Virus record (IMG/VR): IMGVR_UViG_3300014720_002669
DNA from: a virus
Strand: one strand, 5' to 3'
Length of the DNA stretch: 64,000 nucleotides
Positions within the stretch are counted from its first letter, which is position 1. Each line of letters opens with the position of its first letter. Under the pieces are notes generated by a model. That model was not told where the DNA came from. It ran no database searches and was given only the letters and a program-made list of their open reading frames with translations. Shown one piece after another: positions 1 to 64,000 of this stretch. Made by a program: the position numbers and the translations under genes.

Positions 1-1349
1 AAGGCAACTTGAAAGTGATTGCGTCAACCACCTGGGAAGAATACTACGAGTCATTTGAGAAAGATCGCGCACTCATGCGTAGATTCTATAGACTCAGCAT
101 TGACGAGCCCGATACTGATACCACAGAAAAAATTCTAATAGGATTGAGTCTTAGACTGGAAAAATTTCACAATGTTGAAATTGACACCGAAGCTATAATG
201 GCCTCTGTGGAACTGGCCAACCGCTACATTCATGACCGTAAGAATCCTGACAAAGCCATTGACTTGCTGGATGCAAGTTGTGCCCGTGAGCGTGTGAAAG
301 ATGAAGGCACTGTTGTGATCACAAAAGAAATGATTCAGGCACAAGTGAGTCGTGTGGCAGGTGTGCCTTTGGATCGCTTGCAGAACGAACGATCGGCAAA
401 GATTGTAGATTTGGAAAGCAACATCAAGCAGAAGTTGTATGGACAAGATTCGGCAGTGGAGGCTGTGTTGGAACGTGTATACATCAATTTTGCCGGCATT
501 GGCAACGCAAAACGTCCTATCTCAAGTTTCTTGTTTTTGGGCCCAACTGGTACAGGCAAAACTGAACTGGCCAAACTCTTAAGCGAGCACTTGGAAATGA
601 AACTGTTGCGATACGACATGAGTGAGTATCAGGAAAAGCACACAGTCAGTAGTTTGATCGGTGCACCTCCGGGCTACGTGGGCTTTGAAGATGGCAATGT
701 GGGCGGTGGCAAACTGATTTCAGACATCAGCAAAAATCCCTATGCCATCATCTTGTTTGATGAAATTGAAAAAGCACATTCAGATGTGACCAACATCCTG
801 TTGCAGATGTTAGACGAAGGACACATTACGTCAGCCAACGGCAAACGAGTGGATGTGAAAAACTGCATCATTATCATGACCAGTAACTTGGGCGCACAGG
901 CCAATGACGCCAACAACATTGGGTTTGGTAGCTTGGAGAAGTCAGGCGAAGAAGATCGTGCAATGAAAGACTTCTTCCGCCCAGAACTGCGCAATCGTAT
1001 TGATCGAATCTGCAAGTTCACCAAATTGGACACACTTGCCATCAAGAAAATTGTGTTGAAGTTTGTGGACGAACTCAAAGCCAGTATGACACACAAGAAC
1101 ATTAAATTGTTGTTGAGTGAGCCGGTGATTGACCACTTGGCTGACAAGGGTTATGACAGCAAAATGGGCGCACGTCCCTTGAGTCGCAAGATTGATGAGC
1201 TGATCCGTGTGCCACTCAGCAAGCGGATGCTGTTTGATCGCTTGGAGAATTGCACAATCACCGCTGTGATGCGGGATGATGCTGTGGAATTTGAAATTGA
1301 ACAAGACGCTGTGCCTACAATAAATGCCGAAGGAATCATCATTGTATAA
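1..1349 (+). CDS. clpA: ClpA/ClpB-family AAA+ chaperone ATPase, 5'-truncated by the window
   Basis: RYIHDRKNPDKAIDLLD, Walker A GPTGTGKT, SSLIGAPPGYVGF, Walker B ILFDEIEKAH, FRPELRNRID, MGARPL. Confidence 0.9.
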   Translation, partial: GNLKVIASTTWEEYYESFEKDRALMRRFYRLSIDEPDTDTTEKILIGLSLRLEKFHNVEIDTEAIMASVELANRYIHDRKNPDKAIDLLDASCARERVKDEGTVVITKEMIQAQVSRVAGVPLDRLQNERSAKIVDLESNIKQKLYGQDSAVEAVLERVYINFAGIGNAKRPISSFLFLGPTGTGKTELAKLLSEHLEMKLLRYDMSEYQEKHTVSSLIGAPPGYVGFEDGNVGGGKLISDISKNPYAIILFDEIEKAHSDVTNILLQMLDEGHITSANGKRVDVKNCIIIMTSNLGAQANDANNIGFGSLEKSGEEDRAMKDFFRPELRNRIDRICKFTKLDTLAIKKIVLKFVDELKASMTHKNIKLLLSEPVIDHLADKGYDSKMGARPLSRKIDELIRVPLSKRMLFDRLENCTITAVMRDDAVEFEIEQDAVPTINAEGIIIV

Positions 1350-2019
1350 AGTCGAAGTTGACCATCGGAGTAGTCTGTATTACCATCAGTACAAATGGTG
1401 CATAACCATCAACATCTCTGAGGCGCCTTGTTTGCGACACTTGGGGAGTGCTCAATTCGAAAGTGCTATTCGTAATGCCAGGCACTGGGCCGAAAAAGAT
1501 GTATGGACAGATAGGTCATGGACTGTGACCAAAGAAACTGCCTTGCGCGAAACTCGTGACGTGCTGGTCACCGAAACTCATTCATTCAAAATAGTGGTCA
1601 GTTTCAACACAATCAGCATATACACCAACCATCGTAAGTTGGCCGATCGACTAGTTCAACTAGGTAATGACGGTGTACACATGCACCTGGTACGACAAGC
1701 AGTGTTGACCCGGCCAGCAGGGGTGGTGCAACTGCAGGAATCACAATATGCTTACAGAACTTATCTTCGAGAACGCAAGTACACCAGAGATCAAAGAGAC
1801 ATGTTGGCCAATTTTTTACATTCTCGTCAAGATACCTTGCGTGTGAGCCCAGCATTGGATGAATGGGTAAACGGTGCGTTTGTTGGGTATACACGAAATC
1901 TCAGTTATTCGAGATCCTACTATTTTGTGGACCATGATCATCCCAACGAAGGCACCATGCTGAGTTTGGTGATGCCGGGCATTGTAAGAAAGACCATGCC
2001 CATTCAAACGACTAAATAA
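1324..2019 (+). CDS. hypothetical protein
   Basis: 231-aa ORF overlapping the clpA end; no recognised motif. Confidence 0.7.
   Translation: MPKESSLYKVEVDHRSSLYYHQYKWCITINISEAPCLRHLGSAQFESAIRNARHWAEKDVWTDRSWTVTKETALRETRDVLVTETHSFKIVVSFNTISIYTNHRKLADRLVQLGNDGVHMHLVRQAVLTRPAGVVQLQESQYAYRTYLRERKYTRDQRDMLANFLHSRQDTLRVSPALDEWVNGAFVGYTRNLSYSRSYYFVDHDHPNEGTMLSLVMPGIVRKTMPIQTTK
2013..2018 (+). promoter_or_regulatory. T4-like late promoter core TAAATA (representative; also at 3000, 3773, 4751, 9718, 11333, 18571, 22772, 40159, 48264, 55001 and on the minus strand at 18549-18556 and 49851-49856)
   Basis: Recurrent (TA)TAAATA just upstream of gene starts, matching the T4 gp55 late promoter TATAAATA. 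Confidence 0.7.
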
Positions 2020-2025
2020 TACACT

Positions 2026-2190
2026 ATGGCTAAAATACACGAAGAAGTAGTTGTGATCAAACTATCAAAATTGATCCGAGATACCGATGCTGGTGACGAA
2101 ATTGCCACCGCTGACATCGTTGCTGCCTTGCAAAGTGTGGCAGAAGAACTTGCTGGTACAGGTGTTGTTGTAGAAGCGGACAAGGCTTAA
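2026..2190 (+). CDS. small hypothetical protein (54 aa, MAKIHEEVVVIKLSKL...), absent from the ORF track
   Basis: ATG 7 nt after TAAATA; its stop overlaps the next ATG (TAATG). Confidence 0.75.
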   Translation: MAKIHEEVVVIKLSKLIRDTDAGDEIATADIVAALQSVAEELAGTGVVVEADKA

Positions 2191-2552
2191 TGACCACAAA
2201 AACCATTCTTGCTACCACTGTTTATGGCGTGCCCTCGGGCAACTATGACGGCAGCAGTCAAGACTGGTCAAGTGATCCTGTCACAGCCGCCAATTATTAT
2301 CGCGGTCGCGGCGGCGTGCAAACCATTACATTTTCAGTTACTGAATTCGAAGGTGACATGATTTTGGAAGCCTGCTTGGACGATGATCCTGCTGAAGCCA
2401 ACTGGTTTGACACATACGTCTACGGTGACGGCAGTACCATTCCGCTAACTGACTATCATCCTGCCACGGTCACCGGCAATTTTACCTGGATGCGAGTGCG
2501 TGTTGAAGCATTTTCAGGTGGCACAATCAATTCAGTCACTATTACCTACTAG
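2190..2552 (+). CDS. hypothetical beta-rich protein, possibly virion-associated
   Basis: Coupled to the upstream ORF; Thr/Gly/aromatic-rich. Confidence 0.7.
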   Translation: MTTKTILATTVYGVPSGNYDGSSQDWSSDPVTAANYYRGRGGVQTITFSVTEFEGDMILEACLDDDPAEANWFDTYVYGDGSTIPLTDYHPATVTGNFTWMRVRVEAFSGGTINSVTITY

Positions 2553-2560
2553 AGCATCTC

Positions 2561-2995
2561 ATGGACAAAGTAAAAATTGCATTTGACATTGTGTCAACAT
2601 CGGCTGCATGCCCATTCCACATTGAAATTTGGTTGGATCAATCAAAACTGTTGGCACTAGACAATGTGGAAGACTGTGTGCATTTTACCTACGAATTAAG
2701 CGACGACGATGGCGAGCACGAGTTAAAGATAGTGCTGCAAGGCAAATTGCCCGAGCATACCAAAATTGACGAGCAAGGCAATATGATCAGCGATTCTACA
2801 TTGCAAATATCCAATGTTACCATTGATGAATTAGACATTAACAAATTGTTCTTAGAAAAATGCGTGTACACACACAATTTCAATGACAGTCAACCTGACA
2901 TTAGGGACACATTTCATGGCATTGCAGGCTGCAATGGCACAATCAGTTTTGAATTCTCCACACCCGTTTATCTGTGGTTGTTGGAAAACATGTGA
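2561..2995 (+). CDS. hypothetical protein
   Basis: 144-aa ORF in the operon. Confidence 0.7.
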   Translation: MDKVKIAFDIVSTSAACPFHIEIWLDQSKLLALDNVEDCVHFTYELSDDDGEHELKIVLQGKLPEHTKIDEQGNMISDSTLQISNVTIDELDINKLFLEKCVYTHNFNDSQPDIRDTFHGIAGCNGTISFEFSTPVYLWLLENM

Positions 2996-3011
2996 TTGCT
3001 AAATACAGTTT

Positions 3012-3746
3012 ATGACAACTGTAGTAATCATGCCCGGCGGGTTTCATCCTTTTCATGCAGGGCATGCAGCTTTGTATCAGTCAGCTCGGCGTACATTTCC
3101 AGATGCAGATGTATATGTGGCTGCTACCAATGACACATCAACAAGACCTTTTCCATTTCAAATAAAAGAAAAACTGGCTCAATTGGCCGGAGTTGACCCA
3201 GGTCGATTCATGCAGGTCAAAAGCCCTTTTCAAGCCGCAGAAATAACAGCACCTTACGATCCCGCCCGTGATCAATTGATATTTGTAAGATCAGAAAAAG
3301 ACGCAAACAAACCACCACAGGCCGGTGGCGTCAAAAAGAACGGCGAACCATCATATCTGCAGCCGTTGTTGAGTGCAAAAAAACTAGAACCATTTGCAAA
3401 GCATGCTTACATGGCCTATTTGCCCACTGTGGAATTTGGTCCAGGCATGACTTCGGCTACGGAAATACGTAACGAATGGCCTACGCTAGATGAACAAGGT
3501 AAATTGGATCGTGTGATGAGCCTGTATCCCCGAACACAGATCAATCCCCGGTTGGCTGCCACAGTGGTCCGAATGTTGGACACTGCCATTGGTACAGAAG
3601 TCTCTGAAAATCAAGGCTGGGCTGCCACTTACGAAGCAGTGGGACTCACTGCTGGCACCGGCGTCACAGGAGGCATGCATGCCTCATATCAAACACAATA
3701 CAATCAACCCACCACAGAAGACTATGTGGAAGAATACCGGTCGTAA
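3012..3746 (+). CDS. cytidylyltransferase-like (HxGH nucleotidyltransferase) protein
   Basis: N-terminal PGGFHPFHAGH and a later SATEIR motif. Confidence 0.75.
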   Translation: MTTVVIMPGGFHPFHAGHAALYQSARRTFPDADVYVAATNDTSTRPFPFQIKEKLAQLAGVDPGRFMQVKSPFQAAEITAPYDPARDQLIFVRSEKDANKPPQAGGVKKNGEPSYLQPLLSAKKLEPFAKHAYMAYLPTVEFGPGMTSATEIRNEWPTLDEQGKLDRVMSLYPRTQINPRLAATVVRMLDTAIGTEVSENQGWAATYEAVGLTAGTGVTGGMHASYQTQYNQPTTEDYVEEYRS

Positions 3747-3805
3747 AAAATACCACACGCTGTTATAATCTTTAAATACTAACATAATTTTTTAACGGAG
3801 AACCC

Positions 3806-4747
3806 ATGTCAGACACACCAATTGATCAGCCTCAAGCTGATGCTACACCTGTCACTGCACCATCCAGCGATCCAGCAACCACCAATCAACAAAATGTGCA
3901 AGTCAACATTGACTACTTGCGTACCACTAGAGTACACATTTGCATGCCCTGCTACGGAGGACAGCTGACTGAAGCTTGTTTTATGAGCTTTGTAAAATGG
4001 GCCAACCTGTGCCGTCAGCTGAACATTGACTGGACCGTGGAAACCATGACCAACGAGAGTTTGATCAGTCGAGCACGTAACACCTTGACTTCCAAGTTTT
4101 TGTACACCAAAGAGTCAACACATTTGATGTTTATTGACGCTGACATTGGCTGGGAACCTTGGCATTTGCTGGTGTTGTTGGATGCACAAAAAGACGTGAT
4201 TGGTGGATTGTATCCCATGAAGAGCCTGCCAGTAAAATGGTGTGTGAATGGCATTCCTGGACAAGCAGAAGATCCCACTTCCAATCTCATCGAAGTCACA
4301 AAAACTGGCACAGGTTTCTTGTTGATCAAACGTGATGTGTTTGAAAAACTCAATGCACATCCTGCTACCAAGCCTTTCAACAACGACATTGGCTTGCCAG
4401 CAGAGCTGAACCCTTTCATGAAAACCTACTTTGACACTGCTGTGCGTGAAAATCGCTACTATTCAGAAGACTGGACTTTCTGTGAAAACTGGCGTGATAT
4501 TGGTGGTCAAGTGTTCATTGACAAGCGAATCATGCTGAAACACGTGGGCACCTATGTGTTTGACTACAACACACACGAGCAACTGTACAAAGATCTCAAA
4601 GTGATGTTTGAACCCCAGACTGCCATCACAGGCGAAGTCAATGTGGTGAACAAACCAGCCGAAGCACATGATCTAGCACAGGCACCGGCTCCAGCAGTGG
4701 AACCAGAAGTGTTTGCGTCAAGCGAAGAATCAGCTATCGCTCAGTAA
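3806..4747 (+). CDS. GT-A fold glycosyltransferase-like protein
   Basis: CMPCYGG, ESLISRARN, LMFIDADI (DxD), GTGFLLIKR, SEDWTFC. Confidence 0.75.
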   Translation: MSDTPIDQPQADATPVTAPSSDPATTNQQNVQVNIDYLRTTRVHICMPCYGGQLTEACFMSFVKWANLCRQLNIDWTVETMTNESLISRARNTLTSKFLYTKESTHLMFIDADIGWEPWHLLVLLDAQKDVIGGLYPMKSLPVKWCVNGIPGQAEDPTSNLIEVTKTGTGFLLIKRDVFEKLNAHPATKPFNNDIGLPAELNPFMKTYFDTAVRENRYYSEDWTFCENWRDIGGQVFIDKRIMLKHVGTYVFDYNTHEQLYKDLKVMFEPQTAITGEVNVVNKPAEAHDLAQAPAPAVEPEVFASSEESAIAQ

Positions 4748-4762
4748 CGGTAAATACAGCTT

Positions 4763-7700
4763 ATGAACATTCATGAGCTGGCTACTTACAATCTTGATGA
4801 TGCTGTAAAGTTTCATCAGCGACTCAATCCTGTACTTTGGGCAAGAGACGAACATCTCTTGCCTGAAGTGCGCAACAAGTTGTTAAAAATAGCAGCAGAC
4901 TTCCAAGAATTCCTGGGAGTAGAGGATCTCAAAGTAAAAGACATCACTGTGTCTGGATCCAATGCTGCTTATTCTTACACCAAACAATCCGACATAGATC
5001 TACACCTGGTGGTCGAAATGCCCAACGATCCGGTGTATCAAGAGTTGTTTGCTGCCAAAAAATATCAATACAACACCGAACATGACATCACCATAGGTGG
5101 TGCTGACGTTGAACTGTATGTGCAACCAGATGATCAGCCACATCACAGTCAAGGCATTTATTCAATCAAGAACTCAGACTGGGTAAAAGTACCACAACGC
5201 AAACGCAGTCAAATAGATGACACCTGTGTGTTGGCCAAGGTAGATGATCTGGCCACCAGAATCAAATCTGCCATTGCCAGCCAGGATAGATCAGTAATGG
5301 ATTCGTTGTGGAAAAAAATCAAAATCATGCGCCAGAGCGGTTTGGAAAATCATGGCGAGTTTGGCTGTGAGAATGTTGCATTCAAACTGCTGCGAAACAA
5401 TGGCAGCATTGGCGCATTGAAGTCAGCTATAACAGCAGCACAAGATCGTGAACTGAGTTTGCCGCCTAAAAAACGTGTGCGCTATGGATTTTCAGAAGAC
5501 GTGACTTCCACCCCTGACGGAGTCAGTGCCAGCACCAACATGTTTTTGAACGAAACACCTGTGAGCAATGTTGTGCAGTCTTTTGTGCAAGATGTAGTGC
5601 AACGCCTGGGCATTGAAAACATGCCTGAAGTAGTTTTGCACGATGATCCTGACTGGAGCAAACAAAACAACAGCTTTGGTCAATACAATCCTGACACACG
5701 AACTTTGCATGTGAGTTTGGTTGATCGCCATCTACTGGACATATTGCGAACAGTGGCACATGAGCTCACTCATTGCCGTCAAAACGAGCTGGATACATTG
5801 CCAGATCATGCTGGAGAAACTGGCAGTCGTTGGGAAAATCAAGCCAATGCTCAAGCAGGCATACTCATGCGTGACTTTGCAGATGCCAATCCTGAGTATT
5901 TCAACGAGTCATACACTCAAGCAAAAAGTTTGCAGTCATCCATGAAGACCTTTCGTGCCAAAGTACGCATCAAAGATCGATACGGTAGTCCGGCTATTGA
6001 AGCACAGGTAGTGGCCAGAAACCATGACATGGCCAGACAAATGTTGAGAGCTCAGTACGGTCCTGACAGTGTGATCAGCACAGTGACCGAGCTTAAAGAA
6101 AATGCATCGGGCTATATTCCCAAGAACCGACGAGAAGCAGCCATGCCTCGGTATGCCATGGCTCTTTCAGTGGATATTAAACCTGGCGAAGTTGGCAGAC
6201 AAGCCAACAAACTTGCTCTGAAAACTGGACGCAATGGTGAGCCTGGTTTGCTGCAACCCGATGCACAGAATCTCTTGCGTGAGTTCAGCGAATTTGTGAC
6301 AGAACAAGATCAGTTGTTTGAAATCACCATGAGTCCTTCAAGCCTGAAGAAGTTGAGTGCGCAGACTGGTGCCTTGGCCGGCATGGAATTTGAAATGATT
6401 GTGCCCGGTACCGGGGATGATGACGGCGATCTAGAACCTGACTACGACTTTGATGAACGTTGTCGCAGCATTCAGGATGCCCGTGATTTTTTCTATGACG
6501 GTGACTACAACGGTCGTCGAGATATTCAACGCATGAGTGATCGCATGCAGAATGACTACGCAGAATGGTTGTATGAAAGACTTGACACCGACTTTACCAA
6601 CAACAGTGAAAATCTCATTAGTGAGTGGATCTCAAACAATGTGGACGAATCAAAGTGGAATCCTGACGATCTTGAAGGCGAGGCTCGTCAGGAAGCCCTG
6701 GCGGAATTTGTCGCCAATGTTGATGCTCGTCCCAGCAGTGATTATTATCAACAGGCCCTGGACGAGTATCGTGAAGAAAATCAGGGCAGTTATGACGAAA
6801 GCGACTGGTTGGATGCCGAAGATCTAGACCTCATGAGTGGCGTTGAAAACGCCTACAATATAACCTGGCCACATTGGCGCAGCACAGGTGGCGGTGAAGT
6901 CAGCACTGAGGAAGTGGCCGACAGTTTCAGCAACGCAGTGGGCCGTCCTTGCCGAGCCAGCAGCAGTTATCACTCAAGCCGAGTACCACGACCCAGCAAA
7001 ACCAATGTGAGTTATATTGTGGAACCTGACAGCAGCCTGGAACCAGATGATGCCAATGACTCTGGCCTGGAGTTTGTGAGCCCACCCCTGCCCATTGAAG
7101 AACTGCTCAGTGATTTGAACAAAGTTAAAAAGTGGGCTGACAAGACAGGTTGCTACACCAATGATTCAACTGGCCTGCACATCAATGTGTCAGTACCTGG
7201 TTGGTCTGGCGGCTCAGAAGGCCTGGACTATGTGAAACTGGCAGTGTTGTTAGGTGACGAATATGTGCTGGATGCATTTGGTCGCGCAGGCAACACCTAT
7301 GCCAAGTCGGCCATGGGCAAGATTCGTTCAATAATCAAACAAAATCCTGCCAAGGCAGAAGAAATGCTGGAACGCATGAAGTCTGGCATGGATCAACTGG
7401 CCAGCCGCGCCATACACTCAGGTGCCACAGAAAAATACACGTCAATCAACAACAAAAATGGCTACATTGAATTCCGCAGCCCAGGTGGCGACTGGTTGGA
7501 TGCCAACTTTGATCAAATTGAAAACACCTTGCGACGTTTCACAGTGGCTCTAAGTGCTGCTGTTGATCCCCAGGCCTACAGACAAGAGTACCTAAAGAAA
7601 CTGTATAAACTTCTGGATGTCAAGAGTGAAAAAGATTCCTTGAGTTATTTTGCACGATATGCCGCAGGCGAATTGCCCCGAGCCGCGCTGAAGAGTTTTG

Positions 7701-9724
7701 TGCGTCAGGCCCGACTGGAACGTGATATACAACGTGGCAAAACAGGCGAGGAAGAATTCAAATGGGAAGTTGGCAGACCAGGTTATGGTGCTAGTATCAT
7801 TGTCCGAGCCAAAACCAAAGAACAAGCCATTGACCGAGCCGTGCAACCAGATGGATACCCCGACTGGGCCAGTGCCAGAAGTCAACTCACAGCCCGGCCC
7901 ATAGGACCAGTCGACACCGCCCCAGTCAGAGCCACTGCAGGTGAACCCCAGGCCGTTGGACAACAAGGCAACTGGGGCATTTGGATGACTGGTGAGAATC
8001 GTTTCAGCCGAGCACCAGGCCAACCGGACCCTTCTGTATATCGTAGATTTGCCAGTCGTGAGGCGGCTGAACAATACATTGAACAACAACGTCAAACGTA
8101 CCCCGGTATGCGTACCGACATTGAAGTGCGTGAGATTGAACCCAGTGCCGCAGCACAGGCCATGGGACAACAAGGTGCAGCCATGCTGGGCGATCGACCC
8201 AGCAACCCCGATGGCAACTATGTGATCACGCCCGAAGGAGATCGCACCAGCGTTTACTATCGATTCCAAGCAGTGGACATTGATGATGCCAACACAGTGT
8301 TGCGAGCCTGGCGACAGCAGTATCCCAATCAAGTGTGGTTGGCTCAACGCGACGACAGCAGAACGTTGGGACAACCGCCTGTGCCAGGATCTACCCTGGA
8401 CCTACAACGTCAACGACTTGCGGCCACACCTGCATATGGTTTTAGAGATTTATTTTCAACCACCCCAGATCAACAGCAAGGCGGCAGACCTCATGATCCC
8501 ACAGGACGCTATGCCATTGTGGCACGCAGCGACACAGCAGTGCATGGACGCACAGGCGGTCCAGCCCCCTACTACTATTTCAGATTCAACATGCAGAATC
8601 TTGAAGACCAAGGCCACGGACGATATGTTCTACAGGCCTGGGCTGCCAGAAATTCAGTGAACACTGATGATTACATGGTGGTTGATACCACTCAATATGC
8701 AGATGATGCTGCTCAAGGTGGCACAGTGGATGTGGCCACAGACCGACCAGCACAGCGTACAGGCGGTGAGTTTACTGGTGAGTGGCGGGTCCTAGTCAAC
8801 GGCCAAGAAGTGTATAGATTCAGTGGTGCAGGCAACAGTCAAGCCGATGCTAACAGAGTTGCCGCTGATTGGTTGCGTCGCAATGGAATGGGGGTGAGTG
8901 GCGAAGGCTTTGAAGTGTATCCGGTGATGGCAGAAAGTCTGCAAGAGGCCAAAGGCAACCGTAGAAAGTTTGCTGATGGCTATTTGGTGTTTAGTGATCA
9001 TTTGTATGACAGACTACGCGATCACAGCATCAGTCAAGACGCCGTTGAGCAATTGTTAAGAAAACTGGAAGTGCGCAGATCTATTGATTTAATTCGAATG
9101 CCATACATTGACTTTGTAGTCAAAACTCCAGATTTAGCATTGGCCATTGCTAAAACACGTGACCAAAATGACAACACAGCGTTTGTTGTCAGCACAGTGC
9201 GTCAAAATTTGCGCTCAGGACCTGACCAAGATGTAGTTTATTTAGAAGATATGCCACAGCCCAGTCACGGTCCAGGACAGATCAAAGATCTAAATGAACC
9301 CTTGGGGCCAGAGTCACCACCCCAAATGCCCGCGGGCACCATCAAAGTAGATGTGTCAGACATGTATGACTGGTATAAATTGGGACAAAAGATATCAGAC
9401 CTGGACAGCATCCGGCCTGGAGAATTGGGTTCAGGACCACCATCAACTGTGTTTGCATTTGGCTCAGAAGACCTAAAGAACATGTACAGTCATGCGCTCA
9501 CACGACTGGGATTGAAGACACATGATTTGGATGAGCCTGGCGAAGAGGACATTGACGAAAACTTTGCAGACGGCCGGAATCCACAAGACAAGGGAGATAG
9601 TGCTAGGCATGGTATACCAAAGAAGGCCTCATTAGCAAAGTTAGACAAAATAGGACATGGGTCAGGCCGTAAAGCACAATTAGCCAGATGGCAGGCGAAT
9701 ATGAGACGTGGTCGTGCTAAATAA
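4763..9724 (+). CDS. large polyvalent protein: pol-beta nucleotidyltransferase, HExxH zincin, amidoligase-like domain and repeated small domains
   Basis: SGSNAAYSYTKQSDIDLH; AHELTHCRQ; GMEFE...EPDSSL...GLEFVSP...STGLHINV...IEFRSPG. Confidence 0.8.
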   Translation: MNIHELATYNLDDAVKFHQRLNPVLWARDEHLLPEVRNKLLKIAADFQEFLGVEDLKVKDITVSGSNAAYSYTKQSDIDLHLVVEMPNDPVYQELFAAKKYQYNTEHDITIGGADVELYVQPDDQPHHSQGIYSIKNSDWVKVPQRKRSQIDDTCVLAKVDDLATRIKSAIASQDRSVMDSLWKKIKIMRQSGLENHGEFGCENVAFKLLRNNGSIGALKSAITAAQDRELSLPPKKRVRYGFSEDVTSTPDGVSASTNMFLNETPVSNVVQSFVQDVVQRLGIENMPEVVLHDDPDWSKQNNSFGQYNPDTRTLHVSLVDRHLLDILRTVAHELTHCRQNELDTLPDHAGETGSRWENQANAQAGILMRDFADANPEYFNESYTQAKSLQSSMKTFRAKVRIKDRYGSPAIEAQVVARNHDMARQMLRAQYGPDSVISTVTELKENASGYIPKNRREAAMPRYAMALSVDIKPGEVGRQANKLALKTGRNGEPGLLQPDAQNLLREFSEFVTEQDQLFEITMSPSSLKKLSAQTGALAGMEFEMIVPGTGDDDGDLEPDYDFDERCRSIQDARDFFYDGDYNGRRDIQRMSDRMQNDYAEWLYERLDTDFTNNSENLISEWISNNVDESKWNPDDLEGEARQEALAEFVANVDARPSSDYYQQALDEYREENQGSYDESDWLDAEDLDLMSGVENAYNITWPHWRSTGGGEVSTEEVADSFSNAVGRPCRASSSYHSSRVPRPSKTNVSYIVEPDSSLEPDDANDSGLEFVSPPLPIEELLSDLNKVKKWADKTGCYTNDSTGLHINVSVPGWSGGSEGLDYVKLAVLLGDEYVLDAFGRAGNTYAKSAMGKIRSIIKQNPAKAEEMLERMKSGMDQLASRAIHSGATEKYTSINNKNGYIEFRSPGGDWLDANFDQIENTLRRFTVALSAAVDPQAYRQEYLKKLYKLLDVKSEKDSLSYFARYAAGELPRAALKSFVRQARLERDIQRGKTGEEEFKWEVGRPGYGASIIVRAKTKEQAIDRAVQPDGYPDWASARSQLTARPIGPVDTAPVRATAGEPQAVGQQGNWGIWMTGENRFSRAPGQPDPSVYRRFASREAAEQYIEQQRQTYPGMRTDIEVREIEPSAAAQAMGQQGAAMLGDRPSNPDGNYVITPEGDRTSVYYRFQAVDIDDANTVLRAWRQQYPNQVWLAQRDDSRTLGQPPVPGSTLDLQRQRLAATPAYGFRDLFSTTPDQQQGGRPHDPTGRYAIVARSDTAVHGRTGGPAPYYYFRFNMQNLEDQGHGRYVLQAWAARNSVNTDDYMVVDTTQYADDAAQGGTVDVATDRPAQRTGGEFTGEWRVLVNGQEVYRFSGAGNSQADANRVAADWLRRNGMGVSGEGFEVYPVMAESLQEAKGNRRKFADGYLVFSDHLYDRLRDHSISQDAVEQLLRKLEVRRSIDLIRMPYIDFVVKTPDLALAIAKTRDQNDNTAFVVSTVRQNLRSGPDQDVVYLEDMPQPSHGPGQIKDLNEPLGPESPPQMPAGTIKVDVSDMYDWYKLGQKISDLDSIRPGELGSGPPSTVFAFGSEDLKNMYSHALTRLGLKTHDLDEPGEEDIDENFADGRNPQDKGDSARHGIPKKASLAKLDKIGHGSGRKAQLARWQANMRRGRAK

Positions 9725-9731
9725 TGTTATC

Positions 9732-10328
9732 ATGGCACACGTTTATATCATCACAAACAAAATAAACAATAAACAATACGTCGGAGTGACCAATAACTCA
9801 CTTCAAGAAAGATGGAAAAGTCATCTGTATGACAATAAGATCATTAGCAAGGCTATCAAAAAATATGGCAAAGAAAACTTTTCCATAGAAGCAATACATG
9901 AATGTGATACAATGGATGAAGCGTACATTCTTGAACCAAAATTTATTATTGAACATAATACCAAATACCCAAATGGATACAATGTATCGTCGGGAGGCAA
10001 AGGATCGCAAGTTGGTAAACGCAAGCCCACTCCAGATCATGTCAAGCAAAAAATAAGTGAATCAATCAAGAAAAATCATTACTGGAACAACTTGTCTGAA
10101 GAACAAAAAGAAAAATGCAGAGAAAGTTGGCGGGCAAACAATCAGTCTCGTATAGGGCAAAAAAGAAGTTCATATAACAATGGATTATTCAAAAAAACTG
10201 TTTGGATCAACAACGGCGAACAGAGAAAACGAGTTCCAGAATCTGATATAAATGACTGGATATCAAATGGGTGGATACGCGGGCACATGAACGGTGTAGT
10301 CAACATGAAATTTGGACATAAGAAATGA
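9732..10328 (+). CDS. free-standing GIY-YIG homing endonuclease (Seg-like)
   Basis: HVYIITNKINNKQYVG, RWKSH, NGYN, NUMOD-like KISES and WINNG; visibly AT-rich. Confidence 0.85.
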   Translation: MAHVYIITNKINNKQYVGVTNNSLQERWKSHLYDNKIISKAIKKYGKENFSIEAIHECDTMDEAYILEPKFIIEHNTKYPNGYNVSSGGKGSQVGKRKPTPDHVKQKISESIKKNHYWNNLSEEQKEKCRESWRANNQSRIGQKRSSYNNGLFKKTVWINNGEQRKRVPESDINDWISNGWIRGHMNGVVNMKFGHKK

Positions 10329-10753
10329 GAAATCTCATCAACCTAATCGAAGCCAAACAACGTGGTTGTCCCTTGGCCACACATGACATAGATGAAAACT
10401 TAAAGAATCGTCAACGAGCCATTGACGACTATCACTATGGTCCTGCCAATCCTGACCGTGCTGAAGACTACTGGGCCAAGAGTGCCCGGGGATTCAAAGT
10501 CAGTGTGGCCACTGCTCGAACCATGCAGTGTGGCAACTGTGCGGCCTTTGACGTCAGCGACAGCATGCGAGAATGTATCGCTCAGGGCATACGCGGTGAT
10601 GAAACTGCGGTGGATGCCAATGCCAGTATCAACGGGGCTGACCTGGGCTACTGCAACTTCTTGCACTTCAAGTGTGCTGGCACACGTAGTTGCCGTGCTT
10701 GGATCACTGGTGGTCCCATCACTGAAAAAGACAAACACAAGAGTGCAGATTGA
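10325..10753 (+). CDS. hypothetical Cys-rich protein (CGNC...C...C...C), possibly binds metal
   Basis: ORF translation. Confidence 0.7.
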   Translation: MRNLINLIEAKQRGCPLATHDIDENLKNRQRAIDDYHYGPANPDRAEDYWAKSARGFKVSVATARTMQCGNCAAFDVSDSMRECIAQGIRGDETAVDANASINGADLGYCNFLHFKCAGTRSCRAWITGGPITEKDKHKSAD

Positions 10754-10762
10754 GACCTTGCA

Positions 10763-11341
10763 GTGAGACACCACGAAATCACTCAAGAAGCATCGCCCAA
10801 CACCTGGGCAGGCAGTTTTACTCCTGACCTGGTGGCCAGCAAGACCTGGTTGACCACACAGTTGAAAAAACAACTGGCCGGTGCGTCAGCTGGCGACGTC
10901 TATGTGCTGGGCAGTTGGTGGGGCAACACAGGAGTGTTTATCCAGCAGGCCGGCATTGAGTTTGATCGACTGATCATGGTAGAACGGCGCAGATACTTGT
11001 TGGCCAGCACCAAGATGCTGTTGAACGACCTGTGGCAACAAGGACGCTTGGTATTGTGGCATCAGGATGCTGCCAACATCCAGTATCCCACCAATCGAAC
11101 CATCACAGTGATCAACACCAGCAGCAATGAAATGCCCAGAACTTGGATCACTCGAGTGCCCCGGGGCACACTCACAGTGATACAGTCAAGGGACAATGTC
11201 AAGGATGTCAAGGTCATCACTGACACAGCAGCACAGTTTTATGCCAAGTTTCCCTTGAAAACCACAGTGTACTGGGGCGAACGCCGACTGCGAGATCCAG
11301 AAACACGCTACCGACGCTGGATGAAGATTGGCTATAAATAA
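10763..11341 (+). CDS. SAM-dependent methyltransferase-like protein
   Basis: VYVLGSWWG motif-I-like segment, VINTS; start codon uncertain. Confidence 0.5.
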   Translation: MRHHEITQEASPNTWAGSFTPDLVASKTWLTTQLKKQLAGASAGDVYVLGSWWGNTGVFIQQAGIEFDRLIMVERRRYLLASTKMLLNDLWQQGRLVLWHQDAANIQYPTNRTITVINTSSNEMPRTWITRVPRGTLTVIQSRDNVKDVKVITDTAAQFYAKFPLKTTVYWGERRLRDPETRYRRWMKIGYK

Positions 11342-11347
11342 ACAACT

Positions 11348-11701
11348 ATGACGTACAAAGAAATTCTTGAAGCCTGCTGGACTGGTTATCGCCAAGCAGG
11401 CATGAAAAACAAAGGCGGGCGCCAGGTGCCCAATTGCGTGCCTGTGCGCGAAGCCGAAATAGAAGAAAATCTTCGTGACTGGTTCAAACAAAAGTGGGTG
11501 CGTTTTGGTCCTGATGGAAAAATCCGTGGCGACTGTGCTAGAGGAAGTGAAAAGGAAGGCAAGCCCAAGTGTTTGCCCCAGGCCCGGGCGCACGCACTGG
11601 GTCGAAAAGGTCGTGCCAGTGCAGCGGCTAGAAAACGGCGTGAAGATCCCAACCCCAACCGTACAGGAAAGGCCATCAACGTGGCAACTAAAAAGAAATG
11701 A
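11348..11701 (+). CDS. small basic putative virion protein
   Basis: Follows TATAAATA; ILE|ACW and EIEE|N processing-like junctions. Confidence 0.7.
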   Translation: MTYKEILEACWTGYRQAGMKNKGGRQVPNCVPVREAEIEENLRDWFKQKWVRFGPDGKIRGDCARGSEKEGKPKCLPQARAHALGRKGRASAAARKRREDPNPNRTGKAINVATKKK

Positions 11702-12849
11702 TCATAAGCGAACTATTTGAAGAGCCACAACAGTGCCCCGAATGCGGTGGCATCAGTTTCTCAGACTTGATCCTGGCTGAAAAGAAAGACGCCTGCTACC
11801 ACAAGGTCAAGGCATCAGCCAAGGTATGGCCGTCGGCCTATGCATCCGGACGCTTGGTACAGTGTCGCAAAAAAGGTGCCGCCAACTATGGCAACAAATC
11901 AGAAGGTGTATCAGAAGCACCACTACCTGGACAACGTCGAGGCCCATTAGATTTGCAACCACTGGAAGGTGGTGGTGTTGGTGGCGGTGGTGGTTTCGGT
12001 GGCCCAACTCGAAGTGGTCCTTCACAATTTTTTGGTCCCAAACCCGGGTCACGTGAAGCATCTGTTGCTCAGCCCAATCCCAACACTATGACGGTGAAAC
12101 AAAGTCCAAACCCTGACTATCGCTCCCCATCTCAACAATCTCAAACCACAGGTGATAAACCAAAAATCAAAGTCAATCCTGGTGAAACCGTACCTCAGGC
12201 CATAGAACGCACAAAAACCCAACAAGAATTTGGCAAGTTCCTACAAGGGCAAAGTGGTCAAACATTTGGCGCCGGCGCTGGCCGTGGCTCAATAAATCCA
12301 GCGCCAACAAACACCATGAACAACACACCGGTCAGTGTTAGAAATAAGCCATCTGCTATGAATTCCATGGCCAGAGACTTGACCAAGACCCCCACGTCAA
12401 CTAGACAAAACACTCAGACTGAGCCAGTCAAACAATCTGAACCAGTCAAACAACCTGATCCGTTTGACTTGCCACTTGACGTTGGTGCAGCACGTCCAGG
12501 TTTTGACGGTAGAATGGGCTCAACACCAATGCCAAACAGAGCAGACAAACAGTCATCCATGCTTGGAAAAGCAGGCAAAACACTGGGATATGGAGCAGCC
12601 GCTTATGGTGCTGCTGACTTAGGTTCACGTGCCCTGGACTACTATGATCAAAATTATTCTGAGGTTCCTTATGTTCCTCAGATCAAGGAAGCCAAAAAAC
12701 AACCACCCGAAGTGGAATATGATGACGAATATGATGCCATGGTGGCCAGAGTTAAAAAGTTGGCCGGACTGGGTCCGCTTAAAACTGTGTACGATCCCAA
12801 ACGACGTCAGTATCGCAACCAGCCCACAGTCCAACAGCCTAAAAAATGA
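11698..12849 (+). CDS. modular low-complexity putative virion cargo protein
   Basis: MIISELFEE start; EGVSE|A and QIKE|A junctions; Gly/Pro/Gln-rich core. Confidence 0.7.
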   Translation: MIISELFEEPQQCPECGGISFSDLILAEKKDACYHKVKASAKVWPSAYASGRLVQCRKKGAANYGNKSEGVSEAPLPGQRRGPLDLQPLEGGGVGGGGGFGGPTRSGPSQFFGPKPGSREASVAQPNPNTMTVKQSPNPDYRSPSQQSQTTGDKPKIKVNPGETVPQAIERTKTQQEFGKFLQGQSGQTFGAGAGRGSINPAPTNTMNNTPVSVRNKPSAMNSMARDLTKTPTSTRQNTQTEPVKQSEPVKQPDPFDLPLDVGAARPGFDGRMGSTPMPNRADKQSSMLGKAGKTLGYGAAAYGAADLGSRALDYYDQNYSEVPYVPQIKEAKKQPPEVEYDDEYDAMVARVKKLAGLGPLKTVYDPKRRQYRNQPTVQQPKK

Positions 12850-13451
12850 GAGCACAGGAGTTTGTCATAGAGCGCAAAAAAAGCCGCCGAAAAAAATCCA
12901 GCCGGCACGGTGGATATTTCTTTCCAGGATATGCCTACTATAGCAGTGGTGGCGATTCCAGTGAAGGCGGTGGAGACGGCGGCGGCGAATCACGTTCAGG
13001 CACACCGGAAGGCAAACGTATTGCAAGAAAGCCTGGGCAACCAGCAGCATCAAAAAAACATTCAGATCTTTACACAGATGAGAATCCTCGTGGCACCATC
13101 ACCGGTTTGAAATTTGCCACGGTGGAAGATGCTCGAGCCAGTGTAAGTAAAATACGAAACAGTGGCCGCAGTCATGCACACAAGATACAGGCAGCTGTGG
13201 CCATGGAACAACGAGCCCGTGCAGCCGGCAAAAGTGATGCAGCAGCAGTGTATAGGCGATTCATTGACGCCAACAAAAAAACTGAAGAACAGCAATTAGA
13301 CGAACTCAGCTTCCTAGGATCCCAATGCACCAAAGACTGCTCAGGTCACAGAGCCGGATACGAGTGGTCAAAACGCAAAGGACTACGTCAGGCCAACTCA
13401 TGGTCACCCAGTTTCAACAAAGGCGCTGGCCTGGCAGTGGCAGGAAAATAA
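12846..13451 (+). CDS. modular putative virion cargo protein
   Basis: MRAQEFVIE start; QLDE|LSFLG module. Confidence 0.7.
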   Translation: MRAQEFVIERKKSRRKKSSRHGGYFFPGYAYYSSGGDSSEGGGDGGGESRSGTPEGKRIARKPGQPAASKKHSDLYTDENPRGTITGLKFATVEDARASVSKIRNSGRSHAHKIQAAVAMEQRARAAGKSDAAAVYRRFIDANKKTEEQQLDELSFLGSQCTKDCSGHRAGYEWSKRKGLRQANSWSPSFNKGAGLAVAGK

Positions 13452-13484
13452 CACCCCAACTGTGAATCACAAATACATAAGTGC

Positions 13485-14327
13485 ATGATTGATATTGTCA
13501 CTGTTGTTTTTGAACAAGAAATTTCCATATTACGAGCACAGGCACAAAGCATTGCTTTAAATTGCCAACGCATTGGTATCCGCAACATCTACGTGGTGTT
13601 GAATGACACAGAAACCATTGCCGGTCAAATTGATCCTGCTTGGTGGGGACCACTGGCCAGCAATGTGCTGATAATTCCACGCACAGCATTCTCCACACCG
13701 TTTGTGACCGATGGATGGGTCAGTCAGCAAGTACTCAAACTGCTCACCGCATCAATGAGCTACAACACTTACTCAATGATTTTGGATGCCAAAACCTTGT
13801 TTGTGCGTGAACTGGATCCTGCCACTGTGGTGGACGAAACAGGTCGAATCCTCACAGGTAGATGTCCCATATACCCTGTGTTCGAGCCCAGCAAAAAAAT
13901 AGTAGAACAGTTGTTTGAAATTGAACTCACTGAACAACTGGGCCCTGGTGGTGTGCCATTCATTGTACACAACGACACCGTGAGAATGATGATAGCTGAA
14001 GTTACCTTGCGCACACGCACATCATTTCCCACATGGTTCCAACAACAAGGCATGGTCACTGAATTTATATTGTATTCAGGCTTTGTAAAATTCTTGTGCG
14101 GCAATTTGGAAGTCATGTACGACAGGCAAAACAAACTGGGCAGCATAGTAAATGTCAGTCATGATGAAACTGTGCATTGGCTGACGAAAATAAATCAAAT
14201 GAACAATCGAAACACTCTGACTGTGAGTGTGCATAGAGGCGCCTGGCTCCGACTAACTGCACAACAACGTCAAGAATATCGAGACTTGTTGCTACAACGT
14301 GGCATAGAGGCAGCACAAGATCTATGA
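13485..14327 (+). CDS. nucleotide-sugar transferase-like protein (DUF6492-like)
   Basis: GWVSQQVLKL, ILDAK, TEFILY. Confidence 0.55.
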   Translation: MIDIVTVVFEQEISILRAQAQSIALNCQRIGIRNIYVVLNDTETIAGQIDPAWWGPLASNVLIIPRTAFSTPFVTDGWVSQQVLKLLTASMSYNTYSMILDAKTLFVRELDPATVVDETGRILTGRCPIYPVFEPSKKIVEQLFEIELTEQLGPGGVPFIVHNDTVRMMIAEVTLRTRTSFPTWFQQQGMVTEFILYSGFVKFLCGNLEVMYDRQNKLGSIVNVSHDETVHWLTKINQMNNRNTLTVSVHRGAWLRLTAQQRQEYRDLLLQRGIEAAQDL

Positions 14328-14836
14328 AGGCGTTGTGTCTTGTGGCTCATCCCGATGACTGTGTGATATTTGCCTACAGCTATATCTACAATCATCCTGA
14401 GCATGACTGGACCATTGGCTATTTGACCTACACCGCTCAAGATCCGCGTGGTGCAGAAATGGCAGAATTTTGGCAACGCCGAGGCATTGGCACAGTGTTC
14501 CTGGGCTTTGAAGACCACTGGCATGACAATGAACAGAAACAATTTACTCGTTGGACAGAAGAACGTGCAGAACGAGCCTGTTGGGCACTAGCAAAAGATT
14601 TTGACTTGGTATTGACTCATGACGAATCAGGTGACTATGGACACATACATCATGTGTTGGTATACAATTCTGTGCAATGGCACCCGCGTCTGGTGACATT
14701 TGCTCGCCCCGGCGAAGGCACGACATACACAGTGCCCAACAGTGCATACAGTCTGGATGAGGTGCCACGGCACGCCAACATCATTGCTGGATTTCACATC
14801 AATCAACATCAAAACAGTTACAAGGAACCCCAATGA
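14324..14836 (+). CDS. PIG-L/LmbE-family deacetylase
   Basis: VAHPDD, LTHD..GDYGHIHH. Confidence 0.8.
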   Translation: MKALCLVAHPDDCVIFAYSYIYNHPEHDWTIGYLTYTAQDPRGAEMAEFWQRRGIGTVFLGFEDHWHDNEQKQFTRWTEERAERACWALAKDFDLVLTHDESGDYGHIHHVLVYNSVQWHPRLVTFARPGEGTTYTVPNSAYSLDEVPRHANIIAGFHINQHQNSYKEPQ

Positions 14837-15639
14837 AATTAATGGTAGCAGGTTGTAGTTTTAGTGCTGTAAGCAAGTCATTGCCTGGCACTGCTTGGAG
14901 TGAAGTGTTGGCCAAGAAACTGGGTTGGGATTTGGTCAATCTAGCACGTCAGGGCTGCTCCAATGGTGGCATACGCATACAGATAGATGAGATACGTCGC
15001 CAGCGTGCAGACTTTGCTGTGATCACTCCCACATTCTGGGACCGAATGGAAATACCTGCCAACTCAGTGCCCTACGACTGGAATCAAAAACCCAGTTCAG
15101 GAGTGAATCCCCCACTGGAACAGCATTTGCAAAATCGTGCCCTGGGCAATGGCTACCGCAGAGAAGATGGCATACGCAATGTCAACTACGGCACAGAACC
15201 ATCAAACATGATTTGCGAAACTATCTTTACTTTGGCTGAAAACTTTGATCATCCTTACAGAATGGCTCGTATTACAAAGCAAGCACAAACAGGTGTGCGC
15301 CATTGGATTGACAGTATCTACGACAATGCTTGGAAAAAACAATGTGACGAATGGATTATGCGTGATGGCATCACAATGATGTACTTGGACGGTATCCGAT
15401 TTATTGTGTGTCCCAACCTGCTGTGGCCATTTGATCCTGCAAATTCTTCACAGTGGCGTGAGGCATTTCCCAGCATTGTGCCTGACCATTACATCAATTT
15501 GGATCCTGCTCGATCCCCACAGGCCATCTGCGGCAACAATCCCTTTAAGGGCGAAGATCCTGGTTATCATTCAAGTCCAGCGGGACAAGAAATAATTGCT
15601 GAACACTTTTATCAAACTTGGTTGGATCACTTCAAGTGA
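14833..15639 (+). CDS. SGNH/GDSL hydrolase-like protein (paralog 1)
   Basis: AGCSFS, NLARQGCSN, C-terminal DPGYH. Confidence 0.65.
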   Translation: MKLMVAGCSFSAVSKSLPGTAWSEVLAKKLGWDLVNLARQGCSNGGIRIQIDEIRRQRADFAVITPTFWDRMEIPANSVPYDWNQKPSSGVNPPLEQHLQNRALGNGYRREDGIRNVNYGTEPSNMICETIFTLAENFDHPYRMARITKQAQTGVRHWIDSIYDNAWKKQCDEWIMRDGITMMYLDGIRFIVCPNLLWPFDPANSSQWREAFPSIVPDHYINLDPARSPQAICGNNPFKGEDPGYHSSPAGQEIIAEHFYQTWLDHFK

Positions 15640-16688
15640 TCTACCACAAACTGTTGTAGTTCTTTTGTTTTTTCTTGTTCAAACTTGTACAGCCTATTGT
15701 GATTGTGATCTAACTTGGGTCGGAGTTTTGGCAACAGTGCAGGCAAGTCTTGCGTACACAGATACTGCACTTGTTCAAACGCCCGGCTCCAACGAACTAC
15801 GTCATCCGGCTCGGCATCGTATGATTCATCAATGACATCACCAAATGTTTCAAACCCCCAATCACGATACTGCTGTAAAAAATCTTGTATGGCAAACACC
15901 ACAAACAGTCTGCGAGCTTGAAAACACTTGGCAGTTTTTTCAGCAGAAAGAAACACACGATCCTTGCCCAAAGTTTCACACACCACACTGAACCAAGTGC
16001 GATTGTATATTTCCCAAGGCACTAGACCGCTGACACTATTGTCCATGTCTTTTTTAACTTCCCATGCTGAGTCCAAGTTTGGGCTCACATAAGGATACTG
16101 TAATGCAGTATTATCAAACAGCCTAGCTACACGTTCGGGTGTTGAATCAATCCAATGCCCCACAAACAAGTCTCTGTAGGTCACAATGCTCTGTTCCAGC
16201 AAGCCTGATTGTTGTAGGCCCAGCATCACAAAGTCTCTGTGCTCTCGTCGAGCGCCTAGTAAGCATTCAAATGCATAAGCACGTTCGGCAGGAAAATCTT
16301 CTCTTGGTTGATTCCACCGCAAGAAGTTGAAACTCCAAGCTGGTCTGTAAATCACTCTTGGGTGGGGTGGTTCATCCAACCACACACCGGCTGTGTGCAA
16401 CAGCCAGTTTTCTATGCCTGTGGTCCCAATCCATTCCACAAGTTCTTTTTTGCTGTGCCACTCAATGTCAGTGAACAACACAAGATCAAATTTGTGCAGC
16501 GGCAATTGCATGTATTCTGTGTTGTATTCGTGTTTGTTGGACAGACTGTAAAACACCGGCATCACTGCAATGCGATGTGGTTGTGATAATGCAGTGTCTA
16601 AGTCTACTATTTGATCGTAGCCAAAGCCCCACTCTGTGGCCTGGTAGCCCGGGGAGAATACTTTAAGTGAGGCGTGCAAGAGTTTCAC
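15627..16688 (-). CDS. hypothetical glycosyltransferase-like protein
   Basis: FECLLG..REHR, SVVCET..SAEKTAK, GFETFGDVIDESYD; paralog of 48911-49846. Confidence 0.6.
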   Translation of the reverse strand: MKLLHASLKVFSPGYQATEWGFGYDQIVDLDTALSQPHRIAVMPVFYSLSNKHEYNTEYMQLPLHKFDLVLFTDIEWHSKKELVEWIGTTGIENWLLHTAGVWLDEPPHPRVIYRPAWSFNFLRWNQPREDFPAERAYAFECLLGARREHRDFVMLGLQQSGLLEQSIVTYRDLFVGHWIDSTPERVARLFDNTALQYPYVSPNLDSAWEVKKDMDNSVSGLVPWEIYNRTWFSVVCETLGKDRVFLSAEKTAKCFQARRLFVVFAIQDFLQQYRDWGFETFGDVIDESYDAEPDDVVRWSRAFEQVQYLCTQDLPALLPKLRPKLDHNHNRLYKFEQEKTKELQQFVVDHLK

Positions 16689-17547
16689 GTATCTTGTCCA
16701 TGTAATAATCGAACTTCACAACTTCTTTCCGTTCCCAGTCCATTTGCAAACTGCGACTCAAGTCAGGCACAGCATCACACACAGCAGTGTGATATGAAGG
16801 ATCAAAGTCACCAATCTTTTCCATGTCATCATAATGATATCGGCGTTGGAACTCTTGGGTGATGGGCCTGCGGCTCATGGTCCAGTTGCCAATGAATTCG
16901 TATTCTGAGAACCAGCGTATGAGTTCACCGTTGCCCCAGGGAGGTACAGTGGGTTCAGGCGGACATGAGTCAATCATGGCATCCAGCCATTTCTTCTGAT
17001 GTTTTTCTTCCAGGAACTTTACTAAATCGTTAAAGTCTTGTTTGAGTACAGGCACGTTTTCACTAATAAAGCAGTGCGGGGTAAGTCTGTCAAAGCCCAG
17101 GCCGTTCTTGATGCTTTCGTAGTAGCCCCAACTGTGACGTTCATTCTCCAGCACTTGAAAATTCAACACCCCGTCCTTGATAGGTTCGTAGGGTCGGATC
17201 AGCAGACAATCACAGTCGTGCATGATCATCAAGTCATAGTTGAGATAATCAAGAAACGCAAATTTGATGGCTTGTTGACGCAGCCAGTAGGTTCGGTAGT
17301 CGCCTTCAAACACCCAGTTGTTGACTTCAGGATAGATTCTGTAGATCTCTGAATCAGGAGCATAGTCTAATTTGGCGGTGTCAATGCCGTACTTTTCAAA
17401 CACAGGCCACAGTTCTTCCTGCGGTACAGGACTGGCAATACAAGTGCGGTCTATGCCAATGAGATTGTTGGCAAATTCAGGTTGCAGGCTCATGATAGCA
17501 TGCGGCACACGATATCGTGCTAGGTATAAAATTCTTGCTGAGGTCAT
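16663..17547 (-). CDS. DUF6492-like nucleotide-sugar transferase-like protein
   Basis: WLRQQAIKF, HDCD, FSEYE; start moved to MTSARIL, which follows AAGGAA. Confidence 0.6.
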   Translation of the reverse strand: MTSARILYLARYRVPHAIMSLQPEFANNLIGIDRTCIASPVPQEELWPVFEKYGIDTAKLDYAPDSEIYRIYPEVNNWVFEGDYRTYWLRQQAIKFAFLDYLNYDLMIMHDCDCLLIRPYEPIKDGVLNFQVLENERHSWGYYESIKNGLGFDRLTPHCFISENVPVLKQDFNDLVKFLEEKHQKKWLDAMIDSCPPEPTVPPWGNGELIRWFSEYEFIGNWTMSRRPITQEFQRRYHYDDMEKIGDFDPSYHTAVCDAVPDLSRSLQMDWERKEVVKFDYYMDKIRETLARLT

Positions 17548-17554
17548 ATTTTCC

Positions 17555-18544
17555 TTAGGTGATTGAGCAACTGTTGACACATTGATACAGCCTACCATCG
17601 GCAATACTGCTTTTAGCCCAGGTTTGTTCCACACGTTCAAACCAGTCAAGACAATGCGCCAAATCATATTTAAGTGCGTTGTTTTCCTCAACCAATTCTT
17701 TTGTTTGACTGTTGCCGGCATGATACATGGTTTCAGGGTAGAATCCCAGATAGCAACAAGGATACACTGACCCGTCTGCGGCTATGTATATTTCTTGTTT
17801 GATCTTGTGTTGACAACGTAAATTTAACTTTGCTGTATCCTTGTGACTTTGCACAGTGCGCGGATCAAACCATGTGACATGACTTTGTATTAAATCTTTA
17901 ATGTGCGGCACATGATTGCTGGAGTCTGTGCCAATCCTGTGACTGTATTCTCCTGACCTAGTGAACACCGGTCCGGAGTCTCGGCCATCGTAGATGTTTT
18001 CAAACTCAACAAATCCCAGGTCTTGGGCCAGTTGTCGGCATTCGGCTTCTTGATGTCGGTTGTGATCAAATGGTACGAAACGCCATTTGGCCCGACCGCC
18101 CGCAGCGATCAAAGCCTGTGCATTGGCTATGACTTTGTTCCAGTCTGTATCTTGACGGTACAGGGCATGAGTATCTGCCAGACCGTCCAGCGCAAATCCC
18201 ACAGTGACCCGGGGCAACGCCAAACGCCGCCACCAATCTGTGTTGCGCAAACTGCCGTTGGTGTTGATGTTTACTGTGACACCATGTTCCGCAAGATACT
18301 CAACTATTTCCACAGCGTCTCGAGCCGACGCAAAGTCTCCCAGGTTGCCATTGAAGTTGACGTGTGTTAGCTGTGATATCACAGGTGCCAAAATGTGCCG
18401 GAACTGTGCAAGACTCAGTTCCACATCAGGATAACCTGAATTGTAATCCAAGCCTCGATAGTTGCGCATACACATGGGACAACGGGCATTGCACCGGGTA
18501 GTGAGTTCCACATGCACCTGGCGTATTTGGTCTAATTTTAGCAT
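17555..18544 (-). CDS. radical SAM protein with a SPASM/twitch domain
   Basis: [31 protein letters not shown]-terminal CVNSC. Confidence 0.9.
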
Positions 18545-18581
18545 GGGATATTTATATACACAGTTTTGACTAAATATATCT

Positions 18582-18884
18582 ATGCAAACTCAATACGTGC
18601 GAGTAGTATGTGACATAAGTGGCAGGTGTTCTCAACCTGCACGATATCGCGTGTATGTCAATGAAGAATTGTTCAGTGAGCGCACCTGGATCTGGAAAGA
18701 CATTTATCTTGAAGAGTCTTTGCAAATACAAGCACCGTTTGGCGCTTACTTGTTGCGGTTTGAAAATGTAGATCCTGACTGTGGGAATTTCAAAATGCGC
18801 AATGTGCGAGTACAAGAAGGTCCTGGCAAGATCAAAACCTTTGATGGCAAAATATACATAGAGGTGCATGATGAGATGGCGTGA
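18582..18884 (+). CDS. hypothetical protein
   Basis: Follows TAAATA; divergent from the radical SAM gene. Confidence 0.7.
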
Positions 18885-19089
18885 AATTGTAGAATCAGCA
18901 TCAGCAGGCGCTACTGCATCTGGCGGTATTGCTCCTGTAAGCCAGCCCATGGGCATAACGTCAAGATCTGGCAGTTCCTTACTGACAGGTAAATATACAA
19001 CTGGTTTGGACCCTACGCCGAATACACCTAAAGAATACAAGAGGAACAAGCATGCTCGCGGACAATTTGAAAACTCTATTGGCAAGTAA
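18868..19089 (+). CDS. small putative virion protein ([18 protein letters not shown]...)
   Basis: N-terminus resembles the other cargo proteins in this block. Confidence 0.6.
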   Translation: MMRWREIVESASAGATASGGIAPVSQPMGITSRSGSSLLTGKYTTGLDPTPNTPKEYKRNKHARGQFENSIGK

Positions 19090-19492
19090 TTTTGTCTACT
19101 ACCTCAAAGCACACCAATTTCATTGGAATGTGGAAGGCTCTGATTTTGGCCAGCTACACAAATTTTTCCAAGAAATCTACGAAGATGCCTATGGTGCGTT
19201 GGATCTGATTGCAGAATACATACGATATCTTGACGAATACGCTCCCGGCAGCCTTGAACGCTTTGCTGAACTCAGTATCATACAAGGCCAAACCAAGATA
19301 CCACGTGCTCGACTCATGATTGAGGAACTGTTGGCCAACACACAACAAATGATCGACCTGCTGAACCAGTGCTTTGCTGCTGCTGAACAAGAAAGTCAAC
19401 AGGGCATTGCTGACTTTGTGAGCCAGCGGCTGAGCCAACACGGCAAGTATCAATGGCAACTGCGCAGTTATCTGAAAGATCAGCGAGCATGA
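19052..19492 (+). CDS. dps: Dps / ferritin-like DNA protection protein
   Basis: KAHQFHWNVEG, LHKFF, DLIAEYIR, HGKYQWQLRS. Confidence 0.9.
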   Translation: MLADNLKTLLASNFVYYLKAHQFHWNVEGSDFGQLHKFFQEIYEDAYGALDLIAEYIRYLDEYAPGSLERFAELSIIQGQTKIPRARLMIEELLANTQQMIDLLNQCFAAAEQESQQGIADFVSQRLSQHGKYQWQLRSYLKDQRA

Positions 19493-20112
19493 ACAACGAC
19501 ATTAGATCAATCTTGGACCGATTGGCCACAGTGGAGGGTCGACTGAGCCCTGCACAACAACGAGTGCCACAACTGCCTGCACTGTTCAAACCCCGACACA
19601 TTCGTGCCCTGGGCGCAAAAACAGATCCTGCTCATCCCATGGACGGATACATGGTGGGTGATAGTGTAGAACCCCGGCGGACCGCACTTGAAGAAGCCAT
19701 GGCCGAGATCGAAGAAGACATGCTGAGCAAGGTCAAAAAAGACCTAACACAATACTTGGACCGACTTGAAAAGAAGGTGCGTGTTGACCGTGACTTGAAA
19801 GACAAAGCCAAGGATGCTGTAGAACGTGGTCAAGCCGAAGAAGACCTTGATGAATTTGCCCCAGTTGGCGGAGACGACCGCGAACCCAATGAAGAAGAAA
19901 GATTGCATCCAGTGGAAACATTTGAAATGGCTGACGGTTCATGCTTGGAATGCTATGGCGACGATGAACAAGGGTACGAACTGAGACGGAACGGAAACAG
20001 CCTGCCCAGTCGTTTCAAAACACGCAAACATGCCAAAATGGCTGTGGACTTGTTTCGCGCTCGACGAAAACAAAATCAAGACCTCGGCCAAGATTACATA
20101 GAAGAACGCTGA
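19489..20112 (+). CDS. putative virion protein
   Basis: MNNDIRSILDRL; ends DYIEER, similar to the DYVEEYRS end of 3012-3746. Confidence 0.65.
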   Translation: MNNDIRSILDRLATVEGRLSPAQQRVPQLPALFKPRHIRALGAKTDPAHPMDGYMVGDSVEPRRTALEEAMAEIEEDMLSKVKKDLTQYLDRLEKKVRVDRDLKDKAKDAVERGQAEEDLDEFAPVGGDDREPNEEERLHPVETFEMADGSCLECYGDDEQGYELRRNGNSLPSRFKTRKHAKMAVDLFRARRKQNQDLGQDYIEER

Positions 20113-20113
20113 T

Positions 20114-21649
20114 ATGCTGATAAACGACTTATTCAACAATAACAAACAAGGTGTGGCGGAAGGCAGGTTTGATGAACCACTAACAGGATGGCATATTGTT
20201 TATCGTAATTCAGGTAATCCAGTTCATGCTACTCCCAGTTTTGAAACCAAAGAGCAAGCACAAAAGTATCTAATGACACGAATGTTTGCCAATCACCAAG
20301 ATTACAAAGTAGTTCATACCGCAGGTGTAGGTGTGGCGGAAGGTGAAGTCATTCCATTCAAGAGGCCCCAGTCACAGACCGCAGTGTCTTGGCAAAAACT
20401 GCCCAAAGATGTATTGACCCTGGCAAATGATTGGTACTGGGCCGACTACGAAGGTGGTGGATCTGCTGCCATAATGGATCCCAAAGGGCTAGGCAGCGGA
20501 TTTGCAAATCAAAAAAAATATTTGGGTGCTCAACTGCAACAACGAGGATGGGCCATTGACTTTGATGACGAATTTGAAAATGTTGTATTGAAAAACAAGC
20601 AAGGTCAAACAATTTTGTTGCCCATTGAGGATGCACAGACTTTCTCGGGCTGGGCCACGGGCATCAATCTTGTCACAGAGCAAGGTATGGCAGAAGGCAA
20701 AGCCGATTACAACTTTGATATTGAGGATTTGAAACGCCTTGAGCAAATTAGAGATCTAGCAACACTAAAAGCACAAGCATTAGAATTGATCAGTAAACCC
20801 AGTGCCAAACCAATGAAACCAGAAAAAGTTGAATGGTTTAGAAATGCTCTGAATCGCATGGACAGTCCGTTAAAAGTCATAAAGTTAATGTATGATTTGT
20901 TGCTCAGTGGCGAAGGAAAAGCCGTGGTCGGATCCAGGTCATCAATGAACCCCAACACTTATCGTCAGAGGTTTGGTGAGCAAGGCATTGTGGAAAATCA
21001 AGATTGGATGAAAGATTTAGCAGCCAAGGCCGCTGCCATGTCCAAGCCTGGCACACCATATGTGCCACCAAAGCAAGACGCTGAAAAGGCACGTCGTGAT
21101 CTCACAGCACGATATCCCAACATTGATGAACTGGTCGCGGCTGCTGAAAAACGTCGTGATCCCTACTATCAATATGCCGAAGGCCCAGCCTACTATCGGG
21201 GCCGCGAAGCCGAACATGAATATCAACGACTGCGACAGATCCAACGTGTGATTCAAGGTTTGAACGAAATGAACTTTGGCGGTGTAGGCCAAACCACAGA
21301 TTCAGCCACTGGCGATATAACCACCAGTTTCAATCAAGGTCCGTTGTCTGTGTCGCAGACCAAAACGCCTGGCGGTTATACAAAACAAACTGATCAACAA
21401 GTCAACCTGGGCACAGCAACGCTGGGCGCACGAACGGTTGGACCCAACATTGGCGCAGGTCAGTTGGCTGGTACCACAACCAAGACTGCCACAAACAACA
21501 TTACCGGACAGGCCAAACAACAAGTCAAAGGAGTTGGCTTTGGTGGTGCCACAGGTGCCACAGTGGGCAAAAACTACGTTGATCAATACAGCGTAAATGA
21601 AAACGTGGCACGCATGCAATATCTGGCAGGTATTCGACCAGCCCGATAA
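20114..21649 (+). CDS. modular putative virion cargo protein with repeated (E/K)QG(V/M)AEG linkers
   Basis: KQGVAEG, GVGVAEG, EQGMAEG, EQGIVEN, GLNE, VNEN. Confidence 0.75.
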   Translation: MLINDLFNNNKQGVAEGRFDEPLTGWHIVYRNSGNPVHATPSFETKEQAQKYLMTRMFANHQDYKVVHTAGVGVAEGEVIPFKRPQSQTAVSWQKLPKDVLTLANDWYWADYEGGGSAAIMDPKGLGSGFANQKKYLGAQLQQRGWAIDFDDEFENVVLKNKQGQTILLPIEDAQTFSGWATGINLVTEQGMAEGKADYNFDIEDLKRLEQIRDLATLKAQALELISKPSAKPMKPEKVEWFRNALNRMDSPLKVIKLMYDLLLSGEGKAVVGSRSSMNPNTYRQRFGEQGIVENQDWMKDLAAKAAAMSKPGTPYVPPKQDAEKARRDLTARYPNIDELVAAAEKRRDPYYQYAEGPAYYRGREAEHEYQRLRQIQRVIQGLNEMNFGGVGQTTDSATGDITTSFNQGPLSVSQTKTPGGYTKQTDQQVNLGTATLGARTVGPNIGAGQLAGTTTKTATNNITGQAKQQVKGVGFGGATGATVGKNYVDQYSVNENVARMQYLAGIRPAR

Positions 21650-21654
21650 CCCAA

Positions 21655-21730
21655 CACACCTCCCTTAAGACCGTGTGGCCCGGCTGCTGGGCAAGCTGAA
21701 CGATTCGCTACCGTGATGCTTGAAGTGAGC
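21655..21730 (+). ncRNA. candidate structured RNA (three stems plus a pseudoknot)
   Basis: CACAC/GTGTG, GCCCGG/CTGGGC, CAAGC/GCTTG; loop TTCGCT can pair with downstream AGTGAG. Confidence 0.45.
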
Positions 21731-21740
21731 TAAATTCTAC

Positions 21741-22463
21741 ATGCAATCAACATTTACATTTGAAGATCTTTATACGTCGCCGGCCATTCCTATGGCTGTC
21801 AAGAACCAATCTTTTGTGTTTGATCAGGAGATTGTAAATTTTGATTATAATTCTTATGGTTATCGCACACACGAATTTGTCAATGTTGGAGAACACATTG
21901 CAATTTCTGGATGTAGTTTAACTGAAGGGCATGGATTACATCTACACCAAACCTGGGCCGCAAAATTTGAAAAGTCAACAAATACTCAGGTGTTCAATCT
22001 TGCCAAGGGAAGCAGTTCAGCAGAATTTGTAAGTCAGAATTTACAGAATTGGATTAGATCACATACTCCCAAATTTGTTGTGGCTCAGTGGCCAAATCCT
22101 TATAGAAGTTTGACTTGGAACAAGTCTTTTGCAAAGTTCAATGTGAACTCTGACCATGATGAAATTTATCGTATCAAACTTCGTAATGGTGATGAAAATT
22201 TTTACCATGGTTGGTGTAATAGCATTATAATACTAAATTATTTTTGCCAAAAACACAATATACCTATTGTCAACATGTGCCTTGAATCTTTTGACATGGT
22301 CAAACCAGCAATGCCAATTTTAGAAAAATTCAATATCGAATTGCACTATGATCAAAAAGTTCCCGGGAAGACATGGTTTTTTGACAGTGCGGCACTGGAC
22401 AAAAGTCATCGCAGTGAATTTTGTAATGAAAAATGGACAGAACGACTGCTCACTATCATCTAA
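21741..22463 (+). CDS. SGNH-like protein (paralog 2), AT-rich
   Basis: NSYGYR, SGCSLTEG, NLAKGSSS, DKSH. Confidence 0.65.
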   Translation: MQSTFTFEDLYTSPAIPMAVKNQSFVFDQEIVNFDYNSYGYRTHEFVNVGEHIAISGCSLTEGHGLHLHQTWAAKFEKSTNTQVFNLAKGSSSAEFVSQNLQNWIRSHTPKFVVAQWPNPYRSLTWNKSFAKFNVNSDHDEIYRIKLRNGDENFYHGWCNSIIILNYFCQKHNIPIVNMCLESFDMVKPAMPILEKFNIELHYDQKVPGKTWFFDSAALDKSHRSEFCNEKWTERLLTII

Positions 22464-22515
22464 TGATATTGCGATTGACAAAATCTGTGTTATACTTGTG
22501 CTTTAGGAGTACCAC

Positions 22516-22776
22516 ATGGAAAACAAAACATTCAATGGCGAACAGAAATTAAAACTCACTCAAATCATAAATGAAGGCATGGCCGTGATGCACGAGATTG
22601 ACACCCTGCAGGGCGGACTCACAGACACCATAAAGGCCATTGCAGAAGAATTGGAAATCAAACCTGCTGTGTTGAAAAAGGCCATTAAAGTAGCACACAA
22701 AGCCGAATTTGGCCGAGCCAAACAGGATCACGAGTTGTTGGAGACAATTCTTGAAACCGTGGGCAAGACACTATAA
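22516..22776 (+). CDS. DsbA/GapR-like dsDNA-binding protein
   Basis: 86-aa helical protein (IKAIAEELEIKPAVLKKAIKVAHK); AGGAG RBS. Confidence 0.6.
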   Translation: MENKTFNGEQKLKLTQIINEGMAVMHEIDTLQGGLTDTIKAIAEELEIKPAVLKKAIKVAHKAEFGRAKQDHELLETILETVGKTL

Positions 22777-22851
22777 ATATTGTTTTCAACAGCAACGAGT
22801 CGTTCACGTCACGAACATGTAGCAAGGCCGTCCGGCCACAAACGGAGACAA

Positions 22852-25512
22852 ATGAGTTACGTAGACGCACTATTTGATCGTGAGCACGATCGCATTCACG
22901 TGGTAGAACGCCGAGACGGTGTTCGCAGATACCAAGAGTATCCGGCCAATTATGTTTTTTACTACGACGACCCTAGAGGCAAATTTCAGAGCATCTACGG
23001 TACGCCTGTGTCAAGATTTTCAACACGCAACAACAAAGAATTTCGCAAGGAAGTTCGAGCACAAAGCGGTCGGCAGATATATGAATCGGACATAAATCCC
23101 ATATTCCGATGCTTTGAAGAGAACTACAAAGACCAAGACGCCCCCACACTGCACACAGCCTTTTTTGATATTGAAGTTGGGTTTGATGCGGTTCGTGGCT
23201 TTTCACCTGTGACAGATCCTTTCAATGCCATCACTGCCATATCGGTATATCTGAATTGGTTGGAGCAACTTGTGACCCTGGTTGTGGCACCACGCCACAT
23301 GAGTGAGGAGACTGCTTGTGAGATCTGTGCGGAATTTGAGAACACTGTGCTGTGCGAGTCGGAAACAGAAATGTTGAAGATGTTCCTGGATCTCATAGAT
23401 GATGCAGACATATTGAGTGGATGGAACTCGGAAGGCTATGACATACCATACACAGTGAATCGTATCACTCGAGTTCTCAGCAAAGACGACACCCGACGTT
23501 TTTGTTTGTGGGGGCAGTTTCCCAAGAAGCGTGTGTTTGAACGCTTTGGTGCTGAGAATGAAACCTATGACTTGGTGGGCCGTGTGCATATGGACTATAT
23601 GCAACTGTATCGCAAGTACACTTACGAAGAACGCCATTCATACAGCCTGGATGCCATTGCCGAGTACGAACTGGGCGAACGCAAAACACAGTTTGAAGGC
23701 ACCTTGGATCAGTTGTACAATCAACACTTTAAAACCTTTATTGAATATAACCGGCAAGATACCTTGTTGTTGGATAAGTTGGACAAAAAACTGCGATTCT
23801 TGGAACTGGCCAGCGAACTGGCACATGCCAACACAGTGCTGTTGGCCACCACAATGGGTGCTGTGGCAGTGACCGAACAGGCCATCATCAACGAAGCACA
23901 CGAACGTGGCATGGTAGTGCCCAACCGCCAACAGCGACTCACTGACGAGGACACACAGGCAGCGGGTGCTTATGTGGCATATCCACGCAAGGGCATACAC
24001 GAATGGATTGGATCGGTAGACATCAATTCATTGTATCCGTCAGCAATTCGTGCGTTGAACATGGGACCAGAAACCATCATAGGTCAACTGCGCCCCATAA
24101 TGACTGACCGGTACATCCGAGACAAAATGGCCAAAGGTGATTCATTTGCGGCTGCATGGGAAGGTGTGTTTGCCAGTCTAGAATACACAGCGGTCATGGA
24201 ACAGCAACGTGGCACAGAGATCACCATTGACTGGCAGAGTGGTGAGGAAACTGTACACTCAGGTGCTGAAATTTGGTACATGTTGTTTGACTCAAATCAA
24301 CCTTGGATCTTGAGTGCAAATGGTACTATATTTACTTATGAAAAGAAAGGCGTTATCCCAGGCTTGCTGGAACGCTGGTATGCTGAACGCAAAGAAATGC
24401 AGGTCAAAAAGAAGGAGGCCAAAGATGCCAAAGAAATCGCTTTCTGGGATAAACGACAGCTGGTTAAAAAGATTAACCTTAACAGTTTGTATGGTGCTAT
24501 TCTTAATCCTGGTTGTAGGTTTTTTGACAAGCGAATCGGCCAATCCACAACCCTTACTGGTCGAAGCATTGCCCGGCACATGGACGCATATTTGAATGAG
24601 TGTATCACAGGCGAATATGACCATGTGGGACAGGCAGTGATTTATGGTGACACAGACTCATGCTACTTCTCAGCATGGCCTGTGCTCAAACAAGAAGTTG
24701 CAGAAGGCCGCATGGCCTGGTCAAAGGAAATTTGCATCCAGTTGTACGATTCAATTGCTGACCAAGTCAATGACTCATTCCCAGCATTCATGGAACGTGC
24801 GTTCCACTGCCCCAGGGACATGGGCAAATTGATCCGGTCCGGCCGTGAAACAGTGGCAGACCGTGGTTTGTTCATTACAAAGAAACGCTATGCAGTCAAC
24901 GCCATTGACATTGAAAACAAACGACTGGATGTCAACGGTGCAATTGGCAAGACCAAGGCCACTGGCCTGGATTTGAAACGATCAGACACCCCCCGAGTTA
25001 TTCAAGACTTCTTGTTGGAAATTCTAAATCGAGTGCTGTCTGGTGCTGAACGTGATGAAATCATCGAACGTGTGCGTGAGTTCAAGTATGAATTCAAAGA
25101 GCGACCAGGATGGGAAAAAGGCTCACCCAAGCGTGTGAACAACTTGACCAAGTACGGCCGGGAAGAAGAACGCCTGGGCAAAGCCAACATGCCCGGGCAT
25201 GTACGTGCGGCACTAAACTGGAATAACTTGCGAAGAATGAATTCAGATAACTACAGCATGCAGGTGGTTGATGGCATGAAGACCATTGTGTGCAAACTGC
25301 GAAGCAATGCCTTGGGTTGGACATCAATTGGTTATCCCACAGACGAAATGCACCTGCCACAGTGGTTCAAGGACTTGCCTTTTGATGACGCAGAAATGGA
25401 AGCCACTGTGGTGGATCAAAAGATTGACAACTTGTTGGGTGTGTTGGATTGGGATTTGGCCGCTGCCACCAACACAGAAAACACATTTACTGCACTATTT
25501 TCTTTTGAATGA
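22852..25512 (+). CDS. family B DNA polymerase (T4 gp43-like)
   Basis: Exo FFDIE, GWNSEGYD, YNRQD; pol DINSLYPS, KINLNSLYG, YGDTDS, KKRY; start set at MSYVD after GGAG. Confidence 0.95.
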   Translation: MSYVDALFDREHDRIHVVERRDGVRRYQEYPANYVFYYDDPRGKFQSIYGTPVSRFSTRNNKEFRKEVRAQSGRQIYESDINPIFRCFEENYKDQDAPTLHTAFFDIEVGFDAVRGFSPVTDPFNAITAISVYLNWLEQLVTLVVAPRHMSEETACEICAEFENTVLCESETEMLKMFLDLIDDADILSGWNSEGYDIPYTVNRITRVLSKDDTRRFCLWGQFPKKRVFERFGAENETYDLVGRVHMDYMQLYRKYTYEERHSYSLDAIAEYELGERKTQFEGTLDQLYNQHFKTFIEYNRQDTLLLDKLDKKLRFLELASELAHANTVLLATTMGAVAVTEQAIINEAHERGMVVPNRQQRLTDEDTQAAGAYVAYPRKGIHEWIGSVDINSLYPSAIRALNMGPETIIGQLRPIMTDRYIRDKMAKGDSFAAAWEGVFASLEYTAVMEQQRGTEITIDWQSGEETVHSGAEIWYMLFDSNQPWILSANGTIFTYEKKGVIPGLLERWYAERKEMQVKKKEAKDAKEIAFWDKRQLVKKINLNSLYGAILNPGCRFFDKRIGQSTTLTGRSIARHMDAYLNECITGEYDHVGQAVIYGDTDSCYFSAWPVLKQEVAEGRMAWSKEICIQLYDSIADQVNDSFPAFMERAFHCPRDMGKLIRSGRETVADRGLFITKKRYAVNAIDIENKRLDVNGAIGKTKATGLDLKRSDTPRVIQDFLLEILNRVLSGAERDEIIERVREFKYEFKERPGWEKGSPKRVNNLTKYGREEERLGKANMPGHVRAALNWNNLRRMNSDNYSMQVVDGMKTIVCKLRSNALGWTSIGYPTDEMHLPQWFKDLPFDDAEMEATVVDQKIDNLLGVLDWDLAAATNTENTFTALFSFE

Positions 25513-26450
25513 AACTCAGCGATTTAATATCTTATTTGAATCTTTTGGAACAGCCGGATTATACACCTGAGTATGGTCAGGCTGTTAGACAACTACAGTC
25601 GTTGAGTATGTCTGTTGCACGAGCTCATGTGCAACTTGATTCTTTCACGGCTGACATGGAATTCAATGTCAGTGCTGTGATCAATGCCTTTGACAATGTG
25701 CAGGCCACACTGGATGCACTCAAGGCACGACTGCGTGAACTAATAGCACAAAAAGAACCCAAACAATACAAGGCCAGCACAGTGTTGTACGAGCAAGGCA
25801 TGTTGAATGAATCTCCAGAGTACATTTTTGAACGTAAGCTGGGCATTGATGATCAAAGCAACATCTTGCTTCGTAGCAGGCTGCGCAACTACAGTGACTG
25901 GAGATTGCCCGGCATGATCATACGCCCAGGTCCAGAAACGTTCATTGAAGATTTGGTACCGTTGGATCCACTGTATCTGGTGGATCAACACCAAGCACTG
26001 TTGGACCCAGCCATCTCAGCATTTACTTTGGAATATCAAAGACGTCTACGTCCATATGTGATTGATGACCGAAGAGACGGCATGCCATTATGGCAGTTAC
26101 CCAATGAACAATTTGGAATGATTTTTGCCTATAATTATTTCAATTATCGGCCCATTGAAGTTGTAAAACGCTATCTTGCTGATGCGTATTCCAAACTGCG
26201 ACCCGGCGGCGTGTTTATATTCACGTTCAATGATTGTGATCGAGGACATGGAGCCGCACTCAGCGAAAAATTCTTCATGTGCTACACTCCGGGTCATGCT
26301 GTTGCTGCCGCAGCAGAACGTGAAGGCTACGAGATCATGAATCTACATCATGGGCATGGTGATTTGTCTTGGTTTGAACTGAAAAAACCTGGATCCATAA
26401 AAAGCATTCGCGGCGGGCAGAGCCTGGCCAAAATAGTTGCAACACAGTAA
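25509..26450 (+). CDS. class I SAM-methyltransferase-like protein
   Basis: C-terminal FAYNYF...LRPGGVFIFTF. Confidence 0.55.
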   Translation: MKLSDLISYLNLLEQPDYTPEYGQAVRQLQSLSMSVARAHVQLDSFTADMEFNVSAVINAFDNVQATLDALKARLRELIAQKEPKQYKASTVLYEQGMLNESPEYIFERKLGIDDQSNILLRSRLRNYSDWRLPGMIIRPGPETFIEDLVPLDPLYLVDQHQALLDPAISAFTLEYQRRLRPYVIDDRRDGMPLWQLPNEQFGMIFAYNYFNYRPIEVVKRYLADAYSKLRPGGVFIFTFNDCDRGHGAALSEKFFMCYTPGHAVAAAAEREGYEIMNLHHGHGDLSWFELKKPGSIKSIRGGQSLAKIVATQ

Positions 26451-26485
26451 AAAAATCTATATAATCACACAACATAGGAGTAAGC

Positions 26486-27208
26486 ATGAGAGATTATCTT
26501 AAAGACTTGGTAGAACACACACACGATCTTGGCTGCATTGACTTGATCAAAATCACTGGAGACGACAAAGGCACAGCTATTGTGGGTGTGGCAGAAGACT
26601 TGTCAGTGGTTTTAGAAGGTGAGTTTAAAAACCCACACGTAGATTTTATTGGCACATTTGGAATGCCCAATTTGAACAAACTAAAAATCTTGTTGAACTT
26701 GCAAGAGTACCGAGAGAATGCCAAACTCAAACTGACCAAAAAAGCCACAGGCGCACCTGATGGTATTGAGTTTGAAAATGCCACTGGAGACTTCCGCAAC
26801 ACCTATCGTTTCATGGCAGCAGAAATTGTGAACGACAAACTCAAAACCCCCAAGTTCAAAGGTGTGACCTGGCACATTGAATTCGAACCCACTGTGGCTG
26901 CTATTCAGCGACTGCGCATGCAAGCACAGGCCAATGCCGAAGAGCCCAACTTTCAAGCCCGGACCGAAAATGGCGACTTGAAGTTTTTCTTTGGTGATCA
27001 TTCAACACACGCTGGTAACTTTGTGTTCCACTCAGGTGTGAATGGTCAACTCAAACGTGCTTGGTCCTGGCCGGCTCAACAATTCATGGCCATCATGGCA
27101 TTGACTGGGGACAAAACTATTCGCATCTCAGATGATGGTGCTGCCAAGATCACCGTGGATTCGGGCGTGGCTGTTTACAACTACATTTTACCAGCACAAA
27201 GCAAGTGA
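26486..27208 (+). CDS. probable sliding clamp (gp45-like)
   Basis: 240 aa, near the polymerase, FGMPNLNKL, ends YNYILPA; inferred from size and context. Confidence 0.5.
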   Translation: MRDYLKDLVEHTHDLGCIDLIKITGDDKGTAIVGVAEDLSVVLEGEFKNPHVDFIGTFGMPNLNKLKILLNLQEYRENAKLKLTKKATGAPDGIEFENATGDFRNTYRFMAAEIVNDKLKTPKFKGVTWHIEFEPTVAAIQRLRMQAQANAEEPNFQARTENGDLKFFFGDHSTHAGNFVFHSGVNGQLKRAWSWPAQQFMAIMALTGDKTIRISDDGAAKITVDSGVAVYNYILPAQSK

Positions 27209-28821
27209 GCCAAGACAATTTAACTGCCAAACAAACTGGTCCAGATGGTCGCAGCCAATGGGCTGTGTTCCTTCCAGCAATCTCTGGTTTCTATGCCACG
27301 TTTGTGGGCAAGCAACGCAATGAGCACTACGTAGATCCTGCAAGGTTTCCGCAAGGGTTGACTGATATGGAACAGATTAACTGGCTTAATAGTCAGAAAG
27401 CATTGTTTCCATACCGGTGGTCATTGTATTCAGGCGGTCATGCCAACTTGGATTTGACCAAACAAGATTGGTCAGAAGACATGGTTCGCAATCGCGAGCC
27501 AGGCACGTTCATGCTGGGAGATTCTGGTGGATTTCAGATAGCCAAAGGCCTGTGGGAAGGCGACTGGCGGGCCAATTCAGGTTGTGCCAAAGCTGAAAAG
27601 AAACGCAGTAGTATTTTGAAGTGGCTGGACACAATCAGCGACTACGGCATGATCCTTGATATCCCTACCTGGGTTATTCATGACAAGAAAGCCAGCAATG
27701 CTTGCGGTATCAAGACACTGGAAGAAGCCGTTGATGCTACCAAGTTCAACAACGAATACTTCATGGCTCACCGTCGGGGCAAAAACAATGGCGGTGCCCG
27801 ATTCTTGAACGTGTTACAAGGTGACAATCACACATCGGCAGAAACATGGTATCAAACCATGAAGCAGTACTGTGACCCTGTGCAGTATCCAGACACACAC
27901 TTTGATGGCTGGGCTATGGGTGGTCAGAACATGTGTGATGTGCATTTGGTACTCAAGCGACTGATTGCACTGAAATATGATGGATTGTTACAAGAAGGCA
28001 CACATGACTGGATGCACTTTTTGGGTACAAGCAAGTTGGAATGGGCTGTGCTACTCACCGTGATTCAAAGGGCAGTTAGAAAATACGCTAATCCCGCATT
28101 TACGATCTCCTTTGATTGTGCCAGTCCATTCCTCGCTACTGCCAATGGACAGGTGTACTTTGCAAATGTGTTTGAACATGATAGCAAATGGTCGTATCGC
28201 ATGGCACCGTCAGCAGATGACAAGAAGTATGCCACAGACACACGCAAATGGTCGGCGGGTGTGGTAGCAGATGGTGTGTATGATCGTTGGGAAGATAGTC
28301 CAATCAGTGACATGCTCAAGATGAAAGATATTTGTATCTATCGAGCAGGTACGCCCAAACCAGGTGTTGTTCTTACAGAAGAAAACTTCAAAGACCCTGA
28401 CTTGTATGATGTGCTGCCAGATGTCAACAAGAATGGCAAGTGGGGCAAGACATCATGGGATTCGTTCTCATATGCACTGCTGATGGGCCATAATGTCTGG
28501 ATGCATTTGATCGCTGTGCAAGAAGCCAACAGACGCTTTGATGCAGGAGAACACCCTGCCATGATGCGCCGTAGTACAGGGGATTATGCCAAGTTTGAAG
28601 ACATTGTGGAAGCCATATTTGCCGCTCCCACACGTGAAGATTCAGAAGCCATCATTGAATACTATGATGACTACTGGATGGAGATTGTGGGCACCCGTGG
28701 ATTCAAAGGCAAGAAAGCCAAGAACGCACGTACACAATTCAATGCACTGTTTGAATACGAACAAACTGAACAAGAAGATTTTGATTCTAGTAAACTTGAC
28801 AAGTTGGAGACCACAACATGA
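27205..28821 (+). CDS. dpdA: TGT-fold transglycosylase, DpdA-like (inserts 7-deazaguanine into DNA)
   Basis: GDSGGFQI, MILDIP, VLQG, GWAMGG, HFLG, SFDCASP; clustered with folE/queD/queE. Confidence 0.75.
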   Translation: MSQDNLTAKQTGPDGRSQWAVFLPAISGFYATFVGKQRNEHYVDPARFPQGLTDMEQINWLNSQKALFPYRWSLYSGGHANLDLTKQDWSEDMVRNREPGTFMLGDSGGFQIAKGLWEGDWRANSGCAKAEKKRSSILKWLDTISDYGMILDIPTWVIHDKKASNACGIKTLEEAVDATKFNNEYFMAHRRGKNNGGARFLNVLQGDNHTSAETWYQTMKQYCDPVQYPDTHFDGWAMGGQNMCDVHLVLKRLIALKYDGLLQEGTHDWMHFLGTSKLEWAVLLTVIQRAVRKYANPAFTISFDCASPFLATANGQVYFANVFEHDSKWSYRMAPSADDKKYATDTRKWSAGVVADGVYDRWEDSPISDMLKMKDICIYRAGTPKPGVVLTEENFKDPDLYDVLPDVNKNGKWGKTSWDSFSYALLMGHNVWMHLIAVQEANRRFDAGEHPAMMRRSTGDYAKFEDIVEAIFAAPTREDSEAIIEYYDDYWMEIVGTRGFKGKKAKNARTQFNALFEYEQTEQEDFDSSKLDKLETTT

Positions 28822-29315
28822 ATAGAGCAGGACATGCAGAAGTTGATTTCTTTACAGGTACAGAAGTAGAACGCACTCCGGCATTTGGAAAAACTACATT
28901 GTTTGTGGTAGGGGTACAGTCCATCGATAACATTGCTGCCAAAATGGCAGGTTGTGAGCACATCTTCTTTGGTGCCAACCACAGTTTCGATCCCAAGTCG
29001 CCCGAAGAGTGGCGCAGGTGGGAAAGCATGATCACACCCTTTTTAGAAAGTGGTTATCTTTGTACACTGGACATTCCAATTGGGGCAGTGGAACAGTTCA
29101 ATGATGGCAGTTTATGTGAATACCGCAACTTCATTCCGCAGATTCGAGTAAGTGTACCGTATACACGACTGTGGAATTATAATACAATGTTAAAAATAGA
29201 TGACAAGGACTTTGACGCAACCAATCCCGGCGTCTGGTGCCACAGTCTACACAGCCTCATGAGCCGTGAGACATTTACTTCGTGGGATGATTACAAAGGG
29301 GATACACCACTATGA
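28818..29315 (+). CDS. hypothetical protein coupled to the dpdA-like gene
   Basis: ATGA overlap; GTEVE..AFGKTTLFV, FFGANHSF, KIDD..FDATNPGVW. Confidence 0.75.
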   Translation: MNRAGHAEVDFFTGTEVERTPAFGKTTLFVVGVQSIDNIAAKMAGCEHIFFGANHSFDPKSPEEWRRWESMITPFLESGYLCTLDIPIGAVEQFNDGSLCEYRNFIPQIRVSVPYTRLWNYNTMLKIDDKDFDATNPGVWCHSLHSLMSRETFTSWDDYKGDTPL

Positions 29316-29644
29316 AATGGTTAGACAATTGGATTTTACAGCGTGCCGAACGCATTAGAGAGCGTGAAAACGAAATCGTACCAGATCGTGTCCCTGCAGT
29401 TCCCAGCAACAGAAAATCCTCAAATCGAGGCGTCAGCATCAACGAAGACCGAGCCAGCATTGGCAGCAGTAAACACAGAATGATGTTTACCGTGTATCGT
29501 GCCAATGGCGGCATGATGGTAGAGTACAATCGATACGATGAACGCAAGGATCAACATCACTGCGAACTGCACATCATACACCCAGATCAAGACCTTGGCA
29601 CGGCCCTGGGCCAAATTGTAACCTTTGAAAGTTTGAAATCTTAA
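29312..29644 (+). CDS. hypothetical protein
   Basis: ORF in the operon. Confidence 0.7.
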   Translation: MKWLDNWILQRAERIRERENEIVPDRVPAVPSNRKSSNRGVSINEDRASIGSSKHRMMFTVYRANGGMMVEYNRYDERKDQHHCELHIIHPDQDLGTALGQIVTFESLKS

Positions 29645-29645
29645 A

Positions 29646-30197
29646 ATGGCAAAAATCAAACAAGTCAAGCATCTTGTGGGGCAGGTGGTGCCACCAAAGA
29701 CTCATGGCGCAGCCGGTCGAGCAATAGAAGAAATAATGGAAACACAAGGTTGGCCCATGGATCGTCATGGGCAAGGAGTTGACGTACCTGCATATGGATT
29801 CGAAGTAAAAAGTAGAGATTTAGATTCAACATCAGCTCAAAGCATAGGCAAGATGTTGCCCGAAGATATAAAAGTCACGCCATTTCCCAAATCTCCTATC
29901 TACGACAAAATACAACACCAGCTTAGAGTAAAAACTCAGGACCAAGTTATTGTCAGTGCCAACATGTATGACTTCAGCAATCCTTATATACAACAAAAGA
30001 TCGAAGAATCATATGAAGCAGCCAGGGCAAAGATTATTGCTGATGATGACAGCAATTACATATCTGGTGGGCCATTTGGATACTTTGAACGAACCAATCC
30101 CAAGACATCTAGATCATATGATTTTAGACTGACCGACGCCGCCATGCAAAAACTAGAAAACATGGCAACATCAACTTTTAAGGACTTATTCAAATGA
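29646..30197 (+). CDS. PD-(D/E)XK restriction-endonuclease-like protein
   Basis: GRAIEE...GVDVPAYGFEVKSR. Confidence 0.55.
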   Translation: MAKIKQVKHLVGQVVPPKTHGAAGRAIEEIMETQGWPMDRHGQGVDVPAYGFEVKSRDLDSTSAQSIGKMLPEDIKVTPFPKSPIYDKIQHQLRVKTQDQVIVSANMYDFSNPYIQQKIEESYEAARAKIIADDDSNYISGGPFGYFERTNPKTSRSYDFRLTDAAMQKLENMATSTFKDLFK

Positions 30198-30637
30198 ATC
30201 AAGCAGAACGTGAAGTGGTAGACCGAGTGATGCAACATGCACAACGAAAAATATGGGTTACATTTCAAAAGGAAGGCATGCACAGATATCCCGCGGCTGC
30301 CACAGATCCTGCACTGGCCACAGGTGATGAATATGATGTTTCATTTCTTGCTAATTCTCATCGTCACATGTTTCATTTCCGGGTGTGGATTGATGTTGTA
30401 CACAATGATCGCGATATCGAATTTATCCAATTCAAACGTTGGCTTGAAAATCTCTACCGTAGTGGAACTCTCCAACTAGACTACAAAAGTTGTGAGATGA
30501 TGGCAGACGACCTATATATACAAATAGCCGGTCGTTATCCCAACCGAGCAGTGTGGATCGAAGTGTCCGAAGACGGAGAAAACGGCGCACTGATCAAATA
30601 CGAAATCACTAGACCCCTCAACAACATTGTCATCTAA
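30194..30637 (+). CDS. dpdL: QueD-like T-fold protein, DpdL-type
   Basis: LANSHRHMF fits LxxxHRHxF; HNDRDIEF, SCEMMA, VSEDGENG. Confidence 0.65.
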   Translation: MNQAEREVVDRVMQHAQRKIWVTFQKEGMHRYPAAATDPALATGDEYDVSFLANSHRHMFHFRVWIDVVHNDRDIEFIQFKRWLENLYRSGTLQLDYKSCEMMADDLYIQIAGRYPNRAVWIEVSEDGENGALIKYEITRPLNNIVI

Positions 30638-30647
30638 GGAGAACAAC

Positions 30648-30872
30648 ATGGCAAGACCCACATTCAAACCCAACCCCAAAGTGCGTGAGATCCAAGACGA
30701 TCTTGAAGTGTATCTGGAATTTTGTCAGGACTATGGATATCGCTACAACGAAGCGGATCTCTACAACTTCAAAACCTATGCCTGGCAACAGTTCAGCAAG
30801 TGGCATGCTGGCAAGTACGCCAAGAACATGTGGGATGAGGACACTCGTAGATTTGCAGGACATCGCGCATGA
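30648..30872 (+). CDS. hypothetical protein
   Basis: AAGGAG RBS; MARPTFK start. Confidence 0.7.
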   Translation: MARPTFKPNPKVREIQDDLEVYLEFCQDYGYRYNEADLYNFKTYAWQQFSKWHAGKYAKNMWDEDTRRFAGHRA

Positions 30873-32071
30873 GAAAACTATACTACATGGGTCTTGAAAG
30901 TTACGAGGCCCGTTACACACTGCAACTGACTGAGTGGAACCGACGTGTGTTTGAACGTCGAGGACTTGATGTGGTGTATGTGCCAGGTTTGACCCTAGAC
31001 AACAGTCAAAAGATTGTTGTGGGACAAGTGCTGGATGCACATGGACGCAGTTATTTTGGCATGAGCCAAATGATGAACCTGGTGCGGCTCATGCAACAAG
31101 GTGAAGTCACTGCAGAAGATGTGATCTATTTTGAAGACATGTTCCAGCCAGGCATTGAGAGTTTGCCATACATCATGGACCAGGTTCCTGCCGAACAACG
31201 TCCTCGCATTTATGTGCGCTGTCTGGCACAGGCCATTGATCCTGACGACTTTGTGCATGTGTGGGGCATGGCCGGCTGGATGAGCACATATGAAAAGATG
31301 GTCAATCACTTTGTAACAGGCGTGTTAGCCACCAACGAAGAAATGGTTGCTCACATGCGCATTGCAGGTTGGACTGCTCCAATCTACAACATCTCAGGAT
31401 TGGCGTTTGGCAAAGAAGAAGTGCTGGAACGCATTGGCGGCAGTGCCAACATTCGACCATTTGAAGATCGTCCGCGCCGTGTGGGCTTTGCCGCACGTTT
31501 TGATCAAGAAAAGCAACCTGGCTTCTTCATGGACTTGATTGAAATGTTTCATGAGCAAGGTCCAGTAGGCATTGAGTTCTGTATATACTCCGGTAGTCCA
31601 TTGCGTAGCAACAATCCTGAATATGTTGCTCGTGCTCGCCGCATGGAAGCTGAAGGTAAACTAAAGATCTACGACAACATCACCAAAAACCAATACTATG
31701 CGCATCTCAACAACACTAGAGTTTTGTTCAACTGTGCTCTGCAAGACTGGGTCAGCAATACAGTCAGTGAAGCTGACACTGTTGGTTGCAATGTGCTATA
31801 TCCAGCATACCGGTCATTCCCCGAAACCTTTGCCAACGATCCCAACAGACTCTACGTTCCGTGGTCAATTGATGATGCATATCACAAGATGCAAAATCTC
31901 TTGCGGAAACCACATCACAACATGGGTCTCATATCTGACTGGAACAATGGCACTGTTGACCGTGTGGTTGATATACTGTTTGGTCTTGGTGAGCATTGGA
32001 ATCGAGCGGGTGCGAGATACCGTGACCATGTGGCTGAAGCCAAATATCACGTAGTAAAGATTGCCATGTGA
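30869..32071 (+). CDS. GT-B (GT4-like) glycosyltransferase
   Basis: ARFDQEKQP, QDWVSNTVSEA, YPAYRSFPE. Confidence 0.75.
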   Translation: MRKLYYMGLESYEARYTLQLTEWNRRVFERRGLDVVYVPGLTLDNSQKIVVGQVLDAHGRSYFGMSQMMNLVRLMQQGEVTAEDVIYFEDMFQPGIESLPYIMDQVPAEQRPRIYVRCLAQAIDPDDFVHVWGMAGWMSTYEKMVNHFVTGVLATNEEMVAHMRIAGWTAPIYNISGLAFGKEEVLERIGGSANIRPFEDRPRRVGFAARFDQEKQPGFFMDLIEMFHEQGPVGIEFCIYSGSPLRSNNPEYVARARRMEAEGKLKIYDNITKNQYYAHLNNTRVLFNCALQDWVSNTVSEADTVGCNVLYPAYRSFPETFANDPNRLYVPWSIDDAYHKMQNLLRKPHHNMGLISDWNNGTVDRVVDILFGLGEHWNRAGARYRDHVAEAKYHVVKIAM

Positions 32072-32841
32072 AAACACAGTCAAGACCATTGGTTACCTTT
32101 GGTTGTAGTTGGACCTTTGGAGTAGGGGTTCAATATCAACCAGGTATGTCAAAAAAACAGTATGAAGCAATTGCACATCGAGAAGACAGTGCTGGGTTGA
32201 CTTTTAGGCGACGTCTTGCAGCCGATTATCAATGTGCAGAGCACAACCATGCTGTGATGGGTTCCAGTAATCAACAGCAGTTTCGATTGGCTAGAGAGTT
32301 TTTTTCTCCGGCCAAAGTTGAAAAATTAAAAAAACAATGGTCAAACATCACAGTGCTTTGGGGCATAACCAGCACTGCCAGAAGTGAATATTTTGATACC
32401 TCCAGCAATTTGTTTGAACCAATATATTCTGGAGACTCCGCACCCCAGGCCAAATTTTGGATAGCAAACTACAATCACGAGCATGAAGTACAGCAGTTGT
32501 CTATGGCAATAAAATACTGGGACGAATATTTTTGCAATCACGGCATACAGAATTTTTGGTTTGACACGTTTAATCATCACAATTATCAAGTTGACACATT
32601 GAAAAATTTCATCTACAAGAATAAACAACCAAGAGATTTGCTGTCACAAATGTTGATACAACACGGTCACGCAGTGCCCGACTCAAAATATCATTTGAGC
32701 AACTGGTCTTTGGACACTGCTAGATTAGATGCGTTGATTGACTTACAATTGATCAATCCAATCAGCTTCCATCCAACTCAACTGGGACACGAAGTGCTGT
32801 ACAAAATGTTGAAAAATGAAATTGGAGAATATTTAAAATGA
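32068..32841 (+). CDS. SGNH-like protein (paralog 3)
   Basis: FGCSWTFG, NHAVMGSSN, SFHP..LGH. Confidence 0.65.
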   Translation: MKTQSRPLVTFGCSWTFGVGVQYQPGMSKKQYEAIAHREDSAGLTFRRRLAADYQCAEHNHAVMGSSNQQQFRLAREFFSPAKVEKLKKQWSNITVLWGITSTARSEYFDTSSNLFEPIYSGDSAPQAKFWIANYNHEHEVQQLSMAIKYWDEYFCNHGIQNFWFDTFNHHNYQVDTLKNFIYKNKQPRDLLSQMLIQHGHAVPDSKYHLSNWSLDTARLDALIDLQLINPISFHPTQLGHEVLYKMLKNEIGEYLK

Positions 32842-33791
32842 ACACAGTTATAGTAACTGGGGCTGGCGGATACATTGGTGGCCAAACTGCATTGATGTTG
32901 AAGGATGCAGGTCATCGTGTGGTAGGCATTGACAAAAACAAATGCCCCCCGCATTTGAAGTCGGTGTTTGATGACTATATTGAAAAGGACTTTGCCCACA
33001 AAGACGCCTTGGTCACACTGTTGATACACGAACCCCGTGCCATCATACACTGTGCCGCCACCAGCCTGGTTGGGCCCAGCATCCGTCACCCCGGTTGTTA
33101 CTTTGAAAACAACGTGGTGAACACACTCACACTGTTGGATCAAGTGCGCAGAAGCATGCCCAAGACCAGAGTTATTTTTAGTTCAAGTGCCGCAGTGTAC
33201 GGTGAGCCTATTATGACTCCCTGTCACGAAGTGGATCCTTGTGAGCCTATATCTCCGTACGGTGACAGTAAACTCATGGTGGAACGCATCATGGCAGCAT
33301 ATCATAAGGCCTACAATTTAGACTATGTGGCATTTCGTTACTTCAATGCTTGTGGTGCCGACAGTCGAGCCAGACACGGACAAGAATCAGGTGCCACACA
33401 CATCATTGCTAGAGTGTTAGAAGCCATGAAAAATGATGCAGAATTTACGCTGAATGGTGTGGACTTTACTACACCAGACGGCACCTGTGTGCGTGACTAC
33501 GTGCATGTGGAAGACATTGCTCGAGCACATGTTCGGGCATTGGATGCTGAAATTTTATCAGGCGTGTACAATTTGGGCAACAATACAGGTGTCAGCAACA
33601 GAGAAATTATTGCCGCAGCCGAGCGTGTGACTGGAAAAAAATTGAAAGTTGTGATGGGCGAGGCTAGGCCAGGAGATCCTGCTGTGCTCACTGCCAGTGC
33701 TGCCAAATTTGGTATGGCTGCTGGAGGCTGGTGCTGCCACTATACCTTAGATGACATGATACAACACGCCTGGAACTGGTATGTTCGATAA
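32838..33791 (+). CDS. galE: UDP-glucose 4-epimerase
   Basis: TGAGGYIG, FSSSAAVYG, YGDSK, RYFNACG, DGTCVRDYVHV. Confidence 0.9.
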   Translation: MNTVIVTGAGGYIGGQTALMLKDAGHRVVGIDKNKCPPHLKSVFDDYIEKDFAHKDALVTLLIHEPRAIIHCAATSLVGPSIRHPGCYFENNVVNTLTLLDQVRRSMPKTRVIFSSSAAVYGEPIMTPCHEVDPCEPISPYGDSKLMVERIMAAYHKAYNLDYVAFRYFNACGADSRARHGQESGATHIIARVLEAMKNDAEFTLNGVDFTTPDGTCVRDYVHVEDIARAHVRALDAEILSGVYNLGNNTGVSNREIIAAAERVTGKKLKVVMGEARPGDPAVLTASAAKFGMAAGGWCCHYTLDDMIQHAWNWYVR

Positions 33792-34380
33792 AATACTGGC
33801 ATTTGAAACTGCCCTGGCAGCATTCACAGGTGCGCCACGAGCCATCATGACTGATTGTTGTACTCATGCAATTGAATTGTGTTTGCGGTATGACAAAATC
33901 AGTGCCTGCACATTTACACCATATACATATTTAAGCATTCCAATGACCATGCACAAACTGGGAATCCGCTACGAATATTATCCAGATTCGTTGCCACGTA
34001 GACAACAGTGGATTGGAGAGTACAAGTTTGAATTAACACGAATTTGGGATAGTGCTCGTAGACTGGAAGCCATGATGTATAGACCTGGACAGATGCAGTG
34101 TGTGAGTTTTGGTCATGACAAACCCTTGGCCATTGGTCGAGGTGGTGCCATATTGCTGGATGACGAGTCTGCATATCAAGCCTTGATACGCATGAGGTAT
34201 GATGGTCGTGATTTGACCATATCACCTTGGGTCGAGCAACAAGAGTTTCGGGTGGGCTACCACTATCGTCCCACTATTGAAGAAGCCCAACGCGGCCTAG
34301 AACTGCTGGCCAGTTATCACAGTCAACCTCCCCAACCAAAATTATATCCAGATTGTAGACAAATTTCCATAGTGACTTGA
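33781..34380 (+). CDS. short DegT/DnrJ PLP aminotransferase-like protein
   Basis: DCCTHAI, WDSA, SFGHDKPL..GRGGAIL. Confidence 0.7.
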   Translation: MFDKILAFETALAAFTGAPRAIMTDCCTHAIELCLRYDKISACTFTPYTYLSIPMTMHKLGIRYEYYPDSLPRRQQWIGEYKFELTRIWDSARRLEAMMYRPGQMQCVSFGHDKPLAIGRGGAILLDDESAYQALIRMRYDGRDLTISPWVEQQEFRVGYHYRPTIEEAQRGLELLASYHSQPPQPKLYPDCRQISIVT

Positions 34381-34423
34381 CTGTCACGATCTAAATAGTG
34401 TACAATCACACACCGGAGTAACA

Positions 34424-35119
34424 ATGCAAGAAAAGAATTTATCACAAGTACTTAGAGAACAAATGACGGCCCGAGGTCACCGCTTCTGGGCCGGCGACAA
34501 CATCAGCGATTACATGAGCGATGCCATCAAAGAAAAACTCATTGACGAAGCCACTGTGGCATTTGAAGGTGTGTTGGATGCCTTGCTGATCGATCGTGAA
34601 AACGATCCTAATTCACGTGGCACAGCGCGGCGCTTGGCCAAGATGTACTACCACGAAATCATGGCAGGTAGATATGAAGCACCCCCAGATTGCACCGCTT
34701 TTCCCAATGACTCAGCAGACCGCTACGAAGGCATGTTGGTGGTGCGTAGTGAGTTACGTAGTATGTGCAGTCATCATCATCAGCCTGTTAGTGGTGTTGC
34801 CTACATCGGAATTATTGCTGCACAAAAACTTATTGGTCTGTCTAAGTATACTCGTATTGCTCAGTGGTGCGCTCGGCGCGGTACTTTGCAGGAAGAACTG
34901 TGTATAGACATCGCCAATGCCATAGAACAGGCCACTGACAGTCATGATGTTGGTGTGTACATACAGGCCACGCATGGGTGCTGTGAGAATCGAGGTATCA
35001 TGGCACACAGCAGTCTCACACAGACCACAGTGCTACGTGGTGCGTTTAAAGACGATGCCAGTGTGAAAAAAGAGTTCATGGACAATATCAAATTACAACA
35101 GGAGTTTGCACCGCGATGA
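34424..35119 (+). CDS. folE: GTP cyclohydrolase I
   Basis: SMCSHHH, IGLSK, R..LQEEL, HGCCENRG. Confidence 0.95.
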   Translation: MQEKNLSQVLREQMTARGHRFWAGDNISDYMSDAIKEKLIDEATVAFEGVLDALLIDRENDPNSRGTARRLAKMYYHEIMAGRYEAPPDCTAFPNDSADRYEGMLVVRSELRSMCSHHHQPVSGVAYIGIIAAQKLIGLSKYTRIAQWCARRGTLQEELCIDIANAIEQATDSHDVGVYIQATHGCCENRGIMAHSSLTQTTVLRGAFKDDASVKKEFMDNIKLQQEFAPR

Positions 35120-35229
35120 TTATCACAAACCGCACAGGCAAGATTCGATTGCCCTGGGAACCAGGGCTGTTGGAATGGTTGCAGGAACACTATCCTGCAA
35201 GTCAGTATAGAGTGGTAGAATTAACTTAA
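35116..35229 (+). CDS. small hypothetical protein (37 aa, MIITNRTGKIRLPWE...)
   Basis: ATGA overlap with the folE stop; fills the gap. Confidence 0.55.
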   Translation: MIITNRTGKIRLPWEPGLLEWLQEHYPASQYRVVELT

Positions 35230-35240
35230 AGGAAAACAAA

Positions 35241-35432
35241 ATGAGTAAATTAAGCAAATTGACAAAAGTAAATGAGTCAATCACCATCTACCGTTATGAC
35301 AACGGCTTCATGGTCGAGGTAGGCGGTCGTGACGACGAAAACGATTGGAAATCTGCCAAGGTTCTTTGCGCAACAGAAGCGGACATGATGGCTGTGGTGC
35401 AAGAGTGGATTAGCATGGAATTAGACAACTAA
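35241..35432 (+). CDS. hypothetical protein
   Basis: AAGGA RBS. Confidence 0.7.
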   Translation: MSKLSKLTKVNESITIYRYDNGFMVEVGGRDDENDWKSAKVLCATEADMMAVVQEWISMELDN

Positions 35433-35441
35433 GGAGAAACA

Positions 35442-36140
35442 ATGTTTGGCGCAAACTATAGTGAAAATGATGTTATCAATTATCGTTCAGCAGAAGAAAT
35501 TAATTCGGCCATGGGTCGTGTGTATGGGCACATGAGCTTGGCTGTACTGTTCAGCATGCTGGTCAGTTATTGGATTGGTACCACACCAGAACTGTTGCAA
35601 TTCTTTTTCACCGGAGTGTTGAAATGGATTGTTATCTTTGCACCTTTGGCAGCCATATTTGGTGTGAGTTATATGTTGGCCAATAACCCTACAAAATCCA
35701 CAGCACAGTTGTGCTTACATGGATTTGCGGCATTGATGGGCTTGAGTTTTAGCATGATCTTTGCTGTGTTTACCATGGGCTCAATTGTTAGTGCGTTCAT
35801 GGGTGCAGCCATCCTGTTTGGTGTGATGAGTGGCTATGGGTACTTTACCAAACGCAGTCTTGACAGTGTGGGACAGTTCATGTTTGTGGGCTTGATTGCC
35901 ATCATTATTGCCAGCATTGTGAACATCTTTATTGGATCAACTGTAATGCAGATGGTTATCAGTGCATTGGCCATCATTATCTTCCTGGGACTCACTGCCT
36001 ATGACACACAAAAGATTCGCGAAGAACTCAGTGTGGAGACCAGTGACAGTGCAGAAGTACGTGGTGCATTGACCTTGTACATGGACTTTATCAACTTGTT
36101 CTTGAATCTGTTGCAGTTGTTTGGCGGCAGAAAAGAATAA
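35442..36140 (+). CDS. Bax inhibitor-1/YccA-family membrane protein
   Basis: About 7 hydrophobic segments; LTAYDTQ, GALTLYMDFINLF. Confidence 0.9.
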   Translation: MFGANYSENDVINYRSAEEINSAMGRVYGHMSLAVLFSMLVSYWIGTTPELLQFFFTGVLKWIVIFAPLAAIFGVSYMLANNPTKSTAQLCLHGFAALMGLSFSMIFAVFTMGSIVSAFMGAAILFGVMSGYGYFTKRSLDSVGQFMFVGLIAIIIASIVNIFIGSTVMQMVISALAIIIFLGLTAYDTQKIREELSVETSDSAEVRGALTLYMDFINLFLNLLQLFGGRKE

Positions 36141-36142
36141 TC

Positions 36143-36790
36143 ATGGCCACGTGGGAACTGTCAACCGAATACAAAAAGAACGCCATCGAGGTACAACTGT
36201 GGTATAAAGATGGTGTTACTATAAAGAAAATTGAAGGCTATCGCTGGGGCACTTTCTATTGCGAAAGCGATGAACATCCCGACATTGACTTGCGCAACCC
36301 CGACGGTTATGAACTAGCAGACTATGATTGGGAATTGGACAGTCTGGATGATGGTTGTTGGAGTGAATGGCAGTATCCTGATTCTGTCACAGCAGAAGAA
36401 CGTGCCAAGATCGAAGCAGCCTGGGACGAAAACTGGTACAAAGGCATGGAAGACTTGGGCTGGTCAAACGATGATACCGAGTATCACTTTCAAGGTCCAC
36501 TGAAGTTGGTGAACCGAGATACTGGAGAAGAGTTCTCAGTATTGGATGCCGATGGCAATGTCATTCCCGAACCAGAATGGAATCCAGCGGCAGAACTTGA
36601 CAAGATTGAACCACCACTGACTGAATGGTTTCCTTCAGATGTTGCGCCTGTGCGTGAAGGCCGTTACCAAATCAACGACAACAAAAATCCACAATGGCCA
36701 TTTCCTGCCTATGCAGACTGGGATGGGCAAAAGTGGAGTGAGGACAGCATTGAGAAGTGGCGCGGACTGGCCGAGGATCCCAACAAGTGA
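36143..36790 (+). CDS. hypothetical acidic Trp-rich protein
   Basis: ORF translation. Confidence 0.7.
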   Translation: MATWELSTEYKKNAIEVQLWYKDGVTIKKIEGYRWGTFYCESDEHPDIDLRNPDGYELADYDWELDSLDDGCWSEWQYPDSVTAEERAKIEAAWDENWYKGMEDLGWSNDDTEYHFQGPLKLVNRDTGEEFSVLDADGNVIPEPEWNPAAELDKIEPPLTEWFPSDVAPVREGRYQINDNKNPQWPFPAYADWDGQKWSEDSIEKWRGLAEDPNK

Positions 36791-37857
36791 GTGTTTGGAC
36801 CAATTGGGATCCGCTTGAAGAAGTCATAGTAGGTGATTGCCATGCGGTACATGCACTGGATTGGTATGTGCCCAAACCACAACAGTCTGCATTCAATCAA
36901 ATACTTGAAGAAACCAAGCAAGATCTCAACAGGTTGGCGGCGTTGTTACAATCACTTGGTGTGACAGTTCATCGTCCCTTGGTCCCGAACATACAACAAA
37001 ATATCCAACTGCCCACATTTTCAATCAAGTGTGCAGTGGCGCCTGTGGTGCCCAGAGATCAATTTTTGGTATATGGTTCCACTGTGTACCAAACATTTAC
37101 CAGCATGCCTGACAGATATATCGATAGTTTGTCGTATTATAAAATTTTCTGCAGCCTATTCAAACAAGGGCACAACTGGCTTAGTCAACCAGCGCCGATT
37201 TTGTTTGACATGCCCAATGATGTAGACTGGACACAGCAAGGTGAAACAGTCTATAAAAAAATATTGCACGAACGTGTGTTGTGGCACACAGCAACCATGT
37301 TCAAGTGCGGTGATGCATTGATTACCAATACTGCTGGTCCAGGCACTGCTTTGGGACTGGAATGGATGCAAAGAAACTTGCCACCCAACACTGTGGTAGC
37401 CAATCACAATACCACGCAAAACAACTGGGGTCACATTGATCATGGGTTTTTGATGATAGATGACCACACTGTGATCTGCAAGAACTCGGAGTTTGTGCCC
37501 AAAGTTTTGCGTGATAAAAATATAATATGTGTGCAACAATATCTAACTGAGAATCAATCAGTGCTACCTGCTCATGCTGTGTTGAGCAACAATCTGCAGC
37601 ACATACACAGCCTGCTGGATGAAGCCAAGGGCTATGAACAAGTTACCAACTTTGATTTGAATGTGCTGGTAGTAGATTCCAAAAATATTATTTTTGGATC
37701 TCATCGTCCAGAGTTATTTGCACATTTAAAACAGCATGGTATAACATGTCACGTCAGTGAATTTAGACACAACAAATTTTGGTATGCCGGCATACACTGT
37801 GTTACCTTGGATATTCGACGCCGTGGTCAACAAAGAAAGATTATCAATGAAATATGA
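36787..37857 (+). CDS. amidinotransferase (glycine/inosamine-phosphate amidinotransferase-like)
   Basis: WDPLEEVIVG, PRD, GHID, GIHCVTLD; GTG start. Confidence 0.8.
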   Translation: MSVWTNWDPLEEVIVGDCHAVHALDWYVPKPQQSAFNQILEETKQDLNRLAALLQSLGVTVHRPLVPNIQQNIQLPTFSIKCAVAPVVPRDQFLVYGSTVYQTFTSMPDRYIDSLSYYKIFCSLFKQGHNWLSQPAPILFDMPNDVDWTQQGETVYKKILHERVLWHTATMFKCGDALITNTAGPGTALGLEWMQRNLPPNTVVANHNTTQNNWGHIDHGFLMIDDHTVICKNSEFVPKVLRDKNIICVQQYLTENQSVLPAHAVLSNNLQHIHSLLDEAKGYEQVTNFDLNVLVVDSKNIIFGSHRPELFAHLKQHGITCHVSEFRHNKFWYAGIHCVTLDIRRRGQQRKIINEI

Positions 37858-38248
37858 AACATTAAAAGAAGCACAGAACGCAGGTGTAGCACCTTGGGAT
37901 TTAGAAGTTGAACAACTGTCAGACTTTCACGTGGCAGTGTTTCGAGATCGTTATCCTGTTGCCCGTGGGCATTTGTTATTTGTGCCACAGTACAACACAG
38001 ATGCGGTAATTAACGACTGTTTTGAAACTGCCATGCGTGAAGGTCGTAGAATGGTTGACGCTGGCGAATGTGATGCATTCAACATAGGCATCAACATGGG
38101 TGCAGCGGCAGGCCAAACTGTGATGTATCCGCATGTGCATTTGATTCCTCGTCGTCATAGCGACTGCGCTGATCCTGTGGGAGGTGTGCGTGGAGTGATA
38201 GTTGGTCAAGCCAATTATAAAAGTGCATCGTATCAACTTCCCAACTGA
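37847..38248 (+). CDS. HIT-family nucleotide hydrolase
   Basis: YPVARGHLLFVP, AGQTVMYPHVHLIPR. Confidence 0.9.
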   Translation: MKYETLKEAQNAGVAPWDLEVEQLSDFHVAVFRDRYPVARGHLLFVPQYNTDAVINDCFETAMREGRRMVDAGECDAFNIGINMGAAAGQTVMYPHVHLIPRRHSDCADPVGGVRGVIVGQANYKSASYQLPN

Positions 38249-38257
38249 TTTTTCGCA

Positions 38258-38680
38258 ATGATACGCTATCTAGAGTTACCAAAAATTCCCGATGACATTT
38301 TGCAAATCATTCCGACTGAGTTGAATAAATATCATTGCAAGATTAACTATGGCACTTACAATTGGTCTGACAGTTTCAATCAAGAACTCAATGCCTGGGG
38401 ACAACAGTATATTTGCCAAGATATGTATTTTGCTTTTCAATTGATGACTGGCGATGTACCTACACACAAAGACATAGGAACAAAAACCAAACTGGTTTAT
38501 CTTCTTTGCACTGGCGGGGACAATGTGATAACAAATTTTTACAACAAAAACAACAAATGCACACATAGTTATCACATAGAACTACATCGTTGGCATATTT
38601 TGCAAGCAAGTAGAAAACACAGTGTGGATGGAATAGTGCCAGGAAGTCTAAGACTCAGTGTTACTGGACGTATTTTTTAA
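38258..38680 (+). CDS. cupin / 2OG-Fe(II)-like protein
   Basis: PTHKD...H motif; resembles 55011-55631. Confidence 0.45.
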   Translation: MIRYLELPKIPDDILQIIPTELNKYHCKINYGTYNWSDSFNQELNAWGQQYICQDMYFAFQLMTGDVPTHKDIGTKTKLVYLLCTGGDNVITNFYNKNNKCTHSYHIELHRWHILQASRKHSVDGIVPGSLRLSVTGRIF

Positions 38681-38685
38681 TCACC

Positions 38686-38750
38686 TACCGGCCTTTGGCA
38701 TCATTCCCGGTATACAAATTCTGCTGCCTATGCTAAAATTAACATAGGAG
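38686..38750 (+). promoter_or_regulatory. structured queD leader: pseudoknot plus RBS-sequestering hairpin (riboswitch-like)
   Basis: TACCGG/CCGGTA; loop GGCA pairs with TGCC; CCTATG/CATAGG covers part of AGGAG. Confidence 0.5.
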
Positions 38751-38757
38751 AAAAAGC

Positions 38758-39291
38758 ATGTCACAAGATCAAAACCAAGTAGGTCACCGCTGGATGTCAG
38801 CAAGACAGTACAAGTACACATCAACCAAAGAGTATCACGATGCGTTTCCATGCGCATATCGTCAATGGCGAGCAGACAGTCATTGCAATTTGATTCATGG
38901 CTATAGTTTCTCGATGAAGTTCTACTTTGGTACAGATAACTTGGATGTACGCAACTGGGCTGCCGACTATGGTGGTCTCAAAGAACTCAAGTCGGTGTTG
39001 GAAAGTCAATTTGACCACACATTGTTGGTAGCCGAAGATGATCCTGAACTAGAGTTCTACAAGGAAATGGAACGCCGTAGTCTTGCCAAACTAACTATAC
39101 TACCCAAACTGGGTTGTGAAGGACTGGCTGATCAGCTGTACAAATATGTGAACGGTGTTTATATTCCTGACATGTGGGGGCAAGGTGAAGCAGCTCGACT
39201 GTGGTGCTATCGCGTGGAAGTGCGTGAAACCCAGAGCAACATGGCTTTTAGAGAAGGCCATCGCGAATGGAATGAGGATTTATTTGCATAA
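38758..39291 (+). CDS. queD: 6-carboxytetrahydropterin synthase
   Basis: CNLIHGY (CxxxHG), DYGGLK, FDHT, EVRET. Confidence 0.85.
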   Translation: MSQDQNQVGHRWMSARQYKYTSTKEYHDAFPCAYRQWRADSHCNLIHGYSFSMKFYFGTDNLDVRNWAADYGGLKELKSVLESQFDHTLLVAEDDPELEFYKEMERRSLAKLTILPKLGCEGLADQLYKYVNGVYIPDMWGQGEAARLWCYRVEVRETQSNMAFREGHREWNEDLFA

Positions 39292-39300
39292 GGATCAAGT

Positions 39301-40161
39301 ATGAGTATGGTAACTTACGATCAATCACATCGTTACGATATTGCTATGTTGTTGGCCACACGAGGCCGAACTGAAAGTCTGGACCGCAGTGTTCGCAGCC
39401 TAATAGAGTTGGCTGACCATCCTGAACGTGTGCAGTTGATGTTTGCGTTTGATCGCGATGATGTGATTGGCAAAGATTATTTTAAAACGAAACTTCAACC
39501 CTGGATGGATCAACAAAAACTGGCCTACAAGGCCATGATATTTGATCGCCAGGGATATCACAGACTACACATCTACAACAACAAGTTGGCAGAAAATACC
39601 GATTCACGTTGGCTGATGATTTGGAACGATGATGCCTACATGGAAACTCAAGGTTGGGATACCACCATCATGAGTTACGAAGGACAATTTCGATTGCTGG
39701 CTTTTCATACTCACATGGATCATCCCTACAGCATCTTTCCTATCATTCCAAGAAAGTGGTTTGATTTGTTGGGCTATATCTCACCACACAGTGTGCAAGA
39801 TGGCTGGCTAAGCCAACAGGCATACATGCTGGATATCTGGCAGCGTATACCTGTGAATGTGTTACATGACCGTGCAGATCTAACCGGCAACAACAATGAT
39901 ACCACGTTTCGTGAACGTGCATCGCTGGAAGGTCGTCCCATGGACGAAAATGACTTTCACAGTAGGTCACAGATAGCATTGCGACAGCAAGATTGCTATA
40001 AATTGGCAGCTTATATGTTGAATGATTTGCAAATGGATCTGAGTTTTTTCAACAATATCTGGCTGGGCGCACAAGATCCCTGGGAAAAATTAGCTAAAAA
40101 TGATGTCAACAAGCAAATGGTTCAGTTTTCTAATCCGCATGTGCATTTTGGAAACAAGTAA
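39301..40161 (+). CDS. GT2-like glycosyltransferase
   Basis: LATRGR, FDRDD, WNDD, FPII, QDGW. Confidence 0.7.
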   Translation: MSMVTYDQSHRYDIAMLLATRGRTESLDRSVRSLIELADHPERVQLMFAFDRDDVIGKDYFKTKLQPWMDQQKLAYKAMIFDRQGYHRLHIYNNKLAENTDSRWLMIWNDDAYMETQGWDTTIMSYEGQFRLLAFHTHMDHPYSIFPIIPRKWFDLLGYISPHSVQDGWLSQQAYMLDIWQRIPVNVLHDRADLTGNNNDTTFRERASLEGRPMDENDFHSRSQIALRQQDCYKLAAYMLNDLQMDLSFFNNIWLGAQDPWEKLAKNDVNKQMVQFSNPHVHFGNK

Positions 40162-40168
40162 ATAAGAC

Positions 40169-42175
40169 ATGACATGTAACATTGCTTGGGTACAACCAAA
40201 TTTTCAACAAGGACCAAAAGAGTTCAACGCCTACTATCTGCCTTATTCTGCAGGCGTGATATGGAGTTACAGCCTGGCAGACCCGGCCATACGTGAACGC
40301 TTCAAAGTTACTGAATTTTTGTGGCGCAGAGAAGCCATCGAAGAAACAGCTGAAAGATTGTGTAAAAATGACATGGTGGCATTCAGCACCTATGTTTGGA
40401 ATCATCGCTACAACTATGAACTTGCTCGGCAGATCAAAGCACGAAATCCCAACACAGTGATTTTGTTTGGTGGACCTGAGCCTGCTATCACAGACGTCAA
40501 CATTTTCCGGGACAATCCTTTCATGGATTTGATCATTTGTTACGAAGGTGAAATCACATTCAAACGTGTGTTGGAAGTGTTTGACACCAAGAACTGGGAA
40601 AGTGTAGCCGGCCTGCTGATCAACAGAAATGGCGAAGCTGTAAAAACTGAAGAAGCCAAGCGTATTGAAAGTCTTGAAGAAGTTGAAAGTCCATACTTGT
40701 CTGGTATATTTGATCAACTCATAGCTGATCATCCTGAGGTAACCTGGCAAGGCACCCTGGAAACCAATCGTGGCTGCCCGTATCAATGTACCTTTTGTGA
40801 CTGGGGCAGTCTGACCTACAACAAAGTCAAGAAGTTCAAACTGGAACGTGTGTTTGCTGAACTGGAATGGATGGCTCAGCACAACTTTGATTGGATCAGT
40901 ATAACTGATGCCAATTTTGGCATGTACCCCGAACGTGACGGCATGATTGCAGACAAGATCATTGAGTGTCAAGAAAAATATGGATCACCAAGAACATTCT
41001 CAGTGGCCTGGGCCAAGAATCAAAAGAAAGAAGTCATAGACATTGTGAAGAAACTGTTGGATGCCAAGGGATTCAATCAAGGACTCACACTCAGCGTACA
41101 GAGTTTGGACTTGGATGTGCTGGAAAACATTCGTCGCAAGAACATGGAAATGAACAAGCTCAACGAAGTATTTGAGCTGTGCGACCAACGCAACATTCCT
41201 GCATACACAGAATTGATCCTGGGCCTGCCTGGTGAGACCCTGGAAACATGGAAAAAAAACTTCTATGCCTTGTACGAATTAAATCAGCACACCGGCATCA
41301 CAACATTCCAAGCACAGTTGTTGGAAAATGCCGAAATGAACCTGTTACAGAAGAAACTGTTCAAGATCACCAGCCAACCTGTAACAGACTACTTTGCTGG
41401 CAGCTACAGTGTGGAACACATTGAAGAAAGCATTGATGTCATCACAGGCACCAAAGACATGCCTACTCCAGTGATGCTGGATGCACAGATATTTGCCTGG
41501 TTCCAGACCACGGTTCACATCAACGGCTTTGCTACTTTGGTCGCACGTTTTATCAACAAGTACCTGAACATCAGTTACAACAACTACTACGAAGAATTGT
41601 TTGCACACTTCATGACCAATGAATGGGTAAAGAAAGAAGAATCTGAAGCCCGTATGTACTTCAACAATTGGATGATGACCGGACGCATTAACCATCCCAA
41701 GATTGGTGTGGAAATACACGGCTGGAACATCATTCACAGAACCAGCATGAACATGCACCAGGAAAATCAAGTGGAACAGTTGTATGATCATCTGGAACAG
41801 TTTCTAGAACGCTACAACTTGCCCCCAGATCTGTTGGCCAGCTTGATGAAACTGCAAAGAAGTTACTACATCAAGTATGATGACAGAAATCAGTACCCCA
41901 TGAACTTGCAGTTGGAATACAACATCTGGGAATATTTGAGCTTCAGTAAGCCTCTAGAAAAAATTCCCACTGTGTATCGATTGGATTTTCCTGAAGACAA
42001 GACCATGAGTTTTAATAGATTTTTGGAATTGTTTTACTTTGCAAGACGCAGAAACTTTGGCAAGGCCACGGTGGATCGCGTCAGTGGCGGAGACTCCAAA
42101 GGCGCTCGTCGAGGCGCAGGTGCTGCCAAAGCACAAGGCAGTTTTTCAGTGAAGAAAAAACAACTAGTGGCGTGA
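40169..42175 (+). CDS. B12-binding radical SAM enzyme
   Basis: STYVWN, FGGP, EGE, ETNRGCPYQCTFCDW, LILGLPGET. Confidence 0.9.
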   Translation: MTCNIAWVQPNFQQGPKEFNAYYLPYSAGVIWSYSLADPAIRERFKVTEFLWRREAIEETAERLCKNDMVAFSTYVWNHRYNYELARQIKARNPNTVILFGGPEPAITDVNIFRDNPFMDLIICYEGEITFKRVLEVFDTKNWESVAGLLINRNGEAVKTEEAKRIESLEEVESPYLSGIFDQLIADHPEVTWQGTLETNRGCPYQCTFCDWGSLTYNKVKKFKLERVFAELEWMAQHNFDWISITDANFGMYPERDGMIADKIIECQEKYGSPRTFSVAWAKNQKKEVIDIVKKLLDAKGFNQGLTLSVQSLDLDVLENIRRKNMEMNKLNEVFELCDQRNIPAYTELILGLPGETLETWKKNFYALYELNQHTGITTFQAQLLENAEMNLLQKKLFKITSQPVTDYFAGSYSVEHIEESIDVITGTKDMPTPVMLDAQIFAWFQTTVHINGFATLVARFINKYLNISYNNYYEELFAHFMTNEWVKKEESEARMYFNNWMMTGRINHPKIGVEIHGWNIIHRTSMNMHQENQVEQLYDHLEQFLERYNLPPDLLASLMKLQRSYYIKYDDRNQYPMNLQLEYNIWEYLSFSKPLEKIPTVYRLDFPEDKTMSFNRFLELFYFARRRNFGKATVDRVSGGDSKGARRGAGAAKAQGSFSVKKKQLVA

Positions 42176-42885
42176 TGTCAAGACTGTTTACATTTGGGTG
42201 CAGTTTTACCAACTATCGTTGGAGCACCTGGGCCGATTGTCTTGCTCCTGAATTTGATTATTTTGAAAATTGGGGGCAGGCCGGTGGCGGCAATCATTAT
42301 ATTTTTAACTCAGTGATGGAAGCTGATCAGCGTCACCAATTTGGTACAGGTGACACTGTGATAGTTTGTTGGACCAGTTTAGATCGCGAAGATCGTTATG
42401 TTGATGGACGATGGCATACTCCGGGCAATGCGCATTTTGCAACCAATGTGTTCAACAAAGAATATCTCAAAACACACATTGATGAGCGAGGATTTTTAAT
42501 TAGAGATCTTGCCTATATCAAAGCAGTAAAAACGTTGTTGGAAAATTGTCCAGGGTTGACCTGGCGTTTCTTGAGCATGGTAGAACTCATGGCTCGTCCC
42601 TGGCCCGATGATGATGTTAGTTTGCACAGAGATGTCATGAGATTGTACAGTGATGTACTGGATACTATCTTGCTGGGCTATGATAAAACTGTGTTTGCTG
42701 AAACTGGATGGCCCAATAGAAATGGCGATCCACATCCCAGTCCAGACGAGCATTTGGCCTATTTGGACGCAGTGTTGCCGGGATGGGTGACAAAAGCAGA
42801 AACTCGTGTTAAAATGCATGAACAAAGCGTCAATCTAAATAAAGATCCCCGCAAGTCGGGCATGACAAAGGTAACAAGACTATGA
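42172..42885 (+). CDS. SGNH-like protein (paralog 4)
   Basis: FGCSFT, NWGQAGGGN, DPHPSP. Confidence 0.65.
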   Translation: MMSRLFTFGCSFTNYRWSTWADCLAPEFDYFENWGQAGGGNHYIFNSVMEADQRHQFGTGDTVIVCWTSLDREDRYVDGRWHTPGNAHFATNVFNKEYLKTHIDERGFLIRDLAYIKAVKTLLENCPGLTWRFLSMVELMARPWPDDDVSLHRDVMRLYSDVLDTILLGYDKTVFAETGWPNRNGDPHPSPDEHLAYLDAVLPGWVTKAETRVKMHEQSVNLNKDPRKSGMTKVTRL

Positions 42886-43727
42886 AATTAAAAGTATCAG
42901 AATTATTTTATTCAGCACAAGGTGAAGGACGCTATGTTGGCGTACCCAGCATATTTTTACGCATGTTTGGTTGCAACTTTACGTGTAGTTCATTTGGTTG
43001 CAAGCCAGGTGAACGCAGCACAGAAGCAGACGAAGTTGCTAAAACGGTTGGTCTATACCGAACATTTGAAGAACTGCCCTTGGTGAACACTGGGTGTGAC
43101 AGTTACGCTTCATGGCATCCTGACTTCAAGCATCTTAGTCCCACATACACAGTAGCCGAACTGGTGGACCGAATGACTGAGTTGTTGCCCCGTGGCTCAT
43201 GGCTACAACCCAATGGCAATCCTGTGCATTTGGTGATCACTGGCGGCGAGCCATTGCTGGGTTGGCAACGTGCCTATCCAGAACTGCTGGATGTACTAGC
43301 CGAGCGTGGACTGCGACATATCACATTTGAAACCAATGGTACTCAAGAATTGAGTCGAGAGTTTAGAGACTACTTGCGCAACTGGTTTGGTGAGATCACG
43401 TTCAGTGTCAGTCCCAAGCTCAGCGTGTCGGGCGAGTCCTGGTCTGATGCCATCAAGCCTGACGTGGTCTGGGACTATGAGACATATGGCGTGACTTATC
43501 TCAAGTTTGTGGTGGAAAAAGTTGCGGACTTTGACGAACTGGACCGTGCTGTGGATGAATATCGCCTGCGTGAGTTTGGTGGTCCTGTGTTTGTGATGCC
43601 AGTGGGCGGAGTTGTATCAGTGTATGACGGCAATAGAATCTCAGTGGCTGACGAAGCACTCCGACGTGGCTACTGGTACAGTCCACGACTTCACGTTGAC
43701 CTTTGGGGCAATGGATGGGGCAAATAA
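42882..43727 (+). CDS. queE: 7-carboxy-7-deazaguanine synthase
   Basis: ELFYSAQGEG, GCNFTC...GCDS, ITGGEP, ETNGT, SVSPK, PRLH. Confidence 0.9.
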   Translation: MKLKVSELFYSAQGEGRYVGVPSIFLRMFGCNFTCSSFGCKPGERSTEADEVAKTVGLYRTFEELPLVNTGCDSYASWHPDFKHLSPTYTVAELVDRMTELLPRGSWLQPNGNPVHLVITGGEPLLGWQRAYPELLDVLAERGLRHITFETNGTQELSREFRDYLRNWFGEITFSVSPKLSVSGESWSDAIKPDVVWDYETYGVTYLKFVVEKVADFDELDRAVDEYRLREFGGPVFVMPVGGVVSVYDGNRISVADEALRRGYWYSPRLHVDLWGNGWGK

Positions 43728-44423
43728 ATGTTTGATTGTGTATTAGTCAACGGAGACAGTTACTCTGCTTCCGATAAAAAACACAAAGTCTATGCGGATT
43801 TTTTGCAAGAATGTTTGGATGTGCCTGTGCATAATATTGCATGGTCTGGTTCAAACAATCAAAGAATAATAAGAAGCACTTTAGAACATTTAAATCACTA
43901 CAAAAACCCACTGGTGTTGATTGGTTGGAGTTTTATTAGACGTATTGAGGTATGGTACTATGGACAAAAACCATCTGTACTGCGTTGGATACCTGACCGA
44001 TCTAAAGACATAGACAGTAGCAAACATCCTAAATTTATAACATTAGATTTCTTGGTAGACGAAAAAGAAGCAACACTAGAACAAAAATGTTTGATAAATG
44101 ATGATTTCTTTGTACATAAACAGTTAACTGATTTTTACACCAGTTTGTATATGTTTGCGCACACTTTAGAATCACTGGGTATCAAATACCAATTTTTTTC
44201 AGCGGCAAAAAATACTGAAATTCCTATTAATTGTTTTCCATATATCGAATCTTTGCAACAAGTACAATGGTGTCACACCAACAAAAATTTTTACAAATTA
44301 CATGATTTTTGTATTTTAGACTGGGCCAAAGAGCATGATGCTGATGCCCACTCAGTTACTGGACATTTGAGTGAAAATGGTCACAAAAAATTTGCTGGTT
44401 TTTTGTTAGACAACATAATATGA
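43728..44423 (+). CDS. SGNH-like protein (paralog 5), AT-rich
   Basis: NGDSYS, NIAWSGSNN, GHLSENGH. Confidence 0.65.
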   Translation: MFDCVLVNGDSYSASDKKHKVYADFLQECLDVPVHNIAWSGSNNQRIIRSTLEHLNHYKNPLVLIGWSFIRRIEVWYYGQKPSVLRWIPDRSKDIDSSKHPKFITLDFLVDEKEATLEQKCLINDDFFVHKQLTDFYTSLYMFAHTLESLGIKYQFFSAAKNTEIPINCFPYIESLQQVQWCHTNKNFYKLHDFCILDWAKEHDADAHSVTGHLSENGHKKFAGFLLDNII

Positions 44424-44854
44424 TACTGGATGGAGCATTTGAAATGTTTGATTGGTTAAAGAAAAAAATGTCACCACCACCCCCGGTGCGTACAGAAAAA
44501 GCACCACGTGTGGTCCGGGCGCCAGAAAAGGCACCTGAAAAGAGTGCCAAGCAATTGGCCACCGAAGCCAATGAACCTTATGTGGCTATCATCACCATGG
44601 ACATTGATCCCAACAACCTGCACCAAGGTGCATTTGAATTGGACTGGAATGAGATATTCATTGCACGACTGGTCAAGGCTGGCTACATGATGAAGCCCAC
44701 AGACGCAGACTCAGACATTGTGGATCGTTGGTTCCAAAATGTGTGCAGACATGTTGTGATGGAAACATGGGAACAAGACCAGGCCATGCGCAACTCAGCA
44801 GGCGGTTATGTACACACCCGTGACATTGGTGACGGACGCACCGAGATTAGTTAA
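44420..44854 (+). CDS. hypothetical protein
   Basis: GAFELDWN...IVDRWF; start may be MFDWL. Confidence 0.7.
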   Translation: MILDGAFEMFDWLKKKMSPPPPVRTEKAPRVVRAPEKAPEKSAKQLATEANEPYVAIITMDIDPNNLHQGAFELDWNEIFIARLVKAGYMMKPTDADSDIVDRWFQNVCRHVVMETWEQDQAMRNSAGGYVHTRDIGDGRTEIS

Positions 44855-44864
44855 GGAAATTGAT

Positions 44865-45326
44865 ATGAATGTAGGATTTACAGCTTCAACTTTTGACCTG
44901 TTTCATGCAGGTCACATCATAATGCTAAAAGAAGCCAGAACTCAGTGCGATTATTTGATAGTAGGATTACAAACGGACCCTACCATTGATCGTCCTACAG
45001 AAAAAAATAAACCTGTGCAAAGTATTTTTGAACGTTATGTGCAGTTGCAGGCCTGCAAATATGTAGACGAAATAGTGGTGTATGCCACAGAAAAAGATCT
45101 TATAGATATTTTACTTTCTTATCCCATTAACATAAGAATATTGGGAGACGAATATGAAAACAAATCATTCACAGGACGGCAAGAATGCATTGGCAAAGGT
45201 ATCAAATTTTACTTTAACAAAAGGCAGCACACATTTTCTACTACAGAACTAAGACAACGTGTAATTGACACCGAAGCAACCAAGTTCATGACCAAGGCCA
45301 CTGCACTCGACATGAATCGCAAATGA
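44865..45326 (+). CDS. TagD-like cytidylyltransferase
   Basis: STFDLFHAGH, VGLQTD, YVDE, FSTTELR. Confidence 0.9.
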   Translation: MNVGFTASTFDLFHAGHIIMLKEARTQCDYLIVGLQTDPTIDRPTEKNKPVQSIFERYVQLQACKYVDEIVVYATEKDLIDILLSYPINIRILGDEYENKSFTGRQECIGKGIKFYFNKRQHTFSTTELRQRVIDTEATKFMTKATALDMNRK

Positions 45327-46048
45327 TATTGTATGTCAACGGTTGCAGTCACACTGCGGCTGCAGAAGCAGTGGTGCCAGATGCATTTGCTGAGGATGAT
45401 GGTAAGAACGGTACTGATCGTCGTCCACATCCACTTAACTTGGCAGCCAGTTGGTGTACACATTTGGCACGTAATCTTGGTCGTACACTGGTTTGTGATG
45501 CAGAGTCGGCCAGCAGTAACGATCGCATTATTAGAACCACTAGAGAATGGATCTCTGCCAATCCTACTCAATTACAAAACGTATTCATGGTCATACAATG
45601 GACCACTTGGGAACGTGAAGAGTGGTTGCACAACGGAACTTGGTATCAAGTCAACGCATCTGGCACAGACTGGGTTCCAACAGAGTTGCACTTGCGCTAC
45701 AAGGAATATGTGGCCAATCATGACTATCGGGCAAAGACTCAAGAATGGTACAAAAAAATCTGGGACTTGCATGTTGAATTCTTGGACAGAAAAGTAATAC
45801 ATTTGTTTTACAACGGCTGGAGTACATTTAGTGATATTCCCAACAAAAGAGATTTTGGTAAAAACTATATTGGTCCATACAGTCGAGATTTAAGTTATAA
45901 CTCTGTACTTGTAAACAACGGATTTGAGTGGGTCTCCCCAAATTCTTACCATTTTGATGCCAAAGGTCATTGCTTTTGGGCCAAATATGTGTTACAATAC
46001 ATCAACGAACACAACTTGGTACCTACACATGCGCTATCTACTGATTGA
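45323..46048 (+). CDS. SGNH-like protein (paralog 6)
   Basis: NGCSHT, AESASSN, YHFDAKGH. Confidence 0.65.
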   Translation: MILYVNGCSHTAAAEAVVPDAFAEDDGKNGTDRRPHPLNLAASWCTHLARNLGRTLVCDAESASSNDRIIRTTREWISANPTQLQNVFMVIQWTTWEREEWLHNGTWYQVNASGTDWVPTELHLRYKEYVANHDYRAKTQEWYKKIWDLHVEFLDRKVIHLFYNGWSTFSDIPNKRDFGKNYIGPYSRDLSYNSVLVNNGFEWVSPNSYHFDAKGHCFWAKYVLQYINEHNLVPTHALSTD

Positions 46049-47114
46049 TACCAGCAACATGTTTTTCCGTGCGCGGCACCAAGCGCATCGTGCCGCTGAC
46101 ACATGGACCAAATTGGGCTTTGCCCTGCACCTTACCTTGATGAGTGCAAACAAAGTGGCACGTGATTTGGGTGCTGATCATGTGGTATTTGCACTAGAGG
46201 GCAGGAGCTGGCGCAAAGATCATTACCGACCCTACAAGGCAAATCGTGCTGTGGCACGTGGGCAAATGAGCGAGTCAGAAGCAGAAGAGGACAAACTGTT
46301 CTGGGAAACCTATGATGAGCTGACTAAATACTTGTCTACACGAACCAACTGTAGTGTGATCCGTTGTGCCACAGCAGAAGCAGATGATATCATTGCACGT
46401 TGGATTGCTTTACACCCCCAAGACGAACACGTTATTGTCAGCTCAGATTCCGACTTTGTGCAGTTGATTGCACCCAATGTGAAATTGTACAATGGCATCA
46501 ATGATCACTTGTTCAGTCCTGCTGGTGTCACAGACGCAAAAGGCAAAAACTTGGCATTCACTATTGAGAGCAACTCAAAGATCAAGGTTGGCAAAGCCGA
46601 TGCCAACTTTGTGCCTCCCACTGACTATCAACAGTGGGTGTTGTTCTTGAAGTGCATGCGTGGTGATCCTGGTGACAATGTGTTCTCGGCCTATCCAGGT
46701 GTGCGTGTTCGAGGCACAAAGAATCAAGTGGGACTCACAGAAGCATTTGAAGATCGTGACCGTCGTGGCTATGCTTGGAACAATCTCATGTTGCAACGTT
46801 GGATGGATCATGAGCAAACAGAACGCAAGGTGTTGGAAGATTACGAACGCAATCGTACTCTGATTGATCTTACTGCACAGCCCGATGCCGTCAAAGCTGT
46901 GGTAGATGAAGCCATACGTGAGCAGATTAGTCATAGGGATGTAGGCATGGTAGGTGCGCACTTCTTACGATTCTGTGGCCGATACGAACTCACCAAACTC
47001 AGTGACTATGCAGATGCAATTGGTCGCTGGTTGAATCAAACATACAAAGGAGTATTAGATGATCGAAGCCAAACCCATAGTGGATCAAAAGTATTGGATC
47101 TTGAAACAAGATGA
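46029..47114 (+). CDS. rnh: T4 RNase H / 5'-3' flap exonuclease
   Basis: LLIDTSN, YKANR, EADDII, SSDSDFVQL, GDPGDNV. Confidence 0.9.
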   Translation: MRYLLIDTSNMFFRARHQAHRAADTWTKLGFALHLTLMSANKVARDLGADHVVFALEGRSWRKDHYRPYKANRAVARGQMSESEAEEDKLFWETYDELTKYLSTRTNCSVIRCATAEADDIIARWIALHPQDEHVIVSSDSDFVQLIAPNVKLYNGINDHLFSPAGVTDAKGKNLAFTIESNSKIKVGKADANFVPPTDYQQWVLFLKCMRGDPGDNVFSAYPGVRVRGTKNQVGLTEAFEDRDRRGYAWNNLMLQRWMDHEQTERKVLEDYERNRTLIDLTAQPDAVKAVVDEAIREQISHRDVGMVGAHFLRFCGRYELTKLSDYADAIGRWLNQTYKGVLDDRSQTHSGSKVLDLETR

Positions 47115-47508
47115 TCGCAAGGTTGGTGTGGTAGAAGCCGAGAGTGATGGCTACACTGTGCGCATCAATGATCAAGTGGGCCGGTTCAAAACCATTCCCA
47201 TGGTGCGAAAGCAGGCCAACATTGAGTTTGCACCACCTGAGAAGATCACAAGGCCTGCGCCAGATCAAGTGCATGGATTTGAAACAGGTTGTAGAGCATT
47301 CAATCCCATGTGGGACGTTAAACATAAGTTGCCACTGTTCACAAAAGAAAACAAATCAAAGTCATGGTATGCCGCTGGTTGGTATGCTGTGCGTCAACAT
47401 CGCTCATGGAAACTGATTCGCAACCCAAAACTAATTGTGTTGGAACGTTACCAATATCGTGGTCCATTTCATACTCAGGAGGCAGCACGTGACCAATCCC
47501 TTTCGTGA
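47059..47508 (+). CDS. hypothetical protein
   Basis: AGGAG RBS. Confidence 0.75.
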   Translation: MIEAKPIVDQKYWILKQDDRKVGVVEAESDGYTVRINDQVGRFKTIPMVRKQANIEFAPPEKITRPAPDQVHGFETGCRAFNPMWDVKHKLPLFTKENKSKSWYAAGWYAVRQHRSWKLIRNPKLIVLERYQYRGPFHTQEAARDQSLS

Positions 47509-47851
47509 TCAGAAGAAATTTATGCGGGCTTGCGACCAAACGGTTGAAGGCTTTGATCAAGATCAATTCAATATGTACAAAAATTTAATTGCGGAAGAGT
47601 TCCGTGAACTGCAAGAAGCTCACGACATGGAAGCAGAATTGGATGCACTGATTGATATCCTTGTGGTCACAATCGGTGCTATCCACTCAGCCGGCTTTGA
47701 TGGTGAAGGCGCATGGAAAGAAGTCATGAGCACAAACTTTGCCAAAATTGATCGTGATACAGGCAAAGTACGCCGGCGTGAAGATGGCAAGGTGCTCAAA
47801 CCCACTGGTTGGCACCCACCGGTGTTGTATCCATACCTAACTAAAAAATGA
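47489..47851 (+). CDS. MazG-like NTP pyrophosphohydrolase
   Basis: LIAEEFREL, LDALID, NFAK, REDGKVLKP; GTG start after AGGAGG. Confidence 0.85.
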   Translation: MTNPFRDQKKFMRACDQTVEGFDQDQFNMYKNLIAEEFRELQEAHDMEAELDALIDILVVTIGAIHSAGFDGEGAWKEVMSTNFAKIDRDTGKVRRREDGKVLKPTGWHPPVLYPYLTKK

Positions 47852-48045
47852 AAACACGCGAACAAATCATCACTTCAATGTGCTACACCTGGCGGCATGA
47901 TTATGGACTTGATAAAATGGAACATGACGGTCCTGGCGGGTTGATTTCAGCAGGATTAACTGATGCTGAACGCAAACTGTTATGGCGCCAAATGGCACAG
48001 ATTTTTGACAATGACATTGCACCACACATGGAGTTTCGACCATGA
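47848..48045 (+). CDS. hypothetical protein
   Basis: Overlapping operon ORF. Confidence 0.65.
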   Translation: MKTREQIITSMCYTWRHDYGLDKMEHDGPGGLISAGLTDAERKLLWRQMAQIFDNDIAPHMEFRP

Positions 48046-48254
48046 GTCTGCACATAAATCGTTTTGTAGACTCAATAAAGGCTGCAGAAAGTCGCGGACA
48101 GCGAGAACTACAAATAAGCCTGCGTGATGCCAAGGATCTACACAGTGATATTACCAAACTGTTGCTCACCCTGGAACAAATGCGTACACAACAAGCACGT
48201 GGTGCAGAAATAGTAGAAGTGCAGATCACCGGCGGTAGTTTCAAATCTACATAG
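48042..48254 (+). CDS. hypothetical protein
   Basis: Overlapping operon ORF. Confidence 0.7.
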   Translation: MSLHINRFVDSIKAAESRGQRELQISLRDAKDLHSDITKLLLTLEQMRTQQARGAEIVEVQITGGSFKST

Positions 48255-48284
48255 TTATTGGCATAAATAAACGCGGAGTTTAAT

Positions 48285-48581
48285 ATGTCAAGACCAAAGC
48301 CTACGGTGCTGATTGAGCACACTAACAAACAGACTTACAAGACAGAACAAGTGCTGGCGTCAGAGGGTGTTTGGGCGGTGTTTTTTGAGGCCAAGCCTAT
48401 CAACTTGAAAACCAGCAACTTGCTTACTCAGTTTCCTGGTCCCAAGTACAAAAAAGTATCGTTCTCCAACCCAGGGCATGCCATTAACTTGGCTAGAAAA
48501 CTCAACACACAGTTTCGAACAGACAAGTTCAGTGTTGTGCTGTTGACACAAGGGGATAAGATCTATCCCAATGCTCAATAA
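48285..48581 (+). CDS. hypothetical protein
   Basis: TAAATA and GGAG upstream. Confidence 0.75.
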   Translation: MSRPKPTVLIEHTNKQTYKTEQVLASEGVWAVFFEAKPINLKTSNLLTQFPGPKYKKVSFSNPGHAINLARKLNTQFRTDKFSVVLLTQGDKIYPNAQ

Positions 48582-48930
48582 ACTTGCTCTTACTCAGGAA
48601 CTGATAACACGTTATCCTGATGCGCCACCTCTTGATGAAGCCATGCGTACCTGGTGGCAGAACATTCGAGATGACGGTGGCCTAAGACTCACACACGAAG
48701 GCTTCTATGTGTTTGAGAACTTGTTGGAATTGGACAGTTACACGTTTGATTTGCCAGAGAAGTTGTTGACTCCCAAGAACCTGCTGGCGCTAGATCGCCG
48801 CATGACTTGTCCTTACTACATGGTCAACAATCGCAAACTCAACAAACTGGTGATGTTTGGCAGTAAAGAAGCTATGATGGCCACACTGCATGGAGACATG
48901 CAGAGATTTATCACAAGTTTAAGTTACTGA
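48571..48930 (+). CDS. hypothetical protein
   Basis: GGLRLT..GF; operon ORF. Confidence 0.7.
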   Translation: MLNKLALTQELITRYPDAPPLDEAMRTWWQNIRDDGGLRLTHEGFYVFENLLELDSYTFDLPEKLLTPKNLLALDRRMTCPYYMVNNRKLNKLVMFGSKEAMMATLHGDMQRFITSLSY

Positions 48931-49846
48931 TATCACGCTGGAATCGCATTTCCATCATGGTTGAATAATCATCCAACAAAAATTTACGTTGCGCACGTAA
49001 TCGTTCACGATATGGTGCCAAGTCTATACGTCCCTGTATCAAGTCTTGATTTAGTATCAACGCCTGCTCTGCACGAACTTTATTGGGCATGTGGTCATAA
49101 CTTGTGTCCACCAAGTCTGAGAACATGTCAAAGCCTAGTTCTCGACAGTGTTGCACAATGCCCTGATGCCCGACCAAGATAGGTATTTGTTCGGCGGCCA
49201 TGGCCAACAAGGTCTTTTCTGATATAATTCCCGGGACAGTGGCATATTCTGTTTCTGTCACAATGTTCACAGCACAAGTGCTGTACATGTAATCCAAGTT
49301 TATAAAGTTGTCGACATTGTTGTAGGTGTAGTTGGTGTAGTCATGTTGTGGCAAGCGTATGCGATCGTGGTAGCTCAACACACCACCATACCAACCTTGC
49401 AATATTTGCATCACACGTGACCTATGATCACACATACGGCCGTTCAAACACTGCCATGCCTGTGTTCGAGGTTGGCCAACAATGTGTTGCCATTCTGGCC
49501 AACGCTGGCGCAGTTGGTTCACAAGATCATAGTTGTGATTGCTAAACTCAACCAATCGAACGGGCCCTGTGTAAATTTGATCTAATCCGTGATTCCAATA
49601 TGTCACAACCACACGGTCAGCACGTGATCCATAACGCTGTTCTATCTGCTCAAGTTCCAGCACACGACCGTCCTGTATGTTTACCAAATCCTGAAAATGC
49701 AACAACAAGATGTCTGTGTCAAAGGCAGGCAAGCGCAGGCTCCATCCTGTGTCAGGCGAGCGGGCACTTTCAAAACAATGATAAACAGGAGTAAATGACA
49801 CGCCTTTATTGGTCAACTGTTGGGCAAACAAAGCACTGTAATTCAT
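48911..49846 (-). CDS. hypothetical glycosyltransferase-like protein, paralog of 15627-16688
   Basis: CLNGR..HR, NIVTET..ISEKT, GFDMFSDLVDTSYD; start MNYSALF after minus-strand TAAATA. Confidence 0.65.
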   Translation of the reverse strand: MNYSALFAQQLTNKGVSFTPVYHCFESARSPDTGWSLRLPAFDTDILLLHFQDLVNIQDGRVLELEQIEQRYGSRADRVVVTYWNHGLDQIYTGPVRLVEFSNHNYDLVNQLRQRWPEWQHIVGQPRTQAWQCLNGRMCDHRSRVMQILQGWYGGVLSYHDRIRLPQHDYTNYTYNNVDNFINLDYMYSTCAVNIVTETEYATVPGIISEKTLLAMAAEQIPILVGHQGIVQHCRELGFDMFSDLVDTSYDHMPNKVRAEQALILNQDLIQGRIDLAPYRERLRAQRKFLLDDYSTMMEMRFQRDISNLNL

Positions 49847-49897
49847 GGCGTATTTACAACAGTCAAAAGGTAGTACTTTTGTAGTACTACTTTCTGG

Positions 49898-49926
49898 TTG
49901 ACCAAATATGCCCGAAATGCTATAAT
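49898..49926 (+). promoter_or_regulatory. sigma70-type early promoter
   Basis: TTGACC-17-TATAAT with extended TG. Confidence 0.8.
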
Positions 49927-49932
49927 ACACAC

Positions 49933-50262
49933 ATGATGAGAAAGAAACGCACCGATCGAACCCACATTGTATACACAATCCAAATTGGATTGGAGTACTA
50001 CATTGGTATTACCGCTAAAACTCAGCGCACCATAAACATGTCGCTTCGTAGCCGAGTCAACAAGCACATCTACCGCGCTCGCACTGAGAACAAGAGCTGG
50101 AACCTGTACGAAGCAATTCGCGCCGCAGGCGAATCTGCTGTAAACTATGCCATCGTGGACACGGTGCGTGGCAAAGATGTTGCACACCGACTAGAGCGCG
50201 AGTTAATACAAAAGTACGCACCTGCGTTGAACACTGATGTGCGGGTAAAGCAAAACGGTTGA
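49933..50262 (+). CDS. small GIY-YIG-like protein
   Basis: HIVY..YYIGIT, R..KH, E..LI...LN. Confidence 0.6.
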
Positions 50263-50287
50263 CCAATAATCGCCGTTTTGCTATAAT
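50259..50287 (+). promoter_or_regulatory. sigma70-type early promoter
   Basis: TTGACC-17-TATAAT with extended TG. Confidence 0.8.
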
Positions 50288-50317
50288 ATACATATAGCAA
50301 ACAACCTGGAGTCAGCA

Positions 50318-50692
50318 ATGGAACAGTTCAAATCGTGGGAAGACATGACAGATCTTGAGCAAGCCCAATGCACCTATTGGGACATGTACAAGGACGCTTA
50401 TGGCCATCGTCCCCGTGGTGTTGACACCAGTGCCTGGACTCTAGAAATGTTTGAACACGAATTCAAACATCTGGCAGTGATTATTGATCGCGAAGAAGCC
50501 GATCGTAGGCTCTCTGAGGCTCTGGCTGTCAAGAAGTTTGAACAGCATGTACTCAACACCATTTGCATGGGTGCTCGGGACCGCGAAACTGCCCTGAACT
50601 GGATCATGGATGCTAGCAACGCCAATGGCGACTGGGAGTATCTGTGTTGGGACCTGGGCTTGCCCTATCATTATTTTAGAAAGGTGGCATGA
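50318..50692 (+). CDS. hypothetical early protein
   Basis: GGAG RBS; YKDAYGHRPR. Confidence 0.75.
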   Translation: MEQFKSWEDMTDLEQAQCTYWDMYKDAYGHRPRGVDTSAWTLEMFEHEFKHLAVIIDREEADRRLSEALAVKKFEQHVLNTICMGARDRETALNWIMDASNANGDWEYLCWDLGLPYHYFRKVA

Positions 50693-50901
50693 TGAAATTC
50701 ACAGTTGAATGGAATGACCCAATGCATCGTTGGGACGTGGTGCGTTGGGCTACCAGTGCGGAAGGTGTATGGGCTGGTACCACAGTGGACCGATGTTCGG
50801 TGCTTGAGGATGCAGAAGAAATTTGTGCATATCACACAGACATGATGAACCCTGAATTGTGGGCAGATCATGAATGTGAATTTGATCGGGAGATAGCATG
50901 A
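50689..50901 (+). CDS. hypothetical protein
   Basis: Overlapping operon ORF. Confidence 0.6.
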   Translation: MMKFTVEWNDPMHRWDVVRWATSAEGVWAGTTVDRCSVLEDAEEICAYHTDMMNPELWADHECEFDREIA

Positions 50902-51317
50902 CCATGCCTGCTGGACGATACTACATTGGTGACCTGTGCTATGTCATGCACCCAGAATGGTCAGAGTGCTGTGACTTGTTTTTCCCACCTGGATCCTCGG
51001 GCCGTGGTGTAGATGGCGAGTTTGTGCTCAAGGACGGTCGACGCTTTGCCAACTTTGGTACAGCCTATGGCGATGGCACCTACCGTTCCAGTATTGGCAC
51101 TGCACACTCTGTGGACTCAGGCAGTATTGGTTGCATACTTGCGGAACACATTCGCGACACCAAGTACGACCCCACAACCATCCAACAACTGGGTGCATTT
51201 GTGGATTTTGCTGAACCTTTTGAAGTGTTGGAAGACACTGGTATGATTGTGTTTGGTCATGTCCGGATAGAAACCAACACCGACTATGATTGGGACCAAG
51301 AGGAGAGTGAACAATGA
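50898..51317 (+). CDS. hypothetical protein
   Basis: YYIGDLCYV, TAYGDG, VDSGSIG. Confidence 0.75.
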   Translation: MTMPAGRYYIGDLCYVMHPEWSECCDLFFPPGSSGRGVDGEFVLKDGRRFANFGTAYGDGTYRSSIGTAHSVDSGSIGCILAEHIRDTKYDPTTIQQLGAFVDFAEPFEVLEDTGMIVFGHVRIETNTDYDWDQEESEQ

Positions 51318-51598
51318 CCAAAGTTGTGATAAACACATGCCACGGTGGCTTTGGGCTCAGTGCCGCGGCTGAACGAAAATACCAGGAACTGGCTGGCATC
51401 GCAGACCCTGATTTTCACAGCCGCCTTATACCGCGAGATGATCAGCATCTAATTGCTGTGGTCGAACTCATGGGTGCGGCAGCCGACGGCGGTTATGCCG
51501 AGTTGAAGATTGTGGACGTGCCCGACGATGTCAATTGGTATATCGAGGAATATGATGGTCGAGAATGGGTGGCCGAACGTCACCGAACCTGGGAGTAA
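51314..51598 (+). CDS. hypothetical protein
   Basis: VVINTCHGGFGLS, IEEYDGREW. Confidence 0.75.
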   Translation: MTKVVINTCHGGFGLSAAAERKYQELAGIADPDFHSRLIPRDDQHLIAVVELMGAAADGGYAELKIVDVPDDVNWYIEEYDGREWVAERHRTWE

Positions 51599-51601
51599 AT
51601 C

Positions 51602-51850
51602 ATGGCAACTGAACCTGATGACATGGACATGCCTGAATGGAGTGATGACTTGGTGGTCAAGTCAGTGCCGGCACAGGACCTGCACCAGGGTCCAGCCACA
51701 GTCAAACCCTTGAATCGCAGTTGGGCTCAACAACATGGTCCGCAACCCCCAGGACCTGGTCTGCGAGCCTTGGATTTCTTAATCTTGGCCATGTTTGCTG
51801 TATCTGTGTTATTGTTTATCAAAGCATGCGCCTGGGCATTGTTCAGTTAG
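51602..51850 (+). CDS. hypothetical protein with a C-terminal TM helix
   Basis: Hydrophobic C-terminus. Confidence 0.6.
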   Translation: MATEPDDMDMPEWSDDLVVKSVPAQDLHQGPATVKPLNRSWAQQHGPQPPGPGLRALDFLILAMFAVSVLLFIKACAWALFS

Positions 51851-51899
51851 GCAAAATTGCTCTAGTTAGGTCCCGGGGCAGAGGCGTTGTATATAGTAC

Positions 51900-52037
51900 A
51901 TGAAACGAAAACTTGTCAACCAAGTACGCGAACTGCTAGAACGCAATCTCAGCACTGCCGAAATAGCACACAGAATGGGCATTGACATAGACTTGGTCAA
52001 GATGGCCACCAATCTCATCAATCAATTGCTGACTTAG
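51900..52037 (+). CDS. small HTH-like protein (45 aa, MKRKLVNQVRELLERNLSTAEIAHRMG...)
   Basis: Read from the sequence; STAEIAHRMGI resembles an HTH. Confidence 0.55.
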   Translation: MKRKLVNQVRELLERNLSTAEIAHRMGIDIDLVKMATNLINQLLT

Positions 52038-52057
52038 CTGTTGCATAAGTAATTGCA

Positions 52058-54100
52058 ATGTCAATTACTGATTCCAAAAAAATAATACCCATACAAACCA
52101 CACAATATCCGACAGTGTCTCCGGTTGCGGTCAGCGACGACACGCATGTAAAACTTTCTGAAATGTTTGTGGCTGCACAAAAAAGCCCAACTGAAAGTCG
52201 CAAGCAAAAAAATCTCACTGAAGTTGCAATACATCACGAAACAATTAGATCAAATCGTGTGGCCCTGATTGTCATGCCTGAATGGAGCACTATTTCACCA
52301 CCATATGGCATTGCTAGAATGGCAGCACTGAGCAAGCATGCAGGCTTTGCTACCAAAACATGGGATATAAATGCTGTTTGCAAAAAACAAGCGTCCGCAG
52401 AGTTGCTGCAGTATTGTAGCAGTTATGAAGATTGGAAATGGCAAGACCCTCATTACAGCAAAATATTGCACCCCATGCTTGAGCCAATGCTGTTGCCATA
52501 CATAGATGAGATTTTGTCTTGGCAGCCCACTGTATTGGGATTCAGTTGCTGGTACACCAATGATGCATGCACCATGTGGATGATTGAACAATTCAAATGT
52601 CGATCACCGGATTTAAAAATCATCATTGGTGGCCCCAATATCACGCAAATGAACAACAATGGCAGTGTTGGCTCTGATGGTGGCAGACCCCACAACCCTG
52701 CAATCGATCATTATGTGTCTGGCGAAGGGGAGATGTTGTGGTTACAGGTGTTGGAAAACATAGAAAACCCCACAGAAGATTTGCCAAAATTTTTAGTTCA
52801 AAGCAAAGATGCACGTATAGATCTAGACAGTATGCCACCGGCTGACTACAGTGACTTTGATATTTCGTTGTATGATTCTCGCGGCATCACCAGTGAGTTC
52901 AGCCGAGGTTGCATTGCCAACTGTGTGTACTGCAATGAAACAGTGTTCTGGAAATATCGTGCCAGGCAAGGATCTCGTGTGTTGGAAGAAATTGAAATTG
53001 CCTATCGCAATCAACACATACAAAGTGTAACGTTCATAGACAGTTTGTTGAACGGAAATCTTCGCGAGCTACGAGCATTTGCCGAAGGGTTAATGGAACA
53101 AAACATACGCATCAATTGGAGTGGGTACAGTCGAATTGATGGCAAGATGGATCGAGACTTTTGGGCATTGTTGAAACGATCAGGTGCCACGGGGTTTGCG
53201 TTTGGAGTAGAATCTGGATCACAGCGAGTGCTGGACTTGATGAAAAAGAACTGTCGAGTAGAATGGATAGAACAAAATTTCAACGACATGGCTGAAATTG
53301 ATTTTTGCAATCAATTTGCCACTTGGTTCACTGGTTTCCCTGGGGAAGAACTAACTGATGTTGCACAAACACAAACCTTGATGTGGCGACTGCGAAACTC
53401 AGGCATGGGAGCTCAAAGTGCTGGCACCTGCGGACTGGGACATAACACACCCTTGGATTTGGAACGAGAACGATTTGGTGTGAGACGCATTGACTGGACC
53501 CACGGATGGGCCACACAGGACCTGCGCAACACTGTGTTTCACAGATTCGTAAGATTCAAACTTACCAATATACTGCTGGAACAATTTAGATTGCACAGTA
53601 CCAAAAGATCATACCGTCCGCATTGTCAAGAACCTGATTTAAAGAACCAATATCAAATTGAATCAGACCCTGCAAATTGGGCAGACTCAATTCCTTGGGA
53701 AAAAGAATTTGATTACGAGATCATCAAAGTGGATATCAATCCCATGGCCAATAGTTTGATCAACGAAATCTGGCCCTTGTTGCGAGTGTTTTGGCTGGCC
53801 ATGGGTGCTTACCGGTTCCGTGTGGAGTTTGATCCAGACCGAGATCTTAGAGAATTTGGCACAAGGCGCTATCCAAAATATCCCGATCATTGGGCAGCAG
53901 GAACAAAATTTGAATTTCGTGCTGTGTACAATTTTGAAATCAATGATCAGGGTGTGTGGAATGCAGATTTTGATATCAGCTTGCAAGGCGAAGCCTATGA
54001 TGACAACCCAGCTGCCAATCATCACAATCAGGGTCGATCATTGAACTTTGATTTCAAATGGGTTCATACAGATGTTTGGACCAGACCAATAACCACTTGA
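52058..54100 (+). CDS. B12-binding radical SAM enzyme
   Basis: IIGGP, GEGE, SRGCIANCVYC, GVESGS, GFPGE. Confidence 0.9.
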   Translation: MSITDSKKIIPIQTTQYPTVSPVAVSDDTHVKLSEMFVAAQKSPTESRKQKNLTEVAIHHETIRSNRVALIVMPEWSTISPPYGIARMAALSKHAGFATKTWDINAVCKKQASAELLQYCSSYEDWKWQDPHYSKILHPMLEPMLLPYIDEILSWQPTVLGFSCWYTNDACTMWMIEQFKCRSPDLKIIIGGPNITQMNNNGSVGSDGGRPHNPAIDHYVSGEGEMLWLQVLENIENPTEDLPKFLVQSKDARIDLDSMPPADYSDFDISLYDSRGITSEFSRGCIANCVYCNETVFWKYRARQGSRVLEEIEIAYRNQHIQSVTFIDSLLNGNLRELRAFAEGLMEQNIRINWSGYSRIDGKMDRDFWALLKRSGATGFAFGVESGSQRVLDLMKKNCRVEWIEQNFNDMAEIDFCNQFATWFTGFPGEELTDVAQTQTLMWRLRNSGMGAQSAGTCGLGHNTPLDLERERFGVRRIDWTHGWATQDLRNTVFHRFVRFKLTNILLEQFRLHSTKRSYRPHCQEPDLKNQYQIESDPANWADSIPWEKEFDYEIIKVDINPMANSLINEIWPLLRVFWLAMGAYRFRVEFDPDRDLREFGTRRYPKYPDHWAAGTKFEFRAVYNFEINDQGVWNADFDISLQGEAYDDNPAANHHNQGRSLNFDFKWVHTDVWTRPITT

Positions 54101-54253
54101 CTTGGTATAGAATCGAAAGATTTATATGTAGAGGTAAAAGGATATGAGACCGAAAGAGATAGATCAAAATGGTTGCAATTTCCTGAAAAATTGTGTATAA
54201 TTAAAGAGAAAGAAATAAGGCAAATTCGAGAAGGTTGTTTTGTGGGACTTTAG
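54101..54253 (+). pseudogene. C-terminal remnant of a PD-(D/E)XK endonuclease
   Basis: Start-less frame ..DLYVEVKGYETERDRSKW..; AT-rich; stop lies inside the tRNA. Confidence 0.6.
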
Positions 54254-54315
54254 CATAGCGGTAGTGCCGAGAACTCATAATTCTTACGGGACTGGTTCGA
54301 ATCCAGTAGGTCCCA
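54244..54315 (+). tRNA. tRNA-Ile2 or Met (CAT), no encoded CCA
   Basis: GGGACTT/AGGTCCC; loop CT CAT AA; TTCGAAT. Confidence 0.85.
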
Positions 54316-54340
54316 CAAAACAACTTTACGTTTCAATTCA

Positions 54341-54415
54341 CTGGCGTTAGTATAATGGATAATACAGCGGATTTCTACTCCGCGAATGTGGGTTCGATTC
54401 CTGCACGCCGGACCA
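54341..54415 (+). tRNA. tRNA-Arg(TCT)
   Basis: GCGGA tt TCT ac TCCGC; CCA. Confidence 0.9.
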
Positions 54416-54428
54416 GTAAATACAAAGT

Positions 54429-54512
54429 GCGGGTGTGGTGGAACTGGCAGACACACCTGGTTTAAGCCCAGACGCCGTTGGCGTGAGAGTTCGAATCTCT
54501 CCACCCGCACCA
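54429..54512 (+). tRNA. tRNA-Leu(TAA)
   Basis: Long variable arm; CCA. Confidence 0.9.
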
Positions 54513-54523
54513 AAGGAACTGCA

Positions 54524-54997
54524 ATGAACGATCCCAAGATTGAACCACACCATGACAGTGAAGGCACCCACGATGACTTCTTTGATGACATCAGAGGCCA
54601 GTGGGCCCGAGCAGAGGCTGAACGCAAGCAGACTGATGAGTTCCGAGTCAACAACATGGAATATGACATGAGCCAGGCCGACTGGTTCTTGAGTAAAGTG
54701 CGTGGCAGTGAAAACTATGCGCAGCACTTGTACGCTGCCTTGTGTAACAATCAGTTTCAAAAGCAAGATGTTTGGTTGGTGTTGAAGGATCAACACTGGA
54801 GTTGTTCATGGCGTTATGCTGGTGGTGTGGTGGCAGACTTTCAAGGCCAAGGCGGCAACTACATGGATTGGTACTGCTCGGGCATTGGTCCCAAAGACGA
54901 CACTGAGTTTGTGGGCGAAGGCACGGTCACTGACGAAATAGCCGCAGATTTGGCTCTGGTGGGCTGGCGTGTGATTGAAGAGCCCGACAGCGAGTGA
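54524..54997 (+). CDS. hypothetical protein
   Basis: AAGGA RBS; YAALCNN, WSCSWR..GG, YMDWYCSG. Confidence 0.75.
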   Translation: MNDPKIEPHHDSEGTHDDFFDDIRGQWARAEAERKQTDEFRVNNMEYDMSQADWFLSKVRGSENYAQHLYAALCNNQFQKQDVWLVLKDQHWSCSWRYAGGVVADFQGQGGNYMDWYCSGIGPKDDTEFVGEGTVTDEIAADLALVGWRVIEEPDSE

Positions 54998-55010
54998 GAG
55001 TAAATACTGT

Positions 55011-55631
55011 ATGCAAAAATATTTTCAATCAACTCCAGACTGGTTGTATCACTCTCCGGCACTGGACGTCGATGCGTTAGCAGCAATACAAAAAGAATTG
55101 ATCAAGCTGTCAATTCATACCAAAGCTGATATGTTGGTTCCTTATACCAGCACTTTTGTAGCATATGGCATGCTTCCACTTGAAAGAAAAAATATATTTG
55201 ACCGATGTCCTGTATTGATTCAAGAGCTACAGCGTTTGAAATTGCTTGATAGTTTTTATTGGATAGGATTTGTTTCTGTGGACGCCAGCAAAGAATTTCC
55301 GCCACACATTGATACCTTGGATGTGGGTTTAAACATCCCTTTGCACAACTGCGACAACACCTACACTGTATGGTACGATGCCAAGATATTGGATCAACCA
55401 TTCCCAGATCATGTGATAGGAACAGAAGTGGTCAAAGCTGCTAGAATAGTGGACAAAAAGAATGCTGTGGAAATTGATCGAGTCGAAGCCAATCGGCCGT
55501 TGTGGCTCAATACCAACGTGGCTCACAGGCCCGAAACACATCATGACAAATTGAGAATGGCTGCCAGTATCAGATTTTATCCCGAGCCCATCAACGAAAA
55601 AGGTGAACTGTGGCCACATTTGGTTAAATAA
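55011..55631 (+). CDS. cupin / 2OG-Fe(II)-like protein
   Basis: PPHID, LNIPL, NTNVAH, R..ASIRF. Confidence 0.5.
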   Translation: MQKYFQSTPDWLYHSPALDVDALAAIQKELIKLSIHTKADMLVPYTSTFVAYGMLPLERKNIFDRCPVLIQELQRLKLLDSFYWIGFVSVDASKEFPPHIDTLDVGLNIPLHNCDNTYTVWYDAKILDQPFPDHVIGTEVVKAARIVDKKNAVEIDRVEANRPLWLNTNVAHRPETHHDKLRMAASIRFYPEPINEKGELWPHLVK

Positions 55632-55725
55632 AAGTTATTGCTGTATGAAGTGAAGAGAAAAGTGTTGTTTGAAAATGTTGAGGAGTAGATATGTTTGGTA
55701 TTGCAAAAACTGGAGGATGGATATA

Positions 55726-56109
55726 ATGCGTAAATTATTATTTGGTTTGATATTAATATCTGGTTCTGTACTAGCACAAGATGTGTATGTGGTCAGCATC
55801 CAGCCCAGATACGTCACTGTACAACAGCAACAATGCCGTACTGTTGAGGTGTATCAAGACAACAGCAATGTGGGCACTGTGATTGGTGCTCTGGCTGGTG
55901 GGGTTATTGGACATCACATGGGGTCGGGCAATGTAGGCACCATACTGGGCACTGGCATAGGTGCCACAGTTGGCAACAAGGTCGGTCGAGACCAAGGCAC
56001 AGTGGTCAACAAACAAGTTTGTGACACAGTGCCAGTCACTGTACAACAAGGTGAAACTGTTACCTTCAACTATCGAGGACGAGTGTTCACACAAGTTTTT
56101 GGTAATTAA
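55726..56109 (+). CDS. secreted glycine-zipper 2TM protein (YcfJ-like)
   Basis: Signal peptide; GTVIGALAGGVIGHHMGSG. Confidence 0.8.
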   Translation: MRKLLFGLILISGSVLAQDVYVVSIQPRYVTVQQQQCRTVEVYQDNSNVGTVIGALAGGVIGHHMGSGNVGTILGTGIGATVGNKVGRDQGTVVNKQVCDTVPVTVQQGETVTFNYRGRVFTQVFGN

Positions 56110-56174
56110 AGTTATTGCTGTCTAAAGCTATTGACATTTTTGTTGAAATAAAATACAATAAATATTGTATCATC

Positions 56175-56440
56175 GTATGAAGTGATAAGAAAGGTGTTCA
56201 AGACGCGAGTTCGAATCTCGCCACCTCCGGAGAGCATTTATAAAAGTGTTTTGCGGTGGGGGTGATATTGGAAATCGATTGGGCAATCAGTATTTGACCA
56301 GACGATGCGGCAAGGTAGAAGCCGTTAGGGCAGGGGATTCCCGGCCGAAGAAGCAAAACAAGTATCTGCTAACGACGATACATATCTTTTGGCCGCCAAC
56401 GGTTGAAAGCGGGGCAGTTATGCCTTGTCACCCAAAATAG
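56175..56440 (+). ncRNA. ssrA: circularly permuted (two-piece) tmRNA; outer ends approximate
   Basis: T-arm and CACCTCC (56205-56228) precede GGGGGTG (56258-56264) with G3-U70; hairpin intervening segment; tag ANDDTYLLAANG* at 56368-56406. Confidence 0.85.
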
Positions 56441-56441
56441 C

Positions 56442-56468
56442 AATAGGCTCTTCGGAGCCTATTTTCTT
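56442..56468 (+). terminator. intrinsic terminator after the tmRNA
   Basis: AATAGGCTC TTCG GAGCCTATT TTCTT. Confidence 0.85.
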
Positions 56469-56481
56469 GATAAGTATTCGA

Positions 56482-57078
56482 ATGATAGTTTACATACATG
56501 GTGCGAGTGCCACAGCAGAAAGTTTTACACACATTAGACAGTTTGTGCGGGATCATGTGGAAGAACCTGACATTGCCTTGGAGTACAACAGCGAAGCAGG
56601 ATTTGACAACAACTTGGCAGAGATGCAGGGCCAATTGGATGATCAGGATCGACTGTTCTTTGTGAGCCACAGTCTGGGTGGTATCTATGCCTTGCACTTG
56701 GCCGATCACTATCGTGACCGAACAGTAGGCGGTGTGAGCCTGAGCACACCTTATGGTGGCAGCAAGCAAGCAGACTATGCACGTTACTTCTTGCCGTTCA
56801 ATAGGCTGATGAAGGATATTGGTCCTGCAAGTCGCCCCATGGCAGATGCCAAAAAACTACCGGCACCCCCAAACTGGACACAGGTTGTTACCACACGTGG
56901 TGCCAGTCCTTGGATACAAGAACCCAATGATGGTGTTGTCACAATAGAGAGCCAGCAGTATCGGCAAGACTTTGAGCAAGTGGAACTACCACTAAACCAC
57001 TACGAAGTGGTGATCAGCAACAGTGTGGTGGCGATTATTCTTGACCGAATTGGTCGTGTGATTGCTCAAAGAGGCTAG
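56482..57078 (+). CDS. alpha/beta hydrolase
   Basis: YIHGA, SHSLGG, STPYGGS, NDGVV, NH. Confidence 0.85.
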   Translation: MIVYIHGASATAESFTHIRQFVRDHVEEPDIALEYNSEAGFDNNLAEMQGQLDDQDRLFFVSHSLGGIYALHLADHYRDRTVGGVSLSTPYGGSKQADYARYFLPFNRLMKDIGPASRPMADAKKLPAPPNWTQVVTTRGASPWIQEPNDGVVTIESQQYRQDFEQVELPLNHYEVVISNSVVAIILDRIGRVIAQRG

Positions 57079-57085
57079 ATTTTTG

Positions 57086-57114
57086 TTGACTTTTATATCA
57101 ACGGCATATATAAT
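57086..57114 (+). promoter_or_regulatory. sigma70 promoter for leader 1
   Basis: TTGACT-17-TATAAT. Confidence 0.85.
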
Positions 57115-57119
57115 ACATT

Positions 57120-57218
57120 ATGATTAAGCCGAACGCCCAACTGTCCATCGAGATACCCTCACACGATTATCGTGAGGCGCTGGCCTATACCTTACTCAGC
57201 GGGAGCAGTGGTACCTAA
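57120..57218 (+). CDS. putative attenuator leader peptide 1 (32 aa, MIKPNAQLSIEIPSHDYREALAYTLLSGSSGT)
   Basis: ATG at the predicted transcription start; 3' end contains TCAGCGGG complementary to the terminator 5' arm. Confidence 0.6.
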   Translation: MIKPNAQLSIEIPSHDYREALAYTLLSGSSGT

Positions 57219-57238
57219 TACCTAAGTACTATTTAAGC

Positions 57239-57271
57239 AAAAACCCGCTGATTTGGCGGGTTTTTCTTTTT
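57239..57271 (+). terminator. intrinsic terminator / attenuator 1
   Basis: AAAAACCCGC tgatttg GCGGGTTTTT CTTTTT. Confidence 0.85.
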
Positions 57272-57275
57272 CGGC

Positions 57276-57304
57276 TAGACCAATAATGGCACAGATGCTA
57301 CAAT
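57276..57304 (+). promoter_or_regulatory. second sigma70-type promoter
   Basis: TAGACC-17-TACAAT; spacer begins AATAAT as in the 50259 promoter. Confidence 0.6.
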
Positions 57305-57397
57305 AGACACAAGTTAGAAAAAACAGCACAGTCGATTGAGACTAGCTGAGGTTCATTAAAAAGATATCTTTCATATAGCCCTGTGCAAGTCGCAGGG

Positions 57398-57630
57398 TAC
57401 TATATGAAAACACATTGGGTTACCAACTCCGGTAGGTTGCCTGACACAGAACTATTTCCTAGTGACGGCTAGGCTGTGTCAGGCGTACACGAAAGCAGAC
57501 TCGCAAGAGCCTAGCACGCCGGACCCAGTTGGCCTGTAATGTGGTTGATAGACAAGTCCGTGGACGGCACGGTAGGGCAGGTTCAAAACTGCGCTCTCTA
57601 TCAAACATCCCAATGTAGTTTCATATAGTA
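57398..57630 (+). ncRNA. stem-bracketed structured RNA
   Basis: About 22-nt terminal inverted repeat; internal GCCTGACACAG/CTGTGTCAGGC and other hairpins. Confidence 0.6.
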
Positions 57631-57634
57631 ATTT

Positions 57635-57709
57635 GCACGATTCGTCTATCGGTTAGGACGCTGCCCTTTCAAGGCGGAAAGACGAGTTCGATTCTCGTAT
57701 CGTGTACCA
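57635..57709 (+). tRNA. tRNA-Glu(TTC)
   Basis: Cloverleaf; CCA. Confidence 0.9.
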
Positions 57710-57731
57710 AGTTTGTTCAACAGGAGTCAGT

Positions 57732-58079
57732 ATGCAATATTCAGTTTGGCGCATAGATCTGTATGAAGATGAGCGATTGGAAGTAATATCCCGTCATTGC
57801 TATCATCATTGGGTGAATGAAATACGCCCTCAAAGCAAATGCTTGCCTGACGATGATGAATTGGAAGAATTTGAACGTTGGCAGTACGAAACATGGGGTG
57901 CCTTGAAACAGCCCGGATTGAATCCCAATTCAGCCCACGGTTTGGTGGATGACCGCTGGATGGACTTTCCTTCAGAAACAGCGGCTGACAAATTTTTTGA
58001 TTTCTATCGCGACAAAGAGTGGGATCATTGGGCAGAAAAAAACAACAGACGTGACCGTATGTTTGTTTGTTCTCGGTAA
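57732..58079 (+). CDS. hypothetical protein within the tRNA array
   Basis: AGGAG RBS; MQYSVW start. Confidence 0.7.
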   Translation: MQYSVWRIDLYEDERLEVISRHCYHHWVNEIRPQSKCLPDDDELEEFERWQYETWGALKQPGLNPNSAHGLVDDRWMDFPSETAADKFFDFYRDKEWDHWAEKNNRRDRMFVCSR

Positions 58080-58161
58080 AGTTTTTGTAAGAGCATATCG
58101 CCTGAGCACTTCTCCCAGCAATGGGACACTAGGTTCTGCAACCTTGCTCTTACCCCTTTTT

Positions 58162-58247
58162 GGAGACGTGGCAGAGTGGTTGATTGCACGAGACTGTAAA
58201 TCTCGCCCCTAAAAAGCGCGGTGGTTCGAATCCATCCGTCTCCACCA
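58162..58247 (+). tRNA. tRNA-Tyr(GTA)
   Basis: Cloverleaf with variable arm; CCA. Confidence 0.9.
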
Positions 58248-58251
58248 TATG

Positions 58252-58404
58252 TTCTTATAGTCAAGCATCGATAAGGTATCGTGACAGGACGCTGTCACTA
58301 TTCGGGTCCAAGCGGCCGGCGACGGATCCTGACACAACTGCATCGGCTTTGACTGGGAAGCACCCAACGTCTAAATTTGCGTTCTCGGTGCTTGACTATA
58401 AGAA
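58252..58404 (+). ncRNA. stem-bracketed structured RNA between tRNA-Tyr and tRNA-Asp
   Basis: TTCTTATAGTCAAGCATCGA / TCGGTGCTTGACTATAAGAA; internal GTGACAG/CTGTCAC. Confidence 0.6.
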
Positions 58405-58406
58405 TT

Positions 58407-58481
58407 GGTCTCAAAGTGTTCATGGACGCACGTATGCCTGTCACGCATAAAGAAGGGGATCGTTACCCCTTGAGACCGCCA
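58407..58481 (+). tRNA. tRNA-Asp(GTC)
   Basis: Cloverleaf; atypical T-loop ATCGTTA. Confidence 0.85.
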
Positions 58482-58489
58482 GATTTTTT

Positions 58490-58566
58490 GCCCCGGTGAC
58501 GGAATTGGTATACGTGTTGGTTTTAGAAGCCAAATTTTAGGAGTTCGAGTCTCCTCTGGGGCACCA
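58490..58566 (+). tRNA. tRNA-Leu(TAG), short variable region
   Basis: TTGGT tt TAG aa GCCAA. Confidence 0.85.
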
Positions 58567-58570
58567 AGTT

Positions 58571-58773
58571 TTGTTGTGGTGTTAGCAAGAAAAAGACACT
58601 CTACTATGGATTCTTCGAAGGTCCCGGTAGTGTAAAGCACAGGCGGCGTGATTCCGTGCAAAAACTAAGTAATCAATCTGTGGTTGAGTATCCCAAGTAA
58701 CGTACCGAGTCCCGCATGCAAATCCGGTAAAGGGTGAATGGTGCCAATAACGATGGTGGCACTACTGCAACAA
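58571..58773 (+). ncRNA. stem-bracketed structured RNA between tRNA-Leu and tRNA-Arg
   Basis: TTGTTGTGGT/ACTGCAACAA closing stem; internal GTGCCA/TGGCAC and a UUCG hairpin. Confidence 0.5.
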
Positions 58774-58784
58774 ATTCAATTCAT

Positions 58785-58859
58785 GCCCCTGTCGTTCAAC
58801 GGATAGGATACCATGCTACGAACGTGGGGACGGAGGTTCGATTCCTTCCAGGGGTACCA
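58785..58859 (+). tRNA. tRNA-Arg(ACG)
   Basis: Cloverleaf; CCA. Confidence 0.9.
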
Positions 58860-58935
58860 TATAAAAACACATTGTATTTACAGAGTAGCGAGGTCTGTCT
58901 TAAGGGTTGCTCCCGTCAATGTGTTTTTATATGGT
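58856..58935 (+). repeat. 19-bp perfect inverted repeat linking tRNA-Arg and tRNA-His
   Basis: ACCATATAAAAACACATTG / CAATGTGTTTTTATATGGT. Confidence 0.85.
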
Positions 58936-59007
58936 GCAGTTAGTTTAGTGGTAAAACCGCGGGTTGTGATTCCGCTGTCACGAGTTCGATTCTCGTACTG
59001 TACCCCA
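58933..59007 (+). tRNA. tRNA-His(GTG)
   Basis: G-1:C73; CCA. Confidence 0.9.
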
Positions 59008-59010
59008 TGT

Positions 59011-59210
59011 ATATTGATTTCGGCGTGTGAAAAACTCATTGACTATGGGCCCAACTGCCAGGGACACTACTTGCTATCCAGAGCCGCTGACCGGGCGAGA
59101 GCCGCGTGGACTGCTAGTCACAGTCGAAGTCATGTTGCTGGAAGGACGACAGCGTAGCCTTTTTGCTGTGTTGTGTACCTTTAAACGCAGGGCAGTGCCG
59201 AATTCAATAT
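59011..59210 (+). ncRNA. stem-bracketed structured RNA between tRNA-His and tRNA-fMet
   Basis: ATATTGATTTCGGC / GCCGAATTCAATAT; GC-rich interior. Confidence 0.55.
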
Positions 59211-59223
59211 AAATAAAACACGA

Positions 59224-59298
59224 CGCAGAGTGGAGAAGTAGTATCTCACCAGGCTCATAACCTGGGGACCGGCGGTGCGAATCCGTCCTCTGCAACCA
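59224..59298 (+). tRNA. initiator-like tRNA-fMet(CAT)
   Basis: C1-A72 mismatch; loop CT CAT AA. Confidence 0.85.
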
Positions 59299-59344
59299 AA
59301 TTCGCCAGTGTGGTATAAATACCACACTAGGTTTTCAAAGCAGG

Positions 59345-59373
59345 TTGACCTGCAATGGTAAATACACTATAAT
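59345..59373 (+). promoter_or_regulatory. sigma70 promoter for leader 2, with a TAAATA inside the spacer
   Basis: TTGACC-17-TATAAT. Confidence 0.85.
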
Positions 59374-59380
59374 AGGAACT

Positions 59381-59491
59381 ATGATGAAACAACAATTCTG
59401 TTCAATGTCCAAGCCCACAACACTCCAGGCATCCGTCTGGCTGTTGGCCAATGGCTCAGCGAACAGCATTCCAGGAGAACCGGGGTTCTGA
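59381..59491 (+). CDS. putative attenuator leader peptide 2 (36 aa, MMKQQFCSMSKPTTLQASVWLLANGSANSIPGEPGF)
   Basis: Starts at about +1; its last codons CCGGGGTTCT are complementary to terminator arm AGAACCCTGG. Confidence 0.6.
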   Translation: MMKQQFCSMSKPTTLQASVWLLANGSANSIPGEPGF

Positions 59492-59515
59492 TTAGACTAT
59501 ATTCGTATATCTACC

Positions 59516-59553
59516 AAGAACCCTGGAACTAGACACTCCAGGGTTTTTCTTTT
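59516..59553 (+). terminator. intrinsic terminator / attenuator 2
   Basis: AAGAACCCTGGA actagacac TCCAGGGTTTTT CTTTT. Confidence 0.85.
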
Positions 59554-59654
59554 AGTGCAATGGCAACGCGAGCCGGTATCACTCAAAACTACAAATGTGG
59601 GCGGCCCGGAGGATGGGAAGCTAGTGGTGAAAACGCTAGTGGTAAAATTCCGGA

Positions 59655-59721
59655 GTATCAAAGCATATTCGATGTGCCCATAGCACATAGAAACATCCGA
59701 AACGTGAATATGCTTTGATAC
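59655..59721 (+). repeat. 16-bp perfect inverted repeat element
   Basis: GTATCAAAGCATATTC / GAATATGCTTTGATAC. Confidence 0.8.
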
Positions 59722-59752
59722 ACACACTGGCAACAGTGTGTCTATAATAGAT

Positions 59753-59826
59753 TCCGGTGTAGTATAATGGCAGTGCGGCGGTCTCCAAAACCGCTAGTGG
59801 GAGTTCGATTCTCTCCATCGGAGCCA
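59753..59826 (+). tRNA. tRNA-Trp(CCA)
   Basis: Cloverleaf; CCA. Confidence 0.9.
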
Positions 59827-59834
59827 TAAAATTT

Positions 59835-59909
59835 GGGCTGTTAGTGATAATGGGAGCACGAGGCCTTTGCACGGCTTAGGTGGGAGTTCGATTCTCCCAC
59901 GGTCCACCA
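59835..59909 (+). tRNA. tRNA-Ala(TGC)
   Basis: G3-U70; CCA. Confidence 0.9.
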
Positions 59910-59931
59910 AACATGATATAAGTATTCACAA

Positions 59932-60021
59932 GGAACGTGGGCCGGATGGTAAGGCACGGGATTGCTAATCCCGCGGTGGTGACGAGCCGCTGATAGGGTT
60001 CGACTCCCTAACGTTCCGCCA
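59932..60021 (+). tRNA. tRNA-Ser(GCT)
   Basis: Long variable arm; G73. Confidence 0.9.
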
Positions 60022-60029
60022 AAAAATAT

Positions 60030-60105
60030 TCCCTAGTAGCACAGCGGTAGTTGCGCTTCACTGTTAATGAAGATGTCGTTCGTTCGATCCGAACCTAGGG
60101 AGCCA
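60030..60105 (+). tRNA. tRNA-Asn(GTT)
   Basis: Cloverleaf; CCA. Confidence 0.9.
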
Positions 60106-60122
60106 AATACAAAGGAAACAAG

Positions 60123-60290
60123 ATGTCTAACACATTTAGAACTACAAACGATCCAATGAAACATCACAGTGGCAAGCCCAGGCTGGGTCCACTGAATGTG
60201 GCACAACTGACCAAGATGTTGGAAAGTGCAAGACCAAAAAATCGCTCAAAGATTCAACGTGCAATAGATCAAAAACTCAAAAAGTCTTGA
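60123..60290 (+). CDS. small basic protein (55 aa, MSNTFRTTNDPMKHHSGKPRLGPLN...)
   Basis: AAGGA RBS; read from the sequence. Confidence 0.7.
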   Translation: MSNTFRTTNDPMKHHSGKPRLGPLNVAQLTKMLESARPKNRSKIQRAIDQKLKKS

Positions 60291-60298
60291 ACACACAC

Positions 60299-60372
60299 GC
60301 CCTACTAGTATAATGGCATTACACTGGTTTTGTAATCCTGTGATGGCAGTTCGATTCTGTCGTGGGGCACCA
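60299..60372 (+). tRNA. tRNA-Thr(TGT), weak anticodon stem
   Basis: Cloverleaf; two U-U mismatches. Confidence 0.75.
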
Positions 60373-60424
60373 ATTTTTTACCAAGGAGATCTGTCATGAA
60401 TAGTGACAAGAGTCACAAACCTAT

Positions 60425-60501
60425 GGGCCGATAGTTTAACGGCTAAAACATCCGGCTTTTACCCGGTAAGAGTCAGGGTTCGAATCCCTGTCGGCCCACC
60501 A
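60425..60501 (+). tRNA. tRNA-Lys(TTT)
   Basis: CCGG ct TTT ac CCGG; CCA. Confidence 0.9.
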
Positions 60502-60568
60502 TATGAAAACACACTAATTGTCCCACAGAGGCCATTTCTAATATCTGAATAGTGTGTTTCCGTATGGT
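60498..60568 (+). repeat. imperfect inverted repeat linking tRNA-Lys and tRNA-Met
   Basis: ACCATATGAAAACACACTA / TAGTGTGTTTCCGTATGGT. Confidence 0.8.
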
Positions 60569-60640
60569 AGTGTAGCATAATGGTAGTGCAGCACCTTCAT
60601 ACGGTGTCCAGTGAGAGTTCGACTCCCTCCATTACCACCA
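60566..60640 (+). tRNA. tRNA-Met(CAT)
   Basis: GCACC tt CAT ac GGTGT. Confidence 0.85.
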
Positions 60641-60645
60641 AATTA

Positions 60646-60720
60646 AGCCGCGTAACTCAGAGGCAGAGTAATCGCTTGATAAGCGATAAGTCGACATTTC
60701 GAAATTGTCCGTGGCTACCA
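60646..60720 (+). tRNA. tRNA-Ile(GAT)
   Basis: Cloverleaf; CCA. Confidence 0.85.
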
Positions 60721-60725
60721 GATAT

Positions 60726-60799
60726 TGGGGTATGGTGTAGTGATAGCACAACAGGCTTTGAACTTGTTGGTCTTGGTTTGATTCCAAGTACCCCTGCCA
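60726..60799 (+). tRNA. tRNA-Gln(TTG)
   Basis: Cloverleaf; mismatched 1-72 pair. Confidence 0.85.
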
Positions 60800-60845
60800 A
60801 ACCACGTAGACAAACAGTGATGTTTGTTGTATAATTACTATATAC

Positions 60846-60919
60846 GCGGCGTTCGTAAAATGGTATTACCCGATCCTTCCAAGTTCGCGTCGCGAGTTCG
60901 ATTCTCGCACGCCGCTCCA
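60846..60919 (+). tRNA. tRNA-Gly(TCC)
   Basis: U73; CCA. Confidence 0.9.
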
Positions 60920-60941
60920 TTTAACAACTGAAAGATCCAAC

Positions 60942-61163
60942 ATGGGAATAGAGAGTGCCGCAACGTTTTTGGTTTGCACAATTTTGCTGGGCTCGGGCGT
61001 CACAGTGATAGTGGGTGTGATCTTGTTGATCAACAACCTGTTGCATCGCTACTGGAAAGACCTGCACTGGAATTTGCCCGAGGCCTTGCACGGAATGCCA
61101 TATCATCGATACCAACAACACAATCTTGATCGCAGTCAAGAACCCCCTTTAGACCGGAAGTAA
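60942..61163 (+). CDS. small membrane protein
   Basis: N-terminal hydrophobic helix. Confidence 0.6.
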   Translation: MGIESAATFLVCTILLGSGVTVIVGVILLINNLLHRYWKDLHWNLPEALHGMPYHRYQQHNLDRSQEPPLDRK

Positions 61164-61218
61164 TACTGCTCTTCTGACGAGCCAAGTTCTTCTTGCACTT
61201 CCGATCTAACACTTTTAT

Positions 61219-61296
61219 CCGTGTGTAGCGCAGCCTGGTTAGCGCATCTGGTTTGGGACCAGAGGGTCGGGAGTTCGAATCTCTCTACACGGACCA
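61219..61296 (+). tRNA. tRNA-Pro(TGG)
   Basis: Cloverleaf; CCA. Confidence 0.9.
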
Positions 61297-61302
61297 TGAC
61301 AT

Positions 61303-61380
61303 GCAACGGTGGCGGAGTGGCCCAACGCATGGGATTGCAAATCCCAAAAACCGTGAGTTCGAATCTCACCCGTTGTTCCA
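61303..61380 (+). tRNA. tRNA-Cys(GCA)
   Basis: U73; CCA. Confidence 0.9.
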
Positions 61381-61388
61381 AAAACCTA

Positions 61389-61480
61389 GGAAGATGATGC
61401 AGGTGGGATGGTCCGCCGACTGGCCTTGAAAACCAGGTTCTCTTAACAGGGATGGGGTTCGACTCCTCCGTCTTCCGCCA
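61389..61480 (+). tRNA. tRNA-Ser(TGA) with an 8/4 fold
   Basis: 8-bp acceptor GGAAGATG/CGTCTTCC, 4-bp T-stem, 5-bp D-stem. Confidence 0.8.
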
Positions 61481-61504
61481 AATAAGTAAAAAGAGGAGCC
61501 TGTG

Positions 61505-61669
61505 ATGAAGCCAATCATATTTGAAAACAAAATTACACGCGAACGATTTATCTGTGACGACATCAGATTTCGACGAGTATTTGATGGCGTTGAATACATC
61601 TCTGTACATCGTGAAAACGAAACACGACAATTGCTGATGCGTCTAGACGCACTAACTCGTATCTCTTAA
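61505..61669 (+). CDS. small hypothetical protein (54 aa, MKPIIFENKITRERF...)
   Basis: GAGGAG RBS; read from the sequence. Confidence 0.7.
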   Translation: MKPIIFENKITRERFICDDIRFRRVFDGVEYISVHRENETRQLLMRLDALTRIS

Positions 61670-61743
61670 GCCTCGTTAATTTAATGGTAGAATGCCCTCC
61701 TTACAAGTGGGACACGGCAGTTCAATTCTGTCACGAGGTACCA
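61670..61743 (+). tRNA. tRNA-Val(TAC)
   Basis: Cloverleaf; CCA. Confidence 0.85.
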
Positions 61744-61819
61744 GCCACCATAGCAAAGATGGTCTATGCAGCGGACTGAAAATCCGTGGATCCTGGCTCG
61801 GTACCAGGTGGTGGCACCA
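61744..61819 (+). tRNA. tRNA-Phe(GAA), abutting tRNA-Val with no spacer
   Basis: GCGGA ct GAA aa TCCGT; atypical T-loop. Confidence 0.85.
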
Positions 61820-61866
61820 ATGAACCGTCCAACACAAATTCCCACCGGACCGGTGTAAATTCAATT

Positions 61867-61966
61867 ACAAATTCTGCTGGTGTGTGTTGGTACAGTGTAT
61901 CTAATTGAAACCCACGATCGGTACACCAGTAGGCTGGAGATACATTGGATTCTTTTGAGAATTTGT
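61867..61966 (+). ncRNA. candidate pseudoknotted RNA
   Basis: Two crossing 10-bp stems within a 9-bp closing stem. Confidence 0.5.
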
Positions 61967-62021
61967 TGTACAAAATGTTTATGTTTGACTGTGGTTTGAA
62001 TTGATGCACAGTGTATTTAAT

Positions 62022-62101
62022 GCCCCCATGGACAAATTGGCAAAGTCACTATCCTCAAAAGGGAGTATATGTTCTCAGTTCGAATCTGAGTGGGGGTACC
62101 A
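62022..62101 (+). tRNA. tRNA-Leu(CAA), short variable region
   Basis: Loop CT CAA AA; CCA. Confidence 0.8.
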
Positions 62102-62108
62102 TTCAAAT

Positions 62109-62185
62109 GCCCCGGTAGCCGAATTGGTATAGGCACTGTGTTGAGGTCGCAGGTTTTGTGAGTTCGAGTCTCACCCAGGGCACCA
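62109..62185 (+). tRNA. tRNA-Leu(GAG), short variable region
   Basis: CTGTG tt GAG gt CGCAG. Confidence 0.85.
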
Positions 62186-62191
62186 CGTCAA

Positions 62192-62267
62192 CTCTGTGTT
62201 GCGTAATCAGGTAGCGCACTGGCATGGGGTGCCAGCGGTCGAGGTTCAAATCCTCGTACAGAGACCA
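62192..62267 (+). tRNA. tRNA-Pro(GGG)
   Basis: CTGGC at GGG gt GCCAG. Confidence 0.85.
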
Positions 62268-62288
62268 CGTATAACTAAGAAAGATAAT

Positions 62289-62756
62289 ATGAAAAAACTA
62301 GACATTGATCAAGTGGCAGAATTTATTCGGGCTCAAACACCTGAAACTCGCATCTATCTAGGCTGTGATTCAGAACGTTTGCGCCTTGATGGACACTGGT
62401 ACGCTGACTATGTGTTGGCCATTGTGGTACACATCAACGGCAACAACGGGTGCAAGATCTTTGGTGAAGTACAGCGTGAGCCTGTGTGGGATCAAAAGCA
62501 ATCAAAGCCAGCCATGCGGCTAATGACCGAAGTGTACAAGGTATCAGAATTGTACTTGCGACTGGCCGAAGTGCTGGAAGGGCGTGATGTTGAAGTTCAC
62601 CTTGACATCAGTCCAGACCAAATGCACGGATCAAGTTGTGTGATCTCACAGGCCATAGGCTACATCAAAGGCACATGCAACGTGATTCCTTTTGTGAAGC
62701 CACATGCGTTTGCTGCCAGTTATGCTGCCGACCGATTCAAAGGACTGGCAGCATAG
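62289..62756 (+). CDS. RNase H-like YkuK-family protein
   Basis: IYLGCDS, RLMTEV, EVHLDI, KPHAFAASYAAD. Confidence 0.85.
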   Translation: MKKLDIDQVAEFIRAQTPETRIYLGCDSERLRLDGHWYADYVLAIVVHINGNNGCKIFGEVQREPVWDQKQSKPAMRLMTEVYKVSELYLRLAEVLEGRDVEVHLDISPDQMHGSSCVISQAIGYIKGTCNVIPFVKPHAFAASYAADRFKGLAA

Positions 62757-62766
62757 AAAAAATAAA

Positions 62767-62840
62767 GCAGGATTAGTTTAGGGGTAAAACAGAACGTTGC
62801 CAACGTCCAGTCACCAGTTCGATTCTGGTATCCTGCTCCA
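62767..62840 (+). tRNA. tRNA-Gly(GCC)
   Basis: Cloverleaf; U73. Confidence 0.85.
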
Positions 62841-62843
62841 ATT

Positions 62844-62917
62844 GCTCTTGTAGTTAAGTGGCATAACAAATCCATGGTAAGGATTAGTCGACAGTTCGAT
62901 TCTGTACTAGAGCACCA
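62844..62917 (+). tRNA. tRNA-Thr(GGT)
   Basis: AATCC at GGT aa GGATT. Confidence 0.85.
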
Positions 62918-62918
62918 G

Positions 62919-63620
62919 TTATTTCACAGTGGCCAATCTCAAGGCACTGAGCAAGCGGATGTACATCCAGCCAATATCAAACTCCCACCAGCGTCTGCTG
63001 AGTCGAGCACTGGCAGGATCAAGATGGTGATTGTTGTGTAGTTCTTCGCCACCGATCACAATGCCCCAAGGCACGATGTTACGGCTACGATCCTTTGTTT
63101 CTCCATTGCGGTATCCCCACCAGTGTCCAACACCGTTGACAACACCAGCGGCCCAGAATGGAATCCATAGCATTTGTATGCCCCAGATTATGGCGCCAAT
63201 CCAACCAAAGACGATGATGTTGAACACAAGGAGAATGCCAATGCCAAGTCTGGAGTGACTACTATATAGGTTGTGCTCAATCCAATCAGCAGGAGTGCCA
63301 ACACCATATGAATCAACCATGACTTTATCTTTTGATGCCACATGATATAACACCGCTCCTTTGAAAAAAACTTGTTTGATTCCATACACATGTGGGCTGT
63401 GCGGATCGCCTGACTCGTCGCTGAATCTGTGATGTTTGCGATGTACCGCTACCCATTGTTTCGTGACCATGCCAGTTGTGAGCCACAACCAAAATCTAAA
63501 AAAATGTGCCACCGCAGGATGAAACTGTACGCTTCTGTGTGCTTGGCTTCTGTGCAGGAAAAGTGTGACAGTCGCAATGGTGATGTGTGTTGCAATCAAT
63601 ATATACAATAGTTCAGTCAT
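62919..63620 (-). CDS. delta-9-type fatty acid desaturase
   Basis: His boxes HRSQAH, HRKHH, HNNHH; DPHSP. Confidence 0.92.
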   Translation of the reverse strand: MTELLYILIATHITIATVTLFLHRSQAHRSVQFHPAVAHFFRFWLWLTTGMVTKQWVAVHRKHHRFSDESGDPHSPHVYGIKQVFFKGAVLYHVASKDKVMVDSYGVGTPADWIEHNLYSSHSRLGIGILLVFNIIVFGWIGAIIWGIQMLWIPFWAAGVVNGVGHWWGYRNGETKDRSRNIVPWGIVIGGEELHNNHHLDPASARLSRRWWEFDIGWMYIRLLSALRLATVK

Positions 63621-63638
63621 ACGTTACTTAGCAAACAC

Positions 63639-63713
63639 CGGTCCTTGGTGAAATGGATATCATGCTTGTCTTCGAAACAAGCGGTGGCGGTTCGATCCCG
63701 TCAGGGCCGGCCA
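63639..63713 (+). tRNA. tRNA-Arg(TCG)
   Basis: CTTGT ct TCG aa ACAAG; CCA. Confidence 0.9.
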
Positions 63714-63817
63714 ATAGATTGTTTCAAATGCTGCCATTAAAAAATACAATGGCAAAACCCGTAGACCAGCGCCATTGCCATGCTATATACTAGTGATGTC
63801 ACTAATAGGAGGAACCC

Positions 63818-64000
63818 ATGACACAATCCGTAAAAGGAACCCGAACTGAATTGAATTTGAAAGAAGCATTTGCCGGTGAATCACAAGCCAATCGTAGATA
63901 CTTGTATTTTGCAAACATGGCTGACGTGGCCGGAGACAACGACATTGCTGCCTTGTTCCGTAGCACTGCTGAAGGTGAAACTGGACACGCTCATGGTCAC
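63818..64000 (+). CDS. rubrerythrin, 3'-truncated by the window
   Basis: AGGAGG RBS; NLKEAFAGESQANRRYLYFA...AEGETGHAHGH. Confidence 0.9.
   Translation, partial: MTQSVKGTRTELNLKEAFAGESQANRRYLYFANMADVAGDNDIAALFRSTAEGETGHAHGH

Follow-up and report, generated by a model that had tools for sequence, protein, structure and literature searches.

Leader-peptide attenuators of enterobacterial amino-acid operons include trpL, hisL and pheL, the multivalent thrL and ilvGMEDA leaders and, for a synthetase, the pheST attenuator; T-box riboswitches bind tRNA directly, without translation. The pheL attenuator has been described in PMC3082878, and in T-boxes the choice between terminator and antiterminator depends on the status of tRNA (PMC11404447). 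The attenuators of ermK, vmlR and bmrCD sense drug-stalled ribosomes and control resistance proteins (PMC5418344), and leaderless polycysteine short ORFs (sORFs) in mycobacteria are attenuators that sense charged tRNA through ribosome pausing (bioRxiv 10.1101/834739). In phages, tRNA-Tyr of T5 and SP15 acts against retron-Eco7 and tRNA-Lys against PrrC, so that the phage supply of tRNA offsets host tRNA loss, an effect that depends on the strength of transcription; a strong promoter, and no conditional sensor, is reported for them, and attenuation is not mentioned in that work (0 occurrences) (PMC11555353). No account of attenuation at tRNA genes was found in the literature within our reach, most subscription papers lying outside it. 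Judging from its sequence and from comparison with relatives, the locus analysed here, at the head of the tRNA array of a large phage, is a ribosome-coupled transcription attenuator in which a codon-matched sensor gives feedback on tRNA supply, with a probability of roughly 0.8.

The window, a stretch of 64,000 nucleotides (IMG/VR record IMGVR_UViG_3300014720_002669), belongs to a large T4-like or jumbo phage with 30 tRNAs. Its family B DNA polymerase is 43-51% identical to those of Phosso, Atu_ph07, 2.275.O and CBB-like jumbo phages, and a BLAST search against cultured phages yielded matches to tRNAs only. The relatives come from aquatic viromes, and one complete relative is 364 kb long. Just upstream of the array (56108-56465) lies a permuted, two-piece tmRNA of the betaproteobacterial type; because of this type, the host is probably a betaproteobacterium. 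The tmRNA tags of relatives end in Ala-Ala, and that of the window appears to be two residues longer. Public RNA runs, which come from distant strains, shared at most 10% of words and consist of contigs only, without start, end, strand or level, were not used to assess expression or habitat.

Two cassettes with the same layout and unrelated sequences, leader 1 and leader 2, precede the two tRNA blocks of the window (Table 1). For leader 1, a preliminary description of this DNA had proposed a near-consensus sigma70 promoter, a 32-codon ORF starting at about +1 and an intrinsic terminator complementary to the end of the ORF, and all three are in place. The ATG of the ORF stands 5 nt 3' of the -10 box and has no Shine-Dalgarno (SD) sequence, so the ORF is probably leaderless; a Pfam search with its peptide gave no match. 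The arm TCAGCGGG (57196-57203) is complementary to the terminator 5' arm CCCGCTGA (57244-57251), and the antiterminator fold (57196-57251; -19.5 kcal/mol) and the terminator (57239-57265 plus the U-tract; -14.5 kcal/mol) are mutually exclusive. The absence of any run of one amino acid, likewise pointed out in the preliminary description, is borne out, with single codons for several tRNAs present. The observation that the first 18 codons are all different is true of the window, and such a series occurs in 1.9% of random coding windows, but it is not a feature of the design, given that it holds in 1 of 24 variants.

Table 1. Features of the two leader cassettes and tRNA blocks, in window coordinates
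Feature	Coordinates	Strand	Remarks
P1, sigma70-type promoter of leader 1	57086..57114	+	TTGACT-17-TATAAT, 11/12 consensus
Leader ORF 1, 32 codons	57120..57218	+	open in 24 close variants; presumably translated
Sensor cluster, codons 15-23	57162..57188	+	His, Asp, Tyr, Arg(CGT), Glu, Ala, Leu(CTG), Ala, Tyr; matching the block-1 tRNAs
Segment 1, CGCTG	57178..57182	+	possible transient partner of the arm
Segment 2, antiterminator arm TCAGCGGG	57196..57203	+	in the last codons of ORF 1; 7-8 bp with the terminator 5' arm
Antiterminator inner hairpin	57207..57233	+	57207-57214 with 57226-57233; MFE fold; stop codon in the loop
Intrinsic terminator (segments 3:4) and U-tract	57239..57271	+	stem kept, loop variable in relatives
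P2, putative basal promoter of block 1	57276..57304	+	TG before the -10 box; just behind the terminator
boxA-like sequence	57351..57362	+	recurs after P2 in many relatives
tRNA block 1	57635..59298	+	Glu(TTC), Tyr, Asp, Leu(TAG), Arg(ACG), His, Met(CAT); ARAGORN, Rfam
Leader 2	59345..59553	+	promoter 59345-59373, ORF 59381-59491, arm 59480-59489, terminator 59516-59553
tRNA block 2	59753..63713	+	from Trp to Arg-TCG; Gly has another promoter before it, at 60807

The organization of the cassette is that of the amino-acid operon leaders: a short ORF, predicted to be translated, overlaps the antiterminator, an intrinsic terminator follows ~20 nt past the stop, a stall would open the switch and free translation would close it, and the sensed codons relate to the controlled genes. 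Unlike these leaders, the phage cassette would control tRNA genes rather than genes for biosynthesis or synthetases, has, in place of runs of a single amino acid, one or two codons per tRNA for sets of 5-20 tRNAs, and is followed by a second promoter. Because the phage leader appears to lack a stable 1:2 hairpin, the absence of translation should result in read-through, not in super-attenuation. Assignment to the trp/his leader family was rejected on account of the missing codon run, the tRNA targets and the lack of an Rfam match: nothing in Rfam reached the gathering score (the best matches were rnk_pseudo with 29.6 bits against a cut-off of 55 and Trp_leader with 21 of 41 on the opposite strand), Leu_leader matched only below threshold, and no T-box was found even at E<=1. 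As in the T-box (PMC11404447), the choice between terminator and antiterminator would depend on tRNA status; unlike the T-box, the phage switch is proposed to work via translation. The ermK, vmlR and bmrCD attenuators follow the same logic, with leader translation causing termination and stalling causing antitermination (PMC5418344), whereas the codon content of the phage leader tracks the downstream tRNA set. A leaderless short sensor ORF is shared with the mycobacterial polycysteine sORFs; the latter, however, carry a Cys run and act on translation initiation of the next gene, whereas the phage leader appears to act on transcription termination, with many codon types and tRNAs as output.

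Approximately 370 loci were gathered via the upstream hydrolase gene and DNA patterns. A blind detector, which took as its criteria a -10 box, an ATG, a short ORF and a terminator, returned 85 peptides, 83 of which are these two leader types; a 16-base leader-2 pattern, tried as a search probe, produced mostly chance matches and was abandoned. Conservation goes beyond chance: the promoter, the open frame, the arm and the terminator all recur in 24 close, non-identical variants of the window lineage as well as in divergent families with other sequences. Across the 24 variants the frame is open and all indels within the ORF are whole codons, with single-base indels found just outside it. The -35 and -10 boxes of P1 are retained in relatives with a variable spacer, and some relatives have an SD-led start instead of a leaderless one. 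In all leaders found, the arm lies within the last ~10 codons, in several different sequences: distant leader-1 families have another arm, GGGTCTTTG, that pairs with CAAAGACCC in the same place, and one locus (L143) reads this arm in another frame, so that the constraint acts on RNA. The inner hairpin of the antiterminator is present in other lineages with a different sequence, and leader 2 of relatives shows compensatory changes over the arm, the 5' stem and the 3' stem. The terminator type of leader 2 also ends ordinary genes, and with this terminator type as a control the arm score is mostly 14-30 where tRNAs lie behind (n=68) versus 9-11 in 11 of 12 cases without tRNAs (p=5e-6). Among homologous regions, the open frame is conserved and the pairing is kept despite different sequences. 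On these comparisons, leader 1 is a real and conserved cassette that very likely works as a ribosome-coupled transcription attenuator.

Several further elements recur in these regions. The hydrolase gene has beside it, in one locus (L010, 3394-3465), a phage-encoded PqqA precursor peptide (PF08042, E=1.7e-9), and a similar ORF is found in L279. The loop of the leader-2 terminator (59526-59540 in the window, and in relatives) is unusually long and conserved, with a TAAA[A/C]AC core, and is so too at ordinary genes that end in this terminator. Directly after this terminator, a motif at 59556-59610 (GG[C/A/G]AACGCGA ... CACTC[T/A]AA ... GGGCGGCC) recurs in many relatives and is possibly a processing or antitermination signal. 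Structured, stem-closed long spacers separate tRNAs (57369-57630, 58252-58404, 58571-58773, 58856-58935, 59011-59210 and 59655-59721); they match no Rfam family and vary between relatives. Amber-reading tRNAs (CTA anticodon) are encoded in several relatives (L002, 6737-6813; L040, 1637-1715).

The behaviour of the switch was assessed with equilibrium folding models that assume a ribosome footprint and a terminator 3' arm not yet made. In these models the antiterminator is almost always formed (P~1.0) if the leader is free of ribosomes or a ribosome stands on codons 2-23, and hardly ever (P~0) if the ribosome is on the last 9 codons. For the leaders of the window, the footprint simulation places a ribosome near the stop over the antiterminator arm and not over the terminator; for leader-2 variants of greater length, it predicts that the arm is no longer covered when the ribosome is at the stop. 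Frame conservation, pairing across sequences and the footprint model therefore support the ribosome-coupled terminator/antiterminator that had been proposed to precede the tRNA array. Of the trp/his-type 1:2, 2:3 and 3:4 layout included in that proposal, the switch between antiterminator and terminator stands, but the case for the 1:2 pairing is weak. CGCTG (segment 1) is where it was said to be and could for a time sequester the arm in a helix of 5 bp (P=0.68 as long as segment 3 has not been made; median P 0.75 in the 24 variants), but this helix is outcompeted once segment 3 is made, and in other lineages it is absent and 1:2 pairing has no common position. CGCTG shows no covariation because it is invariant. 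By kinetic means, the 1:2 helix may restrict sensing to codons 16-23, a tentative reading given that the helix is invariant and lineage-specific; the clustering of matched codons in that stretch (p=4e-4) would agree with it.

The codons of the leaders follow the tRNAs of their own blocks. In the window, every block-2 residue occurs in leader 2, which has no Asp, His, Arg or Tyr. Over 8 lineages, a cognate codon for the block-1 anticodons is present in leader 1 in 32 of 32 cases and in leader 2 in 5 of 32, and leader 2 has 104 of the 105 residues specific to block 2 and lacks 22 of the 25 specific to block 1. The agreement of the leaders with their own blocks exceeds that with shuffled blocks (p=0.004 by anticodon and 0.04 by amino acid in a lineage permutation), and in leader-1 types codons cognate to the block are concentrated in the 11 codons that immediately precede the arm (40/88 vs 22/104; p=4e-4). 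Judged by its match in 8 lineages (40/40 residues; p=0.003), leader 1 is kept matched by selection despite P2. The codons also change when the block changes. In L258, where tRNA-Cys and tRNA-Tyr are in block 1, leader 1 has both codons and leader 2 neither, each leader differing by one base from those of relatives with the other arrangement; in L254 and L249, Leu(TAG) is replaced by Ile(TAT) and the leader codon CTG by ATA. The match extends to isoacceptors in L250: leader 1 has Val GTC and Gly GGG, with tRNA-Val(GAC) and tRNA-Gly(TCC), and leader 2 has GTA and GGT/GGC, with Val(TAC) and Gly(GCC).

Among the 27 lineages collected once the idea had been set down in writing, 244 of 262 block residues are present in the leader, compared with 203.6+/-5.9 expected from random phage coding windows; a permutation confined to the new large arrays did not reach significance (p=0.13). 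In a tRNA-based tree, 13.5 independent pairs changed in the same direction, 0 in the opposite direction and 4.5 remained unchanged, the tree being rough and many arrays being cut by contig ends; in tree tests per amino acid, with too few independent pairs, no single residue reached p<0.05, and Asp and Glu move together. Mismatches include Tyr kept in leader 1 with tRNA-Tyr in block 2 (L253), Tyr in leader 2 (L262), the lack of Cys (L184) and of His and Ile (L366), and the absence of some expected tRNAs (L160). The worst misfit, L297, has a second leader that spells exactly its second block. Leader 1 also holds many codons that are not read by block 1.

The preliminary description had interpreted leader 1 as a general translation-stress sensor, such that any slowdown of translation would open the switch irrespective of codon identity. 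A stall sensor ahead of the tRNAs fits the present data, but its generic character does not, as the codons match the adjacent block: where a leader heads a partial block, residues that belong to the other block are missing from it, and single codons are gained or lost as tRNAs move, which generic sensing leaves unexplained. This reading is accordingly unlikely, even if parts of it agree with the observations. The antiterminator is the default fold with a ribosome upstream, so that any stall or uncoupling should open it; several leaders of single-leader arrays, which precede near-complete tRNA sets, contain all 20 amino acids in ~37 codons; and in some relatives the arm lies at the end of a long gene. 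The latter group comprises six loci (L095, 6839-7780; L098, L102, L164, L222 and L228) in which leader 1 is replaced by a full-length, phage-encoded Gram-negative porin gene (PF13609), the last codons of the L095 porin containing an 8-bp arm complementary to the terminator, and a second type of fusion to another long gene (L161). One further relative, L231, has P2 without any leader; with the leader replaced by a porin end in some relatives and lost in one, the sensor is not indispensable. General stalls probably trigger the codon-matched switch as well, as a side effect.

For the codon-matched attenuator, we infer the following course of translation, stalling and read-through, together with the direction of control. 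RNA polymerase would start at P1 and a ribosome would translate the short ORF. A freely moving ribosome would cover the arm in the last codons, the terminator would fold and transcription would stop; a ribosome that stalls earlier, for lack of a charged tRNA, would leave the arm to pair with the 5' side of the terminator, and transcription would enter the tRNA block. With one or two codons for each tRNA of its block, loss of any one of these tRNAs could open the switch, which would amount to an OR gate with negative feedback. Single codons stall ribosomes less than the codon runs of classical leaders. Leader 2 would gate block 2 likewise, and leader 1 would add to the basal transcription of block 1 from P2. 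Candidates for the natural trigger are host anticodon nucleases, infection-driven tRNA decay and starvation; a link to anticodon nucleases is plausible. It is a tentative extension of this scheme, to which we give somewhat less than even odds, that in large phages the expression of each tRNA block rises only upon exhaustion of a tRNA that the block itself encodes, through host anticodon nucleases or infection-driven tRNA decay, in a conditional counter-defence; in that case, the tRNAs monitored by each phage lineage could be read off the codons of its leader.

The caution that a second promoter-like sequence could provide attenuator-independent expression was well founded: P2 is conserved in all leader-1 lineages, so block 1 has expression independent of the attenuator. 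It is mostly absent behind leader-2 types, and the window's leader 2 has no promoter behind its terminator. The sequence that follows P2 presumably resembles boxA of rRNA operons. Leader 1 most likely boosts block-1 expression on top of P2; because P2 lies behind the terminator, the gain from read-through may be small.

A sensor of amino-acid starvation, which would read tRNA charging rather than tRNA amount as in the trp, his and ilv leaders, shares its geometry with the phage cassette and, given that uncharged and missing tRNAs are indistinguishable to the ribosome by an established mechanism, starvation should open the phage switch too; as a reading of the locus it is nevertheless quite improbable, since the controlled genes are tRNAs, which bring no relief of amino-acid lack, the matching reaches the isoacceptor level (Val and Gly split between the leaders of L250), and there are no runs of one codon. 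Least probable is that the cassette is a separate gene for a small peptide or an sRNA, complete with a terminator, and that P2 alone drives the tRNAs: P2 is kept right behind the terminator, with L231 having P2 and no leader, and leader-1 peptides repeatedly contain the motif Ala-Tyr or Tyr-Glu, but the peptides are not conserved between lineages while position, arm and codon match stay, most leader-2 types lack P2, and the arm is missing at the same terminator type away from tRNAs.

The codon-matched layout also occurs in cultured phages. In Agrobacterium phage Atu_ph07 (L383; MF403008.1, 339246-339060, minus strand), a promoter, an SD, a short ORF, a 10-bp arm and a terminator precede a block of 17 tRNAs, and apart from the final two (Gly, Leu) all block residues occur in the ORF; Cys, Asp, His, Lys and Ser are absent from it. 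In Sinorhizobium phage Phosso (L381, 3755-3985; PV764938.1 from 419754), a leader with a GTG start precedes the tRNA array and lacks only Cys, and the tRNA calls over the 38 kb covered include no tRNA-Cys. Applied to the tRNA regions of Vibrio phage 2.275.O and Pectobacterium phage CBB, the detector, which AT-rich terminators may escape, located no leader of this kind. A search of 185,579 bacterial genomes with one terminator pattern, a scope that leaves room for host versions, gave 5 matches, namely 3 phage-type leaders in metagenome bins and 2 without an arm. The contigs with these phage leaders (L370, L371 and L373, from bins assigned to Haliscomenobacter and Flavobacteriales), two of which (L370 and L371) also carry tRNA arrays, are probably mis-binned phage DNA.

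The reasons for which phages carry tRNAs, and the times at which they use them, have long been in question. That the codons follow the leader's own tRNA block suggests that missing tRNAs are replaced on demand, instead of codon bias being tuned constantly, and offers a direct readout for testing this. The range of Yanofsky-type attenuation would thereby come to include tRNA genes and viruses, in a form with many inputs whose logic we have not found described. Because the cultured phages Atu_ph07 and Phosso share the layout, the proposal is testable now, and the cassette could serve as a compact reporter of tRNA depletion.

What the first reader, a model, noticed from the sequence alone, without database searches (positions are those of the whole stretch)
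57398..60568. Family of inverted-repeat elements sharing ATATRAAAACACA arms and carrying unrelated inserts, butted against tRNAs
Seen: elements at 57398-57630, 58856-58935 and 60498-60568 share arm sequence but enclose unrelated interiors of about 190, 42 and 33 nt. In two cases the stem pairs the upstream tRNA's ACCA with TGGT spanning the 5' end of the next tRNA. Inference: either a MITE-like cassette family or standardised processing stems (RNase III-like) that gate tRNA maturation and release cargo RNAs.
Basis: partly seen in the sequence, partly recalled or inferred. Interest (0 to 1): 0.7.

Follow-up and report, generated by a model that had tools for sequence, protein, structure and literature searches.

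The report
Clamp-stem RNA hairpins in phage tRNA operons
The three inverted repeats are copies of a widespread, uncatalogued RNA hairpin found almost only in viruses of bacteria: a roughly 20-base-pair stem that starts on the CCA end of a tRNA (mostly Lys, Glu and Gln) and encloses interchangeable small folded RNAs whose job is not yet known.

Summary
The elements at 57398-57630, 58856-58935 and 60498-60568 share arms and have unrelated interiors. Two of them pair the ACCA of tRNA-Arg or tRNA-Lys with the UGG(U) that begins the next tRNA.

They belong to a large phage-restricted family. A pattern requiring both arms gave at least 120 IMG/VR and at least 120 metagenome stretches, against one stretch in 596 Gb of prokaryote genomes. 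The family has no Rfam 15 match, and the arm sequence is in no paper of the searchable library. This scan has already reported the same family on at least eight other genomes.

New here:
- In a sample collected without reference to arm sequence, such stems follow 56% of tRNA-Lys(UUU), 44% of tRNA-Glu(UUC) and 20% of tRNA-Gln(UUG) genes, and at most 7% of any other tRNA.
- The arms covary widely while the helix stays about 20 bp long.
- Orientation relative to the tRNAs is fixed (64:0), and non-Watson-Crick positions favour sense-strand G·U about 2:1.
- Stems occur with almost no interior, and interiors are swapped between near-identical flanks.
- Most window interiors, including the 189-nt one, are themselves conserved structured RNAs.

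A MITE reading is disfavoured. The best reading is an RNA-level clamp and processing helix, probably cut by a host double-strand RNase, but cleavage is not shown. A cultured cyanophage, BUCT-ZZ01, carries diverged copies.

The parts
57398..57630 (+). Element 1: clamp helix (arms 57398-57419 and 57609-57630, ACU variant because no CCA-ending RNA lies upstream) closing a 189-nt structured RNA of a conserved class.
   Evidence: I2. Fold z = -7.3. Syntenic homologs in L050, L075 and L077 and in 17 loci by blastn. The 10-sequence consensus structure has 53 pairs, 94% of cells paired against 37-41% when partners are slid, and 31 pairs with compensatory changes. No Rfam match at E<=1 or E<=5.
57371..57398 (+). 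Small hairpin CCCUG...CAGGG just upstream of element 1, plus an upstream copy of UUUCAUAUAG that could pair with the 5' arm instead of the 3' arm.
   Evidence: Read directly from the sequence. The hairpin is conserved in position in L050, L075 and L077. The alternative pairing was not tested.
57635..57709 (+). tRNA-Glu(UUC), 5 nt after element 1.
   Evidence: In other phages the element-1 class RNA follows tRNA-Glu rather than preceding it.
58245..58408 (+). Diverged clamp after tRNA-Tyr. CCA (58245-58247) pairs with UGG (58406-58408, the start of tRNA-Asp), then a 16-bp perfect helix (58252-58267 with 58389-58404). The interior is a conserved RNA class.
   Evidence: (I1). Interior homologs in 28 loci.
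58785..58859 (+). tRNA-Arg(ACG), whose ACCA forms the base of element 2.
58856..58935 (+). Element 2: perfect 19-bp clamp with a 42-nt interior made of two small hairpins. The 3' UGG runs into tRNA-His (58934-59007).
   Evidence: I3. Fold z = -6.5. The interior class has 8 members in other phage contigs, with compensatory changes in both hairpins.
59007..59214 (+). Diverged clamp (ATATTGA-type arms) starting on the last A of tRNA-His CCA, with a 172-nt interior of a conserved class.
   Evidence: (I8). Interior homologs in 17 loci.
59655..59721 (+). 16-bp hairpin with unrelated arms. Its interior is homologous to the interior of canonical clamps in other phages, so the same cargo sits in a different stem here.
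   Evidence: I7. blastn matches to L103, L276 and L291 at clamp positions.
60425..60501 (+). tRNA-Lys(UUU), whose ACCA forms the base of element 3.
60498..60568 (+). Element 3: 19-bp clamp with the family's A·C mismatch and a G-C compensatory pair, and a 33-nt interior with no relative found. The 3' UGG runs into tRNA-Met(CAT) (60566-60640).
   Evidence: I5. Fold z = -4.3. The tRNA-Lys, clamp, tRNA-Met order recurs in about 27 loci, with a different interior in almost every one.

Best explanation
The elements are RNA-level modules of the phage's polycistronic tRNA transcripts.

Anatomy: a helix of about 20 bp has a 5' strand that begins with the (A)CCA 3' end of the preceding tRNA, mostly Lys(UUU), Glu(UUC) or Gln(UUG). 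Its 3' strand ends in UGG(U), which often supplies the first bases of the next tRNA. This helix closes an exchangeable insert. The insert ranges from a bare loop to a 200-nt structured RNA, and many inserts are conserved RNA families themselves.

Shown by comparison: the helix is selected as RNA on the tRNA-sense strand, it is the constant part, and the module is restricted to phages.

Inferred mechanism: the two-turn helix acts as a standard clamp and processing site. A double-strand-specific endonuclease, most likely the host's RNase III since the phages encode none, cuts it. Exonucleases then trim the upstream tRNA back to CCA, RNase P frees the downstream tRNA, and the insert is left as a stem-capped, nuclease-resistant small RNA. 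What the inserts do is unknown.
For: (1) Precise junction with tRNAs. Of 137 copies in 119 IMG/VR loci, 86 start exactly on the CCA of an ARAGORN tRNA and 42 end 1-2 nt before the next tRNA.

(2) Pairing is conserved through sequence change.
- Position 16 of the stem varies freely but stays paired: AT 28, CG 15, GC 15, GT 7, TA 6 of 90.
- In a sample collected through a neighbouring protein rather than through the arms, 77 of 1586 tRNAs are followed by a stem with at least 16 of 17 positions paired starting on CCA, where fewer than 1 is expected by chance. These represent 67 different arm pairs.

(3) Strand specificity.
- Orientation relative to the tRNAs is 64:0.
- With Watson-Crick-only detection, non-Watson-Crick cells are G·U 83 against A·C 42. 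Excluding the two hot-spot positions they are 49 against 22.

(4) Helix length is held at a median of 20 bp with an interquartile range of 19-22. From my own knowledge, this matches the roughly two turns RNase III needs.

(5) The stem is the constant unit. Copies exist with only 5-13 nt between the arms. About 27 tRNA-Lys to tRNA-Met junctions carry the stem with different interiors. Interiors differ between flanks that are 93-99% identical.

(6) The inserts are real RNAs. The element-1 class shows 31 compensatory pairs. The element-2 class has 8 members with compensatory changes. Four of the five window interiors have homologs in 7-28 loci.

(7) The elements lie inside transcription units. 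No terminator-like site or U-tract follows the stems.

(8) The module is phage-restricted: at least 120 IMG/VR stretches against 1 in 596 Gb of prokaryote genomes. That single hit is a 1.5-kb contig holding 9 tRNAs.
Against: - No RNA ends or cleavage products were seen; nothing here shows that the helix is cut at all.
- None of 12 large element-bearing contigs encodes RNase III, so the enzyme would have to be the host's, and the hosts are unknown.
- RNase III needs little sequence, yet one arm subtype is nearly invariant across more than 100 contigs and keeps an A·C mismatch in 64 of 90 copies. That hints at a more specific partner.
- Most tRNAs in these arrays are separated by spacers of 2-10 nt without any hairpin, so the hairpin is not needed for ordinary tRNA separation.
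- The strong preference for Lys, Glu and Gln tRNAs is not explained by a generic processing role.
Confidence: 0.45

Rival explanations
1. Ribonucleoprotein scaffold, working like Y RNAs. The conserved stem, with its kept A·C mismatch and U·G wobble, is the docking site for a protein, either phage-encoded or from the host. The variable insert is the effector or tether module. On this view the hairpin is a stable RNP rather than a cut site.
For: - One arm subtype is conserved in sequence beyond what pairing requires, with the A·C mismatch kept in 64 of 90 copies and the U·G in 59 of 90.
- The U·G within CAUU/AGUG persists across arm subtypes.
- A Ro60/TROVE-like protein (Pfam DUF2828 + DUF7788) lies beside the tRNA arrays of some of these phages. 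Its best fold matches are 9kop, 9l5y (phage phiLo Ro60) and 1yvp.
- Phage Ro60 is known to bind phage-encoded Y-like RNAs (PMC12135203).
- T-loop-like motifs are enriched in the inserts: 5 observed against 0.36 expected. Bacterial Y RNAs mimic tRNA (PMC4201824).
Against: - The Ro-binding motif GNCGAAN0-1G occurs in 1 of 86 inserts against 2.4 expected, and is not in the stems.
- Rfam YrlA gives only sub-threshold hits (25 bits against a cut-off of 69), and these are not on the elements.
- The Ro60-like gene is in only 4 of 12 large contigs, 33 of 390 loci, and not in this window.
- The structural model has low confidence (pLDDT 57).
- Arm sequences vary widely across the superfamily.
Confidence: 0.2
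2. A device for protecting or timing the 3' end of particular tRNAs. By pairing the CCA of tRNA-Lys, tRNA-Glu and tRNA-Gln, the helix shields these precursors from 3' exonucleases or delays their maturation. That would raise or time the supply of the tRNAs the phage needs most, for example when host defence nucleases destroy the host's own copies.
For: - Stems follow 29 of 52 tRNA-Lys(UUU), 23 of 52 tRNA-Glu(UUC) and 11 of 55 tRNA-Gln(UUG) genes, against 14 of 1427 other tRNAs (odds ratio 66). The arm-selected set gives 65 of 80.
- ACCA·UGGU pairing is kept even when no tRNA follows.
- Stems without cargo exist.
- Host tRNA-Lys is a documented target of the PARIS defence nuclease, and a phage tRNA-Lys rescues infection (PMC11464382). 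Phage tRNAs as an answer to anticodon nucleases are discussed in PMC10264068.
Against: - The counts are not corrected for shared ancestry. Arm subtype tracks the upstream tRNA (ATATAAAAAC-type arms follow Lys in 19 of 23), so part of the association is inheritance of a tRNA-plus-stem unit.
- In this window one canonical stem follows tRNA-Arg, and others follow Tyr and His.
- This reading does not explain why conserved structured inserts are carried.
- No insert mimics a Lys, Glu or Gln anticodon arm: 0 observed against 1.2 expected.
Confidence: 0.15
3. A DNA-level mobile element (MITE-like) or recombination cassette. The arms are terminal inverted repeats, or crossover handles, acted on as DNA.
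For: - The arms are near-perfect inverted repeats.
- The same interior class occurs behind different tRNAs and in different stems.
- Interiors differ between almost identical flanks.
- Some exchange by recombination within the conserved arms is therefore likely, as a way the family evolves.
Against: - No target-site duplication.
- No transposase or integrase is associated among the commonest neighbouring gene families.
- The orientation bias is absolute.
- The arms covary and tolerate G·U on the sense strand.
- The insertion point is always the tRNA CCA.
- Copies within one genome do not share interiors, unlike MITE families.
Confidence: 0.06

Closest known systems
RNase III processing stems (rRNA operon stems enclosing 16S and 23S rRNA; phage T7 early-transcript sites such as R1.1). 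Recalled from my own knowledge, not tested here.
   Same: A long-range helix of about two turns, formed by sequences flanking a stable RNA inside a polycistronic stable-RNA transcript. tRNAs lie next to it, and it carries internal non-Watson-Crick positions.
   Different: Here the helix starts on the CCA of a tRNA. It is repeated several times per operon with different small inserts. One subtype is nearly sequence-invariant across many phages. It shows a preference for Lys, Glu and Gln tRNAs. Cleavage is unproven.
Phage T4 stable RNAs rnaC and rnaD (species 1 and 2) in the T4 tRNA cluster
   Same: Small structured RNAs of unknown function, co-located and co-oriented with phage tRNA genes (PMC12685909). 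rnaC has a T-arm-like hairpin, as do some inserts here.
   Different: T4 rnaC and rnaD have no 18-20-bp closing helix and no pairing with the preceding CCA. They share no sequence with this family.
Bacterial and phage Y RNAs (YrlA/YrlB, phiLo Yrl1/2) bound by Ro60
   Same: A stem formed by the 5' and 3' ends, plus variable or tRNA-like modules. There are several different copies per genome, and a Ro60-like gene lies near the arrays of some of these phages (PMC4201824; PMC12135203).
   Different: The CGAA-type Ro-binding motif is absent. There is no YrlA match. Most element-bearing phages lack a Ro60-like gene.
MITEs and other inverted-repeat mobile elements
   Same: Short inverted terminal repeats around variable DNA, in many copies.
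   Different: No target duplication, fixed orientation, covarying arms, interiors that are not shared, and placement strictly at tRNA ends.

Membership tests
RNase III processing stem | Continuous double-stranded helix of about 20 bp or more, flanking the RNA to be released | tested here: met
   Helix length from C74 has a median of 20 bp and an interquartile range of 19-22 in 69 distinct stems. In the window the helices are 19-22 bp.
RNase III processing stem | Staggered cleavage of both strands by RNase III, giving discrete products | not testable with these tools
   No RNA end data are available.
RNase III processing stem | An RNase III available in the infected cell | tested here: inconclusive
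   0 of 12 large element-bearing phage contigs match PF14622. The hosts are unknown. The control genomes mostly have it.
MITE / inverted-repeat transposon | Target-site duplication flanking the terminal repeats | tested here: not met
   The flanks are a tRNA 3' end on one side and a tRNA 5' end or unrelated sequence on the other. No direct repeat is present.
MITE / inverted-repeat transposon | Copies share interior sequence and insert in either orientation at many kinds of site | tested here: not met
   127 distinct interiors fall into 93 clusters. Orientation is 64:0. 86 of 137 copies start on a tRNA CCA.
Y RNA (YrlA-like) | Ro-binding motif GNCGAAN0-1G / CGAA in a bulged terminal stem | tested here: not met
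   1 of 86 inserts against 2.4 expected. None is in the stems. In the window the only instance is at 59123, inside the 59007-59214 element.
Y RNA (YrlA-like) | Match to Rfam RF02553 | tested here: not met
   No hit in the window at E<=1. In related loci there are only 24-26-bit hits against a cut-off of 69, and they lie over tRNAs.
Y RNA (YrlA-like) | Encoded next to a Ro60/TROVE gene | tested here: inconclusive
   A Ro60-like DUF2828/DUF7788 gene is present in 4 of 12 large contigs and 33 of 390 loci, and in none of this 64-kb window. The rest of this phage genome is not available.
T4 rnaC/rnaD | Sequence or structural homology to T4 species 1 or 2 RNA | tested here: not met
   The folds of T4 rnaC and rnaD lack the long closing helix and the CCA pairing. 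They share only their position within a tRNA cluster.
Intrinsic terminator | GC-rich hairpin followed by a U-tract | tested here: not met
   The stems are AU-rich at the base and are followed by GGU or a tRNA. The terminator scan finds none at the elements.
Any Rfam 15 family | Covariance-model match at or near the gathering score | tested here: not met
   Nothing on the elements at E<=1 in the window, nor at E<=5 on three related loci.

The most novel reading that the evidence does not exclude
The clamp is a natural, standardised RNA display scaffold. Phages hang a fast-exchanging repertoire of small structured RNAs (aptamers, decoys or regulators aimed at host defence or RNA metabolism) on the 3' ends of the tRNAs that host anticodon nucleases attack most, namely Lys, Glu and Gln. 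Supply of those tRNAs and delivery of the counter-measure RNAs would then be coupled in one precursor.
Probability: 0.15. Interest if true: 0.85.

Novelty: new variant of a known kind. Interest (0 to 1): 0.62.

Why it matters
Phage tRNA arrays are usually read as lists of tRNA genes. This window, and hundreds of related contigs, show that the arrays also carry a modular system of small structured RNAs. These are held in one conserved helix that is welded to the CCA end of specific tRNAs. No RNA family database or paper I could search describes it.

If the helix is a processing site, it defines how giant phages mature long tRNA precursors. If it is a protein-binding or display scaffold, the exchangeable inserts are a large untapped set of phage effector RNAs.

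The preference for Lys, Glu and Gln tRNAs links the module to the tRNAs at the centre of current work on tRNA-targeting defence. A cultured cyanophage with diverged copies makes the question testable at the bench.

Tried and rejected
- **Known RNA family.** Rfam 15 at E<=1 on the window and at E<=5 on three related loci gives nothing on the elements.
- **Literature.** No paper holds the arm sequence. Searches on phage tRNA clusters, hairpins and S-CRM01 found nothing relevant.
- **Close cultured relative of the window.** Megablast against 50,697 phage records matches only tRNA-Pro.
- **Vibrio phage nt-1 as a carrier.** The hit was to tRNA-Lys only, and no clamp follows it.
- **The PF04308 (YkuK, RNase H-like) gene as the specific stem nuclease.**
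  - For: it lies inside the arrays (window 62196-62756). It is present in 9 of 12 large contigs and folds as RNase H / PIWI / EndoV-like.
  - Against: nt-1 and Stenotrophomonas phage DLP_6 have the gene without clamps, and one complete 364-kb contig has a clamp without the gene. The link is therefore to tRNA arrays in general.
- **A-to-I editing at the A·C mismatch by the neighbouring deaminase.** The deaminase is a ComEB-like dCMP deaminase, not TadA-like.
- **Inserts as anticodon-arm decoys.** No Lys, Glu or Gln anticodon-arm mimic was found: 0 against 1.2 expected, and any anticodon-like hairpin 28 against 25.
- **Inserts as antisense RNAs to genes in this window.** Only chance-level 12-15-nt matches were found.
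- **Y RNA motif.** Not enriched.
- **The 189-nt insert as RNase P, 6S or SRP RNA.** I saw no resemblance by eye and there is no Rfam hit.
- **Whole-genome search.** No genome is held for this window.
- **Metagenome scan.** It shows abundance only. It does not distinguish DNA libraries from RNA libraries, so it gives no evidence of expression.

Full report
**What is in the window.**
- The window is part of a large phage-like contig. It encodes a family B DNA polymerase, a ClpB-like ATPase and radical SAM proteins.
- No whole genome is held for it, and it has no close relative among 50,697 cultured-phage records.
- From 54.2 to 63.7 kb it carries 30 tRNA genes, all on the + strand, and a tmRNA at 56108-56465.
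- The three inverted repeats of the finding are exactly where stated. Their shared motif is far above chance: 6 matches at one mismatch or fewer against 0.43 expected.
- Element 2 (58856-58935) starts on the ACCA of tRNA-Arg(ACG) and ends in the UGG that opens tRNA-His.
- Element 3 (60498-60568) does the same between tRNA-Lys(UUU) and tRNA-Met(CAT).
- Element 1 (57398-57630) has the same arms but begins ACU, because no CCA-ending RNA precedes it. It ends 5 nt before tRNA-Glu.
- All three fold much better than shuffled controls.
- Two further spacers are diverged relatives: 58245-58408 after tRNA-Tyr and 59007-59214 after tRNA-His.

**The family.**
- Most of those loci show one architecture: tRNA 3' end with N73-CCA, then UAUAAAAACACAYU, a variable interior, AGUGUGUUUCUAUA, and UGG followed by the next tRNA or other sequence.
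- In these loci plus the window I found 137 unique elements. Of these, 86 begin exactly on the CCA of an ARAGORN tRNA and 42 end 1-2 nt before the next tRNA.
- The same pattern gives a single stretch in 596 Gb of prokaryote species genomes. That stretch is a 1.5-kb contig with 9 tRNAs, binned into a Candidatus Planktophila MAG, and the element again follows tRNA-Lys(UUU).
- The module is therefore essentially restricted to phages.
- Rfam 15 has nothing on it, and no paper in the searchable library contains the arm sequence.
- Notes from this scan show that the same family was already reported on at least eight other genomes and read in much the same way. I list those notes and treat them as leads, not as support.

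**RNA or DNA?**
- In 90 distinct oriented copies, the stem runs from the CC of CCA for 18 pairs.
  - One position is an A·C mismatch in 64 of 90 copies (A-U in 18, G-C in 2).
  - One position is U·G in 59, C-G in 16 and U-A in 15.
  - The innermost position varies freely but stays paired.
- The arm-based search could have found copies in either orientation. All 64 asymmetric copies have the same orientation relative to the tRNAs.
- To remove the bias of selecting by arm sequence, I collected 80 IMG/VR loci through a neighbouring protein, PF04308. For every one of their 1586 tRNAs I asked whether the last three bases start a long helix.
  - Seventy-seven tRNAs are followed by a stem with at least 16 of 17 positions paired, where fewer than one is expected by chance.
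  - These stems have 67 different arm pairs. The outer half of the helix changes completely while pairing is kept, and a CAUU/AGUG core with the U·G wobble persists.
- With Watson-Crick-only detection, the remaining non-Watson-Crick cells are G·U 83 against A·C 42. Excluding the two hot-spot positions they are 49 against 22. This is what RNA pairing on the tRNA-sense strand predicts.
- Helix length is constrained to a median of 20 bp, with an interquartile range of 19-22.
- Taken together, these points, the missing target duplication and the missing transposase argue against a MITE and for a transcribed RNA helix.

**Which tRNAs.**
- In the arm-independent sample the stems follow the following tRNAs:

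| Upstream tRNA | Followed by a stem |
|---|---|
| tRNA-Lys(UUU) | 29 of 52 |
| tRNA-Glu(UUC) | 23 of 52 |
| tRNA-Gln(UUG) | 11 of 55 |
| All other tRNAs | 14 of 1427 |

- The Fisher odds ratio is 66, p about 1e-54. This is not corrected for shared ancestry.
- The arm-selected sample gives Lys 46, Gln 12 and Glu 7 of 80.
- Arm subtype tracks the tRNA: ATATAAAAAC-type arms follow Lys in 19 of 23 cases. Part of the signal is therefore inheritance of a tRNA-plus-stem unit.
- From my own knowledge, these three tRNAs share the modified 2-thiouridine wobble base and are favourite targets of anticodon nucleases. Host tRNA-Lys is cleaved by the PARIS defence system and rescued by a phage tRNA-Lys (PMC11464382).
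- I regard this as the most interesting unexplained feature. A generic processing role does not account for it.

**Stem and insert.**
- The stem is the constant unit. Some copies have only 5-13 nt between the arms.
- The tRNA-Lys, clamp, tRNA-Met junction recurs in about 27 loci, with a different interior in nearly every one.
- Pairs of loci whose 75-nt flanks are 93-99% identical carry unrelated interiors, for example L025/L076, L015/L031 and L126/L152.
- The 127 distinct interiors fall into 93 sequence clusters, and their length peaks at 45-60 nt.
- The interiors are nevertheless not junk.
  - The 189-nt interior of element 1 belongs to a class found in 17 loci, usually directly after tRNA-Glu.
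  - Its consensus fold has 53 pairs. 94% of cells are paired against 37-41% in slid controls, and 31 pairs show compensatory changes.
  - The 42-nt interior of element 2 has 7 relatives with compensatory changes in both of its hairpins. One of them sits in a different arm subtype.
  - The interiors of 58245-58408 and 59007-59214 have relatives in 28 and 17 loci.
  - The hairpin at 59655-59721 carries, inside an unrelated stem, an interior that sits in canonical clamps elsewhere.
  - Only element 3's interior has no relative.
- T-loop-like motifs are modestly enriched in the interiors: 5 against 0.36 expected.

**Search for a partner.**
- No RNase III is encoded in 12 large element-bearing contigs, six of which are rated complete.
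- The protein family most often found beside the arrays is PF04308 (YkuK/DUF458).
  - In the window it lies at 62196-62756, inside the array.
  - It is highly conserved, with an intact acidic motif set.
  - It is an uncharacterised RNase H1-clade family (PMC3985635).
  - Its model resembles Argonaute PIWI, RNase H1 and EndoV.
  - It is present in 9 of 12 large contigs and in at least 590 IMG/VR stretches.
  - However, Vibrio phage nt-1 and Stenotrophomonas phage DLP_6 have it in their tRNA arrays without clamps, and one complete clamp-bearing contig lacks it.
  - It is therefore a tRNA-array gene, not a clamp-specific one.
- A second neighbour, DUF2828 + DUF7788, models as a Ro60/TROVE protein at low confidence (pLDDT 57). 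Its top matches are 9kop, the phiLo phage Ro60 9l5y, and 1yvp.
  - This raises a Y-RNA-like reading.
  - The gene occurs in only 4 of 12 large contigs and not in this window.
  - The Ro-binding motif is not enriched.
- The nearby deaminase is a dCMP deaminase.

**Mechanism.**
- Shown: this is a phage-specific RNA helix of fixed length and orientation. It starts on a tRNA CCA, is maintained by compensatory evolution, and closes exchangeable and often conserved structured RNAs inside tRNA transcription units.
- Inferred: the helix is a clamp and processing site cut by a double-strand RNase of the host.
  - After the cut, exonucleases finish the upstream CCA end and RNase P frees the downstream tRNA.
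  - The insert survives as a stem-capped small RNA.
- I put this at about 0.45.
- A stable RNP scaffold (0.2) and a 3'-end protection or timing device for Lys, Glu and Gln tRNAs (0.15) remain open, and they are not mutually exclusive with the main reading.
- A DNA-level mobile element is unlikely (0.06), although recombination within the conserved arms probably explains how interiors are swapped.

**Comparison and novelty.**
- The nearest known things are RNase III processing stems of stable-RNA operons, the T4 stable RNAs rnaC and rnaD, and Y RNAs.
  - RNase III stems share the geometry, but there is no evidence of cleavage here.
  - T4 rnaC and rnaD share the genomic niche and the unknown function, but lack the clamp (PMC12685909).
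  - Y RNAs share the terminal stem plus modules, but the defining motif is absent here.
- I file the element as a new variant of a known kind, a stem-closed stable RNA or processing helix in a phage tRNA operon. It is not a member of any named family.
- The cultured cyanophage BUCT-ZZ01 carries diverged copies at the same tRNA-Lys to tRNA-Met junction, and another before tRNA-Tyr. This gives a laboratory system for the decisive end-mapping experiments.

Noticed in passing
window 56108-56465 (+): Phage-encoded tmRNA: Rfam beta_tmRNA at 100 bits (cut-off 84). It also matches the permuted tmRNA model at 77 bits, so it is probably a two-piece form.
   Followed up: no
window 62196-62756 (+): PF04308 (YkuK/DUF458) RNase H-like gene embedded in the tRNA array; the true start is probably after tRNA-Pro, which ends at 62267. 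At least 590 IMG/VR homologs exist. It also sits in the tRNA arrays of cultured phages: DLP_6 directly after tRNA-Lys, BUCT-ZZ01, and nt-1. It is an uncharacterised nuclease tied to phage tRNA arrays.
   Followed up: partly
window 58567-58784 (+): The 218-nt spacer between tRNA-Leu(UAG) and tRNA-Arg(ACG) has blastn homologs in 54 of the fetched phage loci. It is probably another conserved non-coding RNA of these arrays and is not closed by the clamp.
   Followed up: no
window 61389-61476 (+): Sub-threshold tRNA-Sec-like match (35.8 bits against a cut-off of 47) directly after tRNA-Cys. Similar sub-threshold hits occur in related loci (L180, L193, L177).
   Followed up: no
L020:3513-4931 and 32 other loci; G004, G005, G009, G011: A 470-aa DUF2828 + DUF7788 protein next to the tRNA arrays and the PF04308 gene models as a Ro60/TROVE plus vWA protein. 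This would make it a phage Ro60 in freshwater giant phages. It is absent from this window.
   Followed up: partly
L205 (CAZQNP010000058.1, 1478 bp): The only prokaryote-genome hit for the two-arm pattern is a 1.5-kb contig with 9 tRNAs, binned into a Candidatus Planktophila MAG. It is either a mis-binned phage fragment or a hint that acI Actinobacteria are hosts.
   Followed up: no
window 57086-57114, 59345-59373, 59719-59748, 60287-60314, 60807-60835 (+): Five strong sigma-70-like promoters (10-11 of 12 matches) inside the tRNA array. The array is therefore split into several transcription units. In other loci a TTGACC...TATACT promoter directly follows the clamp's 3' arm (L001, L012, L021).
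   Followed up: no
window 52058-54100 and 40169-42175 (+): Two large B12-binding radical SAM proteins. The first lies immediately upstream of the tRNA array and has homologs beside the arrays of 6-8 other loci.
   Followed up: no

Follow-up and report, generated by a model that had tools for sequence, protein, structure and literature searches.

The leader 2 cassette and its surroundings

The window analysed here, a stretch of 64,000 nucleotides from an IMG/VR virus record (IMGVR_UViG_3300014720_002669), looks like part of the genome of an uncultured jumbo phage. The encoded DNA polymerase shares 43%–51% identity with its counterparts in Phosso, Atu_ph07, CBB and relatives, and related IMG/VR contigs reach 364 kb. 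The window carries 30 tRNA genes recognized by ARAGORN, in addition to Ser(TGA), as well as a permuted, two-piece tmRNA (56108–56465; 100 bits on the betaproteobacterial model), the type of which provides a hint at the host group. Two cassettes, leader 1 and leader 2, each consisting of a promoter, a short upstream open reading frame (uORF) and a terminator, are embedded in the tRNA array, and each precedes a block of tRNA genes. The features considered below are as follows:

57086–57271, + strand: leader 1, the sister cassette; its uORF contains D, E, H, L, R and Y
57635–59298, + strand: block 1 behind leader 1, with tRNA genes for Glu, Tyr, Asp, Leu, Arg(ACG), His and Met
59314–59321, + strand: T4-late-type promoter motif TATAAATA; similar motifs lie upstream of the leaders of cultured phages
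59345–59373, + strand: sigma70-type promoter TTGACC-17-TATAAT, 11/12 matches to the consensus; hexamers conserved in the alignment of homologues
59358–59364, + strand: late-type TAAATA motif within the sigma70 spacer; same placement in other cassettes
59381–59491, + strand: uORF of leader 2, 36 sense codons, from ATG at 59381 to TGA at 59489–59491
59384–59470, + strand: putative sensing zone, codons 2–30 of leader 2
59469–59475, + strand: conserved TTCCAGG, once proposed as a ‘second register’; no evidence of an antiterminator role
59480–59489, + strand: antiterminator 5′ arm, made of the last three codons and the first base of the stop codon; pairs with 59517–59526
59493–59513, + strand: small UUCG-capped hairpin inside the antiterminator helix, from folding
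59516–59553, + strand: intrinsic terminator, core stem 59521–59527/59537–59543, 9-nt loop, U-tract 59544–59553
59554–59665, + strand: conserved structured RNA, the first element past the terminator; not in Rfam
59753–62917, + strand: block putatively controlled by leader 2, 20 tRNA genes, the first for Trp and the last Thr(GGT), with Ser(TGA) at 61389–61476

The promoter and the 36-codon ORF behind it, the 10-bp complementarity between the end of this ORF and the terminator arm (one of the pairs is G-U) and the Trp-Ala-Ser-Asn-Thr-Lys-Met-Ile-Gln tRNA run, which starts at 59753, had been picked out in an earlier, sequence-only reading of this DNA and were all found in place. Recounting also reproduced its statements that leader 2 contains C, F, V and W, which leader 1 lacks, and that, between them, the two leaders cover 20 amino acids with 40 different sense codons. 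The claim that the two cassettes share an architecture holds, whereas the accompanying claim that they share no sequence has to be amended for 13 nt at the 3′ end of the terminator, the only local similarity that we found between them.

The ATG of leader 2 lies only 7 nt downstream of the −10 box, so that the message is probably leaderless; an alternative ATG at 59384 is preceded by AGGA 6 nt upstream. The late-like motif inside the sigma70 spacer, found in 55 of 92 related cassettes (see below), suggests a dual promoter, and TATAAATA at 59314–59321 might be inferred to form a second input to leader 2. Throughout the window, TAAATA/TAAGTA late-type motifs are strand-biased, with 11 on the plus strand and 2 on the minus strand; the sites include 59358–59364, 59314–59321, 59209, 59918 and 61482.

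Because no terminator-like hairpin was found within 59560–63100, the block could be a single transcript. Promoter-like sites nevertheless occur within it at 59719, 60287 and 60807, each with 11/12 matches, as do late-like motifs at 59918 and 61482; the internal promoter-like sites could bypass the switch or provide a second input for part of the block. The last of these sites (60807–60835) is located 10 nt upstream of tRNA-Gly(TCC). An RNase H-like gene (PF04308, phrog_11311), at 62289–62756 in the window, lies among the tRNA genes in most arrays. A tRNA-Met(CAT) gene (59224–59298 in the window) is found 120–200 nt upstream of leader 2 in many arrays, outside its block.

Leader 2 folds with z-scores of −2.6 to −2.9 relative to dinucleotide shuffles. 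A search of 59345–59750 against Rfam, with E up to 1, returned nothing for leader 2 or for the RNA behind its terminator, and Pfam and PHROG searches with both leader peptides yielded no match. The RNA at 59554–59665 was found behind 31 of 92 cassettes and consists of an outer stem around a hairpin with an invariant AACG loop, followed by invariant GGGCGG and GGAT and then by a covarying stem, with compensatory changes in 6 of the 13 predicted pairs; as judged by eye, it likely contains a pseudoknot. It might conceivably act as a processing signal, as a ribozyme or in processive antitermination, and a resemblance to the put RNA of HK022 was considered as well.

Recurrence of the cassette and the predicted RNA switch

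Related loci were collected via two neighbouring genes and the terminator pattern, and cassettes were detected as a promoter, a short ORF and a terminator, without regard to tRNAs. This yielded 93 distinct cassettes, one of which proved to be the end of a long gene, leaving 92. A tRNA gene lies within 2 kb of 87 of these, and the remaining 5 are truncated. The ORFs span 20–53 codons, the ATG follows the −10 box by 5–11 nt in 88 of 92 cassettes, 36 open with Met-Met, and the terminator core begins 19–34 nt past the stop codon. The recurrence of the layout, which the sequence-only reading had singled out as its strong evidence, is thus extensive in related phage contigs.

Given that the detector demands an open frame, a count made from the terminator side, independently of ORF detection, provides a fairer test of frame. 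Among 86 distinct hits of the terminator pattern, 60 coincide with detected cassettes and 17 end a long gene without a tRNA behind; the other 9 have tRNAs behind, and the short ORF is intact in 8 of them and cut off in one. Stops and frameshifts scattered freely through homologous leaders, which had been named in advance as a pattern that would refute the attenuator, were not encountered. The same terminator sequence closes an ordinary long gene with no tRNA behind in L082, L084, L085, L095 and other contigs. In GTDB genomes, the terminator pattern has four matches, all on contigs of metagenome-assembled genomes (MAGs), three of which carry the cassette and are probably binned phage DNA. The MAG contigs labelled Haliscomenobacter and Flavobacteriales (L237, L238, L239), in which near-identical phage cassettes are present, are probably mis-binned.

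In each of the 92 leaders, a partner for the 5′ arm of the terminator lies no more than 43 nt from the stop codon, and the best duplex with this arm averages −15.3 kcal/mol. For 62 terminators at ordinary gene ends in these loci, the best partners occur at scattered positions and average −8.0 kcal/mol. When 16 close homologues were aligned with MAFFT, 94.8% of the antiterminator cells were found to pair, and eight cells are altered on both sides, a result matched in 1 of 500 shuffles; slid controls in the same alignment contained no both-side changes. Moreover, the cassette's own arm surpasses the mean foreign arm in 69 of 72 cassettes with the same core. TTCCAGG had been offered as a second antiterminator register, and it is indeed complementary to 59522–59528, but this helix displays no both-side change in the 16 homologues and has a pairing probability of about zero in the footprint model described next; the motif is kept even where the terminator arm changes against it.

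The switch was modelled as RNA folding with a ribosome footprint, at equilibrium. For the window, the predicted probability of the terminator is at most 0.01 without a ribosome or with the A site anywhere up to codon 31, rises to 0.45 at codon 32 and reaches 1.0 from codon 33 to the stop, whereas the antiterminator forms with a probability of 1.0 in the absence of a ribosome. Without a ribosome, the terminator probability is below 0.5 in 66 of 92 leaders, and 62 of 92 leaders switch at equilibrium, as opposed to 3 of 62 gene-end controls. The other 30 cassettes do not switch in the model. In 31 cassettes, the arm lies more than 20 nt upstream of the stop codon, and 14 of these fail to switch.

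The latter placement, together with the two overlapping promoter types and the Met-Met start, would be compatible with an RNA switch or timing device that is not set by codon decoding and responds, instead, to a phage protein, to polymerase speed or to a change from the sigma70 to the late promoter affecting initiation at the uORF. Such a device would, however, explain neither the match between amino acids and tRNAs nor the preservation of frame in the zone, both described below, and we regard it as quite improbable.

A proposed checklist of amino acids in the uORF

A signal absent from the earlier reading is that the amino acids of each leader match the tRNAs of the block behind it. Codons 2–30 of leader 2 include each of the 14 amino acids other than Met for which the downstream block has a tRNA, but not D, E, H, R or Y, the tRNAs for which are located between leaders 1 and 2; leader 1, in turn, contains these five. 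The resulting agreement of 19/19 was attained by none of 11,888 windows of equal length from the phage's own genes. In this score, the distal Arg(TCG), separated from the block by an opposite-strand gene, is counted as lying outside, and its inclusion would give 18/19; the block limits and the zone cut-off were our choice.

Across 33 distinct complete arrays, 587 of 627 amino-acid/tRNA cells agree, with per-residue agreement of 33/33 for His, 32/33 for Cys, 31/33 each for Arg and Glu and 28/33 for Tyr. Among the exceptions, Val is absent from 8 of the 33 zones, and Tyr is present without its own tRNA in 5. Where the block lacks the respective tRNAs, D and E are absent from the zone in 26 of 27 and 27 of 27 cases. 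Swapping leaders between arrays lowers the mean match from 17.8 to 16.2, with a maximum of 16.9 in 20,000 permutations, although kinship is ignored in this test. Leader-1-type cassettes contain 57 of 64 amino acids of their own blocks, and, of the seven that are missing, five are Asp residues located immediately beyond the zone cut-off.

Correlated change was traced along a tree that combined tRNA sequences with the RNase H-like gene. Four separate lineages have no tRNA-Cys gene in the block, and none of them has the Cys codon. Summed over seven amino acids, independent pairs differ in the same way in 11.7 cases and in the opposite way in none, with no difference in 5.3; the protein-gene tree alone gives 8.6, 0.1 and 3.4, respectively. 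No single amino acid is significant, each being represented by at most four pairs; His and Arg move together, the sums cannot be treated as wholly independent, and the tree is weakened by phage mosaicism.

The match between leader and block is by amino acid, not by exact anticodon. Because codons exactly cognate to the anticodons are not enriched in the zones (328/689 vs. 353 expected), sensing at the level of isoacceptors is not demonstrated. Codon diversity carries no weight as evidence for leader 2: it had been called only suggestive in the sequence-only reading, which had also proposed comparing it with the phage codon usage, and the 24 distinct codons among 29 are unremarkable, as many being reached in 12% of windows taken from genes of the phage itself. 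Some wobble-read codons are favoured in the zones of the 33 main-block leaders relative to phage usage (TAT, 95% vs. 55%; CAT, 77% vs. 53%; ATT, 76% vs. 43%; CAG, 56% vs. 33%), without correction for kinship. The codon GGA is absent from 28 of 30 zones whose block carries tRNA-Gly(TCC).

The uORF is under coding constraint, with pN/pS of 0.32 in 42 nearest-neighbour pairs. Indels in the sensing zone comprise 13 multiples of three and six compensating pairs, as opposed to the spacer, where 2 of 23 are in frame and 21 of 23 are out of frame. This constraint is indirect evidence of translation, in the absence of ribosome data. It would also be expected if the uORF were simply a gene for a small protein, driven by its own promoter and closed by a terminator of the ordinary kind, with other promoters serving the tRNAs and the complementarity being incidental; the identical terminator sequence at the ends of ordinary long genes in other phages and the internal promoter-like sites in the block would fit such a gene as well. 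Nevertheless, the competing helix is missing at ordinary gene ends and covaries in the cassettes, and the peptides diverge widely, tolerate compensated frameshifts and track the tRNAs in their content. We consider it highly implausible that the uORF is merely a protein gene of this kind. Within the zone, 10% of the positions of single-copy amino acids change, against 24% where the amino acid is redundant (odds ratio within residues, 2.5), and this extra conservation is better fitted by a checklist than by a folded peptide. Collectively, the recurrence, the covarying antiterminators, the coding constraint and the in silico switch support the proposal, made in the sequence-only reading, of a translation-coupled attenuator of tRNA genes, the regulation itself being unmeasured. 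Although there are no expression or functional data, leader 2 is a real feature and very probably a ribosome-dependent attenuator of its tRNA block.

Proposed mechanism and relation to known systems

The best explanation, which rests by computation on the layout, the exclusive helices, the covariation, the coding constraint and the amino-acid/tRNA match, is that leader 2 is a ribosome-dependent transcription attenuator with tRNA genes as its output; we consider this likely, with the trigger, translation, timing and regulation in the cell all being inferred. Transcription would begin at or near the ATG of the uORF, with a ribosome trailing the polymerase. A ribosome that arrives at codons 33–37 in time would cover the antiterminator arm, allowing the terminator to form and keeping the block off, transcription with a pacing ribosome ending at 59544–59553. 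Conversely, upon a stall at codons 2–31, or if no ribosome loads, the arm would pair with the 5′ arm of the terminator, resulting in read-through into the 20 tRNA genes. The uORF would then serve as a checklist, in which every amino acid served by its own block is represented by one codon or more, such that a shortage of any working tRNA, whether caused by a tRNA-cleaving host defence, by depletion at a late stage of infection or by starvation for amino acids, would turn on the block that carries the replacement; the added tRNA would restore the ribosome speed and close the feedback loop. As the amino acids of the uORF match the tRNAs that follow, the phage probably makes the tRNAs of the block when its ribosomes slow down. 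A stall cannot separate tRNA loss from starvation for amino acids.

The classical leaders trpL, hisL, pheL, thrL, ilvL and pheM combine a short uORF with mutually exclusive antiterminator and terminator structures, and stalling leads to read-through. In leaders of the trpL/hisL type, the regulatory codons match the downstream function and form runs for one to three amino acids, whereas leader 2 has no tandem codon runs and no codon used more than three times, and the 14 amino acids are each present between one and seven times. Furthermore, an untranslated classical leader terminates due to the 1:2 hairpin, whereas untranslated leader 2 is predicted to read through, the opposite default. The T-box riboswitch, in which a single uncharged tRNA is bound by the RNA itself, with no ribosome involved, to control transcription termination, resembles leader 2 in linking the state of tRNA to termination. 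The Rfam search of 59345–59750, with E up to 1, returned no T-box match, and the rnk leader (RF01772) aligned with leader 1 only, at 29.6 bits and E of 0.12, below the cut-off of 55 bits and with no rnk downstream.

The closest parallel in the use of a broad uORF is whiB7 (wblC) of mycobacteria, the uORF of which contains nearly all amino acids; its efficient translation leads to a Rho-independent terminator and stalling to an antiterminator, and the amino-acid content of the uORF has been shown to set the response (PMC10274678). Leader 2 is similar in that its uORF is broad (15 amino acids in codons 1–30) and stalling is predicted to cause read-through, and leaders 1 and 2 jointly contain all 20 amino acids, the set being split over the two leaders. 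The outputs differ, namely, a transcription factor in a bacterium versus tRNA genes in a phage, and, unlike in whiB7, the leader content follows the leader's own tRNA block; no sequence homology is implied. The whiB7 response to antibiotics (PMC10274678) illustrates the possibility that leader 2 is a general attenuator of translation speed, turned on by any slowing, be it antibiotics, ribosome shortage or host shut-off, with the tRNA match as a by-product. The switch would be identical to that proposed above, its modelled default without a ribosome is read-through, and exact codon–anticodon matching is absent. This alternative does not account for the lack of D and E in zones ahead of blocks without the respective tRNAs (26/27 and 27/27), for the four lineages without the Cys codon or for the extra conservation of single-copy amino acids, which leaves it unlikely, in our estimate.

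Other systems share individual traits with the proposed checklist attenuator. The trn operon of Anabaena PCC 7120 is a long tRNA array that is normally silent and is induced 100- to 1000-fold under translational stress (PMC8421152), and its repressor is TrcR (PMC10272220). Control is thus by a protein repressor, and attenuation, a leader and a terminator go unmentioned in PMC8421152, in contrast to the attenuator of leader 2. The toiL uORF of Escherichia coli senses many translation stresses (PMC12121999) and is alike in that a single uORF responds to many of them but, unlike leader 2, controls a toxin gene by way of a ribosome-binding site and Rho-dependent termination. A T5-like tRNA-Tyr offsets the retron Eco7, phage tRNAs replacing cleaved host tRNAs, and the expression level matters (PMC11555353); a strong promoter is invoked in that case and, unlike for leader 2, a sensing element is not described (PMC11555353).

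In the literature that we searched, which left subscription journals mostly uncovered, no description of attenuation of phage tRNA genes was found; leader-peptide attenuation is reported there for enzymes, synthetases and regulators, with tRNA genes not among the targets. The reasons for the large tRNA arrays of phages, including codon bias, replacement of degraded tRNAs and counter-defence, have long been debated. If the proposed mechanism is correct, a switch with one codon per amino acid implies that the arrays are made on demand, with the switch being a direct read-out of the shortage to which the phage responds. A wider scenario, which we entertain as a serious possibility while stopping somewhat short of endorsing it, is that phages split their tRNA arrays into modules, each with a co-evolving checklist uORF, by which they detect the loss of host tRNAs, for example, to anticodon nucleases, and supply only the replacement module. 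Should this be the case, the module and checklist design would amount to an inducible, self-limiting counter-defence in several jumbo and T4-like lineages. In practical terms, unannotated uORFs mark the start and the content of tRNA transcription units in phage genomes, and the cassette, at about 210 nt, is suited to reporter testing.

Cultured phages were searched with a promoter-free scan, the sigma70-based detector having given nothing in cultured T4-like phages. The layout heads tRNA blocks in four of them, so that testing during infection is possible: Ralstonia phage RsoM2USA (MG752970, near 87,250, minus strand; helix −16.1; match 17/19, 0.1% of background), Agrobacterium phage Atu_ph07 (MF403008, near 339,120, minus strand; −18.8; 14/19, 4.7%), Xanthomonas phage BUDD (ON758385, near 152,540, minus strand; −14.9; 17/19, 2.4%) and Sinorhizobium phage Phosso (PV764938, 419,754–419,918, plus strand; −20.1; GTG start; a zone lacking only C and D). 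Their leader peptides, judged by eye, are unlike that of leader 2, and TAAATA-type motifs lie upstream. No cassette was found in the scanned stretches of DLP6, RP13, CBB and Vibrio 2.275.O, or upstream of the first tRNA block of RsoM2USA. In KVP40 (L236:4322–4490) and BUCT-ZZ01 (L234:1820–2025), unannotated ORFs of 37 and 46 codons, with every amino acid except Gly, stand at the head of the array and are followed by a terminator. The competing helix is weak in both (−7.9 and −9.7) and located at the stop codon; these leaders are weaker candidates, on which we remain undecided.

Further module types appear as short or biased leaders before smaller tRNA sets (L126:11170–11420, L176, L138, L139, L167, L125 and L213), including Ser/Leu/Arg, Gly/Glu/Ala/Asp/Leu/Asn/Thr and Trp/Pro/Cys/Thr/Ser/Gly. 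In two of these contigs, L126 and L176, a Ser/Leu-rich leader lies ahead of tRNA genes for Ser, Arg and Leu.
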